NCBI GenBank assembly: GCA_025927545.1
Contig: JAICLE010000005.1
Span: forward strand, 720 to 64,719
Direction: 5' to 3'
DNA length: 64,000 bases
From: Gemmatimonadales bacterium
Lineage (GTDB): Bacteria > Gemmatimonadota > Gemmatimonadetes > Gemmatimonadales > GWC2-71-9
The notes below the pieces were generated by a model, which had not been told where the DNA came from, ran no database searches, and saw only the letters and a program-made list of their open reading frames with translations. A program made the translations under genes and the position numbers. Shown one piece after another: positions 1 to 64,000 of this stretch; position 1 is the stretch's first letter, and each line of letters begins with the position of its first letter.

Positions 1-192
1 ATGGTCGTGTACCACCCGGCCAAGCGGCAGGAGGGGCTTCGTGATGGGAACCTGAAAGAGCTGTTCGACGAGGAGATCAAGAAGAGCTGGGAAGAATACG
101 CGGATCAGGTCGGCAAGGACGTGGCCGATACCACGCCGTACTTCCGTGAAGCCCTGAACGAGATCCTCGCCGGCGGCCGCCAGGTCTTCTAG
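1..192 (+). CDS. C-terminal end of a hypothetical protein (truncated by window edge)
   Basis: Open frame with host-like codon usage ending at TAG 190-192; helical sequence LFDEEIKKSWEEY...YFREALNEIL. Confidence 0.75.
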   Translation: MVVYHPAKRQEGLRDGNLKELFDEEIKKSWEEYADQVGKDVADTTPYFREALNEILAGGRQVF

Positions 193-203
193 CCGCCGCC
201 CGC

Positions 204-246
204 TGAGCGGTGAGGGGCGGAATAACCTCTCACCCCTCGCCTCTCA
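204..246. repeat. Inverted arrays of heptamer repeats forming an imperfect hairpin
   Basis: TGAGCGG TGAGGGG (204-217) versus CCTCTCA CCCCTCG CCTCTCA (226-246). Confidence 0.6.
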
Positions 247-291
247 CTTACTATCCCGTTCGCCAGCATCAACACCCGAGGAGTAGTCGGC

Positions 292-1396
292 ATGGATGAG
301 CTCGTCGAGCGTCTCACGGAGCTGCAGCAACGTGTCACCGAACTTCGAGAGTTTCTTTGACCTGACGGCCAAGTCGGATCGGCTGCAGTCGCTCGAAGCG
401 TCTCAGGCGGAGGCGGGGTTCTGGGCCAACCCCGAGAGCGCGCGCCGGACGGTGCAGGAGCTCCAGGCGCTGAGGGGCTGGGTGGGCCCATGGGCGGATT
501 TGCACGGACGGCTCACCGGCGCGCTCGAGCTGGCCGAGCTGCTCGAAACCGAGCGGGACGAAGCGCTGGAGACCGATCTGGCGCGCGAAACCGACGCACT
601 GGTCGAGGCGGTGGAAGCCTTCGAGCTCAAGGCCATGCTGCAGGGCCCGGACGACCGGCGCGACGCACTACTCACCATCCACCCGGGCGCGGGCGGCACC
701 GAGTCGCAGGACTGGGCGGAGATGCTCATGCGCATGTACGTCCGCTGGGCGGAGCGTCATGGCTTCCAGGTGGCCGTGCTCGACCTGTTGCCGGGTGAGG
801 AGGCGGGCCTCAAGTCGGTCTCGATCCAGATCAAGGGCGAGTACGCCTACGGCTATCTCAAAGCCGAAAAGGGCGTGCACCGGCTGGTCCGGATCTCTCC
901 CTACGACTCCCAGGCGCGGCGGCACACCTCGTTCGCGTCGGTATTCGTGTATCCCGACGTCGATGACACCATCGAGATCGACCTCCGGGACGAGGACATC
1001 AGGATGGACGTTTTCCGCGCTTCGGGCGCCGGCGGGCAGCACGTCAACAAGACGTCCTCCGCCGTCCGCCTTACGCACGTGCCGACCAACACGATCGTCT
1101 CCTGCCAGCAGGAGCGCAGCCAGACCAAGAATCGGGCGACAGCCATGAAGATGCTTCGGGCTGCCATCTATCAGAAGAAGCTCGAGGAGCAGGAGGCGGC
1201 GCGGGCAGTCGTCGAGGCGACCAAATCCGACAATTCCTGGGGCAACCAGATCCGTTCGTACGTCTTCCAGCCGTACACCATGGTGAACGACCACCGGACC
1301 GAGGTGAAGGTGGGCGACGTTCAGCGCGTGATGGACGGCGACCTCGACGAGTTCATCCAGGCCTACCTCAAGCGCTTCGGGGGCAAGGCCGCGTGA
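292..1396 (+). CDS. prfB: Peptide chain release factor 2, with programmed +1 frameshift at 355-361
   Basis: GAGGAG RBS at 278-283, ATG 292 reading MDELVERLTELQQRVTELREFL, then CTT TGA C. The +1 frame continues DLTAK... with GVHRLVRISPY and GAGGQHVNKT (GGQ) motifs. Confidence 0.97.
346..361 (+). promoter_or_regulatory. RF2 autoregulatory frameshift site CGAGAG-TTT-CTT-TGA-C
   Basis: Canonical CTT TGA C slippery/stop motif at codon 22 joining the two frames. Confidence 0.93.
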
Positions 1397-2925
1397 CCGC
1401 CGCGGAGGAAGACGCCGCGGGCGACGAGGCACGCGGCTTCGTCGAGGCGGCGCGCCGGCGGAAGCGCGCCGCGCTCGAGGCGGCCGGGGTGCCCGCCTTC
1501 GCCTATCGCTACGAGCGCACGCACACGGCGGCCCAGGCGCTCGCGGCCTACGACGACGCCATGGGTGAGCAGGGCCCCGTCGTATCGGTGGCAGGCCGGG
1601 TCGCGGCGCTGCGCTCCCAGGGCAAGACGACCTTCCTGCACCTGGAGGACGTCTCCGGCCGGATCCAGGCCTATCTCCGCCGCGATCAGCTCGGCGAGGG
1701 CTACGGGCTGGTGGAGCAACTCGATCTGGACGATCACCTGGGCATCACCGGACCGCTGTTCCGCACCCGCGCCGGCGAGATCACCGTGCGCGCCACGGCG
1801 CTCGTGCTGCTCGCCAAGTCCCTCCGGCCGCTGCCCCGTGGCAAGACGCAGCAGGGGGCGGCGGGCGCGGTGACCTTCGGCGGCCTGCAGGATCCCGAGC
1901 TCCGCTACCGCCAGCGCTACGCCGACCTGGCGGTGCATCCGGAGGTCCGGGCCGTCTTCCGGCTCCGTGCGCGGGCCGTGAGCTGGGTCCGGGCCTTCCT
2001 GGACGAGCGCGGCTTCCTCGAGGTCCAGACGCCCGTGCTCCAGCCGCTCTACGGCGGTGCGGCGGCGCGGCCGTTCGTGACCCACCACCATGCGCTCGAC
2101 ATGCCGCTCTACCTCCGGATCGCCGACGAGCTCTACCTCAAGCGCCTCCTGGTCGGTGGGCTCGAGCGCGTCTACGAGATCGGGCACGACTTCCGGAACG
2201 AAGGCATGGACCGCACGCACAACCCCGAGTTCACCATGCTGGAGGCCTACCAGGCCTACGCCGACTACGAGGACATGATGCTCCTGGTCGAGGCGCTGGT
2301 GAGCGGCGTGGTCGAGCACTGCTGCGGCACCCTCCGGCTGGAGCGGGCCGGCACCACCCTCGACTTCACGCCGCCCTTCCGCCGGGTGCCGTTCATCGCT
2401 GGCGTCCGCGCCCGGTCCGGCCTCGATCTCCGCACGGCCTCCGACGACGCGATGCGCGAGTTCCTCCGGGCCCGCGGCGCCCTGGCAGAGGAGGTTGGGG
2501 CGCTCGCCGGCGGGCGGCTCCAGGACGAGGTATTCAAACTGGTGCTCGAGCCGGATCTGGTGCAGCCGACGTTCGTGCTGGACTATCCCAAGGCGCTCTC
2601 GCCGCTGGCGAGGGAGCACCGCGTGGATGCCGCCCTCGCCGAGCGCTTCGAGCTGTTCGTCGGTGGCCGGGAGCTGGCCAACGCCTTCAGCGAGCTGAAC
2701 GACCCCGACGACCAGCGCCGCCGGTTCGAGGACCAGGTCCGCCAGCGCGCCGCGGGCAACGACGAGACCCAGCCCTACGATGCCGACTACATCCGCGCGC
2801 TCGAGTACGGGATGCCGCCGGCGGGCGGGGTGGGGCTGGGTATCGACCGGCTCATCATGCTCCTGGCCGACCAGCCGTCCATCCGGGACGTCATCCTGTT
2901 CCCGGCCATGCGGCCGGAAGGGTAG
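1393..2925 (+). CDS. lysS: Lysine--tRNA ligase (class II)
   Basis: RYRQRYADL, GGAAARPFVTHH, YLRIADELYLKRL, FRNEGMDRTHNPEFTMLE, ALEYGMPPAGGVGLGIDRL. Confidence 0.97.
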   Translation: MTAAEEDAAGDEARGFVEAARRRKRAALEAAGVPAFAYRYERTHTAAQALAAYDDAMGEQGPVVSVAGRVAALRSQGKTTFLHLEDVSGRIQAYLRRDQLGEGYGLVEQLDLDDHLGITGPLFRTRAGEITVRATALVLLAKSLRPLPRGKTQQGAAGAVTFGGLQDPELRYRQRYADLAVHPEVRAVFRLRARAVSWVRAFLDERGFLEVQTPVLQPLYGGAAARPFVTHHHALDMPLYLRIADELYLKRLLVGGLERVYEIGHDFRNEGMDRTHNPEFTMLEAYQAYADYEDMMLLVEALVSGVVEHCCGTLRLERAGTTLDFTPPFRRVPFIAGVRARSGLDLRTASDDAMREFLRARGALAEEVGALAGGRLQDEVFKLVLEPDLVQPTFVLDYPKALSPLAREHRVDAALAERFELFVGGRELANAFSELNDPDDQRRRFEDQVRQRAAGNDETQPYDADYIRALEYGMPPAGGVGLGIDRLIMLLADQPSIRDVILFPAMRPEG

Positions 2926-2928
2926 CTG

Positions 2929-4229
2929 ATGCCCTCGGGACACATCGGCGAGCGCACCGACCTGTGGTCCATCCTCCGGTGGCCGTCGCGGCTCGAATGG
3001 CGGATCGCGCGCCGCTACCTGCGAAGCCGGCGCAGCTCGAGCGCCGCGTCGCTCACGACGGTGATCTCCGCGGGCGGCGTCGCGGTCGGCGTAATGGCAC
3101 TGATCGTGGTGCTCGGCGTCATGAACGGACTCCGGAACGACTTGCGCGAGCGGATCCTCGTCGCCAACCCGCACCTGCGCATTCTGACCTACGGCGCCGG
3201 CCTGCGGATGGACGACTGGCGGAAGGTGCTTGCGGTCGTGCGGCGGCAGCCCGGCGTGGTGGCGGCCGCGCCCGAGGTGATCAGCCAGGCGGGGATCACG
3301 GCCGGGCAGGATTACGGCGAGGGGGTCAACCTCGTCGGATTCGATCCCGACACCGGCACCCATTCCGTGACCTCGCTCCCCCAGTCCATCAAGAAGGGCG
3401 ATCTCTCGTTCCGGACCACCAAGCCAAACGTGGACGGCGGGATTCTGCTCGGGGTGCGGCTGGCCAACCGGCTCTCGGTCTACCCCGGCGACGTGGTCAC
3501 CCTGGTCCCCGTCACCGAAGCCAAGGTGAACCCCGCGCTCGGCGTCGCCGTGCCCCGGTTCTGGCGCTTCGAGGTGACCGGGCTCTTCGACACGGGGATG
3601 TTCCAGTACGACAACCAATTCGTGGTCGTGCGGCGGGACGTGGCACAACGGTTCACCGGGCTGGGCGACGCCGTGTCGGGAATCGCCGTGCGGGTGGACA
3701 ACCCGGACGACGCCCCGGCGATCGGCCAGGCGATCGAGCACCGGCTCGGCTACCCGTACCGCGCGCTCGACTGGCAGACCCAGAACGCGAGCCTCTTCAG
3801 CGCCCTCCAGCTCGAGAAGCTGGCCATGGGACTGATTATCTTCTTCATCATGGTGGTAGCGGCTTTCAATATCGTCGGGACGCTCACCATGGTGGTGGCC
3901 GACAAGACCCGTGAGATCGGCATTCTCCGCGCGATGGGACTCACCGCGCCGGCGGTCGCCCGGGTGTTCCTGCTCCAGGGCGCCGTCATCGGCGGCGTGG
4001 GGACCGCGATCGGCCTGAGCGCCGGCCTGGTGCTGGCGTACGTCGTCGACAAGTCGGGATGGGTCCGGATCAATCCAGCCGTGTACTTCATCGATCATCT
4101 GCCGGTCCACGTCGAGGCATCGGACGTGCTGGTGGTCGTGCTCGCCAGCCTGGCCATCGCCATTCTCGCCACCGTGTATCCGTCGCGCTCCGCCGCGGGG
4201 CTCACGCCGGTCGACGCGATCCGGCACGA

Positions 4230-4233
<4 letters not shown>
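2929..4233 (+). CDS. lolC: Lipoprotein-releasing ABC transporter permease (LolC/E family)
   Basis: IARRYLR, GVMALIVVLGVMNG, VAAFNIVGTLTMVVADKTREIGILRAMG; adjacent to a LolD ATPase. Confidence 0.9.
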
Positions 4234-4930
<697 letters not shown>

Positions 4931-4931
<1 letters not shown>

Positions 4932-5422
4932 TGTCCTGCGACCAGTGCCGTGAGCGCGAGGCGGTCATCCATCTCACCCAGATCGTCAACGAACAGGTGA
5001 CGACACTGCACCTCTGTGAGAAGTGCGCGGCGGAAAAGGGGGTCGAGAGCCCGGGCGCGGTGGCCAAGACGCCGCTGGGGAGCTTTCTGGCCGCAATGGG
5101 GAAGGGCACCGAGCAGGCCCCCGCGCCACTGGCCAGGGAGGCGTGCGCGCGCTGCGGCGGCACGTTCCAGGACTTCCGCGAGACGGGCCGCCTGGGCTGC
5201 CCCGACTGCTACCGGACATTCGAGGCGCCGCTTCGCGACCTGCTCCGGCGGCTCCACGGCTCGACCCACCACCTGGGCGAGCGGTACGCCGAGCGCGAAC
5301 CCTCGGCGGCCCAGGCCCGGGAGCAGGCGGCGGAGCTGCGCGAGCAGCTACGCCTCGCGGTCGAGACCGAAAATTTCGAGCTGGCGGCGGAGATCCGCGA
5401 CCAGCTCCGCGTGCTCGAATGA
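4931..5422 (+). CDS. mcsA: Protein-arginine kinase activator McsA (UvrB/C motif)
   Basis: Four CxxC motifs (CDQC, CEKC, CARC, GRLGCPDCY); C-terminal ENFELAAEIRDQL UVR motif. Confidence 0.93.
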
Positions 5423-6501
5423 TCGACCTGAGCCTCCTCACCGATGGCGGCGTCGGGTGGCTCGACGCGAGCGGGCCGTCCAGCCATCTGGTGCTCTCGA
5501 CCCGGATCCGGCTGGCCCGCAACCTGGCCGATCACGTCTTCCAGGGCCGCACCTCCGAGACCCAGCGGGAGGAGATCCTCCAGACGGTCGAGGAGGCCGC
5601 CCGCGACTCCGTGCTGCTCCGGCGGGCCACGCGGTTCCGGCTCGACCGCCTGGACCGGGTCGACCGCCAACTGCTGCACGAGCGGCACCTCGTGAGCAAG
5701 GAGCTGGCGGGGCTCGATCCGGACGGGCGGGTGCGCTCCGGCGCCTCCCTGCTGGTCCAGGACCGCATGGGTGTGATGCTGAACGAGGAGGATCATCTCC
5801 GGATCCAGGGGCTCCATTCCGGGTTCGCGCTGGACGCGGCCTACGCGGAGGCGGACCGGCTGGACGCCGAACTGGGACAACGACTTGCTTTCGCATTTCA
5901 CCCGGAGTTCGGTTATCTTACCTCGTGTCCGACCAACGTCGGGACCGGGCTCCGCGCGTCGGTGCTGATCCATCTGCCCGGACTCGTCCTCACCAAGGAA
6001 ATCAGCAAGGTTCTGCAGGGGTTGGCCCAGGTCGGACTGACCCACCGCGGCCTGTATGGTGAGGGCAGCGAGGTCGTCGGCAACTTCTTCCAGTTGTCGA
6101 ATCAGACCACGCTGGGCAGCTCGGAGCGCGAGCTGCTGGATCATCTCGGCAAGATGGTTCGGCAGGTCATGGACTACGAGGAGCAGGCGCGCCAGGTGCT
6201 GGTGCGCGACGCGCCCACCGTCATCGAGGACAAGGTCTGGCGAGCGTACGGGCTGCTCCGCTACGCGCGATCACTCTCGTTCGACGAGGCGATGAATCTA
6301 CTGAGCGGCGTGCGGCTCGGCGTCGGCGTCGGTCTCATTCCCGATGTCGCGATGTACACGCTCAACAAGCTGCTGATCTACGCACAGCCCGCCCATCTGG
6401 CGGTGGCGGAGGGCATCACGCCGGACGATGCCGAGTTGCCGCTGCGCCGGGCACGCTTCGTGCGAAAAGTGTTGGAATCCGAAGTGGGACGCCGTGGATG
6501 A
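5419..6501 (+). CDS. mcsB: Protein arginine kinase
   Basis: VLSTRIRLARN, NEEDHLRIQ, GYLTSCPTNVGTGLRAS, RGLYGEGS, FQLSNQTTLG. Confidence 0.95.
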   Translation: MIDLSLLTDGGVGWLDASGPSSHLVLSTRIRLARNLADHVFQGRTSETQREEILQTVEEAARDSVLLRRATRFRLDRLDRVDRQLLHERHLVSKELAGLDPDGRVRSGASLLVQDRMGVMLNEEDHLRIQGLHSGFALDAAYAEADRLDAELGQRLAFAFHPEFGYLTSCPTNVGTGLRASVLIHLPGLVLTKEISKVLQGLAQVGLTHRGLYGEGSEVVGNFFQLSNQTTLGSSERELLDHLGKMVRQVMDYEEQARQVLVRDAPTVIEDKVWRAYGLLRYARSLSFDEAMNLLSGVRLGVGVGLIPDVAMYTLNKLLIYAQPAHLAVAEGITPDDAELPLRRARFVRKVLESEVGRRG

Positions 6502-6540
6502 GCCGCGACGACGGCCTTCGGAGCAACGTAGGGTACCGCG

Positions 6541-9015
6541 ATGAACGGCTACAACTTCACTGATCGTGTCCGCAAGGTCCTGCAGATGGCCCGCGAAGAG
6601 GCGGCCCGTCTTCACCACGAGTACGTCGGCACGGAACACATTCTCCTCGGCCTCATCCGCGAGGGCGAGGGAGTGGCGGCGGCGGTGCTCACCAACCTGA
6701 ACGTCGACCTCGAGGATATTCAGCAGAAGATCGAGGAGACCGTCAAGAAGGGGAAAGCGGCCGCGGCCGCCGGCCCCGACCTGCCGTACACGTCGCGCGC
6801 CAAGAAGGTGCTCGAGCTGGCGATGACCGAGGCCCGGGAGCTGAACCACTCCTACGTCGGCACCGAGCACCTGCTGCTCGGTCTGCTGCGCGAGGAGAAG
6901 GGAATCGCCGCCCAGGTCCTGACCGACGCGGGCGTGAATCTCGAGCAGAGCCGCGCCGAAACGCTGCGGCTGCTCGGGAGCGACATGCCCCAGGCCTCCG
7001 CCGGGGGCACCGCCGGGGCGCAGCCGAGTTCCGCGCCCAAGTCGGAAAAGAAATCCAAGACGCCCGCGCTCGACCACTTCTGCCGCGACCTCACCCAGCT
7101 CGCCGCCGAAGGCCAGCTCGATCCCACGATCGGGCGCGCCAAGGAGATCGAGCGCGTCATGGAGATCCTGGCTCGGCGGAAGAAGAACAATCCCGTGCTC
7201 ATCGGCGAGCCGGGTGTGGGCAAGACCGCCATCGTCGAAGGGCTCGCGCTGCTGATCTCGAGCGGGCTCTGCCCCGACGTGCTCCGGGATCATCGGGTGC
7301 TCTCGCTCGACATGGCCGCGGTCATCGCCGGCACGAAGTACCGGGGCCAGTTCGAGGAGCGGCTCAAGGCGGTGATGAACGAGATCGCCCAGAACAAGCA
7401 GATCATCCTCTTCATCGACGAGCTGCACACGCTGGTCGGCGCGGGCGCGGCCGAAGGCGCCATCGACGCCTCCAACATGCTCAAGCCCGCGCTCGCGCGC
7501 GGGGAGCTGCAGTGCGTCGGCGCGTCCACGCTCAACGAGTACCGGAAGTACATCGAGAAGGACGGGGCGCTCGAGCGGCGCTTCCAGACCGTAGTCGTGG
7601 AGCCGCCTACGGTCGAAGAGACCGTGGAGATCCTGAAGGGCCTCCGGAAGAAGTACGAGGACCATCACCGGATCAGCCTCCCGGACCCCACCCTGACCGC
7701 CGCGGCTGAGCTGTCCGAGCGCTACATCACGGATCGCTTCCTGCCCGACAAGGCCATCGACGTGATCGACGAGGCCGGTGCCCGCGCGCGTCTGGCCTCG
7801 CAGGTCCCGCCGGCCGAGGTGGCGGAGCTCAAGGCCGGCCTGGAAAAGGTGAACCTCCAGAAGGAGGACGCCGTTCGCGACCAGAACTTCGAGCGCGCGG
7901 CCTCGCTCCGCGATCAGGAGCGCGATCTCCAGAACCAGATCCGCCTGAAGAACGAGGAGTGGGAGAAGGAACGCCAGACGCGGCGTCCGGTCATCGACGA
8001 GGAGGCCATCGCCTTCATCGTCTCGCGGTGGACCGGGATCCCGGTCACCCGGCTGCAGGAGGCCGAGACCGCGCGGCTGATGCGGATGGAAGAGGAGATC
8101 CACGCGTCGGTGGTCGGCCAGGACGAAGCCATCAAGGCGGTTTCCCGGGCCATCCGCCGCTCGCGCGCGGGGCTCAAGGACCCGAACCGGCCGATCGGCT
8201 CGTTTATCTTCTCCGGCCCGACGGGCGTAGGAAAGACCGAGCTCGCCCGCGCCCTCGCCAGGTTCCTGTTCGCCGACGCCTCCGCCCTCATCCGGGTGGA
8301 TATGTCGGAGTACATGGAGAAGTTCTCGGTGTCTCGCCTCATCGGCGCGCCGCCGGGCTACGTGGGCTACGAAGACTCGGGCACCCTGACCAAGGCTGTG
8401 CGCCGGAAGCCCTACTCGGTCGTCCTCCTGGACGAGATCGAGAAGGCGCACCCCGACGTCTTCAACATCCTGCTCCAGGTGCTCGACGAGGGCCATCTGA
8501 CCGATAACTACGGCCGGGTGATCGACTTCAAGAACACGGTCGTGATCATGACCTCGAACGTCGGCGCCCGGGACATCATGTCCGGCAAGACGCTGGGCTT
8601 CCACGGCGGGGACGCGAAGGGCGGCTTCGAGAAGATGCAGGAGACGGTCAAGGAGGAGATGAACAAGGTGTTCAACCCCGAGTTCCTCAACCGGCTCGAC
8701 GACGTCATCGTGTTCCACCCGCTCGACAAGCAGCACATCGCGCAGATCGTCACGATCCTCCTGCGCGAGGTCCAGCGCCGTCTGGGCGACGAAGTGCGGC
8801 TCACTCCGGCCGCGGTGGAGTTCCTGGTCGAGCACGGCTACGACCAGAGCTATGGCGCCCGGCCGCTCAAGCGGTCGATCCAGCGCTACATCGAGGACCC
8901 GCTCAGCGAGAAGATCCTGATGGGCGAGTTCGGACGCGGCGACGAGATCGAGGTCGATGTCGCGCCCGACGGTGAGCGGCTGGTTTTCCGGGCGCTGACG
9001 GGCACCCAGGCGTAG
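6541..9015 (+). CDS. clpC: ATP-dependent Clp protease ATP-binding subunit ClpC
   Basis: Two Clp-N repeats (YVGTEH), [20 protein letters not shown] middle domain, [17 protein letters not shown]. Confidence 0.97.
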
Positions 9016-9040
9016 GGGCCCCGCCTCCCGTCGAGTGCGG

Positions 9041-11422
9041 ATGCAGCGTCTTCTTTTCCTCCGCGCCGCCGTGGCCCTCTTCCTGGGGGCTCCGGCGGCG
9101 CTTTCCGCGCAGGACGTCCAGCCGCCGCTGATCGACAGCATCGCGGTCCAGGGCAGCGGGCGGCTCACCGCGTCCCAGATCGTCGGTACCTCCGGCCTGG
9201 TGGCTAAACAGCCGGTCAACTATCGCGACATTCAGCGCGCCATCACGGCCCTTTTCCGGACCGGGCAGTTCGACGACGTGCTCGTCGAGCAGCAGCCACA
9301 CGGCGGCGGGCTCCTGCTCACCATCAAGGTGAAGGAGCGGCCGCTGCTCGAGAAGTGGGCTGTGCGCGGCGTCACCAAGCTTTCCGAGGGCGAGGTCAAG
9401 GGCAGGGTGAAGCTCGTCAACGGCCGGCCGCTCGACCGGAACGCCGTCGAGCAGTCCCGCGCCGCGATCGATTCGCTCTACACCCACAACGGCTACTACT
9501 CCGCCCAGGTGAAGACGCTCGAGCTGCCGCAGGGCCCGGGACGGGAGCGGATCGTTTTCGACGTGGACGAGGGTCAGCGGGTCGCGATCAGCCAGGTCGT
9601 CATCGAGGGCAACAAGCGCTTCTCGGACAAGCAGGTCGTCAAACACATGGACACCAGGCCCGAAGGGTTCTGGTGGTTCCAGAAGGGCGAGTACGACGAG
9701 CGCAAGGTGGACCAGGACGTCCGCGAGCGCCTGCCGGGCTGGTACGCCGATCAGGGCTACGTGGACTTCCAGGTGACGCACGATTCGCTGGTGGCCGACT
9801 CGAGCGGTGGCAAGGCGAGCCTCCGGCTCCAGGTGGAGGAGGGGCAGCAGTACCAGGTCGGCATCTTCACGGTCGACGGCAACCGGCGCTTCTCCAGCGA
9901 GGAGCTGCAGACCCTCTACCCGTTCGGGCCGACCGGCCCCACCGGCGCGCCGCAGGGCGGGCCGCGGCCGTTCAGCCGGGCCGATTGGGAGGCCGCCACG
10001 TCCAAGCTGCAGGACCTCTACGCCAACAACGGCTACATCTACGCCCAGGTCGAGCCCGGCGAAACCCGGCGCACGGGGCGGGACGGCAAGCCGGTCGTGG
10101 ACCTGCGCTGGACCATCCGCGAGGGCTCGCCGGCCACGATCAACAAGATCGAGATCGTCGGCAACGACGTGACCCACGAGCGGGTCATCCGCGAGGCGAT
10201 CGTCATGCTCCCCGGCGACCTGTTCAGCCGTGAGCGGCTGATCCGCTCGTACCAGAACGTCGCCAACCTCGGCTTCTTTCAGCAGCCGCTGCCGAGTCCT
10301 GACGTGAAGCCCGCGGCCAACGGCGTGGACGTGGACGTGACGTTCCGGGTCGAGGAGCGGCGTACCGGAAACGTGAACTTCGGCGCCTCGCTCGGGCAGG
10401 GCACCGGCGTCGGCGGGTTCCTGGGACTGGAGGAGCCCAACCTCTTCGGCAAGGGCAAGCGCGGCAAGCTGCAGTGGCAGTTCGGCAAGAACATCAACGA
10501 CTTCACGCTGAGCTACACCGATCCCGCCATTCGGGAGAGCCGGATCTCCGGCACCGTGTCGCTGTTCGACTCGCGCGCACGGTACACCATCGGCGACCTC
10601 GGGCGCCGCAAGCAGACGGGCGGGAGCCTCCAGCTCGGCTTCCCCTTCCTCGGGTCACGCTATACCCGGTTCTTCACCTCCTACTCGTACCAGCGGGTGC
10701 GCTACACGGAGGGGTCGGCCGATCTGCGCGCCCGGTTCAGTTGCAGCGCCTGCAGCCGCTCGTCGCTCGGAACCAGCATCCTGCGGGACACCCGCGTCGG
10801 GCTGCCGTTCGCGGTGGGCGGCTCGCTCACCAACGTGAGCGGTGAGCTCAACGGCGGCTTCCTCGGCGGCACGGGAAACTACCGCAAGGTGGACCTCGAA
10901 GGCCGGTGGTACGCCCCGCTGGGCACGATGGGGGGCGGAGGGCAGCTCGGCGCCGGGGTACAGTTCGTGCTAGGGCTCACGGCCAAGTCGGGATTCATCT
11001 TCGGAGACGCGGGACCGTTCTTCACCGAGCTTTACTCGCTCGGGGGCGTGCAGTACGGCATCCCGCTCCGCGGCTACGACGAGTTCTCGATCACGCCCAA
11101 CGGCTTCGACCCCTCGGCCAGCGGCAACCAGGCCAGCCCGGACGCGTTCGGGAAGTCATACGCGGCGTTCACGGTCGAGGGCGGCGCGCGCATCAGCCAG
11201 TCGCTCTACGTGAGCGCGTTCTTCGACGCGGGCAACGTTTACCGCAGCGCACGCCAGTGGGATCCGACCCGGCTCTTTCGGGGCGCGGGCGTGGGGGCGG
11301 CGGTCATCTCGCCACTGGGACCGATCGGCGTGGATCTGGGCTACGGCTTCGACAAGGTGAACGGGCAGGGTCTCCCCGCGCCCGGGTGGCAGCTCCACTT
11401 CAAGCTGGGCAATTTCTTCTAG
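9041..11422 (+). CDS. bamA: Outer membrane protein assembly factor BamA
   Basis: Signal peptide, POTRA repeats, NLFGKG, LRGYD loop motif, SPLGPI, C-terminal Phe; followed by skp and lpxD. Start could be GTG 9035. Confidence 0.93.
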   Translation: MQRLLFLRAAVALFLGAPAALSAQDVQPPLIDSIAVQGSGRLTASQIVGTSGLVAKQPVNYRDIQRAITALFRTGQFDDVLVEQQPHGGGLLLTIKVKERPLLEKWAVRGVTKLSEGEVKGRVKLVNGRPLDRNAVEQSRAAIDSLYTHNGYYSAQVKTLELPQGPGRERIVFDVDEGQRVAISQVVIEGNKRFSDKQVVKHMDTRPEGFWWFQKGEYDERKVDQDVRERLPGWYADQGYVDFQVTHDSLVADSSGGKASLRLQVEEGQQYQVGIFTVDGNRRFSSEELQTLYPFGPTGPTGAPQGGPRPFSRADWEAATSKLQDLYANNGYIYAQVEPGETRRTGRDGKPVVDLRWTIREGSPATINKIEIVGNDVTHERVIREAIVMLPGDLFSRERLIRSYQNVANLGFFQQPLPSPDVKPAANGVDVDVTFRVEERRTGNVNFGASLGQGTGVGGFLGLEEPNLFGKGKRGKLQWQFGKNINDFTLSYTDPAIRESRISGTVSLFDSRARYTIGDLGRRKQTGGSLQLGFPFLGSRYTRFFTSYSYQRVRYTEGSADLRARFSCSACSRSSLGTSILRDTRVGLPFAVGGSLTNVSGELNGGFLGGTGNYRKVDLEGRWYAPLGTMGGGGQLGAGVQFVLGLTAKSGFIFGDAGPFFTELYSLGGVQYGIPLRGYDEFSITPNGFDPSASGNQASPDAFGKSYAAFTVEGGARISQSLYVSAFFDAGNVYRSARQWDPTRLFRGAGVGAAVISPLGPIGVDLGYGFDKVNGQGLPAPGWQLHFKLGNFF

Positions 11423-11455
11423 CACTTCGACCGCACCTTTCATCGGGAGCAACGC

Positions 11456-11992
11456 ATGAAGCTGTCCGTCGCGACAACCTGGGCCGTCCTGCTCACTCTC
11501 GTCTGTGCCGCCGCACCGCTCGCGGCACAGCAGGGGGGCGGGACCAAGATCGCCTACGTCAACACCCAGGCGATCCTCAAGGCGACGCCGGGCTATGCGC
11601 AGGCCGAGTCCACCTTCACGAAGGAGCTCGCGAGCTACCGGGGAGAAGTTCAGAAGCTGCAGGCCAGCCTGGACTCCGCGGCCTCCGACTTCGAACAGCA
11701 GTCGGTCATGCTCAGCCCGACGCAGCGGGCGGCCAAGCGGAAGGACCTCCAGGGCCAGCAGCAGAAGCTGGAACAGCGCACGCAGGAGCTGCAGCAGCGC
11801 GCGACGGGCCGCGAGCGGGAGCTGCTCGACCCGATCCAGTCCAAGGTCAACAGCGTGATCGAAGGGATGCGCGCCTCGGGCAACTACGCGATGATTTTCG
11901 ACGTGAGTGCGCCCAACAGCGGGGTCGTTACGGCGGACAAGTCGCTGGACCTCACCCAGAAGGTCATCCAGCAGCTCAAGTCCGGCAGCTAG
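11456..11992 (+). CDS. skp: OmpH/Skp periplasmic chaperone
   Basis: Signal peptide, KIAYVN, long Gln-rich coiled coil, DLTQKV; located between bamA and lpxD. Confidence 0.92.
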   Translation: MKLSVATTWAVLLTLVCAAAPLAAQQGGGTKIAYVNTQAILKATPGYAQAESTFTKELASYRGEVQKLQASLDSAASDFEQQSVMLSPTQRAAKRKDLQGQQQKLEQRTQELQQRATGRERELLDPIQSKVNSVIEGMRASGNYAMIFDVSAPNSGVVTADKSLDLTQKVIQQLKSGS

Positions 11993-11996
11993 CCAC

Positions 11997-13031
11997 GTGG
12001 CCGCGGCAGGTCTCACCGCGCAGGCGGTCGCCGATCTCGTCGGTGGCCGCCTGCTTGGCGATGGGACCGTGACGGTCAGCGCCGTGCGCCCGCTGGACCG
12101 GGCGGGCCCCGAGGCGCTCTCGCTGGCCGTCTCGGCCCGCTACGCGGAGGCGCTCCGGAGCTCCCGGGCCGGCGCCGTGCTGGTGCCGGAGGCGCTGGCC
12201 GCAACGCCCGAGGGCCGGCGCGCGCGCATCGTGGTCCCGGACCCGTACGCGGCGCTGGTGCGCGTGATGGCCGCACTCTTTCCTCCGGCCGCCCTCCAAG
12301 CCGGCGTGGATCGAGCCGCGCGCCTCGGCCCCGGCTGCGTGCTCGGCGCCGACGTCAGCATCGGGCCGTTCGTGGTCCTGGGTCGGGGAGTCCACCTGGG
12401 CGCGCGGTCGCGGCTGGCGGAAGGCGTGTCGCTCGGCGACGGGGTGACCATCGGCGAGGACACCGTGATCGGCCCCCGTGCCGTCTGCTATGCCGAGACC
12501 AGGATCGGCAGCCGGGTGGTGATCAAGGCCGGGGCGGTCATCGGCGGCCCGGGTTTCGGGTACCGGCGGGGCCCTGCGGGGCATGACCGGATTCCCCACG
12601 TGGGCGGCTGCATCGTGGCCGACGAGGTGGAGATCGGCTCCAACTCCTGCGTCGACCGCGGGAGCGTGGACGACACCGTCATCGGGCGCGGCACCAAGCT
12701 CGACAACCTCGTGCACGTGGGGCACAACGTCCGGATCGGCGAGCGCTGCCTTCTGATGGCCGGCGTCGGGGTCGCGGGGAGCACCCACATCGGGAACGAC
12801 GTCATTCTGGCGGGGCACGTGGGCGTGACGGACCACCTCCTGATCGGCGATGGAGCGCGAATCGCGGCCAAGAGCGCGGTATTCGGCGACATCCCGGCGG
12901 GCGCCTCGTTCAGCGGCCACCCCGCACGGCCGCACCGTCAATTCCTCCGGGCACAGGCGGCACTTCATCGGCTGGCGCCGATCATCGCGGACGTGGAGCG
13001 GGTCGTGGGGAGGGGGCGCCCCGATGCCTAG
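11997..13031 (+). CDS. lpxD: UDP-3-O-acyl-glucosamine N-acyltransferase
   Basis: Hexapeptide repeats, GGPGFGY, VEIGSNSCVDRG, KLDNLVHVGHNV; GTG start inferred. Confidence 0.95.
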   Translation: MAAAGLTAQAVADLVGGRLLGDGTVTVSAVRPLDRAGPEALSLAVSARYAEALRSSRAGAVLVPEALAATPEGRRARIVVPDPYAALVRVMAALFPPAALQAGVDRAARLGPGCVLGADVSIGPFVVLGRGVHLGARSRLAEGVSLGDGVTIGEDTVIGPRAVCYAETRIGSRVVIKAGAVIGGPGFGYRRGPAGHDRIPHVGGCIVADEVEIGSNSCVDRGSVDDTVIGRGTKLDNLVHVGHNVRIGERCLLMAGVGVAGSTHIGNDVILAGHVGVTDHLLIGDGARIAAKSAVFGDIPAGASFSGHPARPHRQFLRAQAALHRLAPIIADVERVVGRGRPDA

Positions 13032-14298
13032 ACGGACGCTCGCGGGGGTCGCCGTGGTGCGCGGCACGGGTCTGCATACCGGACGTGAGGCCAGCGTCCG
13101 CTGCCTCGCGGCGCCGGCGGGTCAGGGGATCGTCTTCCAGCGGATGGATCTGCCGGGCGCCCCGCGCATCCCGGCACGCATCACCGAGGTGCAGAGCACC
13201 GACCGGCGGACCGCGCTGGGCGAGGGTGCCGCAACGGTGCAGACGGTCGAGCACCTGCTGGCGGCTGCCGCCGCACTCGGCCTCGACGATCTCACCGTCG
13301 AACTCGACGGCCCCGAGCCGCCGATCGGCGACGGGTCGTTCGCGCCATTCCTGGCGGCGCTCAGTGAGGCGGGCACCCGGGAGATCCCTGGCGAGCCGGT
13401 CGTCTACCGCGTCACGGCGCCGTTCCAGCTCGTGGAAGGGGACGCCAGCTATGTGGTGGCGCCGGCCCGATCGCTCCGGCTCACCACCACGATCGAATGG
13501 TCGCACCCGCTGATCGGCCGGCAGAGCGGCGCGTACGAGATCACCCCGGCCGAATTCTCGCGCGAGCTGGCGGGCGCCCGTACGTTCGGGTTCCTGCACG
13601 AGGCGGAGGCGCTCCGCGCGCGCGGCCTGGCCCTGGGCGCGGGGCTGGACTCCACCCTGGTGCTCTCCGACGAGGGACTCGTGGGCGACGCCACCCTCCG
13701 CTGGCCGGACGAGTTCGTTCGCCACAAGTCGGCCGACATTCTGGGAGACCTGGCGCTGGTCGGGGGCCGGATCGAAGCGCACGTGATCGCAACCAAGCCA
13801 AGCCATCAGGGCAACATCGCGCTGGCCCGCTGGCTCACCCGGACGGCGCAGCGCGACGGAGGCGTGGCGATGGACATCGGCCGGATCCTCGACGTGATCC
13901 CGCACCGGTACCCGTTCCTGCTGGTGGACCGCATCCTCGAGGTGGAGGGGACGAAACGGATCGTCGGGATCAAGAACGTCACCATCAACGAGCCGTTTTT
14001 CCAAGGCCACTTTCCCGGCCACCCCATCATGCCCGGCGTGCTCATCATCGAGGCCATGGCCCAGGTCGGCGGGATGCTGCTGCTCGGCACGATCGAGGAC
14101 CCCGACCAGAAGGTGGTGTACTTCATGTCGCTCGACAATGTGAAGTTCCGCCGGCCGGTGCTCCCGGGCGATCAGCTTCGCTGCGAGCTGGAGATGCTGC
14201 AGAACCGCGGGCGCACCTGCCGGATGAAGGGGGTGGCCTACGTGGACGGCAACGTCGTGGCCGAGGCCGAGATGATGGCGCGGGTGGTGGACCGGTGA
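13024..14298 (+). CDS. lpxC: Bifunctional LpxC deacetylase / FabZ dehydratase
   Basis: [34 protein letters not shown], then in the same frame FabZ motifs [11 protein letters not shown] and [22 protein letters not shown]. Confidence 0.95.
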
Positions 14299-15071
14299 CC
14301 ACCGCGGTCCACCCGACCGCGCTCGTCGACCCGTCGGCGCGAATCGGGGCCGGCGTGGAGATCGGCCCCTGGGCCATGGTCGGGCCCGCGGTCACGGTGG
14401 GTGACCGCTGCCGGCTGGGCCCGCGCTCGCGGCTGGTACGCAACGTGGTGCTGGCCGAGGATGTGACCGTCGGCGACGGATCGATTCTTGGCGGCGACCC
14501 CCAGGACCTCAAGTTCAAGGGGGAGGAGACCTGGGTGGAGATCGGAGCGGGCACCATCATCAGGGAATACTCCACCATCAACCGCGCCACCTCGCAGAGT
14601 TACCGCACGGTGGTCGGCCAGCGCTGTTTCATCATGTCGTACGTGCACCTGGCGCACGATTGCCATGTGGGCGACGAGGTGACGATCGCCAACGGCACCC
14701 AGTGCGCCGGGCACGTCACCATCCACGACCGGGCCGTCTTGAGCGGACTCAACGCGGTGCACCAGTTCGTCACCATCGGGACCCATGCGTTCGTGGGCGG
14801 GGGATCGAGGGTGAACCAGGACATTCCGCCGTACGTCAAGGCAGTGGGGAACCCGATGGAGCTCTACGGCCTCAACTCGATCGGCCTCCAGCGGGCCGGC
14901 TTCTCGGGCGACACGATCGCGGCGCTCAAGCGCGCCTACCGGCTGTTCTTCAATTCGGAGCTCAACCTGTCGCAGGCGCTGGAACGCGCCCGGACAGATC
15001 TTCCGGGGTCGCCCGAGGTGGAGCGCTTCCTCGCATTCGTGGAATCGTCCGAGCGCGGAGTGCCCGCGTGA
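14295..15071 (+). CDS. lpxA: Acyl-ACP--UDP-N-acetylglucosamine O-acyltransferase
   Basis: VHPTALVD, GGDPQDLKF, IREYSTINR, HLAHDC, GLNSIGLQR. Confidence 0.96.
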   Translation: MTTAVHPTALVDPSARIGAGVEIGPWAMVGPAVTVGDRCRLGPRSRLVRNVVLAEDVTVGDGSILGGDPQDLKFKGEETWVEIGAGTIIREYSTINRATSQSYRTVVGQRCFIMSYVHLAHDCHVGDEVTIANGTQCAGHVTIHDRAVLSGLNAVHQFVTIGTHAFVGGGSRVNQDIPPYVKAVGNPMELYGLNSIGLQRAGFSGDTIAALKRAYRLFFNSELNLSQALERARTDLPGSPEVERFLAFVESSERGVPA

Positions 15072-16048
15072 GCGCCCGGCTGCCCATTGGCGTGATCGGC
15101 GTCGGCGCGCTCGGCCGGCATCATGCGCGCCACCTGGCCGGACTCGCCGACGCCCGGCTCGCCGGCATCTACGATACCGACGCCGGGCGCGCCCAGCAGG
15201 TGGCCCGCGAGCTCGGCACGACCGCCTGCGCCAGCCTGGACGAGCTGCTCGGCGCGGTCGAGGCGGTGACCGTCGCGGTCCCCACCCCGGCGCACGCGGA
15301 GGTCGGACTCGCCGCGCTCGCGGCGGGGGTCCCGGTACTGATGGAGAAGCCGCTCGCCGCCACGGTGGCCGAGGCGGACGCGCTCATCGCGGCCGCAGAC
15401 CGGGGCGGGCTGCAGCTCCAGGTGGGGCACATCGAACGATACAATCGCGCCATCCGCGCCGCCGAACCGTACCTGCGCGGTCCCCGATACATCGAGAGCC
15501 AGCGTCTGGCGCCATTCCAGCCGCGCGGTACCGACGTGGCCGTGGTGCTCGACCTCATGATCCACGACCTGGATCTCGTGCTCCACCTCACCGGCGGCGC
15601 CGAAGCCCTCGAGGTCCGCGCGTCCGGCCTGCCGCTCCTCAGCGCGCACCTCGACCTCGCCAACGCGCGGGTCGAGTTCGCCAACGGGGCGGTGGCACTG
15701 GCCACGGCCAGCCGGGTGTCGCGCGAGCGGGTGCGCCGGCTCAGGCTGTTCCAGCCGAACGGCTACTTCTCGCTGGACCTCGCGAGCGGCGCCGGGGAAT
15801 TCATGCGCGTCCGCGGGGACTGGCAGCCGGGCACGGGGAAGGCGCTGACCGACGTGGTCGAGCGGATCGTGCTGGAGGCGCCGGAGGCCGATGCGCTCCA
15901 GTTGGAGCTCCGGAGCTTCGTCCACGCGGTGCGCGGCCAGCGGGAGCCGGTGGTGAGCGGCGAGGAGGGACGGGCGGCGCTCGCGCTCGCGCTGCGAGTG
16001 GCCGAGGCCGTGCGGACCTCGCCGCTCACCGTCCCCGCGGCTGGATGA
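15068..16048 (+). CDS. Gfo/Idh/MocA oxidoreductase (GnnA-like UDP-GlcNAc 3-dehydrogenase)
   Basis: GVIGVGALG, EKPLA, VGHIERYN, DVAVVLDLMIHDLD; located between lpxA and lpxB. Confidence 0.85.
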   Translation: MSARLPIGVIGVGALGRHHARHLAGLADARLAGIYDTDAGRAQQVARELGTTACASLDELLGAVEAVTVAVPTPAHAEVGLAALAAGVPVLMEKPLAATVAEADALIAAADRGGLQLQVGHIERYNRAIRAAEPYLRGPRYIESQRLAPFQPRGTDVAVVLDLMIHDLDLVLHLTGGAEALEVRASGLPLLSAHLDLANARVEFANGAVALATASRVSRERVRRLRLFQPNGYFSLDLASGAGEFMRVRGDWQPGTGKALTDVVERIVLEAPEADALQLELRSFVHAVRGQREPVVSGEEGRAALALALRVAEAVRTSPLTVPAAG

Positions 16049-17169
16049 TCGCGCGGCGCGCCCCCCGCATCTTCATCTCCGCCGGCGAGCCCTCGGGCGA
16101 TCTTCACGGCGCCGGCGTGGTTCGCGCGCTTCGCGACCGCTACCCCGATTCCGTCATCGAAGCGCTGGGCGGCCCGCTGATGGCCGCGGCCGGGGCGACG
16201 ATCCGCTACCCCATGGAAGGGCTCGCCGCCTTCGGTGTGGTCGAGATCGTCACCAAGCTGGCGGCGCACGTGCGGCTGCTCCGCGCCCTGCGGGCCGACT
16301 TCCGCGCCGGCCGCTACGATCTCGCGATCGTGATCGACTACCCCGGCTTTCACGTGCGGGTGGCCGAGGCGGCGCGGGAGGCGGGCATCAAGGTCCTTTA
16401 CTACATTGCGCCGCAGCTCTGGGCGTGGCGTCCCGGCCGGGCGCGCCGGTTCGCGTCGGCGGTGGACCGGCTGGCCGTGGTGCTGCCGTTCGAGCAGCGC
16501 TTCTTCGGAGGGCTGGGACTCCGGAGCGACTACGTGGGACACCCGCTGGTCGATCGCGGGGCGTGGCCCAGCCGCGCGGCGGCACGGGAGCAGATCGGCA
16601 TCCGCTCGGAGGCCCGGGTGCTCGGGCTCTTTCCGGGAAGCCGGCACCAGGAGATCCGCCGGCTCTGGCGGCCGTTTCGGGACGCGGCGCACCAGCTCCT
16701 GAGCGAGGGGCGCTGCGACCGGGTGCTGGTGGCGGGCACGCCCGACGGGGATTATCCGGATCCGGGCCAGCTCGAGCTCCTCCGCGGCGATCCCATCCCG
16801 GTTTTCGCGGCGGCGGACGCTGCGCTCGCCAAGTCGGGCACCACCACGCTCGAGGCCGCGCTCGCGGACGTGCCGATGGTGGTCGCGTACAAGGTCCATC
16901 CGCTGACCTGGCACATGTTCCAGCGGCTCCGGACAGTGCAGTGGGTGAGCCTGGTGAACCTCGTCGCCGAGCGGGAGGTCGTGCCCGAGATGCTGCAGGA
17001 CCGCGCGGAGGCGTCCCCGCTGGCCGAGGCGCTCCGCCCGCTGCTCGACCCACGCGACCCGGCCACCGTGGCGCAGCGCGAAGGACTTGCGCTGGTGCGG
17101 GAGCGACTGGGCGAGCCTGGCGCCACGACCCGGGTGGTGGCGCTGGCGGACGAGTTGCTGGGCGAGTGA
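16045..17169 (+). CDS. lpxB: Lipid-A-disaccharide synthase
   Basis: AGEPSGDLHG, IDYPGF, YIAPQLWAWR, LPFE, YVGHPL, FPGSR, KSGTTTLE. Confidence 0.96.
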   Translation: MIARRAPRIFISAGEPSGDLHGAGVVRALRDRYPDSVIEALGGPLMAAAGATIRYPMEGLAAFGVVEIVTKLAAHVRLLRALRADFRAGRYDLAIVIDYPGFHVRVAEAAREAGIKVLYYIAPQLWAWRPGRARRFASAVDRLAVVLPFEQRFFGGLGLRSDYVGHPLVDRGAWPSRAAAREQIGIRSEARVLGLFPGSRHQEIRRLWRPFRDAAHQLLSEGRCDRVLVAGTPDGDYPDPGQLELLRGDPIPVFAAADAALAKSGTTTLEAALADVPMVVAYKVHPLTWHMFQRLRTVQWVSLVNLVAEREVVPEMLQDRAEASPLAEALRPLLDPRDPATVAQREGLALVRERLGEPGATTRVVALADELLGE

Positions 17170-17795
17170 GGCTCCGGGTTCCGCCGGCCGTGGCGCGGGC
17201 GCTGGCGGGGCCGGCCATCCGGGCGCTCGCCACGACCTGGCGAATCACCACGGTGCACGAGGAGCGCTGGCGGCCGTTGTTCGAGGCCCGGCGACCCCAC
17301 GTGTTTCTGCTGTGGCACGAGGCGCTGCTGCCGCTCCTGTGGCATCACCGGCGGCAGGCTATCGCCATCGTCGTCAGCGAAGCGCGCGACGGGCAGTACC
17401 TGGCGGACTTCGCCGCCTCGCTGGGGTATCGGGCCGTGCGCGGCTCGAGCACACGGGGCGCGGCGCGGGCTCTCCTCGGCGCGGTGCGGGAGCTTCGGTC
17501 GGGGTACGCCGTCGCCTTCACGCCCGACGGCCCGCTGGGGCCCCGCCGGGCGCTCAAGCCCGGGGTGGTGGCGGCGGCCCAGCGCGGCGGGGGCATCGTC
17601 GTGCCGCTCCACGCCGAGGCGGGCCGGGCGTGGCGGTTAAATTCCTGGGACCGGTTCATGATCCCGAAACCAGGGGCGCGCGTGCGGGTCGTCTATGGGC
17701 GCCCGTTCGAGGTGGCCGCCGGCGACGCGGGGCTCGCCCGGGGAGTGGCGGACGCGGAGGAGCGACTGCGCGAGATCGCGGGGAGCGACCGATGA
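17166..17795 (+). CDS. DUF374 / lysophospholipid acyltransferase family protein (LpxJ-like)
   Basis: LWH, VSEARDG, VRGSSTRG, FTPDGPLGP, LNSWDRFMIPKP. Confidence 0.85.
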   Translation: MRLRVPPAVARALAGPAIRALATTWRITTVHEERWRPLFEARRPHVFLLWHEALLPLLWHHRRQAIAIVVSEARDGQYLADFAASLGYRAVRGSSTRGAARALLGAVRELRSGYAVAFTPDGPLGPRRALKPGVVAAAQRGGGIVVPLHAEAGRAWRLNSWDRFMIPKPGARVRVVYGRPFEVAAGDAGLARGVADAEERLREIAGSDR

Positions 17796-18832
17796 GCCGG
17801 CGGGGCGACACGCATCGGGTCATGCGCTGGCTATGGACCAGCCGGCGGGCAGACGCGCGGCTCGCCCGCCTCGCGCTGCTGCCGGTCTCCGGGCTTTGGC
17901 GCGTCGCCGTAGGCGCCCGACGGACGGCCTACCGGCAGGGCTGGCTCCCGGTGCACGACCTTCCGCTGCCGAGCGTGGCGGTGGGCAATCTCACCGTGGG
18001 CGGCTCCGGCAAGACCCCCATCGCCATCTGGATCGCCCGGCACTACGTGGCGCGCGGTCTCCGCCCGGGCATCCTCCTCCGCGGCTACGGGGGCGACGAA
18101 ACGCTCGTGCATCAGCATTCGGTGCCCGAGGCGGTCGTGGTGGCCGACCCCGACCGGGCCGCGGGAGCCGAGCGCGCGCTGGCCCGAGGGGCGGACGTGC
18201 TGGTGCTGGATGACGCCTATCAGCGGCTCGACGTGCACCGGGACCTCAACGTCCTGGTCATGAGCGCCGAGACCACGCGCGCGGTGCGCTGGCCGCTCCC
18301 CGCGGGCCCGTGGCGGGAGAGCTGGGACGCGCTCGACCGGGCGGACGCCGTGGTGGTGACCCGGAAGCGGGCCACCGCCGAGGCCGCCCGCACGCTGGCG
18401 GGGACGCTGGCAGAGCGGGTGCGGGCTCCGATTGCGATCGCCCACCTCGGCCTGGGCACGCTCGAGGGACTGGTGAGCGGAACCCGCCGTCCCGCATCGA
18501 TCCTGGCCGGCAAGCGGGTCGTGGCCGCGTCGGGCATCGCGGATCCGGACGCCTTCGTGGCGCAGACCAAGGCGACCGGCGCGGCCGTACAGGTTGCCAC
18601 GTGGAAGGACCACCACGACTACCGCGATGAGGACGTGGCCTGGCTTGCCCACGCCGCGCGTCGGGCCGACCACGTGGTGATCACGCAGAAGGACGCCGTC
18701 AAGCTGCGCGACCGGTGGCCGGCGGCCGTCCCCGAGCCGCTCGTGGCCCTGCTCGACCTGAGCTGGGAGAAAGGCGGCGAGCGCTTCGCCGCCGTGCTGG
18801 ACGCCGTCGTCACACCCGTCGACCGCCTGTAA
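17792..18832 (+). CDS. lpxK: Tetraacyldisaccharide 4'-kinase
   Basis: [42 protein letters not shown]. Confidence 0.93.
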
Positions 18833-18857
18833 CCACCATCGGAGCATTCCGACACCT

Positions 18858-20162
18858 ATGAGTGCCACCAGCCGCCCCTCACCGCTCCTCATCCGCCCCG
18901 AGAAGGACACCTTCCTCAACGAGGAAAACCCATTCGAAGGGATGATGTCACGCTTCGATTACGCGGCGGAGCGTCTGAGCCTGGACCAGGGACTGTACAA
19001 GGTGCTGCGCAGTCCGGAAAAGCAGATCATCGTCTCGGTACCGTTCCAGCGGGACACGGGCGAGGTGGAGGTCTACACCGGCTACCGCGTGCTCTACAAC
19101 ACGAGCCGCGGCCCCGCGAAAGGCGGCATCCGGTTCGATTTGAACGTGACGCTCGACGAGGTGAAGGCGCTGGCGGCGTGGATGACCTGGAAATGCGCGC
19201 TCGTCAACATTCCGTTCGGAGGCTCCAAGGGCGGGGTGGTCTGCGACCCCGCCACACTCTCCAATACCGAGCTCGAGCGCATCACCCGCCGCTACACCTC
19301 CGCCATCATCGAAATCCTGGGACCCGACTCCGACGTACCCGCGCCCGACGTGAACACCAATGAGCGGGTCATGGCCTGGATCATGGACACGTATTCCATG
19401 CACAAGCGGCACACGGTCACCGCCGTCGTCACCGGGAAGCCGATCGCCATGGGCGGCTCCCTCGGCCGGCGCGAGGCGACCGGCCGGGGCTGCATGCTGG
19501 TGACCCGCGAGGCGCTCCGGAAGCTCGGGATGCCGATCGCCGGGACACGGGTGGCCGTCCAGGGCTTCGGCAACGTGGGCTCGACCGCGGCGATGCTCAT
19601 GGAGGAGCTGGGGCTCACCATCGTGGCGGTCAGCGACAAGTCGGGCGGGGTCTACAACCCGAAGGGACTGCGCATCAAGGAGCTGCAGCAGCACGTCCGC
19701 GAGCATCGCTTCCTCGGCGAGTACAAGGAGGCCGAGCCGATCACCAACGAACAGCTCCTCACGGTCGACTGCGAGGTCCTCGTGCCCGCGGCGCTGGAGA
19801 ACGTCATCACCCGGCACAATGCGGGCGACGTGAAGGCCCGTATCATCTGCGAGGGAGCCAACGGCCCCACCACGGCCAATGCCGACCGCATCCTGGAAGA
19901 GAAGGGCGTGTTCGTGGTGCCCGACATCCTGGCGAATGCGGGAGGCGTCACGGTCAGCTACTTCGAGTGGGTGCAGGACCGGGGCGGCTACTTCTGGGAC
20001 GAGGAAACCGTCAACCAGCGGCTCGAGCGCATCATGGTGCAGTCGTTCGACGAAGTGATCACCATGTCGGAGAAGCACCGCGTCAATCTGCGCACCGGTG
20101 CGTACATGCAGGCGATCGAGCGGGTGGCGGCGGTGCATCGCCTGCGGGGCATGTACGCCTAG
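18858..20162 (+). CDS. gdhA: Glu/Leu/Phe/Val dehydrogenase (glutamate dehydrogenase)
   Basis: [59 protein letters not shown]. Confidence 0.93.
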
Positions 20163-20639
20163 GTGGAACTGGTGCTGCTGGCCGTCGGCAAACTGCGCCC
20201 GAGCTATCGCGAGACATGCGACGACTATCTCCGCCGGCTCAGCCGTCGCGTGACCATCCGGCAGCTCGAGGTCCGCGAGGCCAGCCGCGCGCCGACGGCG
20301 GCGGCGCAGCGCGACGAGGAGGCCGCTCGGCTGCTCGCACGGGCGCCGGCGCGGGCGCGCCTCGTGGCGCTTACCCGCGAGGGGACGGCGTGGAGCAGCG
20401 AGGAGGTGTCTCGCCAGCTGGAGCGCTGGATGCGCGAGGCCCGGCCGGTGGCGCTCGTCATCGGCGGCTCGCGCGGCCTGGCCCCCGACCTCCTCGCCCG
20501 GGCGGCCGACCGATGGAGCCTGGGGCCGCTCACGCTGCCGCACGAGCTGGCGCGCGTCGTCGTGGCGGAGCAGCTCTACCGGGCCGTCACGATCCTCCGC
20601 GGGGAGCCGTATCACAAGGGTCCCGGTGCGCCGCGATGA
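20163..20639 (+). CDS. rlmH: 23S rRNA pseudouridine-1915 N3-methyltransferase
   Basis: LLAVGK, VIGGSRGL, SLGPLTLPHELAR, EQLYRA..I..GEPYHK. Confidence 0.95.
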   Translation: MELVLLAVGKLRPSYRETCDDYLRRLSRRVTIRQLEVREASRAPTAAAQRDEEAARLLARAPARARLVALTREGTAWSSEEVSRQLERWMREARPVALVIGGSRGLAPDLLARAADRWSLGPLTLPHELARVVVAEQLYRAVTILRGEPYHKGPGAPR

Positions 20640-21352
20640 CCGAATGGTTCGAGGAGTGGTTCGGCGAGGAGTACCTTCACCTCTATCCGCACCGGGACGC
20701 GGTGGAGGCGGAGCGTGCCGTGGCGCTCATCCTCGAGCGGGTCGGATTCGCGCCGGGCTGGCGGGTGCTGGACGTGGCCTGCGGCGCGGGTCGCCACGCG
20801 CGCGCGTTCGAGGCAGCCGGCGCGCGCTGCGTCGGCCTCGACCTGTCCGCCGCGCTGCTGCGCATCGCGCGGGGCTCGACCGGCGCGCCGCTCGTGCGGG
20901 CCGACATGCGCGCGCTGCCGGTGCGCCCCGGCTCCATGGACCTCACGGTCAACCTGTTCACCAGCTTCGGCTACTTCGAGCGCGACTCGGAGCACGCGGA
21001 AGCGCTGGGTGAAATGGTGGGGACGGTCCGCCCCGGCGGGTGGTTCGTGATCGACTTCCTCAACGCCGCCGCGGTGCGCGCGCGGCTCGTCCCGTGCGAG
21101 GCGCAGTGGCTCGACGGCACCCGGGTGACGGTGCACCGCTCGGTGTCGGCCGACGGGCGCTACGTCAGGAAGACGATCGAGCCCGCGAGCGGCCGACGCT
21201 TTACCGAGCGCGTGCGACTGTTCGAGCCGGTGCAGATCGCCGCCATGCTGGCGGCCGCGGGTGTCACGGTCCGGCACCGGTTCGGCGACTACGACGCTTC
21301 CAGCCTCACGGCCGACTCCCCTCGCACCATTCTGATGGGACAGGTGGCATGA
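20636..21352 (+). CDS. Class I SAM-dependent methyltransferase (candidate bacillithiol N-methyltransferase, NmbA-like)
   Basis: EWFEEWF..Y..LY.HRD N-terminus, VLDVACGAGRH, DMR, NLFTSFGYF; ATGA overlap with bshC. Substrate is inferred. Confidence 0.85.
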   Translation: MTEWFEEWFGEEYLHLYPHRDAVEAERAVALILERVGFAPGWRVLDVACGAGRHARAFEAAGARCVGLDLSAALLRIARGSTGAPLVRADMRALPVRPGSMDLTVNLFTSFGYFERDSEHAEALGEMVGTVRPGGWFVIDFLNAAAVRARLVPCEAQWLDGTRVTVHRSVSADGRYVRKTIEPASGRRFTERVRLFEPVQIAAMLAAAGVTVRHRFGDYDASSLTADSPRTILMGQVA

Positions 21353-22878
21353 CGCTGCGCTTCGTGCCGACGCCGCTGGAGCATCCGCTCGGGCCGCCGG
21401 TGCCGGCCGCCGGCGGCCTCGACCCGGCCCTGGCGGAGGCGTTCGTCCCTTCGTCCACGCGGGACGCGCAACTGGCCCGCCTGCTCCAGCCCGGCGCGCT
21501 CGCCGTCACCACCGGCCAGCAGCCCGGCCTTTTCACCGGCCCGCTCTACACGATCCACAAAGCGCTGAGCGCCGTCGCGCTAGCCCGGCTGCTCGAACGC
21601 CGCTGGGGGCGGCCCGTACTCCCGATATTCTGGCTCGCCGGCGACGACCACGACTTCGCCGAGGCGAGCAGCGCGTCGTGGATCGCGGCGGACGGATCGG
21701 TGGCGAGCGCGGCCCTCCCACCGCGTCCGCCCGACGCTCCGCTCACGCCGATGTACCGCCAGCCCCTGGGCGAGGGCGTCGTGGCCGCGCTGGCGGCGCT
21801 GGCCGAAGGGCTCCCGGCGTCGGAGTTCCGGGACGCGACGCTCGCCTGGCTCGAGCGGCACTACCGGCCCGAAGCGAGCGTCGCGGGCAGCTTTGCCGGC
21901 GCCATGGCCGAACTGCTCGAGCCGCTCGGCGTGCTCGCCTTCGACAGCACGCATCCCGCGGCCAAGCAGGCCGCGGCTCCACACTTGGTTGCGGCGCTCC
22001 GACAGGCGGGTGAGCTGGACGACGCACTCGACCGCTGGTCGGAAGAGCAGGGGGCGGCGGCCCGCAACTCCGGGATCACCGTCGGCGATGGCGCGGCGCT
22101 CGTAATGCTGGAGGCCAGCCTCGGACGCGACCGCCTGGTGCGGGACGACAGCGGGTTCGTCACCCGTCGGAGCCGGGAGCGGTTCGATCTCGCGGCCATC
22201 GAGCGGATCGCGGCGGACGCACCCTCGCGGCTCTCGCCCAACGTTCTCCTCCGGCCCGTGGTGGAACGCGCGCTGCTCCCCACCGTGGCGTACCTGGGGG
22301 GCCCCGGCGAGCTCCGATATCTCGAGCTGACGCCGCCGATCTACTCCCTCATGAGGGTCCCGCGACAGCTTCCGCTGCCCAGGTGGTCGGGCGTCATCGT
22401 GGAGCCGCGGGTGGACCGCGTGCTCGAGAAATTCGGGCTCTCGCTCGAGGAGCTGCTCGCGCCCGCCGGGCCGCTCGAGGCGCGCCTGGTCCGCTCCCAG
22501 CTCCCCTCGGACGCGCTCACGTCGCTCGAGCGGCTCCGGACGGCGCTCGACACCGAGTACGGTCTCCTCGAGCACGTCGCCACGGCAATCGACCCCACCC
22601 TGGCGCGCCCGACCCGGAGCGCCCGGCAGCAGGCTCTGGCCGGGACCCAGGACGTGGAGAAAAAGCTGGTGCAGCACCTCAAGCGGCGGCAGGAGACGGA
22701 GCTCGGGCAGCTGGCCCGGGCGCGTAACGCGGTGGCACCCGGGGGCAAGCCGCAGGAACGGGTGCTCACGCTGGCACCGTTCCTCGCGCGGTACGGACCG
22801 ACGCTGCTCGAGGAGTTGACCGGGGCGATCCAGGCGTGGTACGGCGGCGCCCTTGAAGGGCCGCCGCAACCCGCGTAG
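21349..22878 (+). CDS. bshC: Bacillithiol biosynthesis cysteine-adding enzyme
   Basis: VTTGQQPGLFTGPLYTIHKA, FWLAGDDHDFAE, SPNVLLRPV, YLGGPGELRY, PQERVL. Confidence 0.93.
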   Translation: MTLRFVPTPLEHPLGPPVPAAGGLDPALAEAFVPSSTRDAQLARLLQPGALAVTTGQQPGLFTGPLYTIHKALSAVALARLLERRWGRPVLPIFWLAGDDHDFAEASSASWIAADGSVASAALPPRPPDAPLTPMYRQPLGEGVVAALAALAEGLPASEFRDATLAWLERHYRPEASVAGSFAGAMAELLEPLGVLAFDSTHPAAKQAAAPHLVAALRQAGELDDALDRWSEEQGAAARNSGITVGDGAALVMLEASLGRDRLVRDDSGFVTRRSRERFDLAAIERIAADAPSRLSPNVLLRPVVERALLPTVAYLGGPGELRYLELTPPIYSLMRVPRQLPLPRWSGVIVEPRVDRVLEKFGLSLEELLAPAGPLEARLVRSQLPSDALTSLERLRTALDTEYGLLEHVATAIDPTLARPTRSARQQALAGTQDVEKKLVQHLKRRQETELGQLARARNAVAPGGKPQERVLTLAPFLARYGPTLLEELTGAIQAWYGGALEGPPQPA

Positions 22879-22888
22879 ACTCGACCCC

Positions 22889-23167
22889 ATGTCGGTCATC
22901 GCGCTCTTCCTGCTCGTGGCGCTCCTGATCCCGATCCTCGGGATCGTGGTGGACTCGCCGATCGGGCGCGCGCTGGCGCGGCGGCTGGAAGGTCCGCAGG
23001 AAGCGCCCGCCGACGTGGTGGCGCTCGCCAAGCGCGTCGAACTGCTCGAGGCGGAAGTGGACGACCTCAACCGCACGATGCAGGGGCTGCAGGACGAGGC
23101 GGCCTTTCTCCAGCGCCTGCTCGCGACCCCGGCCCCCGCTCCCCTCCCACCGTCGCCCGAGTCCTGA
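22889..23167 (+). CDS. Small membrane-anchored coiled-coil protein
   Basis: Hydrophobic N-terminal helix, PIGRALARRLE, then heptad coiled coil; host-like codon usage. Confidence 0.75.
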   Translation: MSVIALFLLVALLIPILGIVVDSPIGRALARRLEGPQEAPADVVALAKRVELLEAEVDDLNRTMQGLQDEAAFLQRLLATPAPAPLPPSPES

Positions 23168-24747
23168 CCGCCGGCCAGCGCCGCACCGCGCGACCCGCGG
23201 TCATGGTGGCGGCCGGCATCCTCCTCAGCCGGCTCGTCGGTCTCGTTCGCAACCGGGTCTTCGCCCACTATTTCGGCACCTCCGACGCCGCGGACGCCTT
23301 CAATGCGGCGTTCAGGATCCCGAACTTCCTGCAGAACCTCTTCGGCGAAGGGGTGCTCTCCGCATCGTTCATCCCGGTGTACGCTGGCCTCCGCGCCCGG
23401 GGAGACGAGACGGAAGCCCGCCGCGTGGCCGGCGCCGTGGCCGCGCTGCTGGCGCTGGTCACGTCGCTGCTCGTGCTCGTGGGGGTGCTGCTCACGCCCT
23501 GGCTCATCGCGATCATCGCGCCGGGCTTCACCGGCGAGAAGCGCGAAGCGACCATCCGCCTCGTGCGTATCCTGTTCCCCGGGGCCGGGCTGCTCGTGCT
23601 CTCCGCCTGGTGTCTCGGCGTGCTCAACAGCCACCGCCGATTCTTCCTCAGCTATGCCGCGCCGGTGCTATGGAACCTGGCGATCATCGCGGGCCTCGTC
23701 GCCTTCGGACGGAGCCGGCCGCAGTACCCGCTCGCGGAAATCGCGGCCTGGAGCTCCGTGCTGGGCAGTCTGCTCCAGCTCCTCGTGCAGCTCCCGACGG
23801 TGGCGAAGCTGCTCCGGGGCATTCGCCCGCGCCTGCTCCGCGGCTCCGCGCAGGTGCGCGCGGTGCTTCACAACTTCGGGCCCGTGTTCGTCGGCCGCGG
23901 TGTGGTGCAGATCAGCGCGTACGTGGACACCGTTCTGGCGAGCCTCCTCCCCGGGGGAGCCGTGGCGGCGCTCTCGTACGCGCAAGTACTCTACACCCTC
24001 CCCGTGAGCCTGTTCGGCATGTCCGTGTCGGCAGCCGAGCTGCCCGCGATGGCGAGCGCCGTGGGGAGCGACGAGGAACGCGCCGCCTACCTCCGGCAGC
24101 GACTCGGCGCGGGTCTCCGGCAGATCGCCTTCTTCGTGGTGCCCTCGGCCGTGGCATTTCTCGCCCTGGGCGATGTCGTGGCCGGGGCGCTCTACCAATC
24201 GGGCGCGTTCACCCGGGGAATGACCTTGTACGTCTGGGGAATCCTGGCAGGGTCGGCCGTCGGGCTGCTCGCCTCGACCATGGGACGGCTCTACGCCTCC
24301 ACCTACTACGCGCTCCAGGACACGCGCACGCCGCTTCGCTTCGCCGTGGTTCGGGTCGCCCTCACGATCGCGCTGGGCTACCTGTTCGCGCTGCCGCTGC
24401 CGAGAGCGCTCGGCGTGGACCAGCGCTGGGGGGCGGCCGGCCTGACCGCGTCGGCCGGAATCGCGGGGTGGATCGAGTTTCTCCTGCTCCGCCGCGCGCT
24501 CAACGCCCGCATCGGCACGACCGGGCTGCCGATTCCGCTGGCGGTGAGGCTCTGGGTGGCGGCGGCCCTGGGCGCGGCGGCGGCCTGGGCGCTCCGCGCC
24601 GCAGCGCCGATCCGGCAGCCGGTGATCTCGGCGCTCGTGCTGCTGACGGTGTACGGGGCGGTGTATTTTTCAGTCACCCACCGCTTCGGCGTTCCGGAGT
24701 CCGGCGCGGTGGTCCGACGCCTCCGGTTCCTGCGACAACCCTCATGA
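23164..24747 (+). CDS. murJ: Lipid II flippase MurJ
   Basis: ILLSRLVGLVR, DAFNAAFRIPNFLQNLFGEGVLSASFIPVY, YALQDTRTP. Start uncertain (CTG 23164 or ATG 23203). Confidence 0.93.
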   Translation: MTAGQRRTARPAVMVAAGILLSRLVGLVRNRVFAHYFGTSDAADAFNAAFRIPNFLQNLFGEGVLSASFIPVYAGLRARGDETEARRVAGAVAALLALVTSLLVLVGVLLTPWLIAIIAPGFTGEKREATIRLVRILFPGAGLLVLSAWCLGVLNSHRRFFLSYAAPVLWNLAIIAGLVAFGRSRPQYPLAEIAAWSSVLGSLLQLLVQLPTVAKLLRGIRPRLLRGSAQVRAVLHNFGPVFVGRGVVQISAYVDTVLASLLPGGAVAALSYAQVLYTLPVSLFGMSVSAAELPAMASAVGSDEERAAYLRQRLGAGLRQIAFFVVPSAVAFLALGDVVAGALYQSGAFTRGMTLYVWGILAGSAVGLLASTMGRLYASTYYALQDTRTPLRFAVVRVALTIALGYLFALPLPRALGVDQRWGAAGLTASAGIAGWIEFLLLRRALNARIGTTGLPIPLAVRLWVAAALGAAAAWALRAAAPIRQPVISALVLLTVYGAVYFSVTHRFGVPESGAVVRRLRFLRQPS

Positions 24748-26564
24748 CGGCACCCCGACTTCACGACTCGCTGCAGCGCAAGCTCGACACCCTACCGGAC
24801 GGCCCCGGCGTCTACCTCTGGAAGGACGCTGCCGGGGAGATTCTGTACGTCGGCAAGGCCAAGCGGCTCAGCAGCCGGGTGCGGAGCTACTTCGCCGCCG
24901 ACGTCGAGGCGAGCCCCAAGAACCGCCTGCTCCAGCGGCTGATCGCGGACGTCGAGACGATCGTGGTCGCCTCCGAGCCCCAATCGCTGATCCTCGAGAA
25001 CAATCTGATCAAGGAGTACCGCCCGCGGTTCAACGTGCGGCTCAAGGACGACAAGAGCTACCCGTCCATCGCCGTGACGCTGGCGGAGCCGTTTCCCCGG
25101 GTGCTGGTAACGCGCCGGCGTGATATCCCGGGGGCACGCTACTACGGTCCCTACACCGACGTGGGCCAGCTCCGGCGCACGCTGGCGATCATCCGCCGGC
25201 TCTATACCGTCCGGAGCTGCGCGGACGGGCTGCCAGGGGAGACGCGGGAGCGTCCGTGCCTCGACTACCACATCGGCCGGTGCCGGGCGCCCTGCGTCGG
25301 CTGGCAGTCGGCCGCCGATTACCGGCGGATGGTCGACGACGTCGTCGATTTTCTCGAGGGACGCACCGGCGACGTCCGACAGAAGGTGCGTGAGGCGATG
25401 CTGGCCGCCAGCGGCCGCGAGGACTACGAGCGCGCGAAGGAGATGCGCGACGCGCTCCGGTGGCTCGAACGGCTGGAGGAGCCGGCCAGCGTGGAGGTGA
25501 TCGGTACCGGTGACGCCGACGTCGTGGGCTACGCCCGGGACGGAGACGACGCGGTTGGGGTGCTCATCCGCGTGCGCGAAGGCCGGGTGGTGGGCCGGGA
25601 GCACCGGTTCCTCGAGGGGCTCGAGGAGGAGGCCGACGGCGCCGTGCTGAGTGCCTTTCTCGTCCGATATTACGTCCCGACGGAATCGCGGGCGCGGCGC
25701 GTCGTGGTCCCTTTTCCGCCGGACGACTGGGATGCGCTGCGCGAGCTCGTCCCCGAGGCGGACTGGACGATCCCGCAGCGGGGAACCGCCCACCGCTGGC
25801 TCGAGCTGGCCGACCACAACGCCCGGCACCTGCTGGAGAGCCTGCGGATCGAGTCGTTCGAAACGGAGGAGCGCGCCGAGGATCCGGTGTACGCCCTGGG
25901 CCGCGATCTGGGGCTCAACTCGGTGCCACGCAGCCTGGTCTGCGTGGACATCTCCCACAATCAGGGCCGCGACACGGTCGGCTCGCTGGTCTGGTTCGAG
26001 GCCGGCCGCCCGAAGAAGAGCGAGTACCGGAAGTTCCGGATCCAGGGCCTGGGGCAGCAGGACGACTTCGCGGCCATTCACGAGGTCATCACCCGCTATC
26101 TCACGCGTCGCCGGGACGAGGGGCTTCCGCTGCCGGACCTGATCGTGATCGACGGCGGCAAGGGCCAGCTCAACGCCGCGCTCGACGCGATGGAAAAGGT
26201 GGGTCTCGGCCCGATCCCGATGGTGAGCCTGGCCAAGCGCGAAGAGGAGGTGTTCCTGCCGGGCCGGTCGGAGAGCCTGCGGCTGTCCCGCCGGAGCCCG
26301 TCGCTCCGGCTGCTGCAGCGGGCACGCGACGAGGCACACCGGTTCGGACTGGCCTACAACCGGCAGCGCCGCACCCGGCGGACGATCACGTCGGAGCTGC
26401 TCAACATTCCCGGCGTGGGCCCCAACCGGCGACGGCAGCTGCTCGAGCGCTTCGGCAGCCTGGCGGGCGTGAAATCCGCCTCGGTCACGGAGCTCGCGAC
26501 CGTTCCCGGCTTCTCAGCGCGTCTGGCCGAGCGGGTCCTCTCCCACCTGAATGGCACTCAGTGA
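24744..26564 (+). CDS. uvrC: Excinuclease ABC subunit C
   Basis: PGVYLW...YVGKAKRL GIY-YIG domain, PRFNVRLKDDKSYP, DISH, IDGGKGQL, RDEAHRF, C-terminal HhH motif IPGVG. Confidence 0.96.
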   Translation: MTAPRLHDSLQRKLDTLPDGPGVYLWKDAAGEILYVGKAKRLSSRVRSYFAADVEASPKNRLLQRLIADVETIVVASEPQSLILENNLIKEYRPRFNVRLKDDKSYPSIAVTLAEPFPRVLVTRRRDIPGARYYGPYTDVGQLRRTLAIIRRLYTVRSCADGLPGETRERPCLDYHIGRCRAPCVGWQSAADYRRMVDDVVDFLEGRTGDVRQKVREAMLAASGREDYERAKEMRDALRWLERLEEPASVEVIGTGDADVVGYARDGDDAVGVLIRVREGRVVGREHRFLEGLEEEADGAVLSAFLVRYYVPTESRARRVVVPFPPDDWDALRELVPEADWTIPQRGTAHRWLELADHNARHLLESLRIESFETEERAEDPVYALGRDLGLNSVPRSLVCVDISHNQGRDTVGSLVWFEAGRPKKSEYRKFRIQGLGQQDDFAAIHEVITRYLTRRRDEGLPLPDLIVIDGGKGQLNAALDAMEKVGLGPIPMVSLAKREEEVFLPGRSESLRLSRRSPSLRLLQRARDEAHRFGLAYNRQRRTRRTITSELLNIPGVGPNRRRQLLERFGSLAGVKSASVTELATVPGFSARLAERVLSHLNGTQ

Positions 26565-27745
26565 CCGCCGGGCCCGCCGCCGACTGGACGCTCGAGTGTT
26601 CGAGCTGCGGCGCGGGACGTGGGCCCGAAGGGCTTCCCACGGTGTGCGAGGGCTGCGGCATGCCGTGGCTCGTGCGCTACCCCCACCGGGTGCCGGTGCT
26701 GGTCGATCGCGCGGAGCTGCGCCGGCTGCACGGGATGTGGCGGTTCCGTCGGTTTCTCCCGCTGGCCGAGGGAGAGGAGCCGGTCACGCTCGGCGAGGGC
26801 GACACGCCGCTCCTCCGGACTGCGCGCGCGGGGAGCCGGCTCGGGCTCCACGATCTCTGGGTCAAGGACGAGGGGGCCAACCCGACCGGCTCGTTCAAGG
26901 CGCGGGGGCTGAGCGCCGCCGTGACCCGCGCGGTGCTCGCGGGCGCGGAGCGCTTCGTGCTGCCGACGGCGGGCAACGCAGGCGTGGCGGCCGCCGCATA
27001 TGCCGCCCGCGCGGGTGTCCCCGTCCGGGTCTATGCCCCCACGACGACACCGCGGACCATCCTCTCGCAGATCCTGGCGTTCGGTGGCGAGCTCGTGCTG
27101 CTCGACGGACACATCGGCCACTGCGGCTCGGCGGCGAGGGCATACGCGGCGGAAACCGGGGCCGTGGACCTCTCCACGCTGCGGGAGCCCTATCGCATCG
27201 AGGGAAAGAAGACGCTCGGACTGGAGCTCGCCCTGCAGCTGGGTTGGCGGCTGCCGGCTGCCATCATCTATCCAACCGGGGGCGGGACGGGTCTCATCGG
27301 GATGTGGAAGGCGTTCGCCGAGCTCCGGGCCGCGGGCTGGGTTCAGGATTCCCTGCCGCGCATGTACACGGTGCAGAGCAGCGGCTGCGCGCCGGTGGTG
27401 CGAGCGTTCGACACGTGGGCCGAGCAGTGCGAGCCGTGGGAGGCGCCGGAGACCGTCGCGAGCGGGCTCCGCGTCCCCAACCCCCTTGGCGGCCGACTGA
27501 TGCTGCAGGCGCTCCGGGAGAGCGGAGGAGGGGCCGTCGCGGTGAGCGACGTCGAGCTGGAGCGCGAGGCCCTGGCCGCAACTCGCGAGGAAGGCATCGA
27601 CTTCTCCCCCGAGGGTGGCGCTACGCTGGCGGCGGCGCGCGCGCTGCTCGACCGGGGAGCGCTCCGGCCGGACGAGCGAGTGGTCGCGTTCAACACCGGA
27701 GCCGGCTGGCTCTATCGGGACCCCTCGGGTTTGCCTCCGGTCTGA
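26561..27745 (+). CDS. thrC: Threonine synthase family PLP enzyme
   Basis: N-terminal CxxC..CxxC, TLGEGDTP, NPTGSFKARG, PYRIEGKKT, YPTGGG, FNTG. Confidence 0.85.
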   Translation: MTAGPAADWTLECSSCGAGRGPEGLPTVCEGCGMPWLVRYPHRVPVLVDRAELRRLHGMWRFRRFLPLAEGEEPVTLGEGDTPLLRTARAGSRLGLHDLWVKDEGANPTGSFKARGLSAAVTRAVLAGAERFVLPTAGNAGVAAAAYAARAGVPVRVYAPTTTPRTILSQILAFGGELVLLDGHIGHCGSAARAYAAETGAVDLSTLREPYRIEGKKTLGLELALQLGWRLPAAIIYPTGGGTGLIGMWKAFAELRAAGWVQDSLPRMYTVQSSGCAPVVRAFDTWAEQCEPWEAPETVASGLRVPNPLGGRLMLQALRESGGGAVAVSDVELEREALAATREEGIDFSPEGGATLAAARALLDRGALRPDERVVAFNTGAGWLYRDPSGLPPV

Positions 27746-27768
27746 TCCCCGCCCATATTCACAAGTCT

Positions 27769-29091
27769 ATGGTTGATGGACGTTTTGCCATCATCGACCC
27801 GGCCGCGGGAATCAGCGGGGACATGCTGCTGGGCGCGCTCGTCGCGGCCGGCGCACCCGTGGAGTGGCTGCGCGGACTCCCGGCTCGGCTGGGCTCCCCC
27901 GAGGTCACGGTCTCGGTCACGCCGGTAGACCGCTGCGGGCTGCGGGCGACCAAAGTGGACGTCATCCTGCCCGGCGGCGAGCAGGAACAGCCGAGCAACC
28001 CCGTCGTACATGCGCATGCGCATGATGAACGCGACGAGGGCGGGGCTCACCACTCCCACGAGCACCCACCCCACTCGCCCGGGGCACATCGGCACATCAC
28101 CCACCTGATCGCCGCCGTCGAGTGCGCACCGCTGTCGGCCTGGGTGCGGGAGCGTGCTGTGCGGGCCTTCCGCCTGCTCGGCCAGGCGGAGGGTCGCGTC
28201 CACGGGCTGCCGGCCGAGCAGGTGGCGCTCCACGAGGTCGGCGCGGTCGACGCGCTGATCGACATCGTGGGGGCCATCGAAGGTTTCGAGCAGCTCGGCA
28301 TCAACCGGATCTACAATCGTCCGATCGGCGTGGGAGACGGCTGGGTGCGGGCCGCGCACGGCATCATACCTGTCCCGGCTCCCGCCACGGCGATCCTGCT
28401 CGAGGGACTCGAAGTCGGCCCCAACGGCCCCGTCACAGGGGAGGCCGTGACCCCGACGGGAGCGGTCCTGCTGCGCGTGCTCTCCGAGGGAGCGCCGCCG
28501 GCCCGCTGGCGGGGCGTGGTCGCGGGCGCCTGGGGCGCGGGCGGGCGCAACCCATCCACCTACGCCAACGCGCTCCGCCTCATCGTCGCCGAGCCGGTGG
28601 CGGAGGCAGGTGAGGTCGTCCTCCTGTCCACGAACCTCGACGACATGAGTCCCGAGTACCTCGACCCGCTGCGCGAGGCACTGGTCGCCGCCGGCGCCCT
28701 CGACGTGCAGGTCTGGTCCACGCAGATGAAGAAGGGCCGCACCGGATTCCGGGTGGAGGCCGTGGCACCGGCGCCGCTCGTCGACAGGGTCACGGACGCC
28801 TTCTTCCGCCACAGCACCACCGCGGGGGTGCGGCGGCAGCCGGCGGAGCGGGTGACGCTCCCGCGGCGTGAGGTCCAGGTCGAAGCGGCCGACGGCACGC
28901 GCGTCCGGGTGAAGGTGCTCGAGGCGCCCGACGGCCCCAGGATGAAACCGGAATACGACGATGTGGCAGCCCTGTCCCTGCGGACGGGACAGCCCGCCCA
29001 CGAGGTGGCAAGGGACTTGCGTGAGCGGGCGCTTCGCCTGGTGAGCCCCGAGGGCGCCACCGGGCTCCGGACCTCGAACAAGGAGTCATGA
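27769..29091 (+). CDS. larC: Nickel pincer cofactor biosynthesis protein LarC
   Basis: GISGDMLLGAL, His-rich insert, AEGRVHG, HEVGAVDALIDIVG, HG..PVPAPAT, TPTGA, NLDDMSPE, MKKGR, KPEYDD. Confidence 0.92.
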   Translation: MVDGRFAIIDPAAGISGDMLLGALVAAGAPVEWLRGLPARLGSPEVTVSVTPVDRCGLRATKVDVILPGGEQEQPSNPVVHAHAHDERDEGGAHHSHEHPPHSPGAHRHITHLIAAVECAPLSAWVRERAVRAFRLLGQAEGRVHGLPAEQVALHEVGAVDALIDIVGAIEGFEQLGINRIYNRPIGVGDGWVRAAHGIIPVPAPATAILLEGLEVGPNGPVTGEAVTPTGAVLLRVLSEGAPPARWRGVVAGAWGAGGRNPSTYANALRLIVAEPVAEAGEVVLLSTNLDDMSPEYLDPLREALVAAGALDVQVWSTQMKKGRTGFRVEAVAPAPLVDRVTDAFFRHSTTAGVRRQPAERVTLPRREVQVEAADGTRVRVKVLEAPDGPRMKPEYDDVAALSLRTGQPAHEVARDLRERALRLVSPEGATGLRTSNKES

Positions 29092-29094
29092 CGA

Positions 29095-30534
29095 GTGAAC
29101 GCCCAGATCGCGTCGACCTTCATCCTGCTGTCCCTGAGTGCGACCGCGGTGAGCGCCCAGCAGCCGGCGCTGAACGACCGCGTGGCCGCGGCGATGCCGA
29201 GCAAGTACGAGGGAGCCAGTTGCGGCATCAAGCCGAACCATTTCAAGGTGAGCAGCGGAGCCTCGTACCTGAAGACCAGCATCGAGACGGAAGTTCCCGA
29301 AAACAAGGCGCGGTCGCTCGGCAACGGCGAGCGGGTCCTGCTCGAGGCCATCAAGCAGAACGGCCAGGACAAGAATCCCGCCGCCTGGTACTACCTCGGC
29401 CGGATCTACCTGCGCCAGGGCGATCTGTACCACGCGGATTCCGCGCTCAGCCGCGCGCAGGCGCTGGCGCCTGACTGTGCCAAGGACATCTCCGGCTACC
29501 GGCGCGCCGCCTGGGGCGCGCTGCTCAACGCGGGAAGCAAGTTCGAGCAGGAGAAGAACAGCGATTCGGCTCTGGCCATGTTCCGTCAGGCCGGAGTCAT
29601 CTATCCGGGGTCTCCTCGCGTCTACTACGGGATGGCCACGATCATGAACGACAAGGGCCAGACCGACAGCGCCGCATACTACTTCGGCCAGGCGGCGTCG
29701 GCGGGCGAGAATGCCACGGATACGATCGACGTGCAGATCCGCGACCGGTCCGCGTTCAACCAGGCGGCGCTGCTGCTCAACGCCAAGAAGTATGACGAGG
29801 CGGCGGCCGCGTTCGAGCGCTATCTCAAGTGGAACCCGAAGGACGTCGAGGCCAAGCGCGGGCTCGCGGGCGCCTATCGCGGCGCCGGCAAGGTGGAGCA
29901 GGCACAGGCACTGGAGAAGGAGCTCGTCGCGGCCGGAGGCGCCCCGAGCGCCGCCGGGGCGCCCCCGGCTTCGCAGGATCTGATGGCGATCGGCGTGAAC
30001 TTCTACAACGAGAAAAAGTATCCCGACGCCGCCGCGGCATTCGAGAAGGTGGTCGCGTCGGAGCCTTACAACCGGGATGCCCTCTCGAACCTGAGCAACA
30101 CCTACCTGGCCATGAAGAATGGCGCCAAGCTGGCGGAGACGGCGGCCAAGCTGGTGGCCATCGAGCCGCTGAGCGAAAATGCCCTGAAGCTCCTCGGCGA
30201 GGGCTACAAGCAGGCAGGCAAGGTGGACCAGGCCGTCAAGACCGCCGAGCAGGTGCTGGCCCTGCCTGCCGACGTCAAGGCCTCGAACTTCGTCGTGTCC
30301 GCGGGAGACGCCACGCTGACCCTGTCGGCGTCGGGCCGTGCGGCTCAGACACCTTCCGGCAAGGCCATTCCACCCGCGCCGGTGGCGATCGTGGTGGAGT
30401 TCCTCAACGCGGCCGGCGGCGTGGTCGCCACCGAGGAGGCGCAGGTCCCGGCGCTTAAGTCCGGCGCCTCGCAGGAGATCCCTGTCGCGGCGAAGGGGAG
30501 TGGAATCACGGCCTGGCGCTACCGGCGGAAGTAG
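29095..30534 (+). CDS. Secreted TPR-repeat protein with C-terminal FxLYD-like Ig domain
   Basis: Signal peptide ending VSA-QQ, TPR helices (AWYYLGRIY, YDEAAAAFERYL), C-terminal VEFLNAAGGVV...AWRY. Confidence 0.8.
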   Translation: MNAQIASTFILLSLSATAVSAQQPALNDRVAAAMPSKYEGASCGIKPNHFKVSSGASYLKTSIETEVPENKARSLGNGERVLLEAIKQNGQDKNPAAWYYLGRIYLRQGDLYHADSALSRAQALAPDCAKDISGYRRAAWGALLNAGSKFEQEKNSDSALAMFRQAGVIYPGSPRVYYGMATIMNDKGQTDSAAYYFGQAASAGENATDTIDVQIRDRSAFNQAALLLNAKKYDEAAAAFERYLKWNPKDVEAKRGLAGAYRGAGKVEQAQALEKELVAAGGAPSAAGAPPASQDLMAIGVNFYNEKKYPDAAAAFEKVVASEPYNRDALSNLSNTYLAMKNGAKLAETAAKLVAIEPLSENALKLLGEGYKQAGKVDQAVKTAEQVLALPADVKASNFVVSAGDATLTLSASGRAAQTPSGKAIPPAPVAIVVEFLNAAGGVVATEEAQVPALKSGASQEIPVAAKGSGITAWRYRRK

Positions 30535-30561
30535 TCTGGAGCAGACCACAGAGGAGGGGCC

Positions 30562-31500
30562 ATGGCGGGGGCACGGGCGGAGCGCGCGATCAAGAGCGGA
30601 CTGACCACCACGCGCGCGCCGTTCATCGAACAGGCGCAGGCCGAGGGCCGGCTGTACATCCACCAGCCCTACGAACTCTACACCGACGACAATCACGAAG
30701 CCTGGCGGCGACTGTTCACCCGCATGGAAGATCGCTGGCGCCGCTACGCCAACCCGCGGTTTCTCCAGGGCATCGACAATCTCTGCCTCGACCCGGCGCG
30801 CGTGCCCCGGCTCGAGGACGTCAACCGATTTCTGAGCCCCCTCACCGGCTTCCAGGCCAAGCCGGTGAGCGGGTACGTTCCTTCCTTCCTGTTCTTCGAC
30901 TGTCTGCGCAACCGCGAGTTCCCGACCACGATCACGATCCGGGACGGCGCCACGCTCGACTATCTGCCCGAGCCGGACATCTTCCACGATATCGCCGGGC
31001 ACGTGCCGATGCATACCGACCGTGCGTTCGCCGACACGCTGGTCCGGTTCGGCGACTGTGCCCACACCGCGGCGGAAATCGTGGCGGGAATCCGGGACGA
31101 GCACGAGCAGATCCGGCGGGTCACCAGCATCTTCAAGGCGCTCGCGCGGTTCTTCTGGTTCACGATCGAGTTCGGGCTCATGCGGGGCCCGAACGGGCAC
31201 GGCCTCAAGGTGTACGGGAGCGGGCTGCTGAGCTCTCACGGCGAAATCGCTCATGCGATCGATTCACCCGAGGTGCAGCGGTATCCGATGCAGCTCGAGT
31301 GGGTCATCAACCAGTACTTCGAGATCGACCACTACCAGCCCCTGCTGTTCGTGGTGGACTCGTTCGAGCACCTCTTCGACCTGGTCGGCGAGCTCGAGCG
31401 GTGGATGCGGGAGGGCCGGCTGGACAACGTCTCGCCCGGGGAGCCGGCCGTGAGTGAGCCGGACCTGCGGAGCTTCCTGGATGCGTCGCGGGGGAAGTGA
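30562..31500 (+). CDS. phhA: Biopterin-dependent aromatic amino acid hydroxylase (phenylalanine 4-monooxygenase)
   Basis: DYLPEPDIFHDIAGHVPM (two Fe-binding His), FWFTIEFGL (Fe-binding Glu), YGSGLLSS; GAGGAGG RBS. Confidence 0.9.
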   Translation: MAGARAERAIKSGLTTTRAPFIEQAQAEGRLYIHQPYELYTDDNHEAWRRLFTRMEDRWRRYANPRFLQGIDNLCLDPARVPRLEDVNRFLSPLTGFQAKPVSGYVPSFLFFDCLRNREFPTTITIRDGATLDYLPEPDIFHDIAGHVPMHTDRAFADTLVRFGDCAHTAAEIVAGIRDEHEQIRRVTSIFKALARFFWFTIEFGLMRGPNGHGLKVYGSGLLSSHGEIAHAIDSPEVQRYPMQLEWVINQYFEIDHYQPLLFVVDSFEHLFDLVGELERWMREGRLDNVSPGEPAVSEPDLRSFLDASRGK

Positions 31501-31513
31501 GCGCCGCGTCGGC

Positions 31514-31542
31514 TTGACACCGGCCGGCGGGGCGATGACACT
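31514..31542 (+). promoter_or_regulatory. Sigma70-type promoter upstream of the tRNA-Gly 5' remnant
   Basis: TTGACA (31514-31519), 17-bp spacer, GACACT (31537-31542). Confidence 0.65.
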
Positions 31543-31554
31543 CGCCTCTCGCTC

Positions 31555-31596
31555 GCGGGCGCGATTCAGTGATAGAATGCCGGCTTGCCAAGCTGG
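31555..31596 (+). pseudogene. Decayed 5' half of tRNA-Gly (att-like remnant)
   Basis: 37/42 identity to 32613-32654; includes D-arm and anticodon arm but no T-arm or 3' acceptor strand. Confidence 0.88.
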
Positions 31597-31695
31597 GCAC
31601 CTACTCGGCTAACTCCCGCCCAAGTCAGCGCCTCACAACGACTCCGAATCCCTCCCCGTGGGTTGCTGGTCTCTGCAAACCGTTCCCCGGCCCAT

Positions 31696-32232
31696 TCAGT
31701 AAGTGATCGTGCCCTCAATCGTGAAATGGGCAGTACCGGTACCAGCGACAGGGTCGAGAGCCGCGGTCCCCTTGGTGTAGGCCGTGCCCGCAGCATCAGC
31801 GAAGCGTCCGGTTCCGCCTCGGAAGCGCTCCGTACCTTCGAAGGTCGCCGTGAAGTCGGACAGGTTCGTGACACCCGTCCCGCTAAACGAGGAGTTCACT
31901 CGATCACCGTTGGCGGCGACATACGCCCCAGTGTTGGTGACGACCCCCGGCAGGAGCCCGTTGACCGGAGGCCCTGAGGGCACGACCGACTGTAGGACCG
32001 TGTTGTGGCTGAGTCCGAGATGGGAGAGTTGGCACGTATACTCGATCCTGAGATCGAGGCGGCCGTCTGGGGCAACGTCTAGTATCGTGACCTCGGTGTC
32101 GCAGCGGCCGCCCAATGGGTGCGAAACCTCGGAGTGCCCGCCTCGAGCGAACGACGGAGCAGTCGGAGTGTCCGTAGAAGAGCATGCTGCAAGCGCGACG
32201 AGGGTGGCGGCGCCAAATCCGGTCCTATGCAT
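31696..32232 (-). CDS. Hypothetical lipoprotein (beta-rich, 178 aa)
   Basis: GGAGG RBS before ATG 32232; lipobox LAAC; GGTGRFADAAG motif of dirigent/allene-oxide-cyclase-like barrels. Confidence 0.8.
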   Translation of the reverse strand: MHRTGFGAATLVALAACSSTDTPTAPSFARGGHSEVSHPLGGRCDTEVTILDVAPDGRLDLRIEYTCQLSHLGLSHNTVLQSVVPSGPPVNGLLPGVVTNTGAYVAANGDRVNSSFSGTGVTNLSDFTATFEGTERFRGGTGRFADAAGTAYTKGTAALDPVAGTGTAHFTIEGTITY

Positions 32233-32259
32233 GGTGGGCCTCCGGAGGTATGTGGCGCT

Positions 32260-32288
32260 ACGGTAGGGAACGGTACCAGAGTCGTCAA
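32260..32288 (-). promoter_or_regulatory. Sigma70-type promoter of the islet lipoprotein gene
   Basis: Minus strand TTGACG-N17-TACCGT. Confidence 0.55.
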
Positions 32289-32401
32289 GCGGACTCAGAA
32301 AGATCGGTGTGCAGCCGTCGTGAGTTGGTGTGTCTATCGTGATATGAAACCGGATACCAGGATTTAGTTCCCTCTCCATCCGCGAGGGGCCTTGTGGCAA
32401 G

Positions 32402-32539
32402 CCTGGTGGGCTGCATCGACGGCGTGAGATGGGGTCAGTGCTTCACAGACGTGGCAGCGGAGCCGCGACGGAGGTCCGCGGGCGCAAGATCATCGGGCCT
32501 CGCCCTGAGTGTTCGATATGCAGCGAACCTGTGCCGGAA
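32402..32539 (-). pseudogene. Possible degraded C-terminal fragment of a tyrosine integrase
   Basis: Translates FRHRFAAYRTLRARPDDLAPADLRRGSAATSVKH*PHLTPSMQ; spacing matches the RH-x19-LGH...Y-x-H pattern. Confidence 0.4.
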
Positions 32540-32543
32540 GGGC

Positions 32544-32572
32544 TTGATGTGTCGGCCACCTTTGGTCATATT
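32544..32572 (+). promoter_or_regulatory. Candidate sigma70-type promoter of the intact tRNA-Gly
   Basis: TTGATG-N17-CATATT, ending 40 bp upstream of the tRNA. Confidence 0.5.
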
Positions 32573-32612
32573 GGTCGAGTCACAGATTGCCAAGTCATTC
32601 TAGCGCAATTCC

Positions 32613-32684
<72 letters not shown>

Positions 32685-32697
32685 CTCGGAAGTTGTT

Positions 32698-32731
32698 CGC
32701 CTGACGTGGGCACACCTGCGTCAGGCGTTTT
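32698..32731 (+). terminator. Intrinsic terminator after tRNA-Gly
   Basis: Stem CGCCTGACG/CGTCAGGCG extended by GU pairs, followed by TTTT. Confidence 0.8.
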
Positions 32732-32813
32732 CATGCGCCGGACGGCGCATCGTGGAGCGGCAGCCCTCCGGCGTCAAGCTCATCTTCACATACGTGTTGG
32801 CGTAGGTTGATCG

Positions 32814-33275
32814 ATGCTCCTCCCGGGCGATGAGTCGTACATGCGGCGCTGCCTGGAGCTGGCGCGGCGTGCACTCGCCGCAGGCGAGGTCCCGGTCGGC
32901 GCGGTCGTCGTGCGCGCTGGCGACGTGATCGGCGAGGGTTGCGAGCGGACGCGCGAGCTGCTCGACCCCGCGGCGCACGCCGAGATCGAGGCCCTTCGCG
33001 CCGCGTGCCGCGCCAGCGGCACGCTCGATCTGGCCAGCGCCACCCTCTACACCACCGTCGAGCCGTGTGTGCTCTGTGCGTATGCCGTGCGGCGGACGCG
33101 TATCCGCCGCGTCGTGTTCGGCGTACCCGCCGGCGTACTTGGAGGGGTGAGCGGAGGCTGCCCGCTGCTCACCGACGTCGCGTCGTTCACGGGCGCCGAG
33201 CCACCGCTGGTAACGGCCGGCGTTCTGGCCGAGGATTGCCGGCGACTGCTCGCCGCGCCCCATCCAGACGCCTAG
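32814..33275 (+). CDS. Zinc-dependent nucleoside deaminase (TadA-like)
   Basis: GEVPVGAVVV, HAE, LYTTVEPCVLC, RIRRVVFG. Confidence 0.88.
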   Translation: MLLPGDESYMRRCLELARRALAAGEVPVGAVVVRAGDVIGEGCERTRELLDPAAHAEIEALRAACRASGTLDLASATLYTTVEPCVLCAYAVRRTRIRRVVFGVPAGVLGGVSGGCPLLTDVASFTGAEPPLVTAGVLAEDCRRLLAAPHPDA

Positions 33276-33414
33276 GCGGCCGGCGGCGCCTCCGAGCTGG
33301 GCTCCTGGAGGCCTTCGCCTGTGACCAGCCTCACGGCTCGAGCCGGGCCAATGACCGAGTATGGCTCGGTGCGGCGCTCAAGCGGAGCGCCGCCGGATTT
33401 GTCGAGGAGGACAC

Positions 33415-33963
33415 ATGAAAGGTTTGATACTCGGGATCGGGGCGCTGGCGGCCGTCATGCTCGTCCCGGCCACGGCCAGCGCGCAGATGCCGGTCGTATT
33501 GGTGTGCCAGGACGGGAGCACTCAGCCAGGGCCGTCGCAGGTCGCCTGCAAGAACCACGGGGACGTGGACTGGACTACGACGAACGTCTGGACCAAGATG
33601 CGCGCCGGGCAGTTCGCCTCCACGGACACGGTGGCATGCAAGGACGGCCAAGCCGCCGCGGCCTCGGCCACGGCGTGTGACAGCCACGGAGGGGTGGACA
33701 GCGTCTCGACGCTTGCGGCCATCAAGCGCCGGCAGCAGGCGAACCGCTATGCCAGGCCGGACTCCGGGAAGGTCGGAGCGGACACCACACGCGGCTATCA
33801 GCCGGGTGCCACCGGCGCCGACACCGCGGCCAGGACGGATACGGCTTCGATGAAGAACAGCACGTCGGCATCCGACACGTCTTCGATGCGAGACTCGTCC
33901 TCCATGCGGGACACGTCGTCCGCTGGAGCGCCATCGAGTAGCGATAGCTCGCACTCGAGGTAG
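33415..33963 (+). CDS. Secreted Cys/His-motif protein (two DUF3761-like modules, Ser/Thr-rich tail)
   Basis: GAGGAG RBS, signal peptide ending ASA-Q, CQDG...ACKNHGDV and CKDG...ACDSHGGV, D(T/S)SSMR repeats. Confidence 0.78.
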   Translation: MKGLILGIGALAAVMLVPATASAQMPVVLVCQDGSTQPGPSQVACKNHGDVDWTTTNVWTKMRAGQFASTDTVACKDGQAAAASATACDSHGGVDSVSTLAAIKRRQQANRYARPDSGKVGADTTRGYQPGATGADTAARTDTASMKNSTSASDTSSMRDSSSMRDTSSAGAPSSSDSSHSR

Positions 33964-33986
33964 CCGGCCTGCCTGCGGCATGCCTT

Positions 33987-34026
33987 CGAGGCCCCGATCC
34001 CGACCAGGGATCGGGGCCTCGGCTTT
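33987..34026 (+). terminator. Perfect 15-bp stem-loop, probable terminator
   Basis: CGAGGCCCCGATCCC-GACCA-GGGATCGGGGCCTCG followed by GCTTT. Confidence 0.75.
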
Positions 34027-34104
34027 ACGCCCCCAGGCGCTTGACTCCCCGCGCTCGGGGGCAGATCATTCCGCTACCCCCTCGTTTCACTTCGCGGAAG
34101 TCCC

Positions 34105-36090
34105 GTGGACGAGCCCGTCCGTCGCGCGACCCGCACGCGGCGTTTTCCTCTCGCCCGGCTGCGCGTGCTGATGGTGACCCAGGACCCGGCCGCAACCGCG
34201 GACGTCCTGGCTGCGCTGCGCGCCGAAGTTCCGCCGGAGTTCGCGGTGGTGGCCGCATCCCGGGTGGCCGCGGCCCTGGGCCAGCTCCAGGCAGACCGGT
34301 TCGACGCGGTGCTGCTCGACCTCACGATCCCGGAGCTCGGCGGCCCTCCGACGATCCTGTCGCTGCACGAGCGCTGGCCCGAGCTGCCGATCCTCGCCCT
34401 TGGCGCCGACGGGGAGCCCGCGGCGGCCGCGGAAGCGCTGAGACTCGGCGCACAGGATTTCCTCCCGCGCGCGGCGCTCCGCACCCCTCACCTGGCGCGC
34501 TCGCTGCGGCACGCCGTCTGGCGCGCGGCAGCCGGCCGCGCGCGAGTGCAGCGCGAGAGCGAGCGGCAGCTCCACAGCATTACGGAGGGCATTCCGGGCG
34601 CCGTGTACCACTATCGGCTGTCGCCCGACGGCCGCGAGTCGTTCCGTTTCCTGAGCGCGGGCATTCGGAAGCTGGCGGGCATCGGGTCGGAAGAAGCCGA
34701 AGCCGATGGGAGCCGGTTCTGGTCGCTGGTGCACGCGGACGACATCGCCACCTGCCGTGCCACCCTCCTCCAGTCGGCGAGAACGCTCCGGCCCTGGCTG
34801 CTCGAATTCCGCCTCACGCCAAAGGATGGCGCCCCGAAGTGGATCAGAGGCAGCGCACTCCCGACGCCCGAAGCCGACGGCGGCACGTTGTGGAACGGCA
34901 TCTTCGTGGACGTGGGCGAGCAGCGGTTCCTCGAGGAGCAACTCCGGCAGGCACAGAAGATGGAAGCGGTCGGCCAGCTCGCGGGAGGCGTCGCGCACGA
35001 CTTCAACAATCTCCTCACCGCCATCGGCAGCTCGGCCGATATGGCGCTGGAGGAGCTTGCGGACCAGGAGGCGGTGCGGGAACACCTGGGGGAGATCCAG
35101 CGCGCCACCGTACGCGCGGCAGACCTGACACGTCAGCTCCTGGCGTTCAGTCGCCGGCAGGTGTTGAACCTGGAAGTGGTCGCGCTGGCCGACGTCGTGC
35201 ACGAGGGCGAGCGCATGCTGCGGCGGCTCATCGGCGAACCCATCCGGCTCGAGACTGCGATCGATCCGGACGCGCCGCCGGTCCGCGCCGACCGCACTCA
35301 GCTCGCCCAGGTCCTCATGAACCTGGCAGTGAACGCGCGTGACGCCATGCCCGACGGGGGCACGCTCACGCTGGCAACCGGGCACCGCGTCGTCCGCCCC
35401 TCGGACGCGCGGCGCCAGCGCGGCCTCTCGCCCGGGGCGTACAGTCTCCTGGTGGTGCGGGACACCGGCACCGGCATGGACGAGGCGACCCGCTCGCGCA
35501 TCTTCGAGCCGTTCTTCACCACGAAGGAGCGGGGGAAGGGCACCGGCCTCGGGCTCTCGATGGTGTACGGCATCGTGAAGCAGACGGGCGGATACATCCA
35601 CGTGGACACCGCGCCGGGACGCGGCACGGCGTTCACGATCCACCTGCCGGTCGCCCCGGCGGGCCTGAGCGGGGCTGAGCGGCCACCAGCACGGCGCCGG
35701 GTGCGGAGCCGGGGCACGGAGCGGGTGCTGGTCGTGGAAGACGAAGACGGCGTGCGCGCCCCGGTCCGCCGGATACTGCTGGCGCACGGCTACCGCGTCC
35801 TGGAGGCGCCCGATGGGCCGTCCGCACTGCGGGTGGCGGAGGAGCAGCCGGGGAAGATCGACCTGCTGCTGACCGACGTGGTAATGCCCGGGATGAACGG
35901 CGGCGAACTCGCCCGCCGGCTGCGCCGGCTCAGGCCCGGCATCAGAGTCGTGTTCATGTCGGGCTACAGCGCCGAGGCGGTCGCGATGCATGGCGAGCTC
36001 TCGCCAGGCGCCGCCTTCCTGCAGAAGCCCTTCAGCGTCGAGGAGCTGACCGAGCGGCTCCGGGATGCGCTGGAGCACGAGCAGCCATAG
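34105..36090 (+). CDS. Hybrid sensor histidine kinase (REC-PAS-HisKA-HATPase-REC, CckA-like)
   Basis: AQKMEAVGQLAGGVAHDFNNLL, NLAVNARDAMP, DTGTGM, FEPFFTTK, GTGLGL, C-terminal LLTDVVMP...KPF. Confidence 0.92.
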   Translation: MDEPVRRATRTRRFPLARLRVLMVTQDPAATADVLAALRAEVPPEFAVVAASRVAAALGQLQADRFDAVLLDLTIPELGGPPTILSLHERWPELPILALGADGEPAAAAEALRLGAQDFLPRAALRTPHLARSLRHAVWRAAAGRARVQRESERQLHSITEGIPGAVYHYRLSPDGRESFRFLSAGIRKLAGIGSEEAEADGSRFWSLVHADDIATCRATLLQSARTLRPWLLEFRLTPKDGAPKWIRGSALPTPEADGGTLWNGIFVDVGEQRFLEEQLRQAQKMEAVGQLAGGVAHDFNNLLTAIGSSADMALEELADQEAVREHLGEIQRATVRAADLTRQLLAFSRRQVLNLEVVALADVVHEGERMLRRLIGEPIRLETAIDPDAPPVRADRTQLAQVLMNLAVNARDAMPDGGTLTLATGHRVVRPSDARRQRGLSPGAYSLLVVRDTGTGMDEATRSRIFEPFFTTKERGKGTGLGLSMVYGIVKQTGGYIHVDTAPGRGTAFTIHLPVAPAGLSGAERPPARRRVRSRGTERVLVVEDEDGVRAPVRRILLAHGYRVLEAPDGPSALRVAEEQPGKIDLLLTDVVMPGMNGGELARRLRRLRPGIRVVFMSGYSAEAVAMHGELSPGAAFLQKPFSVEELTERLRDALEHEQP

Positions 36091-36199
36091 CCCGACACGC
36101 CCGCCTCACCGACCGTCGTGATGGCGCCACAGTCGCCGGACGGTCTTGCCGAACCGCGTTGCCGACAGCACGTTAAGCCCTGACGCGCAGCCTCCCGGC

Positions 36200-36214
36200 T
36201 GGCGCGAATCGTGC
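36200..36214 (+). promoter_or_regulatory. Candidate sigma54 (-24/-12) promoter
   Basis: TGGCGCG-AATC-GTGC with the GG-N10-GC spacing, in the intergenic region before the oxidase gene. Confidence 0.5.
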
Positions 36215-36248
36215 GCTTCCAACCGGAATGCCCCGTCCCCTGCATCCG

Positions 36249-38132
36249 ATGACTCCTGTTTCGCGTGGTAGCAAGCGTCTCATGTTGGCCGCGTCACTCG
36301 CGGTTGCGTCGGTCACGTGCGGCGGCGAGGAGCTCACCCAGCCCGGTACCGAGCCCACCGCGGGCAACGTCTCGCTCTCGGCCGGCCCGGCGGCCTCGAT
36401 CAAAATCGTGGTCCAACCGCCGGCGAGCGCCCTGGATCGCGAAGTCTGGGATCCGGCCCGGCAACCTGTCGTACTAGTCAAGGACGCAAGCGGGAGCGGA
36501 GTCGGGGGAGCCGTCGTCACGGTGAGCATCGCCACCGGATCGGGGACGGTGCAGGGGACCGTGACGGCAACGACGCTCGCCACCGGCAAGGCCAAGTTCG
36601 CCGACCTGGGCATCGCCGGCACGGGCCCGCACACGCTTCGCTACTCGACCGGTGCCGTCACGGCCACGTCCTCCCCGGTCACGCTCGGCGCGCTGCCGCC
36701 GGAGGCGACGACGGGCCAGTGGGACGCGCCCGTCAACTGGGACATCGTCCCGCTGCACATGAGCCTCCTGCCCACCGGGAAGATCATCGCCTGGGGCAAG
36801 TACGAGGCGGGCACGGCGATGATGGCCAACCCACGCCTGTGGGACCCGGCGGCCGGCCCGCCCACGACGGCCGTCGAGGTGCCCGCCGATACCATGCTGT
36901 TCTGCTCGGGGCACGCGCTCATGGCCGACGGCCGCCTGATGGTTTCGGGCGGCCACAAGGACGACGATCGCGGGCTCGACGTCACCAACATCTTCGACCC
37001 GTTTACGGAGCGGTGGGTGACGGGCCTCCCCAAGATGGCCCAGGGTCGCTGGTACCCCACCGTGACCACGCTCGCGGATGGGCGGATGGTTACCGTGGCG
37101 GGACGCGATACCACCTCGACCGAGGTGCTCATCCCGGAGATCTGGGAAAACGGCCGGTGGGTGCGCCTTACCGGCGCGAGCCTCAAGCTGCCGTACTATC
37201 CCCGGCAATTCCTGGCGCCGAACGGGAAGGTGTTCTACGCCGGTGAGCGGGTGAAGGCCCGGTGGCTCGACGTGGACGTCGTGACGTCCAGCGGCCGGGG
37301 CAAGTGGACTTCGGGCTCGGGGCTCACGCACATCTGGCCCTATAACCGCGACTACGGCTCGGCCGTGATGTACGAAACCGGCAAGGTCCTGGTCGTCGGC
37401 GGCGGCGGCGACCTCAAGTGGAGCACGAACGATCCCAAGTCCAGCACGCCCACAGCCTCGGCCGAGACGATCGACCTGAACACCTCCAGCCCGCGCTGGA
37501 CCGGCACCGATCCGATGCAGTTCGCCCGGCGGCACATGAACGCGACCATCCTGCCGGACGGCCAGGTGCTGGCGACGGGCGGCACCAGCGCGGGCGGCTT
37601 CAACACCCTGTCAGGAGCCGTGCACGCGGCCGAGGTGTGGAACCCCCGGACCGGTCACTGGACACAGCTCGCCAGCAACCGGATCGACCGGGCATATCAC
37701 TCGGTGTCGCTGCTGCTGCCCGACGGCACGGTGCTGCATGGAGCGAGCGGCGACGCAAACGTCCCGCTCACGCCGGAGCCGTACCCGGCCCAGCGCAACC
37801 ACGAGATCTTCCGGCCACCCTATCTGTTCAAGGGCGCCCGGCCCGTCATCACCAGCCTGTCCCAGACGACCGTGGGATACGGCCAGAGCTTCTTCGTCAC
37901 CACGCCCAACGCCGCCCAGATCACCGAGGCGCGGTGGATCCGGCTCGGGTCGGTCACGCACGCGTTCGACGCGAACCAGCGCGCCAATACGCTGACGCTG
38001 GCGCGGCTCTCGGGGAAGGTGCGGGTCACGACGCCGACCACCAGCCGGCGGGCACCCCCCGGCCACTATATCCTGTTCCTGCTGAATCGGAACGGCGTGC
38101 CGTCGGCCGGCACGATCATGAAGCTGCAGTAG
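36249..38132 (+). CDS. Galactose/glyoxal oxidase-like copper radical oxidase (AA5; Kelch + DUF1929), exported
   Basis: LFCSGH (Cys), RWYPT (Tyr), [13 protein letters not shown] (Tyr, His), VTHAFD (His), APPGHYILF; N-terminal signal with Cys. Start uncertain (36228/36249). Confidence 0.88.
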
Positions 38133-38218
38133 CCAGCCCAGCAGGAGCGGCGTTGAACCGCTCCCTCCAGCGTCATTTGTGCTTGTCGGATGCCTCGCCG
38201 GACCGACTAGATTCCGGA

Positions 38219-40312
38219 GTGGCCAGACCAAATCCCACCCTCGATACCCCCGTGGCGGCCGCGGCGCTCGAGCGCGCGCTCCACGAGCGGTTCGGCCTCC
38301 GCGCCTTCCGGCCCGGGCAGCGGGAGGCCGCGCTGGCCGTGCTGCAGGGGCGCGACCTCGTGGCCGTCATGCCCACCGGCGCGGGAAAGTCCCTCTGTTT
38401 TCAGCTTCCCGCGCTGCTGCTCGACGGCACGACCGTCGTGGTATCGCCGCTGATCGCCCTGATGAAGGACCAGGTCGACGGGCTGCGCGCGCGCGGCATT
38501 GCGGCTGCTGCGCTCCACTCCGGCCTGGCGCCGCACGAGCGCGCCGCAGTTGAGGGCGAGCTCGCCGCAGGGCGGCTCGATCTGCTGTACGTCGCCCCCG
38601 AGCGTCTGGGTAGCGCCGCCTTCCGGGACGCGCTCCGGCGCACCTCCCCCGCACGGCTCGTCGTCGATGAGGCACACTGCATCAGCCAATGGGGCCACGA
38701 TTTCCGGCCGGACTACCGGCGGCTCGCCGGCTTTCGCGCGGAGCTCGGCGTGCCGGCCGCGGCATTCACGGCGACCGCCACACCCGAGGTCCGCGCCGAC
38801 ATCGCGACGCAGCTCGAGCTGCGCGAGCCACTCGACCTCATCACCGGTTTCGAGCGCACCAATCTGACGCTCGCGGTCGAGACCTGTCGCGGCCGCGACG
38901 ACAAGGCCGCCGCGCTCGCGCGCCTCGTCACCGAGGTCGGGCCGCCCGGCATCGTCTACGCGGCCACGCGAAAGGCGGTGGAGCTGTGGGGGGACTACCT
39001 CACGGGGCTCGGGCTGCGCGCCGGACGGTATCACGCCGGACTGTCCGACGAGGAGCGGTCCCGGGCGCAAGAGGACTTCCTGGCGGGACGCCTCGACGTG
39101 ATCGCCGCAACGAACGCCTTCGGAATGGGCGTGGACAAGCCGGACATCCGGTTCGTGGCCCACGCGGAGCTGCCTGGAAGCGTGGAGGCGTACTACCAGG
39201 AGGCGGGCCGCGCGGGGCGCGACGGGCAGCCCGCGCGATGCACGCTGCTGTTCTCGCCGGCCGACGTGCGCACGCAGGAGTTCTTTCTGGCCGGGGCGAA
39301 TCCGTCGCCGGCGGTGCTGCGATCGGTCTGGCGCCTGCTGGGCGAAGGGACGAGCGACGAGGAGATCGTGAACCGGCTGGGGAACGACGGCGCTTCGTCC
39401 TCGATGAGCGCGGCGACGGCGGTGCGGCTGCTCCGGCGCACAGCGGAGGGCAGCGGGACACTTCCCGGCGCCGGCCCGATGCCGCTCCCGGACGAGGTTC
39501 GCGCACTCAAGGCGCAGCGCGACCGCCAGCGGCTCGACAGCATGGTGCGCTACGCCTTCTCGCGCGGGTGCCGGACCCGATTCATCTATGATTACTTCGC
39601 TGGCGGCGCCCGCGGGGGCGCGGCCCCTCGCTGCGGAACGTGCGACGTCTGCCTCGGCTGGGGCCGGACCAGCGGCCGGCCGCTGGATGACGACGAGCTG
39701 CTGCGGGTGCGCATCGCCCTCTCGGGCGTGGGCCGGCTCTCGGGGCGGTTCGGCGTCGAGCGGATCGCGCAGGTGCTGACGGGTAGCCAGGTGCGTGACG
39801 TCCTCTCCCGCGGGCTCGATCGGGTGCCGACCTATGGCAAACTCGCCGGCGTCCCCCTCGACCAGGTCAAGGAGCTGCTCAATGTGCTCGCCGACGCGGG
39901 GCTGATCGAACGTCAGGGCATCGAGGGTGGGCGGCCGGGCGCATTCGTGCTCGCGCTGACGGCGGAGGGCCGGCGGGTGGCCCTGGGCGAGGTCCGGCCG
40001 GAGCTGGCGCTGCCCTCGGCGCCGGCGCCTCGAACCCGGACGCCGCGCGCCGCGCGGCGAGGGACGGCCCCCGAGCCGCTCGCCGCGCCCCCGGCAGACG
40101 TCGACCCCGAGCTCCTCGCACGGCTCAAGAGCTGGCGCTCCGAGGAGGCGCGCCGGCAGGGAATGCCACCCTACGTCATCTTCCACGACCGCACCCTCGA
40201 GTCGCTGGCGGCCACCCAGCCGCAGGATCGTGAGGCGCTTCGCCGGGTGCGCGGCATCGGCCCGGCCAAACTGGAGGCGTACGCCGAGGCGCTCCTCCGG
40301 CTGCTGGCCTGA
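38219..40312 (+). CDS. recQ: RecQ family ATP-dependent DNA helicase
   Basis: [58 protein letters not shown], Zn-binding Cys, RQC, HRDC (PPYVIFHD). Start uncertain. Confidence 0.93.
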
Positions 40313-40322
40313 CAGCAGCTAA

Positions 40323-40355
40323 GAAGTCACTTCCCACGTCGGCGGGAAGTGCTTC
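40323..40355. terminator. Stem-loop after recQ
   Basis: CACTTCCC/GGGAAGTG stem extended by GAAG/CTTC; no clear U-tract. Confidence 0.5.
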
Positions 40356-40433
40356 GACGTCTTGAATTTACCAGCTTCACCGACGATCTTTGCGAGCTGG
40401 GCAGCAGGGACCGTCTCCGAGAGGTGCGCAGGA

Positions 40434-41711
40434 ATGATTCGGGTAACCGCGGTAGCTCCGGAGTCGATCGGCGAAGAGCTCGGGCTTCAGGTCGGCACCG
40501 AGCTGCTCTCGGTAAACGGGCGCGAGCTCGAGGATTTCCTCGACTGGGAGTTCCTCACCGCCGAGGAGCAGATGCTGCTCCACATCCGCCAGCCGGACGG
40601 CGAGGAGATCGAGTACGACATCGAGCGGCCGCTGGGCGAGCCGCTGGGGGTCTCGCTCGAGCCCGCGCGCATCCGCCGCTGCGCCAACCGCTGCGACTTC
40701 TGCTTCGTGGACGGGCTCCCGGACGGGCTCCGTGACGTGCTCTACATCCGGGACGACGATTATCGGCTGTCGTTCCGCTATGGCAACTTTGCGACGCTGA
40801 CCAACCTGAAGCCCAAGGACACCGAGCGCATCATCGAGTACCGGCTCTCCCCCCTGTACGTGTCGGTCCACGCGACCGACCCGACCGTGCGGCGCTATCT
40901 GCTGCGCAATCCGACGGCACCCGAGATCCTCCCGCAACTCCGCATGTTCGCCGAGCACGGGATCCGCTTTCACACGCAGATCGTGATGTCTCCGGGCGTC
41001 AATGACGGCGCGGTGCTCGAACAGACGCTGCGCGAGCTGTACGAGTTCGGGCCCGAGATCCTCGGCTGCTCGGTCGTACCGGTCGGCCTTACCGAGTACA
41101 GCAAGCACCAGCTCGTGCGCGAACCGACCAGCGACGAGTGCCGCGCGGCGATCGACCTCGTCAGCGCCCGTGCGGCCATCGCGCTTCGCGAGCGCGGCAT
41201 CCACTGGGCGCTTGGCGCGGACGAGCTCTTTCTGCGAGCCGGCGTCGAGCTGCCGCCGCCCGCGATCTACGATGACTTCGACCAGGTCGAGAACGGGGTG
41301 GGCAGCGTCCGGTGGCTGCAGCGCCAGATCGAGCGCGGGGCGGGGGACCTGCCCGTCACGCCGGGCCGCCGCGTCGGCGTCGTGACCGGCACGGCGATGG
41401 CGCCGCTGATGCCGATGGTGCTCGAGCCGCTCGCGCGCGCCACCGGCGGCGCCTACGAGCTGCTTCCGGTGATCAACACGCTCTTCGGCGCGTCGGTCAC
41501 CACCGCGGGGCTGCTGCCGGGCATGGCGATGCAGCAGGCGCTCGTGGCGCGACACGATCTCGACCTCGCGCTGCTGCCGAGAGAATCCGTCAATGACGAC
41601 GGCCTCTTCATGGACGGCATGCGCCTCGAGCTGCTGGCCGCCTCGGTTCCGATGGAGCTCCGGCTCTCCCGGGATTTCGTCGACGCGCTCGCGGAGCCCT
41701 CGGCCGCGTGA
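40434..41711 (+). CDS. DUF512 / PDZ-containing putative radical SAM protein
   Basis: N-terminal PDZ-like region, CANRCDFCFVD, RDDDYRLSF.YGNF, QVENGVG; directly upstream of der. Confidence 0.9.
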   Translation: MIRVTAVAPESIGEELGLQVGTELLSVNGRELEDFLDWEFLTAEEQMLLHIRQPDGEEIEYDIERPLGEPLGVSLEPARIRRCANRCDFCFVDGLPDGLRDVLYIRDDDYRLSFRYGNFATLTNLKPKDTERIIEYRLSPLYVSVHATDPTVRRYLLRNPTAPEILPQLRMFAEHGIRFHTQIVMSPGVNDGAVLEQTLRELYEFGPEILGCSVVPVGLTEYSKHQLVREPTSDECRAAIDLVSARAAIALRERGIHWALGADELFLRAGVELPPPAIYDDFDQVENGVGSVRWLQRQIERGAGDLPVTPGRRVGVVTGTAMAPLMPMVLEPLARATGGAYELLPVINTLFGASVTTAGLLPGMAMQQALVARHDLDLALLPRESVNDDGLFMDGMRLELLAASVPMELRLSRDFVDALAEPSAA

Positions 41712-43030
41712 GCAAGCCCACGGTCGCCATCGTGGGCCGGCCCAACGTCGGCAAGTCCACCCTCTTCAATCGCATTCTCGGCGGCCGGCCGGCCATCGTC
41801 TCGGAGCAGCCGGGCACCACCCGCGATCGGCATTTCGGCGACGCCGAATGGCAGGGACGCCATTTCTGGCTGGTGGATACCGGGGGGCTGATGCCGGAGT
41901 CCGAAGACTCCATGGACCGCGCCATCCGCCGCCAGGTGGAGTTCGCGCTGGCGGAGTCGGATCTGGTGCTCTTCGTCGTGGATGGCCGTGAAGGGCTCAG
42001 CCCGGTGGACGAGGCGATCGCCGATCTCCTGCGCAAGACCCGGCGCCCGGTCGTGCTGGCCGTGAACAAGCTCGACGACCTGGAGCGCAGCACGGCGCAA
42101 TACGACTTCTACCGGCTGGGCTTCGGCGACCCGGCCGGCGTAAGCGCCGCGATCGGGAAGGGAAGCGGCGACCTGCTGGACGCGGTGGTCGAACGGCTGC
42201 CGGCGTTCGACCCGCTGGAAGCGGAGGACGCGATCCGGGTGGCGGTGGTGGGAAGGCCCAACGCGGGAAAGTCGTCCCTGGTCAACCGCCTGCTGGGCGA
42301 GGAGCGCCACGTCGTGGCGCCGGAGGCGGGGACGACACGCGACGCGGTGGATTCCCTCTTGCGCTATCGAGACAAAAACCTGAACTTCGTTGATACCGCA
42401 GGCTTACGTCGTCGGGCTAAAGTAGAGGATGACCTCGAGTTCTACTCGTCCCTCCGGACCGAGCGGGCCATCGAGCGGGCCGAGGTGTGTGTCCTGGTGG
42501 TGGACGCGGCGCTGGGCATGCACAACCAGGACCTGCGGATCGCCACCGAGGCCTGGGATCACGGGTGCGGGCTGACCGTGATCGTGAACAAATGGGATCT
42601 GGTCGAAGGCAAGGACGCCAACACGGCGCGTCGCGGGCAGGATGAGTTGATCGCCAAGGCGCCGTTTCTCCAGTACGTTCCGTTCCTCTACGCCTCGGCG
42701 CTCACGGGTCAGCGGGTGCGGAAGCTCCTCGACCTCATCCTCGAGGTGGCGGAGGCCAGGGCGCAGCGGGTGCCGACCGCGGAGGTAAACCGGGTGCTGA
42801 CGTCCCTGATCGAGCGCACGGCCCCGCCGCAGAAGCCGGGCGAAGAGGTCAAGCTGCTCTATGCCTCCCAGATCGACGTGGCTCCGCCGACGATCGCGAT
42901 CGTGAGCAACCGGCCGCACGACGTGCCCGAGGCCTACCAGCGCTACCTGATCCACGGGTTTCGCGAGGCGTGGCCGTTCCCGGGCTCACCGCTCCGGCTC
43001 AAGTTCACCGCGCGCGGCGCCCGGCGTTGA
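41708..43030 (+). CDS. der: Ribosome biogenesis GTPase Der
   Basis: Two G domains: GRPNVGKS/DTGG/NKLD and GRPNAGKS/DTAG/NKWD. Confidence 0.97.
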   Translation: MSKPTVAIVGRPNVGKSTLFNRILGGRPAIVSEQPGTTRDRHFGDAEWQGRHFWLVDTGGLMPESEDSMDRAIRRQVEFALAESDLVLFVVDGREGLSPVDEAIADLLRKTRRPVVLAVNKLDDLERSTAQYDFYRLGFGDPAGVSAAIGKGSGDLLDAVVERLPAFDPLEAEDAIRVAVVGRPNAGKSSLVNRLLGEERHVVAPEAGTTRDAVDSLLRYRDKNLNFVDTAGLRRRAKVEDDLEFYSSLRTERAIERAEVCVLVVDAALGMHNQDLRIATEAWDHGCGLTVIVNKWDLVEGKDANTARRGQDELIAKAPFLQYVPFLYASALTGQRVRKLLDLILEVAEARAQRVPTAEVNRVLTSLIERTAPPQKPGEEVKLLYASQIDVAPPTIAIVSNRPHDVPEAYQRYLIHGFREAWPFPGSPLRLKFTARGARR

Positions 43031-43647
43031 TGACGGCGCTCCCCTGGCTGCTCGCCTCCTATCTGCTCGGCGCCATCCCGACGAGCTATCTGGCGGCCCG
43101 GGCGTTCCGCGGCATCGACCTGCGCGAGCACGGCAGCCGCAACCTCGGCGCCACCAACCTCTATCGCGTCCTCGGCTGGCGCTTCGCGCTCCCGGTGGGC
43201 CTGTTCGACGCGGCCAAGGGGCTGATCCCGGTGCTGGTGTTCGCCCCGCGCGTGTCCTCCTCGGAGCTGTTTGCCCTGGTGTGCGGGCTCATGGCCGTGC
43301 TGGGGCACGTCTTCTCCGTCTTCGTCAGGTTCCGGGGCGGGAAGGGTGTCGCCACCGCGGCGGGCGTCATGCTCGGGCTCACGCCGGCGGCGCTGGGCCT
43401 GGCGCTCGCCGTCTGGATCGTGGTGGTGTACTGCACCGGGTATGTCTCGCTCGGGAGCATCGCGGGCGCGGCCATCTTTCCGGTCGCCGTGCTGCTGCTC
43501 GACCCGCCCTCGGCGCCGCTGGTGCTCTGGCTCGACATCGCCGTGGCGGCCGCGATCATCTGGCTGCACCGCGGCAACATCAAGCGTCTGCTCAACGGGA
43601 CGGAGAATCGCTTCGGCCGCCGCGCGGCCCCCGCGCCCCGACCGTGA
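43030..43647 (+). CDS. plsY: Glycerol-3-phosphate acyltransferase PlsY
   Basis: YLLGAIP, GSRNLGATN, FRGGKGVAT, HRGNIKRLL.GTE. Confidence 0.95.
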   Translation: MTALPWLLASYLLGAIPTSYLAARAFRGIDLREHGSRNLGATNLYRVLGWRFALPVGLFDAAKGLIPVLVFAPRVSSSELFALVCGLMAVLGHVFSVFVRFRGGKGVATAAGVMLGLTPAALGLALAVWIVVVYCTGYVSLGSIAGAAIFPVAVLLLDPPSAPLVLWLDIAVAAAIIWLHRGNIKRLLNGTENRFGRRAAPAPRP

Positions 43648-44642
43648 GCGCCGTCGCGGTCCTGGGCGCCGGGAGCTGGGGCACCACGCTCGCCAATCTG
43701 CTTGCCCGCAAGGGCGAGACCGTCCGCCTCTGGGCGCACGAGCCCGACGTCGTGGAAACGATCAACCGCGAGCACGAAAACCCGGCGTTCCTTCCCGGTA
43801 TTCCACTCGCCCGCGAGCTCCACGCCCTCGCGGATGCCCGGGAGGCGGTGGACGGGGCGGGGGTAATCGTGTCAGCGGCGCCGAGTCACGCGGTGCGCAG
43901 CGTCATCGGATTCGCGGCCGGGGCGGTGGCGCCGGGCACGCTGGTCGTGAGCGCCACCAAGGGCATCGAGACCGAGAGCCTCGCGCTCATGTCCACCGTC
44001 GTGGCCGAGTGTCTGCCGGAGGCCAGGTTCGCGGCGCTCTCGGGGCCGAGCTTCGCGCTGGAGGTATGCCAGGGCCAGCCGACCGCGGTGGTGGCGGCGG
44101 GACGTGACGAGGCCACGGCGCGCGACGCGCAGCAGCTCTTCGCCACCTCCGCGTTCCGGGTGTACTCGGGCACCGACGTGATCGGCGTGGAGCTGGCGGG
44201 CGCCCTCAAGAACGTGATCGCGATCGCGGCGGGGATCCTCGAGGGGCTCGGACTGGGCCACAATCCGCGCGCGGCGCTCATCACCCGCGGTCTGGCCGAG
44301 ATCAGCCGGCTCGGCAGCGCCATGGGCGCCGACCCGCTCACCTTTGCCGGGCTGGCCGGCATGGGCGATCTGGTGCTCACCGCCACCGGCCGCCTGAGCC
44401 GGAACCGTGCCCTCGGCGTGGCGCTGGCGGAGGGTACCACGCTGGAGCAGTACCGGGCGACCCACCGCAGCGTCGCCGAAGGCGCCAACACCTCGCGCGC
44501 CGGCGCGGCGCTCGGCGCGCGTCTGGGAGTGGAGCTCCCGATCATCGAGAAGGTCTACGAGGTCCTGTTCACCGGCAAGTCGGCGCGCGGCGCCGTGCCC
44601 GAGCTCATGGGGCGCGAACTCAAGTCGGAGCACTGGAGATGA
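43644..44642 (+). CDS. gpsA: NAD(P)H-dependent glycerol-3-phosphate dehydrogenase
   Basis: GAGSWGT, TKGIE, LSGPSFA, GALKNVIAIA, GLAGMGDL, SRN. Confidence 0.95.
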   Translation: MSAVAVLGAGSWGTTLANLLARKGETVRLWAHEPDVVETINREHENPAFLPGIPLARELHALADAREAVDGAGVIVSAAPSHAVRSVIGFAAGAVAPGTLVVSATKGIETESLALMSTVVAECLPEARFAALSGPSFALEVCQGQPTAVVAAGRDEATARDAQQLFATSAFRVYSGTDVIGVELAGALKNVIAIAAGILEGLGLGHNPRAALITRGLAEISRLGSAMGADPLTFAGLAGMGDLVLTATGRLSRNRALGVALAEGTTLEQYRATHRSVAEGANTSRAGAALGARLGVELPIIEKVYEVLFTGKSARGAVPELMGRELKSEHWR

Positions 44643-45010
44643 CCACGACACGGCCGGTCCAGGAGTTCTACTCGATTGGCGAGGTCTGTGCGCTCACGGA
44701 TCTCAAGCCCCATGTGCTGCGCTACTGGGAAAGCCAGTTCCGCTTCCTCAATCCGGCCAAGAACCGCTCGGGCAACCGGGTCTACAAGAGCCGGGAGGTG
44801 GAGCTGATCATGTTGGTCAAGCACCTGCTGTACACGGAGAAGTTCACCATCGACGGTGCGCGCCAGCGGATCGATCAGTACCGGCGGACCGGCGAGCTTC
44901 GCGCCTCCGCCCGCACGGCGTACGCGGCCGAGCTGGCGACCGAGATGCGGGCGACGATCGAGGAGGTCCTGGCAATCCTGGAGGGGAGGGCTCACCTTTC
45001 GCCGCCATGA
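44639..45010 (+). CDS. MerR family transcriptional regulator
   Basis: YSIGEV, HVLRYWE, SGNRVY, LLY.EKFTIDGA. Confidence 0.9.
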   Translation: MTTTRPVQEFYSIGEVCALTDLKPHVLRYWESQFRFLNPAKNRSGNRVYKSREVELIMLVKHLLYTEKFTIDGARQRIDQYRRTGELRASARTAYAAELATEMRATIEEVLAILEGRAHLSPP

Positions 45011-45756
45011 ACATCCTGGTGACGAACGACGATGGCATCCTCGCGCCCGGCGTGGCCCTGCTGGCGGATGTCTGCCGCGAAGTGGCGACCGTGACCGTCG
45101 TAGCGCCGGACCGGGAGCAGAGCGGTACGTCGCACTCGCTCACGCTGCACCGGCCGCTTCGGCCGGCGCGGCGGCCCGATGGAGCATGGCAGGTGGACGG
45201 CACGCCGACGGACTGCGTGATGCTCGCGGTCCAGGCGCTGATCCCCGAGCGGCCCGACTTCGTCTTCTCCGGGGTCAACCACGGCCCCAACATGGGCGAG
45301 GACGTGCTCTATTCGGGCACCGTGGCGGCGGCCATGGAGGCGGTGACGCTCGACGTGCCCGGCATCGCCATCTCGTTCTCGGGCAGCCAGCCGGAGATGC
45401 TCGGCACCTATCGGCACCTCCTAGTGGAGCTGGTGCGGCGGATCACCCGCGTGCCGCGCTTTCCGGAGCAGATGCTGCTCAACATCAATCTTCCGGCGGT
45501 GCCCGCCTCCGAAGTGCTCGGCATCCGGGTCACGAAGCTCGGGAGCCGGTTCTTCTCCGAATCGCTGACCCGGATGACAGACCCGTGGGGACGGGAGATC
45601 TTCTGGATCGGCGGCGGGACCATCACCTGGACCGGAACGGAGAACTCGGACCATCTCGCCGTGGCGGAGGGATATATCTCGGTCACGCCGCTCCACATGG
45701 ACCTCACCAACTACTCGCTGCTCGAGACGGTCAAGGGATGGGCGCTGGAGGGGTAG
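45007..45756 (+). CDS. surE: 5'/3'-nucleotidase SurE
   Basis: ILVTNDDGI, GTPTDCV, SGVNHGPN, YSGTVAAA, ISVTPL. Confidence 0.96.
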   Translation: MNILVTNDDGILAPGVALLADVCREVATVTVVAPDREQSGTSHSLTLHRPLRPARRPDGAWQVDGTPTDCVMLAVQALIPERPDFVFSGVNHGPNMGEDVLYSGTVAAAMEAVTLDVPGIAISFSGSQPEMLGTYRHLLVELVRRITRVPRFPEQMLLNINLPAVPASEVLGIRVTKLGSRFFSESLTRMTDPWGREIFWIGGGTITWTGTENSDHLAVAEGYISVTPLHMDLTNYSLLETVKGWALEG

Positions 45757-46400
45757 GGGCGGGCGACAGCTACGGAGGCTATCGGAGCCAACTAGTCGAG
45801 ACCCTGCAGCAGAAGGGCATCCGCGACCTGGCCGTGCTCCGCGCCGTCGGCACCGTGCCCCGGCACCTGTTCGTCCCCGAGAGTGTGCGCCACCGCGCCT
45901 ACGACGACGCGGCGCTCCCGATCGGGGGCGGCCAGACGATCTCGCAGCCATGGGTGCAGGCGCGCTATCTCGAGCTCTGCGCCCTGACCGGGCGGGAGCG
46001 GGTGCTCGAGGTCGGCGCGGGATCGGGCTACCAGACGGGGCTGCTCGCCCAGCTCGCGGACGCCGTCTTCGCGGTCGAGCGCATCCCGGCCCTGGCGCAT
46101 CACGCGCGGGCGGCACTCGAAGCGGCCGGGATCCGGAATGTCACCGTGCTCGTGGGCGACGGCACGCTCGGCTGGCGTCCGTTCGCGCCCTACGACGCGA
46201 TCCTCGTGGCCGCGGCCTCGCCGGAGGTGCCGCTGCCGCTGATCGAGCAGCTCGCGCCCGGGGGTCGCCTGGTCATCCCCATCGGAAACCGGGACTCGCA
46301 GGTGCTGACGCTGGTCCAGCGGGTAGGTGACGAGGTGCAGACGCGCACCGTCGCCGATGTCCGCTTCGTCCCGTTGCTCGGCGAGTTCGGCTTTCGCTGA
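45738..46400 (+). CDS. pcm: Protein-L-isoaspartate O-methyltransferase
   Basis: VPRHLFV, AYDD.ALPIG.GQTISQP, VLEVGAGSGYQ, APYDAI, VRFVPL. Confidence 0.95.
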   Translation: MGAGGVGAGDSYGGYRSQLVETLQQKGIRDLAVLRAVGTVPRHLFVPESVRHRAYDDAALPIGGGQTISQPWVQARYLELCALTGRERVLEVGAGSGYQTGLLAQLADAVFAVERIPALAHHARAALEAAGIRNVTVLVGDGTLGWRPFAPYDAILVAAASPEVPLPLIEQLAPGGRLVIPIGNRDSQVLTLVQRVGDEVQTRTVADVRFVPLLGEFGFR

Positions 46401-46427
46401 GCCGCCGCTTCACTTCGGAGCGCACGC

Positions 46428-47066
46428 ATGGAACTACTGAAGAAACTGGCCGATCTCTTTCTGCACCTGGACACCCACCTGAGCCAGGTGATCGCCCAGT
46501 ACGGGGTGTGGACCTATCTCATCCTGTTTCTCATCATCTTCTGCGAGACCGGCCTGGTCGTGACGCCGTTCCTGCCGGGTGATTCGCTCCTCTTCGCGGC
46601 CGGGGCCTTCGCCGCCCTCGGCGCGCTGGACGTGCGCCTGCTAGTGCCGCTCCTGATCGTGGCCGCCGTCCTGGGCGATACGATCAATTATCGGGTGGGC
46701 GCCGCCATCGGCCCGCGGGCGTTCGAGGGGAAGCTTCGCTTCCTGCGGAAGGAACACCTGGACCGCACGCGCGCCTTCTACGACCGCCACGGCGGCAAGA
46801 CGATCATCCTGGCGCGGTTCGTCCCCATCGTGCGGACGTTCGCGCCGTTCGTCGCGGGCGTGGGCACGATGAGCTACGGGCGGTTCCTCACCTATAATCT
46901 CGTGGGTGCCGTGCTCTGGGTCGGGCTGCTGGTCCTTGCCGGCTACTTCTTCGGCAACGTTCCCGTGGTGCGCGAGAACTTCTCCCTTGTGGTGCTCGCC
47001 ATCATCGCGATCTCGGTGATGCCGATCGCGTTAGAGGCGGTGCGGGGCAGGAGGCGGCCGGCGTGA
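46428..47066 (+). CDS. dedA: DedA family membrane protein
   Basis: FCETGLVVTPFLPGDSLLF, GGKTIILARFVPIVRTFAPFVAG. Confidence 0.93.
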   Translation: MELLKKLADLFLHLDTHLSQVIAQYGVWTYLILFLIIFCETGLVVTPFLPGDSLLFAAGAFAALGALDVRLLVPLLIVAAVLGDTINYRVGAAIGPRAFEGKLRFLRKEHLDRTRAFYDRHGGKTIILARFVPIVRTFAPFVAGVGTMSYGRFLTYNLVGAVLWVGLLVLAGYFFGNVPVVRENFSLVVLAIIAISVMPIALEAVRGRRRPA

Positions 47067-47338
47067 TCTGCCGGTTTCTCGTGACCGGCGTGGTCCAGGG
47101 CGTAGGCTACCGCTGGTATGCCGCCCGGCACGCGCGCGAGCTCGGGCTGTCGGGATTCGCGCAGAACATGGGGGACGGCCGCGTGGAGGTGGTGGCCGCC
47201 GGCGGGGACGCCGCGGCCATGAGCCGGCTCGAGGCGCTGCTCCGCGCCGGCCCGGCCCACGCGCGTGTGGACGCGGTCGAACGACACGACAACGTGACGG
47301 ACCCGCAGGTCCCGACGAGGAGCTTCGACATCCGATGA
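47063..47338 (+). CDS. acyP: Acylphosphatase
   Basis: VTGVVQGVGYR, N..DGRVEV, GP..ARV. Confidence 0.92.
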   Translation: MICRFLVTGVVQGVGYRWYAARHARELGLSGFAQNMGDGRVEVVAAGGDAAAMSRLEALLRAGPAHARVDAVERHDNVTDPQVPTRSFDIR

Positions 47339-47871
47339 CTACCGTCACCCCCCTCTCCCGCCACGTGCTCGATACACTTCGCGCCGTGCCGAACTACCCG
47401 AAACCGGGGATCATCTACCAGGACATCACGCCGGTGCTCCGTGACGGTCGGCTGTTCCATACCGTGGTCCAGGCCATGGCGGAGCCGTTCCGCGAGCTCG
47501 ATGTCACGCACGTGCTCGGGATCGAGGCGCGCGGCTTCATCCTCGGCGGCGCGGTGGCCGTGAATCTGGGCGCCGGGTTCGTCCCCGCGCGGAAGCCGGG
47601 GAAGCTCCCCTGGGAGCGGGTCACCGAGTCGTACGACCTGGAGTACGGCCAGGATGCCCTCGAGTGTCACCGGGACGGACTACCGGCGCCGGCCCGGGTG
47701 TTGATCGTGGACGACGTGCTCGCCACCGGCGGCACGGCGAGGGCAGCGGGCTTGCTGGCCCGGGGATTGGGCGCGGAAGTGGTGGGGTGGAGCTTTCTCC
47801 TCGAGATCGCGGGTCTTGGTGGGCTGGAACAGCTCGCCGGAGGCATCGTCCACGTGGTGGCCAAACGCTGA
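47335..47871 (+). CDS. apt: Adenine phosphoribosyltransferase
   Basis: PNYPKPGI.YQDITP, EARGF, RKPGKLP, YDLEYG, IVDDVLATGGT. Confidence 0.96.
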   Translation: MTTVTPLSRHVLDTLRAVPNYPKPGIIYQDITPVLRDGRLFHTVVQAMAEPFRELDVTHVLGIEARGFILGGAVAVNLGAGFVPARKPGKLPWERVTESYDLEYGQDALECHRDGLPAPARVLIVDDVLATGGTARAAGLLARGLGAEVVGWSFLLEIAGLGGLEQLAGGIVHVVAKR

Positions 47872-47934
47872 CCTCGGGGTTACCATACCGCGCGGCGTAC
47901 CGCCCGCGACCGCGTTATTTTCCGGCACGACCCG

Positions 47935-48008
47935 GCCCCCGTAGCTCAGATGGATAGAGCAGCAGTTTCCTAAACTGTTGGCCGCGTGTTCGAGTCACGC
48001 CGGGGGCA
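47935..48008 (+). tRNA. tRNA-Arg (anticodon CCT)
   Basis: Acceptor GCCCCCG/CGGGGGC, D-arm GCTC/GAGC, anticodon arm GCAGT-TTCCTAA-ACTGT, T-arm GCGTG-TTCGAGT-CACGC. Confidence 0.97.
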
Positions 48009-48055
48009 CTGCGGGAGAGCAGTGAACCACGACACCACCTTTCAGTCGGATCGAC

Positions 48056-48721
48056 ATGGCAACGATAGTGCAACCCACGACGCGGGAACGGACCAGCGTG
48101 GAGACGACGGCGGCAGCCCCATGGTATCGCGCCCGGAGCCGGCAACTGATCACCGGGGTCGTCGCGCTCGTGGTGGCGGGCCTCATCGCGTGGCTGCTCG
48201 TGAGCAGCGGCCGCCGGAAGGAGGAATTCGCCGCGCGGAGCCTCAACCAGGCCCGGGCGGCCGCGGAGGCGGGCAATCTGCCGTTGGCTTCGAGCGAGCT
48301 GCAGAAGCTGATCCAGAGCTACAAGGGGACCGACGCCGCCAAGGAAGCGGTCATCACCCTCAACCAGGTGCGCATGGTCAACGGCCAGAGCGAACTGGCG
48401 GCTGTCGGCCTGCGGGAGTTCCTGGCCACCAACCCACCACCCGAGTACGCCGCGCCTGCCTACGGCCTGCTCGGCTCGGCGCTCGAGAACGCGAAGAAAT
48501 GGTCGGACGCGGGAGATGCGTTCGCGAGCGGCGCCAAGGCCGCCGAGCTCGAGTATCTGAAGGCGCGCTATCTGGTGGAGGCGGGTCGGGCGTACCGGGA
48601 GGCCGGCAAGACCCAGGCGGCGGAGACGTCCTACCGTGAGGTGATCCAGAAGTACCCGAAGAGCTCCAGCATGACCGAGGCCCAGGTGCGGTTGGCGGAG
48701 CTGACGGACGGGAAGATGTAG
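48056..48721 (+). CDS. Membrane-anchored TPR protein (YfgM-like)
   Basis: Single N-terminal TM helix, TPR helices, YKGTDAA, YREVIQKYPKS. Confidence 0.8.
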   Translation: MATIVQPTTRERTSVETTAAAPWYRARSRQLITGVVALVVAGLIAWLLVSSGRRKEEFAARSLNQARAAAEAGNLPLASSELQKLIQSYKGTDAAKEAVITLNQVRMVNGQSELAAVGLREFLATNPPPEYAAPAYGLLGSALENAKKWSDAGDAFASGAKAAELEYLKARYLVEAGRAYREAGKTQAAETSYREVIQKYPKSSSMTEAQVRLAELTDGKM

Positions 48722-48739
48722 TTCTCAAGGAGAGTTCCC

Positions 48740-49531
48740 ATGCGGGGCAGGCATCTGATACTGGCGGCCGCCGCTGCGGCCATGGGGAGCGCCGGGGCAC
48801 CATCCCTGGCTGCCCAGACGGGCTTCAACGGCGTCATCACGTTCACGCAGGATCGCGACGGCAAGCCCGCCACATTCGTGCAAACCACCAAGGGTCGGAA
48901 GGTACGGCTGCAGGGCTTCGGCAGTGACTCCGGCGCGCTGATCGTCGATGGCGATGCCAAGGTCATGATGATGGTGAATCCGAAGGAGCAGCAGTACATG
49001 GTCATGACGGACGAGGATGCGAAGCAAATGGCCGCGATGGCGGAGCAGATGAAGGCGAAGCATGCGGAGGCGGACCGGGGTCAGATGAGCTTCACCAATA
49101 CGGGGCGCCGCGAGACGGTGGCCGGCGTACCGTGCGAGGTGTGGCACGGGACCTATTCGGGCGGTGAGAGCGACGAGAAGCGGGAGGGCGATGCCTGCAT
49201 GGCCAAGGGTGTCGGGTTCGCCCTGGCGGAGATCACCCTGGGCAATCCTATGCTGCAGCGCGGCGCTCCGGGCTGGTCGCAGATGCAGCAGTACCGTGAC
49301 CTGGTCGCCGGGGGCAAGGGCATCCTCAGGGCGACGACGACGAAGGACGGCAAGGTTACGACCGAGCTGGAGGCCACCAAGATCGAGCCGAAGGTGGTGA
49401 GTGACGACGCGTTCAAGCCGCCCGCCGGCTACAAGGAAATCCGGATGGGCGACATGATGCTGAAAGCGCAGAACGCGATGCAGGAAATGCGGGACAAGAT
49501 GAAGGCCAATCAAGGGAAGTCGCAGCCGTAG
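48740..49531 (+). CDS. Secreted DUF4412-like protein
   Basis: AAGGAG RBS, signal peptide, F.GVITF, TGRRETVAGVPCEVW, FKPPAGYKE. Confidence 0.8.
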   Translation: MRGRHLILAAAAAAMGSAGAPSLAAQTGFNGVITFTQDRDGKPATFVQTTKGRKVRLQGFGSDSGALIVDGDAKVMMMVNPKEQQYMVMTDEDAKQMAAMAEQMKAKHAEADRGQMSFTNTGRRETVAGVPCEVWHGTYSGGESDEKREGDACMAKGVGFALAEITLGNPMLQRGAPGWSQMQQYRDLVAGGKGILRATTTKDGKVTTELEATKIEPKVVSDDAFKPPAGYKEIRMGDMMLKAQNAMQEMRDKMKANQGKSQP

Positions 49532-49540
49532 CACCCGCAC

Positions 49541-49575
49541 GCCGGCCGGCCGCAATCGGAGCGCGGTCGGCCGGC
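49541..49575. terminator. GC-rich stem-loop between convergent transcription units
   Basis: GCCGGCCGGCCGC / GCGGTCGGCCGGC 13-bp stem with one GU pair. Confidence 0.55.
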
Positions 49576-49595
49576 CGTTCTACGCGTAAAGGTGA

Positions 49596-49623
49596 GCGAC
49601 GTATAAGATATGTTATGTTAAGT
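49596..49623 (+). other. dif site (XerC/XerD chromosome dimer resolution site)
   Basis: GCGACGTATAA-GATATG-TTATGTTAAGT versus E. coli GGTGCGCATAA-TGTATA-TTATGTTAAAT (XerD arm 10/11); located where gene orientation switches. Confidence 0.9.
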
Positions 49624-49628
49624 TCGCG

Positions 49629-49664
49629 TGCGGATATCTGTGGAGAACTGGGCGGTTCTCCACC
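49629..49664. promoter_or_regulatory. DnaA-box-like 9-mers / 9-bp inverted repeat next to dif
   Basis: TGCGGATAT (49629), TGTGGAGAA (49639), TTCTCCACC (49656); consensus TGTGGATAA/TTATCCACA. Confidence 0.45.
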
Positions 49665-49672
49665 CACCGCCG

Positions 49673-50548
49673 CTATTTCGTTGTGCAATTGGGAGTTACG
49701 GAAGCCGGTGCCGCAGGGTCGAAACCGTCGGCTTCCCAGACAGCGCGGAACACCAGCTTGCCTTGGCCGCCGAGCCAGACGTTTGAGGCCCGATCGCCGT
49801 TCAGATCGGCCTCGACCAGCAGGGGCTCCCCGCCCCGGCTTCTCAGAGTCACCGGGAGCGAGGCCTCGCCCCGGGCGGCCAGAAGCAGCCCGGCGGCCAC
49901 CGTGCCGGTGCCGCAGGCCAGCGTCTCGCCTTCGATGCCTCGCTCGTAAGTCCGGATCAACCACGGCTGGCCCGCGGGTCCGGGCGCCACGAAATTCACG
50001 TTGGCACCGGCAGCGCCGAGCCGCGGACTGAAGCGCAGGCTCCGCCCGCGGCCGAGCAGGTCGATCCGCTCGATGTCATCCACCCGGACGACCAGGTGCG
50101 GCACCCCGACCTGGGCGAACCCCATCCAGCGCTCGCCGGCGGCCGGCTCCAGTCCCTCGACCTCACGGGCGACCTCGAAGCCCGGCAGCCCGATTTCCGC
50201 CTGGTCGCCTCCCACGGGTGCGCGTGCGCGGACGACGCCGGCATCCGTGAGCAGGCAGAGCTCGCCCGGCGGGACGAGCTCCAGGTGGACGGCCAGCCGC
50301 GCGCTGCAGAGTGCCGCGTTGCCGCACATCGCCGCGCGCGAGCCGTCGGCGTTCCAGTACGTCATGCGGATCGCGCCGGGCCCCTCGGGCGTCAGGATCA
50401 CGAGGCCGTCCGCGCCCACGCCGGCGCGGCGGTCGCACAGCGCGGCCACCCGCGCGGCGGGCCACGCCTCGGGAACCGCCGAGCGGCCGTCGAGCAGGAC
50501 GAAGTCGTTGCCCGACCCCGTCATCTTGTGCACGATGGTTCCTCTCAC
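49673..50548 (-). CDS. dapF: Diaminopimelate epimerase
   Basis: KMTGSGNDF, GVGADG, NADGS.A.MCGN, GVPH, NVNF, RTYERGIEGETLACGTG; GTGA overlap start. Confidence 0.95.
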   Translation of the reverse strand: MRGTIVHKMTGSGNDFVLLDGRSAVPEAWPAARVAALCDRRAGVGADGLVILTPEGPGAIRMTYWNADGSRAAMCGNAALCSARLAVHLELVPPGELCLLTDAGVVRARAPVGGDQAEIGLPGFEVAREVEGLEPAAGERWMGFAQVGVPHLVVRVDDIERIDLLGRGRSLRFSPRLGAAGANVNFVAPGPAGQPWLIRTYERGIEGETLACGTGTVAAGLLLAARGEASLPVTLRSRGGEPLLVEADLNGDRASNVWLGGQGKLVFRAVWEADGFDPAAPASVTPNCTTK

Positions 50549-51264
50549 AATCTCCCCACCGTGGACTGCAGCCGGAGCCACCAGACCATCCAGATCGCCT
50601 CGCGCACGATGCGCTTGTTCATCTTGCTCTGGCCCTCCACCCGGTCGGTGAAAATGATCGGGATCTCGAGCAGGCGAAATCCCTTCTTCCACGCGCGGAA
50701 GCTCATCTCGATCTGGAAGGAGTAGCCGTTGGATCGCACCCGGTCGAGGTCGATGGCCTCGAGCACCTGCCGGCGGAAGCACTTGAACCCGCCGGTGGAA
50801 TCGGTGAGCGGAAGGCCGGTGACCCGCCGGGCGTACTCGTTGGCCCCCACGGAGAGCAACAGCCGTGCGATGGGCCAGTTGATCACGTTCACGCCATGGC
50901 GGTAGCGCGAACCGATGACCAGGTCGGCATTCTCGATCGCCCGCAGGAACTCGGGGAGAAACTTGGGGTCATGACTGAAGTCCGCGTCCATCTCGAATAT
51001 CAGATCGTACCCGCGCTCGAGCGCCCAGCGAAACCCCGCGATGTACGCCTTGCCCAGCCCCGCCTTCGCCGGCCGGTGCAGCACGTGCACCCGCGGCTCG
51101 ACTGCGCTCAGCTCGTCGGCCAGCCGGCCGGTACCATCGGGCGAGTTGTCGTCCACCACGAGTACCTCGAGCCGCGGATCCTGGTGGAGGATCTGGGGCA
51201 CGACGAGCGGCAGGTTCACCCGCTCGTTGTACGTGGGAATAACGACAAGGGCCCGCTCAGCCAT
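50545..51264 (-). CDS. Polyprenol monophosphomannose synthase-like GT2
   Basis: IPTYNE, VDDNSPDGTG, GLGKAY, EMDADFSHDP, DSTGGFKCF, GYSFQIE. Confidence 0.92.
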   Translation of the reverse strand: MAERALVVIPTYNERVNLPLVVPQILHQDPRLEVLVVDDNSPDGTGRLADELSAVEPRVHVLHRPAKAGLGKAYIAGFRWALERGYDLIFEMDADFSHDPKFLPEFLRAIENADLVIGSRYRHGVNVINWPIARLLLSVGANEYARRVTGLPLTDSTGGFKCFRRQVLEAIDLDRVRSNGYSFQIEMSFRAWKKGFRLLEIPIIFTDRVEGQSKMNKRIVREAIWMVWWLRLQSTVGRL

Positions 51265-53608
51265 CGGCGACTCTCCGCCGCCCGCGACGCCAGAGCGGCG
51301 CGGCCAGGAGCGCCGCGGTCGCGAGCAGCGCCACCAGGGTGACGAGCTTGCCCCTGGCGTAGGCGGAGGAGGCGAAGTGCAGCGTCACCTCGCGCGCGCC
51401 GGGCGGCAGCACCACGCTCAGGAGCGCGTGATCAGCCCGCAGGAGCGGCGCCGGCTTCCCGTCCACCGCTGCATGCCAGTCGGGATACCAGGTCTCGCCG
51501 ATCACGAGGTAGCTGGAGCTGTCGGCGGCGCCGTCCAGCCGGATCCGCATGTGCCCCGGCCCCCAGTCGGCCAGCGTAGCATGGACCGGCACGGGCGCAG
51601 GCACCTGCCCGCCCCGGATGGGCGCGGGGTGCACGGAGGCGGTGTCGGGGTAGAGCGCAATCCGGTTGTACGGGAATCGGGGATCGATCACCGTCGGGAT
51701 CACCTGATCGTCGGGCAGTTTGGCGGCGCCGGGCAGGACCCGGACGTAGGCGGGCAGCGAGTCGCGCTCGAGCAGGACAGCGGGCGAGCCGGGCGTGGTG
51801 GGAACGGGGCCGAGCACGTGGTGGTAGCCGGGCACGGCCTGCGCCTGGGGCAGCAGCAGGTACCGCACGGCGAGGAGGTCCAGCAGCGCCGGGCTCCCGG
51901 CATTGCGCCACTCCCCCTTCCCACCGAGGAGCTCGTCGTAGAAACGGACCTCGTTGCCATGGTAGCCGAGCATGGTCTGGATGTCGTGGGCCATGAGATA
52001 GGAGCCCTGATACACGCCGACGTCGAGCACGCGGAACGGTTTCCGCTCCGCGCGGAGCCGACTGGTGACCGCGTCGTCCGCGTAGATGACGGACGCGGGG
52101 TCGCGGAAATCGAAGAAGAGCCGATCGATGCTCCACATGTCGCCGACGACCACCGCGGCGAGTGCCGCGGCGGCGGCACCCGCTCCGATCCGGCCGCTCC
52201 ACACGGACCAGAGCGCTGCCCCGCCGATCAGCGTGACGAGCAGCAGCCGGAGCGCTCCCATCTGCAGCGCGGGTGCGTTGGCCGCCACCCGCGCGGCCTG
52301 GTCCGGGCCGGCGAGCACCACGGCAACCGATTGCAGCAGGCCGATCGCACCGAGCACCGCGATTGCGCCGAGCACCGCCACCGGCACGACGAGCGCCTTG
52401 CGCGACACCTCGCCGCGGAGGAGCCGGTCGGTCCCGAAGCCGGCGAATGCCGCGACCGGCAGCGCCACCAGGAAAAAGGCCATGCCGGGCGCGCGCACCT
52501 TCTTCATCATCGGCATCACCTCGTACCACGCATAATAGAATGGGGTGTGGCCGCCGAAGGAGACGAGCAGGAAGAGCACCGCGATCACACCAAGTGCCCG
52601 GACGGTGCGGCGCCGGGTCCGGTCGCCCAGGCCGAGCACTGCGAGCACCACCACGATGGCCCCGAGATACTCCGTGTGAAGCTTGAAGACGTTCCGTCCC
52701 CAATAGCTCTGCAGCACCCCGTTGAACTGCGGGAGGACCGTCGTGACGATCTCCTCGGGCGGCATCGAGAACAACACGGCGTAGTCCCAGCCCCCGCTGG
52801 GACCGCCCGCGGCCCGGGGCGAGTATGGGATGTACTGGAGGAACGGCAGCACCTGGATGGCCGCGATGGCCAGCCCGAGCAGCACGGCGCCGAAGGCAAG
52901 CGCCAGCTCGCGCCACCACACCAAGCCCACCGGCCGCTCCGGGTCGAAGAACACCAGATACACGGTCCAGACGGCCGCGCCCACCAGCAGGTAATAGGTC
53001 AACTGGTAATGCGGACTCAGCATGCAGAGTCCCACCACCAGCGCGAGCAGGCCGTAGCCCCACCACCGCCGGTCGCGCACCGCCGCGAGCAACGCCAGCA
53101 GCGCGAGTGGCGCCAGCGCCGAGACGAAGAGCTTGCCGTCGTGCCCCGGCTTGACCAGCGAGGCAACGATGCCGGTCAGCTCGTACGCCAGCCCGCCCAC
53201 CAGCGCGCCCGTCCAGCTCACGCGCAGCGCGCGCAACAGGGCGTACATGCACGCGCCCGCCAGCACGATGTGCGCGAAGAAACCGAGATTCATCGCGGTG
53301 TCGACCGGGAGAATCCAGCGCAGCCAGGCGGTCGGATAGAAGATGTCTCCGTGCTGCGCGGCGATGTACGGCAGGCCGCCGAACAGATAGGGGTTCCACT
53401 CGGGGATGTGGCCGGTCGCGCGGAACATCTCTGCGCCGAACAGGCGGAACCCGTAACCGGCGATGTACTGGTCATCGCCCAGCAGCCAGCGACCGGCCAG
53501 CATGGGCCAGCAGAGGGTGAGCGCGGCGAGGAGAAACACCGCCGTCGCGAGCAGCGCCGGGCGGCGGGGCTCGAACGGGACGCTCGAGGGGGACTCAGGG
53601 TGCGACAC
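51257..53608 (-). CDS. YfhO family multi-pass membrane glycosyltransferase (GT-C-like)
   Basis: WNPYLFGGLP, multiple TM helices, GYHGN, C-terminal YPDWHA.VDG...LPPG..EV; GTG start inferred. Confidence 0.85.
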   Translation of the reverse strand: MSHPESPSSVPFEPRRPALLATAVFLLAALTLCWPMLAGRWLLGDDQYIAGYGFRLFGAEMFRATGHIPEWNPYLFGGLPYIAAQHGDIFYPTAWLRWILPVDTAMNLGFFAHIVLAGACMYALLRALRVSWTGALVGGLAYELTGIVASLVKPGHDGKLFVSALAPLALLALLAAVRDRRWWGYGLLALVVGLCMLSPHYQLTYYLLVGAAVWTVYLVFFDPERPVGLVWWRELALAFGAVLLGLAIAAIQVLPFLQYIPYSPRAAGGPSGGWDYAVLFSMPPEEIVTTVLPQFNGVLQSYWGRNVFKLHTEYLGAIVVVLAVLGLGDRTRRRTVRALGVIAVLFLLVSFGGHTPFYYAWYEVMPMMKKVRAPGMAFFLVALPVAAFAGFGTDRLLRGEVSRKALVVPVAVLGAIAVLGAIGLLQSVAVVLAGPDQAARVAANAPALQMGALRLLLVTLIGGAALWSVWSGRIGAGAAAAALAAVVVGDMWSIDRLFFDFRDPASVIYADDAVTSRLRAERKPFRVLDVGVYQGSYLMAHDIQTMLGYHGNEVRFYDELLGGKGEWRNAGSPALLDLLAVRYLLLPQAQAVPGYHHVLGPVPTTPGSPAVLLERDSLPAYVRVLPGAAKLPDDQVIPTVIDPRFPYNRIALYPDTASVHPAPIRGGQVPAPVPVHATLADWGPGHMRIRLDGAADSSSYLVIGETWYPDWHAAVDGKPAPLLRADHALLSVVLPPGAREVTLHFASSAYARGKLVTLVALLATAALLAAPLWRRGRRRVADG

Positions 53609-54521
53609 GCGCTCTCCACCGGGTGAAGACGAGGAAGGGGACGGCCGCCCCGAACTCGGTGATCGTGAGCAGCAGCCGCGAGGCAACGGCCAGCGCCGTG
53701 GCCGCGCCGATGCCGAGGGGGCGCTGCAGCATGAGGATGAACAGCGCTTCCCGCACGCCCAGGCCCCCGGGGGCGAAGAGCGCCAGGAAGCCCGCGAGAT
53801 ACGACGCCGTGAACACGGCTACGGCGAGCCCGGGCTCGAGACCGGCCTCCGGCAGCAGTCCCCGGGCGAGCAGCCAGAGCGCCGCGCCGTAGCCAAGCCA
53901 CGCGATCACGTTGGCGGCGATCCCGATGCCGACGCCGGCCGCGGCCGGCGCGCCGCGTGCCTCCGCGTCGGGCGCGAGCAGGCGAAGCAGCCGGCGGAGG
54001 AACGGCGGCCAGAGGAGCAGCGCGATGCCGACGATGGAGCCCACCACGAGCAGGGCGAGCACGGCCCGGGCGCCGGGATGCGCCGCCTCGAGCGCCTCGC
54101 GGCCCGTCAGGCCGGCCACTGCGGCGCCGGTGCCGATCGCGAGCCCCTGCATCACCACGGCCGATCCGGTCGCCGCCCACGGCGGGACGCCGGCCCGCTG
54201 CGCCAGAATCGCCATGCCGGCCACCGCCCACACCTTCCCCGGGAGGTACTTCCCCAGGCTGGAGATCGTCCAGATGGCGCCGGCCGTCCAACCGTCGAGC
54301 CGCTGTCCCCAGCCGGCGAGCACGCCGCGCCAGGCGATGATCAGCACGCCGTACATCAGCCAGACGACCAGCGCGCTCAGCACGAGCCAGCCCGGCTCGA
54401 TGTGCCAGTCGAGCGGCTGCGAACGGAGCTCCTCCCAGTTCCGCACCAGGCTCCGCGCCGCAAACGCTACGATTGCGAGCCCCACGAGCCCGAGCAGCAC
54501 CCGCACCCATGGCCTACGCAC
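53595..54521 (-). CDS. Lysylphosphatidylglycerol synthase TM / flippase-like membrane protein
   Basis: SLGKYLPGKVW, APGGLGVRE, SRLLLT; multiple TM helices. Confidence 0.85.
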   Translation of the reverse strand: MRRPWVRVLLGLVGLAIVAFAARSLVRNWEELRSQPLDWHIEPGWLVLSALVVWLMYGVLIIAWRGVLAGWGQRLDGWTAGAIWTISSLGKYLPGKVWAVAGMAILAQRAGVPPWAATGSAVVMQGLAIGTGAAVAGLTGREALEAAHPGARAVLALLVVGSIVGIALLLWPPFLRRLLRLLAPDAEARGAPAAAGVGIGIAANVIAWLGYGAALWLLARGLLPEAGLEPGLAVAVFTASYLAGFLALFAPGGLGVREALFILMLQRPLGIGAATALAVASRLLLTITEFGAAVPFLVFTRWRARVAP

Positions 54522-55656
54522 CGAGCGCCTCGCGATACCACCCCTCGCACAACTCGGCCACGTGCGCGGGCGAGAGCCGCGCACGCCAGGATTCACCCAC
54601 CAGCCTGGCCGCCGCGAGGCGGTCGGGATCCTGGAGCAGATCCAGCGTGGCGTCGCTGAGTGCTTCGGGCGAGGGCAGCGTGAGGCGCCCAGCGCCTGAC
54701 TCCGGAACGACGTCGAGGAGCCCGCCGCCATCCCAGCACGCCACCACCGGCACCCCGGCCATCAGCGCCTCCGCGGCTGCGAGCCCGAAGCCCTCGCCTT
54801 GCGCGGGAAAGAACATCACGTCGGCGGTCGCCAGATGGGAGATCACCTGTCCCGGGGGCACCGCCCCCGCGAATCGGACGAACGACTCGATCCCGAGCCG
54901 CGCGGTCTGGTGCTCGAGTGCCGCGCGCTCGGGGCCGTCGCCGAGCACCGTGAGCGGCAGGCCGTGGCCGCACGAGGCCAGAAACGCGGTCGTCTCGAGC
55001 GCCAGCGAGATGCGCTTTTGCCTGGTGAGCCGCGCGACGACGATCGCCCCACCGCCGCCCGTGGTCCACGGCCAGGCACGGGTGTCTACCGGCATCGGAT
55101 GCACGTGGTCGGCGGTGATCGGGCGGCCGGTCGAGGTCTGGACCCAGCCCGCGAGCTCGCGTGAGACAGCGGTCACGACCCGGGCCCGGTGGAGCACCGG
55201 CCGGGCGAGCCGCCGCGCCAGCCGCGAGCGGCGGAGCAGCGCCGCATCGGTGCCGTGAATGGTGACCACCAGCGGCACCTCGGCCGGGGCCGCGAGGCCG
55301 GCCGGCACCCACCAGTGGGCGTGCACCAGGTCCGCACCGGCGGCGACCTCCTCGCGGGCTGCGCGCCGGAGGGCCCGCCAGAGGCTGGCGAGCGCGCGCC
55401 AACCGCCCGGCGCGCGGAGCGCGGACGCCATGGTGCCCCGGTACGCGAGCGACTCTCCCCGGGCCGATGCGTACCGCACCCGCCGCACGCGCACGCCGTC
55501 CACCTCCTCCTCCCCGCCCTGCCCCGCGTCGCTCGGCGCCACGACCCGCACTTCGAGCCCGCGCGCAACGAGCGCCGTGGCCAGAGTTGCCAGGAACGAT
55601 CCCGATAGATCGCCGGGCCAGCGGGGATAGTTGTGGGTCAGGAATACGACCCGCAC
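54514..55656 (-). CDS. Glycosyltransferase family 4
   Basis: THNYPR, VHAHWW, TIHGTD, GDGPER, EGFGLAAAEA (EX7E). Confidence 0.9.
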   Translation of the reverse strand: MRVVFLTHNYPRWPGDLSGSFLATLATALVARGLEVRVVAPSDAGQGGEEEVDGVRVRRVRYASARGESLAYRGTMASALRAPGGWRALASLWRALRRAAREEVAAGADLVHAHWWVPAGLAAPAEVPLVVTIHGTDAALLRRSRLARRLARPVLHRARVVTAVSRELAGWVQTSTGRPITADHVHPMPVDTRAWPWTTGGGGAIVVARLTRQKRISLALETTAFLASCGHGLPLTVLGDGPERAALEHQTARLGIESFVRFAGAVPPGQVISHLATADVMFFPAQGEGFGLAAAEALMAGVPVVACWDGGGLLDVVPESGAGRLTLPSPEALSDATLDLLQDPDRLAAARLVGESWRARLSPAHVAELCEGWYREALGA

Positions 55657-55659
55657 GGC

Positions 55660-56616
55660 TCAGTCCCGCGGGTCGGGCTTGTCCAGCCGATCGAGCGCGC
55701 GGGCGACCGCCCGCGTCTCCTCCTGGACCCCCGCGATCATCTCTCCCAGCAGCCCGAAGCCGAAGAGCACGATGCCGCTGATCACCATCGTCTCGACCAG
55801 GTTGAGCAGCGGGCGGAGGCCGATGCCGAAGCCGAAGCGCAGCACCAGTGCGACGACTCCCGCCAGGAGACCGATGACGAACAGCGTGGCCCCGCCGATG
55901 CCGAAGAACAGCATCGGCTTCCGGCCGAATCGGAGCTGGAACCAGACGCTGAGCAGATCGAACATCCCTACCGGAATCCGGCGCCAGCCGAATTTGGAGA
56001 CGCCGGCGCGGCGGGGGTGGAGCGGCACGGGCAGCGAGTCGAGGCGGAAACCGTCCGCCGCGGCGATCACCACCATGTATCGGTGCCAGTCGGGCCGGAG
56101 CGGGACCCCCTGCATCACCTCGCGCCGGTACGCCTTGACGGAGTTGAGGTCGGTCACCCGCACGCCGAACAGCCAGCGGCACAGGGTATTGTAGACCCGG
56201 CTCACGAATGCCTTCTCGTACTTCCCCTGCTTCGTGCCGGTGACGATGTCGGCGCGGCCGGCGAGGATCGGTGCGACGAGCCCGGGGATGTCCTCGGGGA
56301 GATACTGCAGATCGGCCGGGTAGAAGACGAACACGTCGCCCCGGGCCACCTCGCCCGCGGAGCGGAGCGCGTCGGCGATGCCGCGCTGCCGGCGGTGAGT
56401 GACGACGCGCAGAAACGGGTAGGTCCGCTCCAGCTCGCGTAGCACCCGCGCGGTTTCATCGCGCGAGCCGTCGTCGACGACCACCACCTCGAACGAGAAC
56501 GCCGCCGGCGAGAGTGCCTCGCCGCACAGCCGGAGAAACTCGGGGAGGTTCTCCGCCTCGTCCTTGGCCGGCACCAGGACGCTGACGTCCAGCGTCTCGG
56601 CCGCCGCACCAGTCAT
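55660..56616 (-). CDS. Glycosyltransferase family 2 (ArnC/GtrB-like, two C-terminal TM helices)
   Basis: SVLVPAKDE, VDDGSRD, ADLQY, R.AGVSKF, KPMLFFG. Confidence 0.9.
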   Translation of the reverse strand: MTGAAAETLDVSVLVPAKDEAENLPEFLRLCGEALSPAAFSFEVVVVDDGSRDETARVLRELERTYPFLRVVTHRRQRGIADALRSAGEVARGDVFVFYPADLQYLPEDIPGLVAPILAGRADIVTGTKQGKYEKAFVSRVYNTLCRWLFGVRVTDLNSVKAYRREVMQGVPLRPDWHRYMVVIAAADGFRLDSLPVPLHPRRAGVSKFGWRRIPVGMFDLLSVWFQLRFGRKPMLFFGIGGATLFVIGLLAGVVALVLRFGFGIGLRPLLNLVETMVISGIVLFGFGLLGEMIAGVQEETRAVARALDRLDKPDPRD

Positions 56617-58127
56617 ACCCGCTTCCGCATGCGCGCCGGCAGGATGCCGAGTTGGTCGCGGTACTTGGCCACCGTGCGCCGGGCGATCTGGATGCCCTGC
56701 TCCTGGAACAGATGCACGATCTGCTGGTCCGTGAGCGGCTTCGCGCTGTCCTCTTCGCCCACCATCTTCTGCAGCTTGGCGCGGATGGAGCGGGCGCTGG
56801 CGTCCTCACCCGACGCGGTGGCGAGCGCGCTCGAGAAGAAGAACTTGAGCGGGAGCACCCCGCGGGGGGTTTGCACGTACTTCTCGTTGGTTACGCGGCT
56901 GACGGTGGACTCGTGCATGTTGATCACCTCCGCCACCTCCCGCAGGGTGAGCGGCCGGAGATGCTCGATCCCCTTCTCGAAGAAATCGCGCTGCCGGTCC
57001 ACGATGAAGTTCATGACCTTGAGCATGGTCTGCCGGCGCTGCTCGATGGCCTGGATCATCCAGTTGGCGCTGTTCATCTTCGACGCGATGAACTCGCGGT
57101 TCTCGGGGGTCATCTTCTTCTTGTCGCGCGCGATCTCCTGGTAGGAGCGGCTGAGGCGCAGGCGGGGCATCCCGGTGTCGTTGAGGAACACCTGGTAGCG
57201 GGTGCCGATCTTTTCCACGATCAAATCGGGGATGATGTAGCCGTCGCTCTGGCTGGCGTGCTTGAGCCCGGGCTTGGGATCGAGCCGGGCCAGCTCGTCG
57301 GCCGCGGCCTGCACCGCCACGGGCTCCACGCCGAACCGCTTGGCCAGATCGTTCCACCGGTGCGCGATGAGGTCCTGGAAGGCATCGTGCACCAGGCGAT
57401 AGGTAAGCGAGGTGACGTCGGCCTGCTCGCCGAGCTGAATGAGGAGGCACTCGCGCAGGTCCCGCGCCCCGATGCCGGGCGGGTCGAGGCGCTGGATGAT
57501 GGCCAGCATCTCCTCGGCCTCGGGCAGCGTGTAGAAGGCGGGCGAGGCGGCGTCGATGCCGGCCGGCGCGGCCGGCGCCGCGGTATCGTCCTCGGCATCG
57601 GACTCGTCCTCCGCCTCGGGTTCGCCCTCGACATGTCCTTCGACCAGGTGATTGACCGAGCCGAGGATCTCCTCCAGCGATGCCGCCAGGTACCCCTCGT
57701 CATTGATGTTGCCGAGGAACTCCTCGGCGAGGAGGAGCTGGCGGGGCGTCAGCGTCAGCATCTGGAGCTGCTCCCGCAGGTAGTCGATCAGGTCCTTGGT
57801 CTCGACCGTCACGGGCTCGGTGTACTCGAGCTGCTCGTACTGCTCCCGCGTGCCGCCGACCTCGAAGCCGTTGAGGAGGATCTCCTCCCAGTCCATCTCC
57901 TCCTCTTTTTCCTTCTGTTCCTTCTCCTGCTCGGCGTCCTTCTGCTCCGGCGCCTCCTCCTCCTCGGGCTCCAGCAGCTCCAGGAACGGGTTGACCAGCA
58001 GCTCCTGCTTCAGGTGCTGCTGGAGGTCCATCATGGGCATGTAGAGCATGTCCATGGCCTGGTAGAGCCGCGGGTTGACGCGCAGCTCCTGCCGCATGCT
58101 GGTGTGCTGGGAGAGTCCCGTTCTCAT
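56613..58127 (-). CDS. rpoN: RNA polymerase sigma-54 factor
   Basis: NPFLE, DPPGIGARDLRECL, LDPKPG, HESTVSR, RpoN box ARRTVAKYR. Confidence 0.97.
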   Translation of the reverse strand: MRTGLSQHTSMRQELRVNPRLYQAMDMLYMPMMDLQQHLKQELLVNPFLELLEPEEEEAPEQKDAEQEKEQKEKEEEMDWEEILLNGFEVGGTREQYEQLEYTEPVTVETKDLIDYLREQLQMLTLTPRQLLLAEEFLGNINDEGYLAASLEEILGSVNHLVEGHVEGEPEAEDESDAEDDTAAPAAPAGIDAASPAFYTLPEAEEMLAIIQRLDPPGIGARDLRECLLIQLGEQADVTSLTYRLVHDAFQDLIAHRWNDLAKRFGVEPVAVQAAADELARLDPKPGLKHASQSDGYIIPDLIVEKIGTRYQVFLNDTGMPRLRLSRSYQEIARDKKKMTPENREFIASKMNSANWMIQAIEQRRQTMLKVMNFIVDRQRDFFEKGIEHLRPLTLREVAEVINMHESTVSRVTNEKYVQTPRGVLPLKFFFSSALATASGEDASARSIRAKLQKMVGEEDSAKPLTDQQIVHLFQEQGIQIARRTVAKYRDQLGILPARMRKRV

Positions 58128-59287
58128 GCCACGGACTCCAGACGGGCGCGCAGGCGCGCGGTGAGAGTGGGACCCAGATAGAGCTGGGCCACGCGGTCGT
58201 CGTACACGAGCTCGCTGACTTTGCCGGCCGCCTGCACCTTGCCTTCGAACATGATGTAGGCCCGATCCACGATATCGAGGGTCTGTTCGACGTTATGATC
58301 GGTGATGAGCACGCCGATGCCCCGGTGCCTGAGGCCGGCGACGATGGTCTGGATGTCGTGCACCGCGATCGGGTCGACGCCCGCGAAGGGCTCGTCGAGC
58401 AGCATGAACTTGGGATCGGTCACCAGCGCCCGGGTGATCTCGAGGCGCCGGCGCTCGCCGCCGCTCAGGCTGTAGGCCCGGTTCCGCCGGAGATGCTTGA
58501 TCGACAACTCGTCGAGCATGCGGTCGAGCTGGCGCTGGCGGTCCGCCCGCGACAGGTCCCTCGTCTCCAGGATGGCCAGAATGTTTTCCTCGACCGTCAT
58601 CTTCCGGAAGATCGAGGGTTCCTGGGCCAGGTATCCGATCCCCGCCCGGGCCCGCTCGTACATCGGCGCCCGGGTCAGGTCGAGCCCGTCGAGCCGCACA
58701 TGCCCGGCGTCCGGCCGGATGAGTCCCGTTATAAGGTAGAAGGTCGTGGTCTTTCCCGCCCCGTTGGGGCCGAGCAGTCCCACGATCTCCCCCTGTGCCA
58801 CGCGGACGCTCACCTCGTTCACGACCCGCCGGCCCTTGAAACTCTTGACGAGGCGCACGCCCTCCAGGACGCTGGTGGCGGCACGCGACGGCGTCGCCGG
58901 CCGGGAGCGCTGGGCCGCGCGCCGGGCCGCGGCGACCAGCGCGTCGTAGATCGCCCGCCGGTCCTCCGCGTCCGCGCCCCACCAGGCGACCCGCGGCCGT
59001 ACCGGGTTCCACTCCGTCTCCGCGGTGTCGAGGATCCAGCCCTCGGTGGCCAGGCGCGGCAGGACGGAGCGGCCCAGGTGGGCGCGGGTCTCGTCGCCCG
59101 TGATCTCCTGCTCCTTGGCGGTGCCGATCGCCTGGTAGCAGGCGAGGTGCGCCTCGCGGTAGGTCATCACGAGGTCGGCGAAGGGGGCCGAGTCGCTCGG
59201 CCCCGCGGCCTTGGTGATCGCGGCGAGCCCGATGGCGACGGAGGGATCCCGGTCGCCGAGCGCGGCGATCCATTCGGGGGCGGTCAC
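58124..59287 (-). CDS. lptB: LPS export ABC ATPase LptB with ~140-aa N-terminal extension
   Basis: GLLGPNGAGKTTTFY, GYLAQEPSIFRK, LSGGERRRLEI, LDEPFAGVDP, ITDHNV; GTGA-overlap start at 59287. Confidence 0.93.
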   Translation of the reverse strand: MTAPEWIAALGDRDPSVAIGLAAITKAAGPSDSAPFADLVMTYREAHLACYQAIGTAKEQEITGDETRAHLGRSVLPRLATEGWILDTAETEWNPVRPRVAWWGADAEDRRAIYDALVAAARRAAQRSRPATPSRAATSVLEGVRLVKSFKGRRVVNEVSVRVAQGEIVGLLGPNGAGKTTTFYLITGLIRPDAGHVRLDGLDLTRAPMYERARAGIGYLAQEPSIFRKMTVEENILAILETRDLSRADRQRQLDRMLDELSIKHLRRNRAYSLSGGERRRLEITRALVTDPKFMLLDEPFAGVDPIAVHDIQTIVAGLRHRGIGVLITDHNVEQTLDIVDRAYIMFEGKVQAAGKVSELVYDDRVAQLYLGPTLTARLRARLESVA

Positions 59288-60684
59288 CGGGCCCTCCCGC
59301 GCTTCCGGGCGGTGTCGGCCGGGGTGGCGGTCGAATCGGTCGCGGCCTCGAGCTGGATCCCGTCCACCTTGCCGCGAATGTCCACCCGCTCCACGCCGCC
59401 GTCCGGCGCGGGGTCCATGGTGACCGTGATCGCGTCGCCCCGGGCGTAGTTGATGGACGGCCGCCGGGGCGCGCTGGCGTTGCGCTCCAGGTGGTAGGAC
59501 TGCGCCCCCGTCCGCGCCTCGATGCGGCTCAGCACCGCGCGCTTCCGGCCGGCGGAATCGGCCACCGCGAACCGGGCGATGACGGTATCGCCCCGCATCC
59601 AGTCCCGGTCCTTCGCGGCCGAGTCCACGGTGCCGCCGAGCCATGCCTTGCCGAAGCCGCGCACCTCCTTGAGGAGCTGCCCGGGCGATTCGAGCACGAG
59701 CGAGTCGGCCCGCATCGCATAGCTCGGCGAGACCGCGTAGGGCCGCGTCGTCTTCCCCCAGGCCACCGTGCGCTCCAGCTTCCGGTCGGTAAGGTCGAGC
59801 GCGATGGTGTCAGCCACGAGATCCCACTCGCCGTTCACGGCGTGGCCCGCGCCCTTGGCCACGACCCGGTCGAGCTCACGCTGCTCGAGCCGCAGGTCGA
59901 TCCGTTTCCCGGTGAGCCGGAAGCTGTCGGGGCCAAGGCCGTGCAGGACCGGCTCGCCGCCCAGAAGCGTGCCGTCGCTCCCCGCGCCGGTGTCGAGCCG
60001 CATCGAGTCGGAGCGGGCGGCGAAGTCGCTCCGGTCGATCGTGACCTTGCCGCCGGCAAAGATCCGGTCGTTGCCCTTGAACCGGACGCGATCGGCCACG
60101 ATCAGGTACGGCTCGGGACGGCGTCCGGTGGCGGCGCTGTCGGCCTCGACGTACTGGATCTTCGGGCGGCCGACGGCGTACATCTCGAGCGTATCGCGCA
60201 CGCCGGGCACCGCGCGGTAGTAGTCGAGCGATGGACCGGTCAAGGTCGAGCCGGTCTCGAGATTCTTCGTGCTCACGTCGCCACGCGCGGCCCAGCGTTC
60301 CCCGTTCTTGTAGTACGTCCCGCGGTCGGCGTCCATGGTGAGCGTCGAATCCCGGTACTTCACGTGCCCGATGAACTGCACCACGTTGCCGCCGTACGCG
60401 GCGACGCTGTCGCTCTGCATGGCGATCTCGGTGCCGCGGCAGCTCAACCGCACGTTGCCGCCGGCGAAATAGTTGGTCCCGGTCGGGGTCTCGTTGACGG
60501 CGCCCCGGCGATCCACATTATCGATCTGGAACACGCAGCGCTCGGAGGCGGGCGCGGGCGGCGCGGGAGCCGGAGGCTTGCGCCCGGCCGGCTGCTGCGC
60601 GGCGGCCCCCGTGACCAGCGCCAGGCACGCGATGACCGTCGTCCCGGGCGCTCTGGCGCCGAGCCCCGCGCGGCGTCCCGTCAC
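59284..60684 (-). CDS. Long OstA/LptA-like beta-jellyroll periplasmic protein
   Basis: Signal peptide; repeated beta-strand motifs (GNVRL, GHVKY, ADSL, GDTV, RGDAI); located between lptC and lptB. Confidence 0.75.
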   Translation of the reverse strand: MTGRRAGLGARAPGTTVIACLALVTGAAAQQPAGRKPPAPAPPAPASERCVFQIDNVDRRGAVNETPTGTNYFAGGNVRLSCRGTEIAMQSDSVAAYGGNVVQFIGHVKYRDSTLTMDADRGTYYKNGERWAARGDVSTKNLETGSTLTGPSLDYYRAVPGVRDTLEMYAVGRPKIQYVEADSAATGRRPEPYLIVADRVRFKGNDRIFAGGKVTIDRSDFAARSDSMRLDTGAGSDGTLLGGEPVLHGLGPDSFRLTGKRIDLRLEQRELDRVVAKGAGHAVNGEWDLVADTIALDLTDRKLERTVAWGKTTRPYAVSPSYAMRADSLVLESPGQLLKEVRGFGKAWLGGTVDSAAKDRDWMRGDTVIARFAVADSAGRKRAVLSRIEARTGAQSYHLERNASAPRRPSINYARGDAITVTMDPAPDGGVERVDIRGKVDGIQLEAATDSTATPADTARKRGRAR

Positions 60685-61247
60685 TGTTCCTGGCCCGGCA
60701 GCAGCAGCCCGTCGCCGGCGACGCCGCGCGGGCGGTCGGTGACGACGTTCTTGAAGTCGGGGTCGGAGGTGAAGCTGTTCCCTTCCAGGTGCTCCGTGCC
60801 CTTGTCGAAGGTGAAGTGGGTGCTCGTCGAGATGGTGTTCTTCGCGTTGTCGTACCGGAGATTCGCGGTGCGCAGCGTCCGCCCGTCCGGCGACACGACG
60901 ACCACCGTGCTCTCGGCATCCATCGACCCGTCCTGCCAGCGATATGTGCCCCGTTTGGCGGTGAGCGTGGAGCCTTCTTCGCCGCGCGCGTCGAAGAAGA
61001 CGACCCGGATATTGCGCAGGTCCGTGATCTGGCTGGCCTCGTAGAAATATGCCGTGTCGGCATCCACCCGGCTCCGCCGGATGCCCTCCCGGGTGACATA
61101 GTGCGAGAACCCCTCGAGCACCTGGTCGGCACTGTCGGGCGCCTGAACGGTGGTCGTGGGCTTGGCCCCACTCTCTTCACAGCCGGCGAGCACGGCACAG
61201 GCCGAGAGGATGACCAGTGCGTCTCTTCCAAGGCTCCCGCTTCTCAC
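60681..61247 (-). CDS. lptC: LPS export periplasmic protein LptC (lipobox LAGC)
   Basis: ADTAYFY, STLTAKRG, GRTLRTANLRYD, GNSFTSDPDF; position in the kdsD-lptC-lptA-lptB operon. Confidence 0.85.
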   Translation of the reverse strand: MRSGSLGRDALVILSACAVLAGCEESGAKPTTTVQAPDSADQVLEGFSHYVTREGIRRSRVDADTAYFYEASQITDLRNIRVVFFDARGEEGSTLTAKRGTYRWQDGSMDAESTVVVVSPDGRTLRTANLRYDNAKNTISTSTHFTFDKGTEHLEGNSFTSDPDFKNVVTDRPRGVAGDGLLLPGQEQ

Positions 61248-62209
61248 ACCGCCCCCGCCCGCATCAGATCGTGCAGGTGCACCGCACCGACCACGGCGCC
61301 GCCGCCATCCACCACCGGCAGAGCGATGACGCCGTGCCGCTCCATCGTGCCGACCGCCGCGGCGGCGAGCTCGTCGGCGGCCGCGGTGCGCGGTGCGCGC
61401 GTCATGACGGATGCCACGGGGCAATCGAGGAAATCGGAATCGCGCTCCGCCAGACGGGTGAGATCGCCGGTCGTGAGCACGCCGGCAAGCCGGCCATCGT
61501 CCACCACGAGCGCCAGTCCGCGATCGCGCGCCAGGCTCACCACCGCCTCCCGCATCGTGGCCGCGGGCCCGAGCAGGTGCACCGGGCGGACCATCACGTC
61601 CCTCACGCGGAGCAGCAGCCTGCGGCCGAGCGAGCCGCCGGGATGGAGTGCCGCGAAGTCCTCGCGGCGGAACCCCTTCACCTCCAGCAGGGCGATGGCC
61701 AGCGCGTCGCCCAGCGCGAGGGCGACCGTCGTACTCGTCGTCGGCGCGAGACCGTGGGGGCAGGCCTCGTCGGCGACCCCGCCGTCGAGTGCCACCGTGG
61801 CCACCCGCGCGAGCGTCGAGCCCATGGCACCGGTGATCGCGACGAGCGGCACGCCCGTCCGCTGCAGCGCGCCCACCAGCCCGAACAGCTCTTCCGACTC
61901 GCCACTCTTGCTCAGCACGATGGCCGCGTCGCTGGGCCGGACGAGCCCGAGGTCGCCGTGCAGCGAATCCACCGGATGGACGTAGCTGGCCGGCGTGCCG
62001 GTCGAGGTCAGCGTGGCCGCCAGCTTCCGCGCGATGAGCCCCGACTTGCCGACGCCCGACACGATGACCCGGCCCGAGGCGTCGGCCAGCAGCCGCACGG
62101 CGCGCGCGAACCGGTCATCGAGCCGTTCGGCGGCCGCGACGACGGCGGCGGCCTCCTGTTCCAGCACCTGGCGCCCGAGGGCGGTGAGGGCCGGAGTCTC
62201 AAAGGGCAC
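61244..62209 (-). CDS. kdsD: Arabinose-5-phosphate isomerase (KpsF/GutQ; SIS + CBS)
   Basis: GVGKSG, STGTPA, HGDLG, EACP.GLAPTTST, HPGGSLG, VHLHDL. Confidence 0.95.
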   Translation of the reverse strand: MPFETPALTALGRQVLEQEAAAVVAAAERLDDRFARAVRLLADASGRVIVSGVGKSGLIARKLAATLTSTGTPASYVHPVDSLHGDLGLVRPSDAAIVLSKSGESEELFGLVGALQRTGVPLVAITGAMGSTLARVATVALDGGVADEACPHGLAPTTSTTVALALGDALAIALLEVKGFRREDFAALHPGGSLGRRLLLRVRDVMVRPVHLLGPAATMREAVVSLARDRGLALVVDDGRLAGVLTTGDLTRLAERDSDFLDCPVASVMTRAPRTAAADELAAAAVGTMERHGVIALPVVDGGGAVVGAVHLHDLMRAGAV

Positions 62210-62753
62210 GGGCCGCCGGCTCCGAGAAGTAGCGCTCGAGCATCTCCGGCCAGACGCCGCGCGCCCGGAGCAGCGCCTCGACCACTTCGCGCACCGCCCC
62301 GTGGCCGCCGGGCGCCCGGGTGACGAAGCTCGCCACCGCCTTCACCTCCGCCACGGCATTGGCGACCGCGATCGGAAGCCCCACGCGGCGGAGCACCTGC
62401 AGGTCCGCCAGGTCGTCGCCCACGAAGGCGACCTCCTCCCAGCCGAGGCTCCGGCGCTGGAGCAGGTCGCCGACGGCCTCGAGCTTCCGCGGACCAGGCA
62501 CCTGCAGCAGCTCGTCGATCGCGAGCTCGCGCGCGCGGAGCGCCGTGGCTTCCGAGTGCCGCCCGCTGACCCAGACGACGGGCAGCCCCGCGGTCCTGAG
62601 GAGCACGTGCCCGAGGCCGTCCTGGATATCGAATCGCTTCAGCTCGACCGGCCGGCCGTCCACCGGGCCCAGAAAAATGCCGTTGTCGGTGAGCACGCCG
62701 TCCACGTCGAGTCCGAGAAGGCGGATGCGCCCCGCGAGCGCCGGATCAATCAT
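62199..62753 (-). CDS. kdsC: KDO 8-phosphate phosphatase
   Basis: DVDGVLTD, KRFDIQDG, VGDDLAD, GGHGAVRE. Start may be GTG 62762. Confidence 0.93.
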   Translation of the reverse strand: MIDPALAGRIRLLGLDVDGVLTDNGIFLGPVDGRPVELKRFDIQDGLGHVLLRTAGLPVVWVSGRHSEATALRARELAIDELLQVPGPRKLEAVGDLLQRRSLGWEEVAFVGDDLADLQVLRRVGLPIAVANAVAEVKAVASFVTRAPGGHGAVREVVEALLRARGVWPEMLERYFSEPAARAL

Positions 62754-63555
62754 GGGCGTCACGCGCGCGGGACCAGAGATCGAGCGTCCGGCCGAGCAGC
62801 GCGTCGAGCTGGTCGAGCGGCCACTGGGTGGCCGCGTCGCTCAGGGCACGCGCCGGATCGGGGTGGGTCTCCAGAAAGAATCCGTCGGCGCCGGCCACAG
62901 CCGCGGCGGCGAGCAGCGCCGGGATGTGCTCCCGCGCGCCGCCGCTGGCCCCATCGACGCCCCGCCCGGGCTGCTGCACGGCGTGCGTGGCGTCGAAGAC
63001 TACCGGGGCGCCGGTGCTCTCCCGCAGACGGGCGAAGCTCCGCATGTCCACCACGAGATCGCCATAGCCGAAGAAGGTCCCGCGCTCGGTGACCGCCAGA
63101 TCCGCCCCGCCCGCCGCACGCACCTTCTCCAGCGCGCCGGCCATCGCCTCGGGCTGCAGCCACTGGCCCTTCTTGACGTTGACGGGGCGGCCGGTGCGCC
63201 CCGCGGCGGTGAGCAGGTCGGTCTGCCGGCAGAGGAACGCCGGAATCTGCAGCGCGTCGGCCACTGCCGCCGTGGGGGCGGCCTGCGCCGCCTCGTGGAT
63301 GTCGGTCAGCACCGGCAGGCCGCTCACGGCGCGGACCCGCTCGAGCGCCCGGAGGCCCTCGTCCAGCCCCGGGCCGCGGGCGGCGCCGAGCCGCGCGCGG
63401 TTGGCCTTGTCGAAACTCGCCTTGAAGCAGATGGGAATCCCGCGGGACGCGCCGAGCCGCGCGAGCGTCTCCGCTACGCGCGGGAGCACGTCACCCGGCT
63501 CGATGACGCAGGGCCCGGCGATCAGGAACGGCGCACGTCCGAACGACCATGCCAT
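62746..63555 (-). CDS. kdsA: KDO 8-phosphate synthase
   Basis: IAGPCVIE, KASFDKANR, QIPAFLCRQT, KKGQ, ERG, DATH.VQ.PG, ETHPDP. Confidence 0.96.
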   Translation of the reverse strand: MAWSFGRAPFLIAGPCVIEPGDVLPRVAETLARLGASRGIPICFKASFDKANRARLGAARGPGLDEGLRALERVRAVSGLPVLTDIHEAAQAAPTAAVADALQIPAFLCRQTDLLTAAGRTGRPVNVKKGQWLQPEAMAGALEKVRAAGGADLAVTERGTFFGYGDLVVDMRSFARLRESTGAPVVFDATHAVQQPGRGVDGASGGAREHIPALLAAAAVAGADGFFLETHPDPARALSDAATQWPLDQLDALLGRTLDLWSRARDAHD

Positions 63556-64000
63556 CAGCGTCCGATCTCGGCCAGCTCCTTCGCCGCCGCGTCCGGCGTA
63601 CCGCCCTGGCGGTGCCGGAGCGCCGCGCCGACGAACCCGGCAAAGAGCGGATGCGGGCGGGTGGGCCGCGACTTGAGCTCCGGATGGAACTGGCAGCCGA
63701 TGAACCACGCGTGGTCCGGAAGCTCGATCGTTTCCACCAGACCCCCGTCGGGCGACTGGCCCGACAGCCGGAGCCCGTATTCGGCAAGCACGTCGCGGTA
63801 GGCGTTGCTCACTTCCCAGCGGTGGCGGTGGCGCTCGCTGATCTCGGTCGTGCCATACGCCTGCGCCACGCGCGAGCCCGGGCGGAGCCGCGCGGTGTAG
63901 GCGCCCAGCCGCATGGTGCCGCCCATCGTGCTGACGTCGCGCTGCGACTGCATGAGCGCGATGACCGGTGAGGCGCACTCGGGGGCAAACTCGGTGCTGT
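63555..64000 (-). CDS. pyrG: CTP synthase, C-terminal part (truncated by window edge)
   Basis: [31 protein letters not shown]. Confidence 0.95.

Follow-up and report, generated by a model that had tools for sequence, protein, structure and literature searches.

Why should sequences resembling DnaA boxes lie within a few base pairs of dif, the recombination site of the chromosome terminus? The question is raised by a stretch of 64,000 nucleotides from a bacterium of the Gemmatimonadales, an order with cultured members; this whole stretch is called the window below. A sequence-only reading of the window noticed three such 9-mers beside dif and proposed a possibly undescribed terminus element. 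If DnaA binds there, the last step of one chromosome cycle would be tied to the protein that starts the next, and whether, and by what route, completed replication or cell division influences the following round of initiation is an open question.

Results

The dif locus is the replication terminus

The dif sequence of the window, GCGACGTATAA GATATG TTATGTTAAGT, has the 11-6-11 layout and is single-copy, the 3.48-Mb assembly (G000) containing no other dif match. Its arms are near-invariant within the window's genus, and we assigned them to XerC and XerD by what we take to be their likeness to E. coli dif. The locus is composed as follows.

49596..49623, plus strand: dif, with the XerC arm at 49596-49606, the 6-bp spacer at 49607-49612 and the XerD arm at 49613-49623
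48740..49531, plus strand: DUF4412 gene (PF14371), on the XerC side and transcribed toward dif
49541..49575, plus strand: GC hairpin of 13 bp after the DUF4412 gene, fold -30.8 kcal/mol, without a U-tract
49673..50536, minus strand: dapF (PF01678), on the XerD side and transcribed toward dif

On the window's own contig, KOPS motifs number 10 on the plus and 2 on the minus strand to the left of dif but 0 and 4 to the right, and the skew switches sign at dif. A single-contig relative (G057), sampled in 20 pieces of 20 kb, gave 19 plus and 6 minus KOPS before dif and 5 and 19 after it, the skew being positive in 9 of the 10 pieces ahead of dif and negative in 7 of the 10 beyond it. The distance from dnaA to dif, furthermore, is 42% of the chromosome in G057 and ~47% in the other single-contig relative, G183. 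Because skew and KOPS converge at dif and dnaA lies far off, the dif locus is the replication terminus rather than oriC. Genes for XerC-like, XerD-like and FtsK-gamma proteins are encoded in G000 (catalytic domains scanned); its xerD is truncated at a contig end, and XerD is present at full length in relatives. We also noticed that xerD (G000:C79:76250-76762) and dif are ~26 kb apart, the gene being on the XerD side; in many relatives the distance is roughly 18-60 kb.

The DUF4412 gene stands beside dif in 11 of the 31 genus loci and in none elsewhere. The GC hairpin that follows it is its probable 3' end signal; contigs from RNA libraries of two studies stop at 49512 and 49525, although these are small-share contigs and cannot show 3' ends.

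Boxes beside the XerD arm

On the other side of dif, offsets being counted from the XerD arm, the following features were found.

49629..49637, minus strand: box 1, TGCGGATAT, 2 mismatches, pointing toward dif
49639..49647, minus strand: box 2, TGTGGAGAA / TTCTCCACA, 1 mismatch, at +16; the core conserved DnaA-box-like site
49649..49657, minus strand: third tandem slot at +26, decayed in this genome
49656..49664, plus strand: inverted box, TTCTCCACC, 2 mismatches, pairing with box 2 into a 9-bp hairpin; sporadic
49674..49698, plus strand: AT-rich site resembling the IHF consensus, from +51, overlapping the dapF stop and last codons

The coordinates and mismatch counts (2, 1 and 2) that the sequence-only reading gave for its three 9-mers were correct on recheck, and so was their start 6 bp from the XerD arm (49629 against an arm end at 49623); box 1 thus starts at +6, with 5 bp between. 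Its additional weaker box at 49682, TGTGCAATT, is not retained: this motif has more than 3 mismatches from TTATCCACA, lies within the last codons of dapF and overlaps the IHF-like site. Triples of boxes (at most 2 mismatches each, within 40 bp, total at most 5), as defined after this site had been seen, occur at 2 places in 3.48 Mb. When scored with a two-box matrix built on 30 genus relatives, the own genome being left out, the window's site reached 27.0 bits as opposed to 13.2 at the next best place of the genome. Some strain variation was observed inside the element: contigs from two other runs, 99% alike, have G at 49631, which makes TGGGGATAT and is closer to the genus consensus, and also G at 49703, and one of them has an extra C after 49662.

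Conservation of the boxes and their phase to dif

For the survey of relatives, dif was retrieved by its own pattern, blind to the boxes, its flanks were fetched, and boxes were counted at no more than 1 mismatch to TGTGGANAA, a mask derived from these same sites. The count excludes four genomes of the genus without a fetched dif flank (G004, G015, G020 and G035), duplicates, matches unlike dif, and genomes in which no dif was clear (nine in the class; 8 of 17 in other classes). A box at +6/7 or +16/17 from the XerD arm was present at all 137 dif sites of the Gemmatimonadales (own genus 37/37, other f1 genera 61/61, f2 29/29, f3 10/10), whereas the mirror position on the XerC side had one in 1/139. 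The boxes are accordingly conserved and phased to dif, and a lack of conservation, which would have counted against the proposal, was not seen. Beyond the order, f4 (1/1) and f8 (2/2) have the box, and four outside groups have it at none of 31 sites (f7 0/14, f6 0/7, f9 0/1, other classes 0/9). With the plain E. coli consensus at up to 2 mismatches, box 2 was found at 130 of the 137 order sites and at 0 of the 31 negatives. Box 2 (+16/17, at most 1 mismatch) occurs at 129/137 order sites, the remaining 8 retaining box 1; box 1 (+6/7, same threshold) occurs at 79/137, including 34/37 in the genus, where most box positions carry 1.5-2 bit and the five spacer bases a near-random 0.2-0.6 bit.

The stop codon of dapF ranges from +28 to +342 among relatives (three loci in this survey gave implausible frames) while the box offset varies by 1 bp, and family f8 keeps the boxes at 2/2 loci without dapF within 1.5 kb. 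The boxes are therefore locked to dif, and neither to dapF nor to the hairpin. This bears on the idea that DnaA might be a polar roadblock shielding XerCD-dif from read-through of the dapF operon or from the fork. In most order loci the boxes indeed separate the dapF stop from dif, and the interval contains no conserved hairpin; DnaA reportedly acted as an orientation-dependent transcription block in older E. coli work. A shield needs no bp-exact offset from XerD, however; the box stays where dapF was not detected, and genes converge from the XerC side as well, which has no box. We consider such a roadblock improbable.

The 9-bp inverted repeat of the window is real and, as the sequence-only reading held, a poor terminator, no terminator-like site having been found. 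Its inverted box had been regarded as a core part but is sporadic (6/140 dif loci with at most 1 mismatch at +30..40), and a perfect stem of at least 7 bp was found in 5/31 genus loci and 0/39 others. Instead of compensatory changes that keep the hairpin alone, then, the hairpin is lost and the boxes stay. An intrinsic terminator was rejected, since the hairpin is not conserved and has no U-tract; a second origin at dif was rejected as well, with dnaA opposite, skew and KOPS converging, and DnaA-trios in the dnaA-dnaN gap. While the hairpin is stable in this genome (z -2.9) and the boxes point to an AT-rich stretch, as oriC boxes point to DnaA-trios, a U-less dapF terminator, a second origin or mere chance would be a very improbable account of the element: the boxes outlast the hairpin in most relatives, dnaA is 42-47% of the chromosome away in the two single-contig relatives, and dif is without a trio run, the trio-bearing oriC being in the dnaA-dnaN gap.

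Two parts are genus-level additions, namely the +26 box and the IHF-like site. A third tandem box (+26/27, at most 2 mismatches) was found in 19/31 genus loci and 1/39 other box-positive loci. An IHF-like site, scored with the consensus in the available part of PMC8407004 (at least 6 of 8, at +51..54), was found in 31/37 genus loci, as compared with at most 4/37 in control bins; the window scores 6 of 8, and G000 encodes two HU/IHF-family genes.

On a DnaA tree of 36 rows, the box label needs two changes, which would most simply be one gain at the class core and one loss in f6+f7. The many genomes therefore represent few independent events. The element is real and under selection, and it is its function that we infer.

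The layout recurs outside the Gemmatimonadales

We then searched GTDB with a pattern of dif and an exact box at +14..+44, which fixes the side and orientation of the box; the offset range was partly guided by earlier observations. The scan gave at least 120 stretches, 80 of which were listed. Among the 80 matches listed, 33 belong to the Gemmatimonadota lineage (with records of HR33 and Longimicrobium, which we take to be Gemmatimonadota), all at +16 (20) or +17 (13), 13 to the Acholeplasmatales/Izemoplasmatales at +39 (12) or +38, 4 to the Omnitrophota at +22 and 2 to the Acidobacteriota at +37, the 28 others being scattered. The records of the same layout among those listed are Gemmatimonadota, mostly Gemmatimonadales, and many adjoin dapF and TPR-gene homologues; the Clostridia matches among those listed are scattered and mostly not dif-like.

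In the Acholeplasmatales, a box-blind count on 30 loci out of 53 matches (order of one Acholeplasmatales-type record) found a box with at most 2 mismatches at +38/39 in 29/30 loci (at most 1 in 19), the best other offset reaching 6/30. This box has the same side and orientation but is about two helical turns further out. These flanks (L369-L398) also share a conserved TGCG-like motif, which precedes the +39 box and lies at +21..24. Draws of 71 genomes each from an Acidobacteriota class and from the Omnitrophota, with 30 loci each, showed the layout to be confined to small subclades; many matches in the Omnitrophota draw were not true dif. In one Acidobacteriota subclade (L294-L298), three DnaA-box-like sites of reversed orientation lie +14/+22/+33 from the XerD arm. 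The dif-box layout thus recurs yet is far from universal, being patchy outside Gemmatimonadales and Acholeplasmatales.

DnaA as the candidate binder

DnaA very probably occupies the dif boxes, judging from the motif and the protein repertoire. The free position of the motif is base 3 of TTNTCCACA. DnaA domain IV (PF08299) was found in exactly one protein in 29/30 genomes and in two proteins in none; DnaA, one of the binders that the sequence-only reading supposed, is hence the best candidate, being the sole domain-IV protein found and having boxes with a matching pattern of variation. The recognition helix aligns with domain IV of E. coli DnaA (1j1v; SKAR/SKRR and GGRDHSTVIH/GGRDHTTVLH). The recognition region has T->S and P->V changes relative to E. 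coli, and the exact specificity of DnaA is therefore assumed; roles of R399 and T435 in the E. coli protein are described in PMC5742627, as far as its available text goes.

G000 contains 10 exact motif copies genome-wide, with five others intergenic and four apparently in coding sequence. Four of the intergenic copies are upstream of dnaA, holB, ribonucleotide reductase and Ku, and one follows an M23/bactofilin pair. Across five near-complete genomes, exact copies number 17-67 per genome, near the reversed-pattern control, on both strands. A landmark of the KOPS/matS type was thus rejected, the motif being at background level, unpolarised and not ter-enriched.

These data also bear on whether another terminus protein binds the motif, its likeness to a DnaA box being likeness only. 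In favour of this, boxes at oriC show more degeneracy than those at dif in these genomes. The variation pattern nevertheless matches DnaA boxes, copies lie before dnaA, nrd and holB, the motif is neither enriched nor polarised genome-wide, unlike matS/KOPS-type landmarks, and the same 9-mer recurs in Bacilli. Another binder is therefore hardly probable in our judgment, and we continue with DnaA.

Comparison with oriC

The oriC of these genomes lies in the dnaA-dnaN gap, where arrays of degenerate boxes are accompanied by a trio-like run (CTACTACTGCTGCTA) and a stretch rich in AT, a layout comparable to that of B. subtilis with its DnaA-trios (PMC13220808, available text). In G000, this gap (C93; L061, L344) has DnaA-trios and is without a box within 1 mismatch of TTNTCCACA. 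When fit to TTNTCCACA was compared in box-positive genomes, the best dif box was better than the 300 bp after dnaA in 30/35, tied in 5 and worse in 0; comparison with the organism's own oriC boxes, which had been suggested as a check, hence showed the latter to be weaker and more degenerate. Also, exact boxes in the 300 bp after dnaA occur in 0/35 box-positive but 10/15 box-negative genomes. This contrast of weak oriC and strong dif boxes is a hint, given the few independent lineages, the misfit of f6 and f9, and an exact box upstream of dnaA. The other box triple of the genome was considered as oriC and rejected, as it is the Ku promoter (G000:C130:40075-40143, L367), where an IHF-like palindrome and four DnaA-box-like sites were observed. 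We furthermore noticed a 651-aa protein (L368:2341-4296, G000:C142) that combines two AAA+ domains of the DnaA type but lacks domain IV; on ORF reading, its gene directly follows roadblock/MglA-like genes. It is present in most order genomes, ~220-290 kb from dif in five long contigs.

The contrast with oriC is one reason to ask whether the site acts on DnaA instead: boxes together with a bender (XerCD or IHF) might act as a catalytic site of the datA/DARS kind, or as a high-affinity seed for an oriC with weak boxes, active upon replication or processing of the terminus. In the genus, indeed, co-oriented boxes are followed by the IHF-like site and sometimes by a distal co-oriented box at +94/95 (7/37), an order of parts that resembles boxes 7-2-IBS-3 of datA as given in the accessible part of PMC5742627. 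But dapF ends at +29/30 in many genera, leaving one good box and no intergenic room for IHF; datA requires three boxes plus IBS, DARS requires an opposed box, and DARS2 moved beside terC was impaired in E. coli (all PMC5742627, in part). One to three sites, moreover, would hardly titrate much DnaA, and the oriC contrast comes from very few independent lineages. On balance, we find it rather unlikely that the site acts on DnaA, but of the alternatives to the reading favoured below this is the strongest.

Discussion

The reading that we favour is that DnaA, bound on the path of FtsK to XerD, may gate dimer resolution until it is displaced; we would rate it somewhat below an even chance. One to three co-oriented boxes, 5-25 bp from the XerD arm, would be occupied by DnaA, which would then stand where FtsK must dock to switch on XerD. 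Its occupancy would alter the activation of XerD by FtsK, and passage of FtsK or of the fork would clear DnaA from the boxes; chromosome unlinking is therefore proposed to be sensitive to the state of DnaA. That occupancy changes this activation and that FtsK or the fork clears DnaA may be about half as probable as the occupancy itself.

The gate is favoured because of the phase to XerD together with the XerD-side activation, footprint and stripping known for FtsK. Activation of XerD by FtsK takes place from the XerD side and depends on the 2nd-9th bottom-strand nucleotides adjoining the arm (PMC2673442, in the part available); set against this footprint of 2-9 nt, the start of box 1 is at +6 and that of box 2 at +16. 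A bp-exact phase to XerD suggests a physical role at XerCD-dif, while timing or titration would not need phase. FtsK also strips DNA-bound proteins and displaces even streptavidin (PMC2868570, available text), and the DnaA gate could be weak for this reason. Some findings speak against the gate: the boxes at +39 (Acholeplasmatales) and +22 (Omnitrophota subclade) are outside the 2-9 nt footprint, the latter also off phase, and the box orientation is reversed in one Acidobacteriota subclade. Also, the box is dispensable, since f6 and f7 without it keep XerD and DnaA. In a comparison of XerD between box-positive and box-negative proteins, no surface feature tracking box presence was found. An LKD patch in the N-terminal domain of XerD was rejected as box-specific, being present in 24/24 box-positive but also 7/26 box-negative proteins.

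A bolder, doubtful extension is that a composite DnaA-XerCD-dif complex serves as a cell-cycle coupling device, evolved more than once, with a hand-off to oriC triggered by FtsK. Here, the tandem DnaA site with the best consensus on the whole chromosome would be the one at dif, and the arrival of FtsK at division would release or re-prime DnaA for use at an oriC whose own strong boxes were lost; the independent origins would be in Gemmatimonadetes, Acholeplasmatales and subclades of other phyla. The candidate is ~25 bp long, single-copy and mutable without touching a gene, families f6 and f7 are natural negatives, and Acholeplasmatales are an independent repeat.

In the literature searched for DnaA boxes beside dif (most subscription journals being outside the search), no paper describing such a layout was found, nor did these papers reveal any DNA element that connects the initiator with the machinery of resolution. 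The supposition of an undescribed terminus element is consistent with this: the parts are known and their joint, not found in print, would be new, provided that DnaA binds.

Comparison with known systems

The site resembles the E. coli-type dif/XerCD/FtsK-KOPS system in its single-copy 28-bp 11-6-11 dif, its skew/KOPS switch and the presence of XerC, XerD and FtsK-gamma, but differs in having a conserved, protein-binding-like motif at a fixed XerD-side offset. The available text of the dif survey PMC3025954 has no mention of "DnaA", and that of an Azospirillum study (10.64898/2026.09.14.751567) reports no conserved accessory sequence beside dif. Plasmid Xer sites also have the site of a host regulator at a set distance from the Xer core (ArgR/PepA at cer; ArcA/PepA at psi). 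Their accessory sequences, as described in the accessible part of 10.1101/2024.04.05.588136, belong to plasmids, measure about 200 bp, flank the XerC arm and act independently of FtsK, whereas the motif here is of the DnaA type and takes up 10-30 bp beside the XerD arm of a KOPS-flanked dif on the chromosome.

With datA (DDAH) of E. coli, the site shares co-oriented tandem boxes and an IHF-like site, in the window's genus only. While datA needs boxes 7, 2 and 3 plus IBS within 183 bp (PMC5742627, in part), the order-wide core here consists of one or two boxes in fixed phase with the dif of the terminus, and no datA-like positional signal of IHF or a distal box was seen outside the genus. DARS1 and DARS2 are likewise non-origin clusters of two or three DnaA boxes; in their core, box I is opposed to II and III at fixed spacing (PMC5742627, same part), but the conserved dif boxes are co-oriented, and the occasional opposed box occurs at varying offsets. 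B. subtilis also has DnaA boxes away from oriC, in clusters that may tune initiation and for which the available text of PMC13220808 describes no tie to dif, whereas the boxes here are few and phased to a recombination site. In its defining features, therefore, the dif-box element differs from oriC, DARS and the cer/psi accessory sequences, and in one genus it is datA-like.
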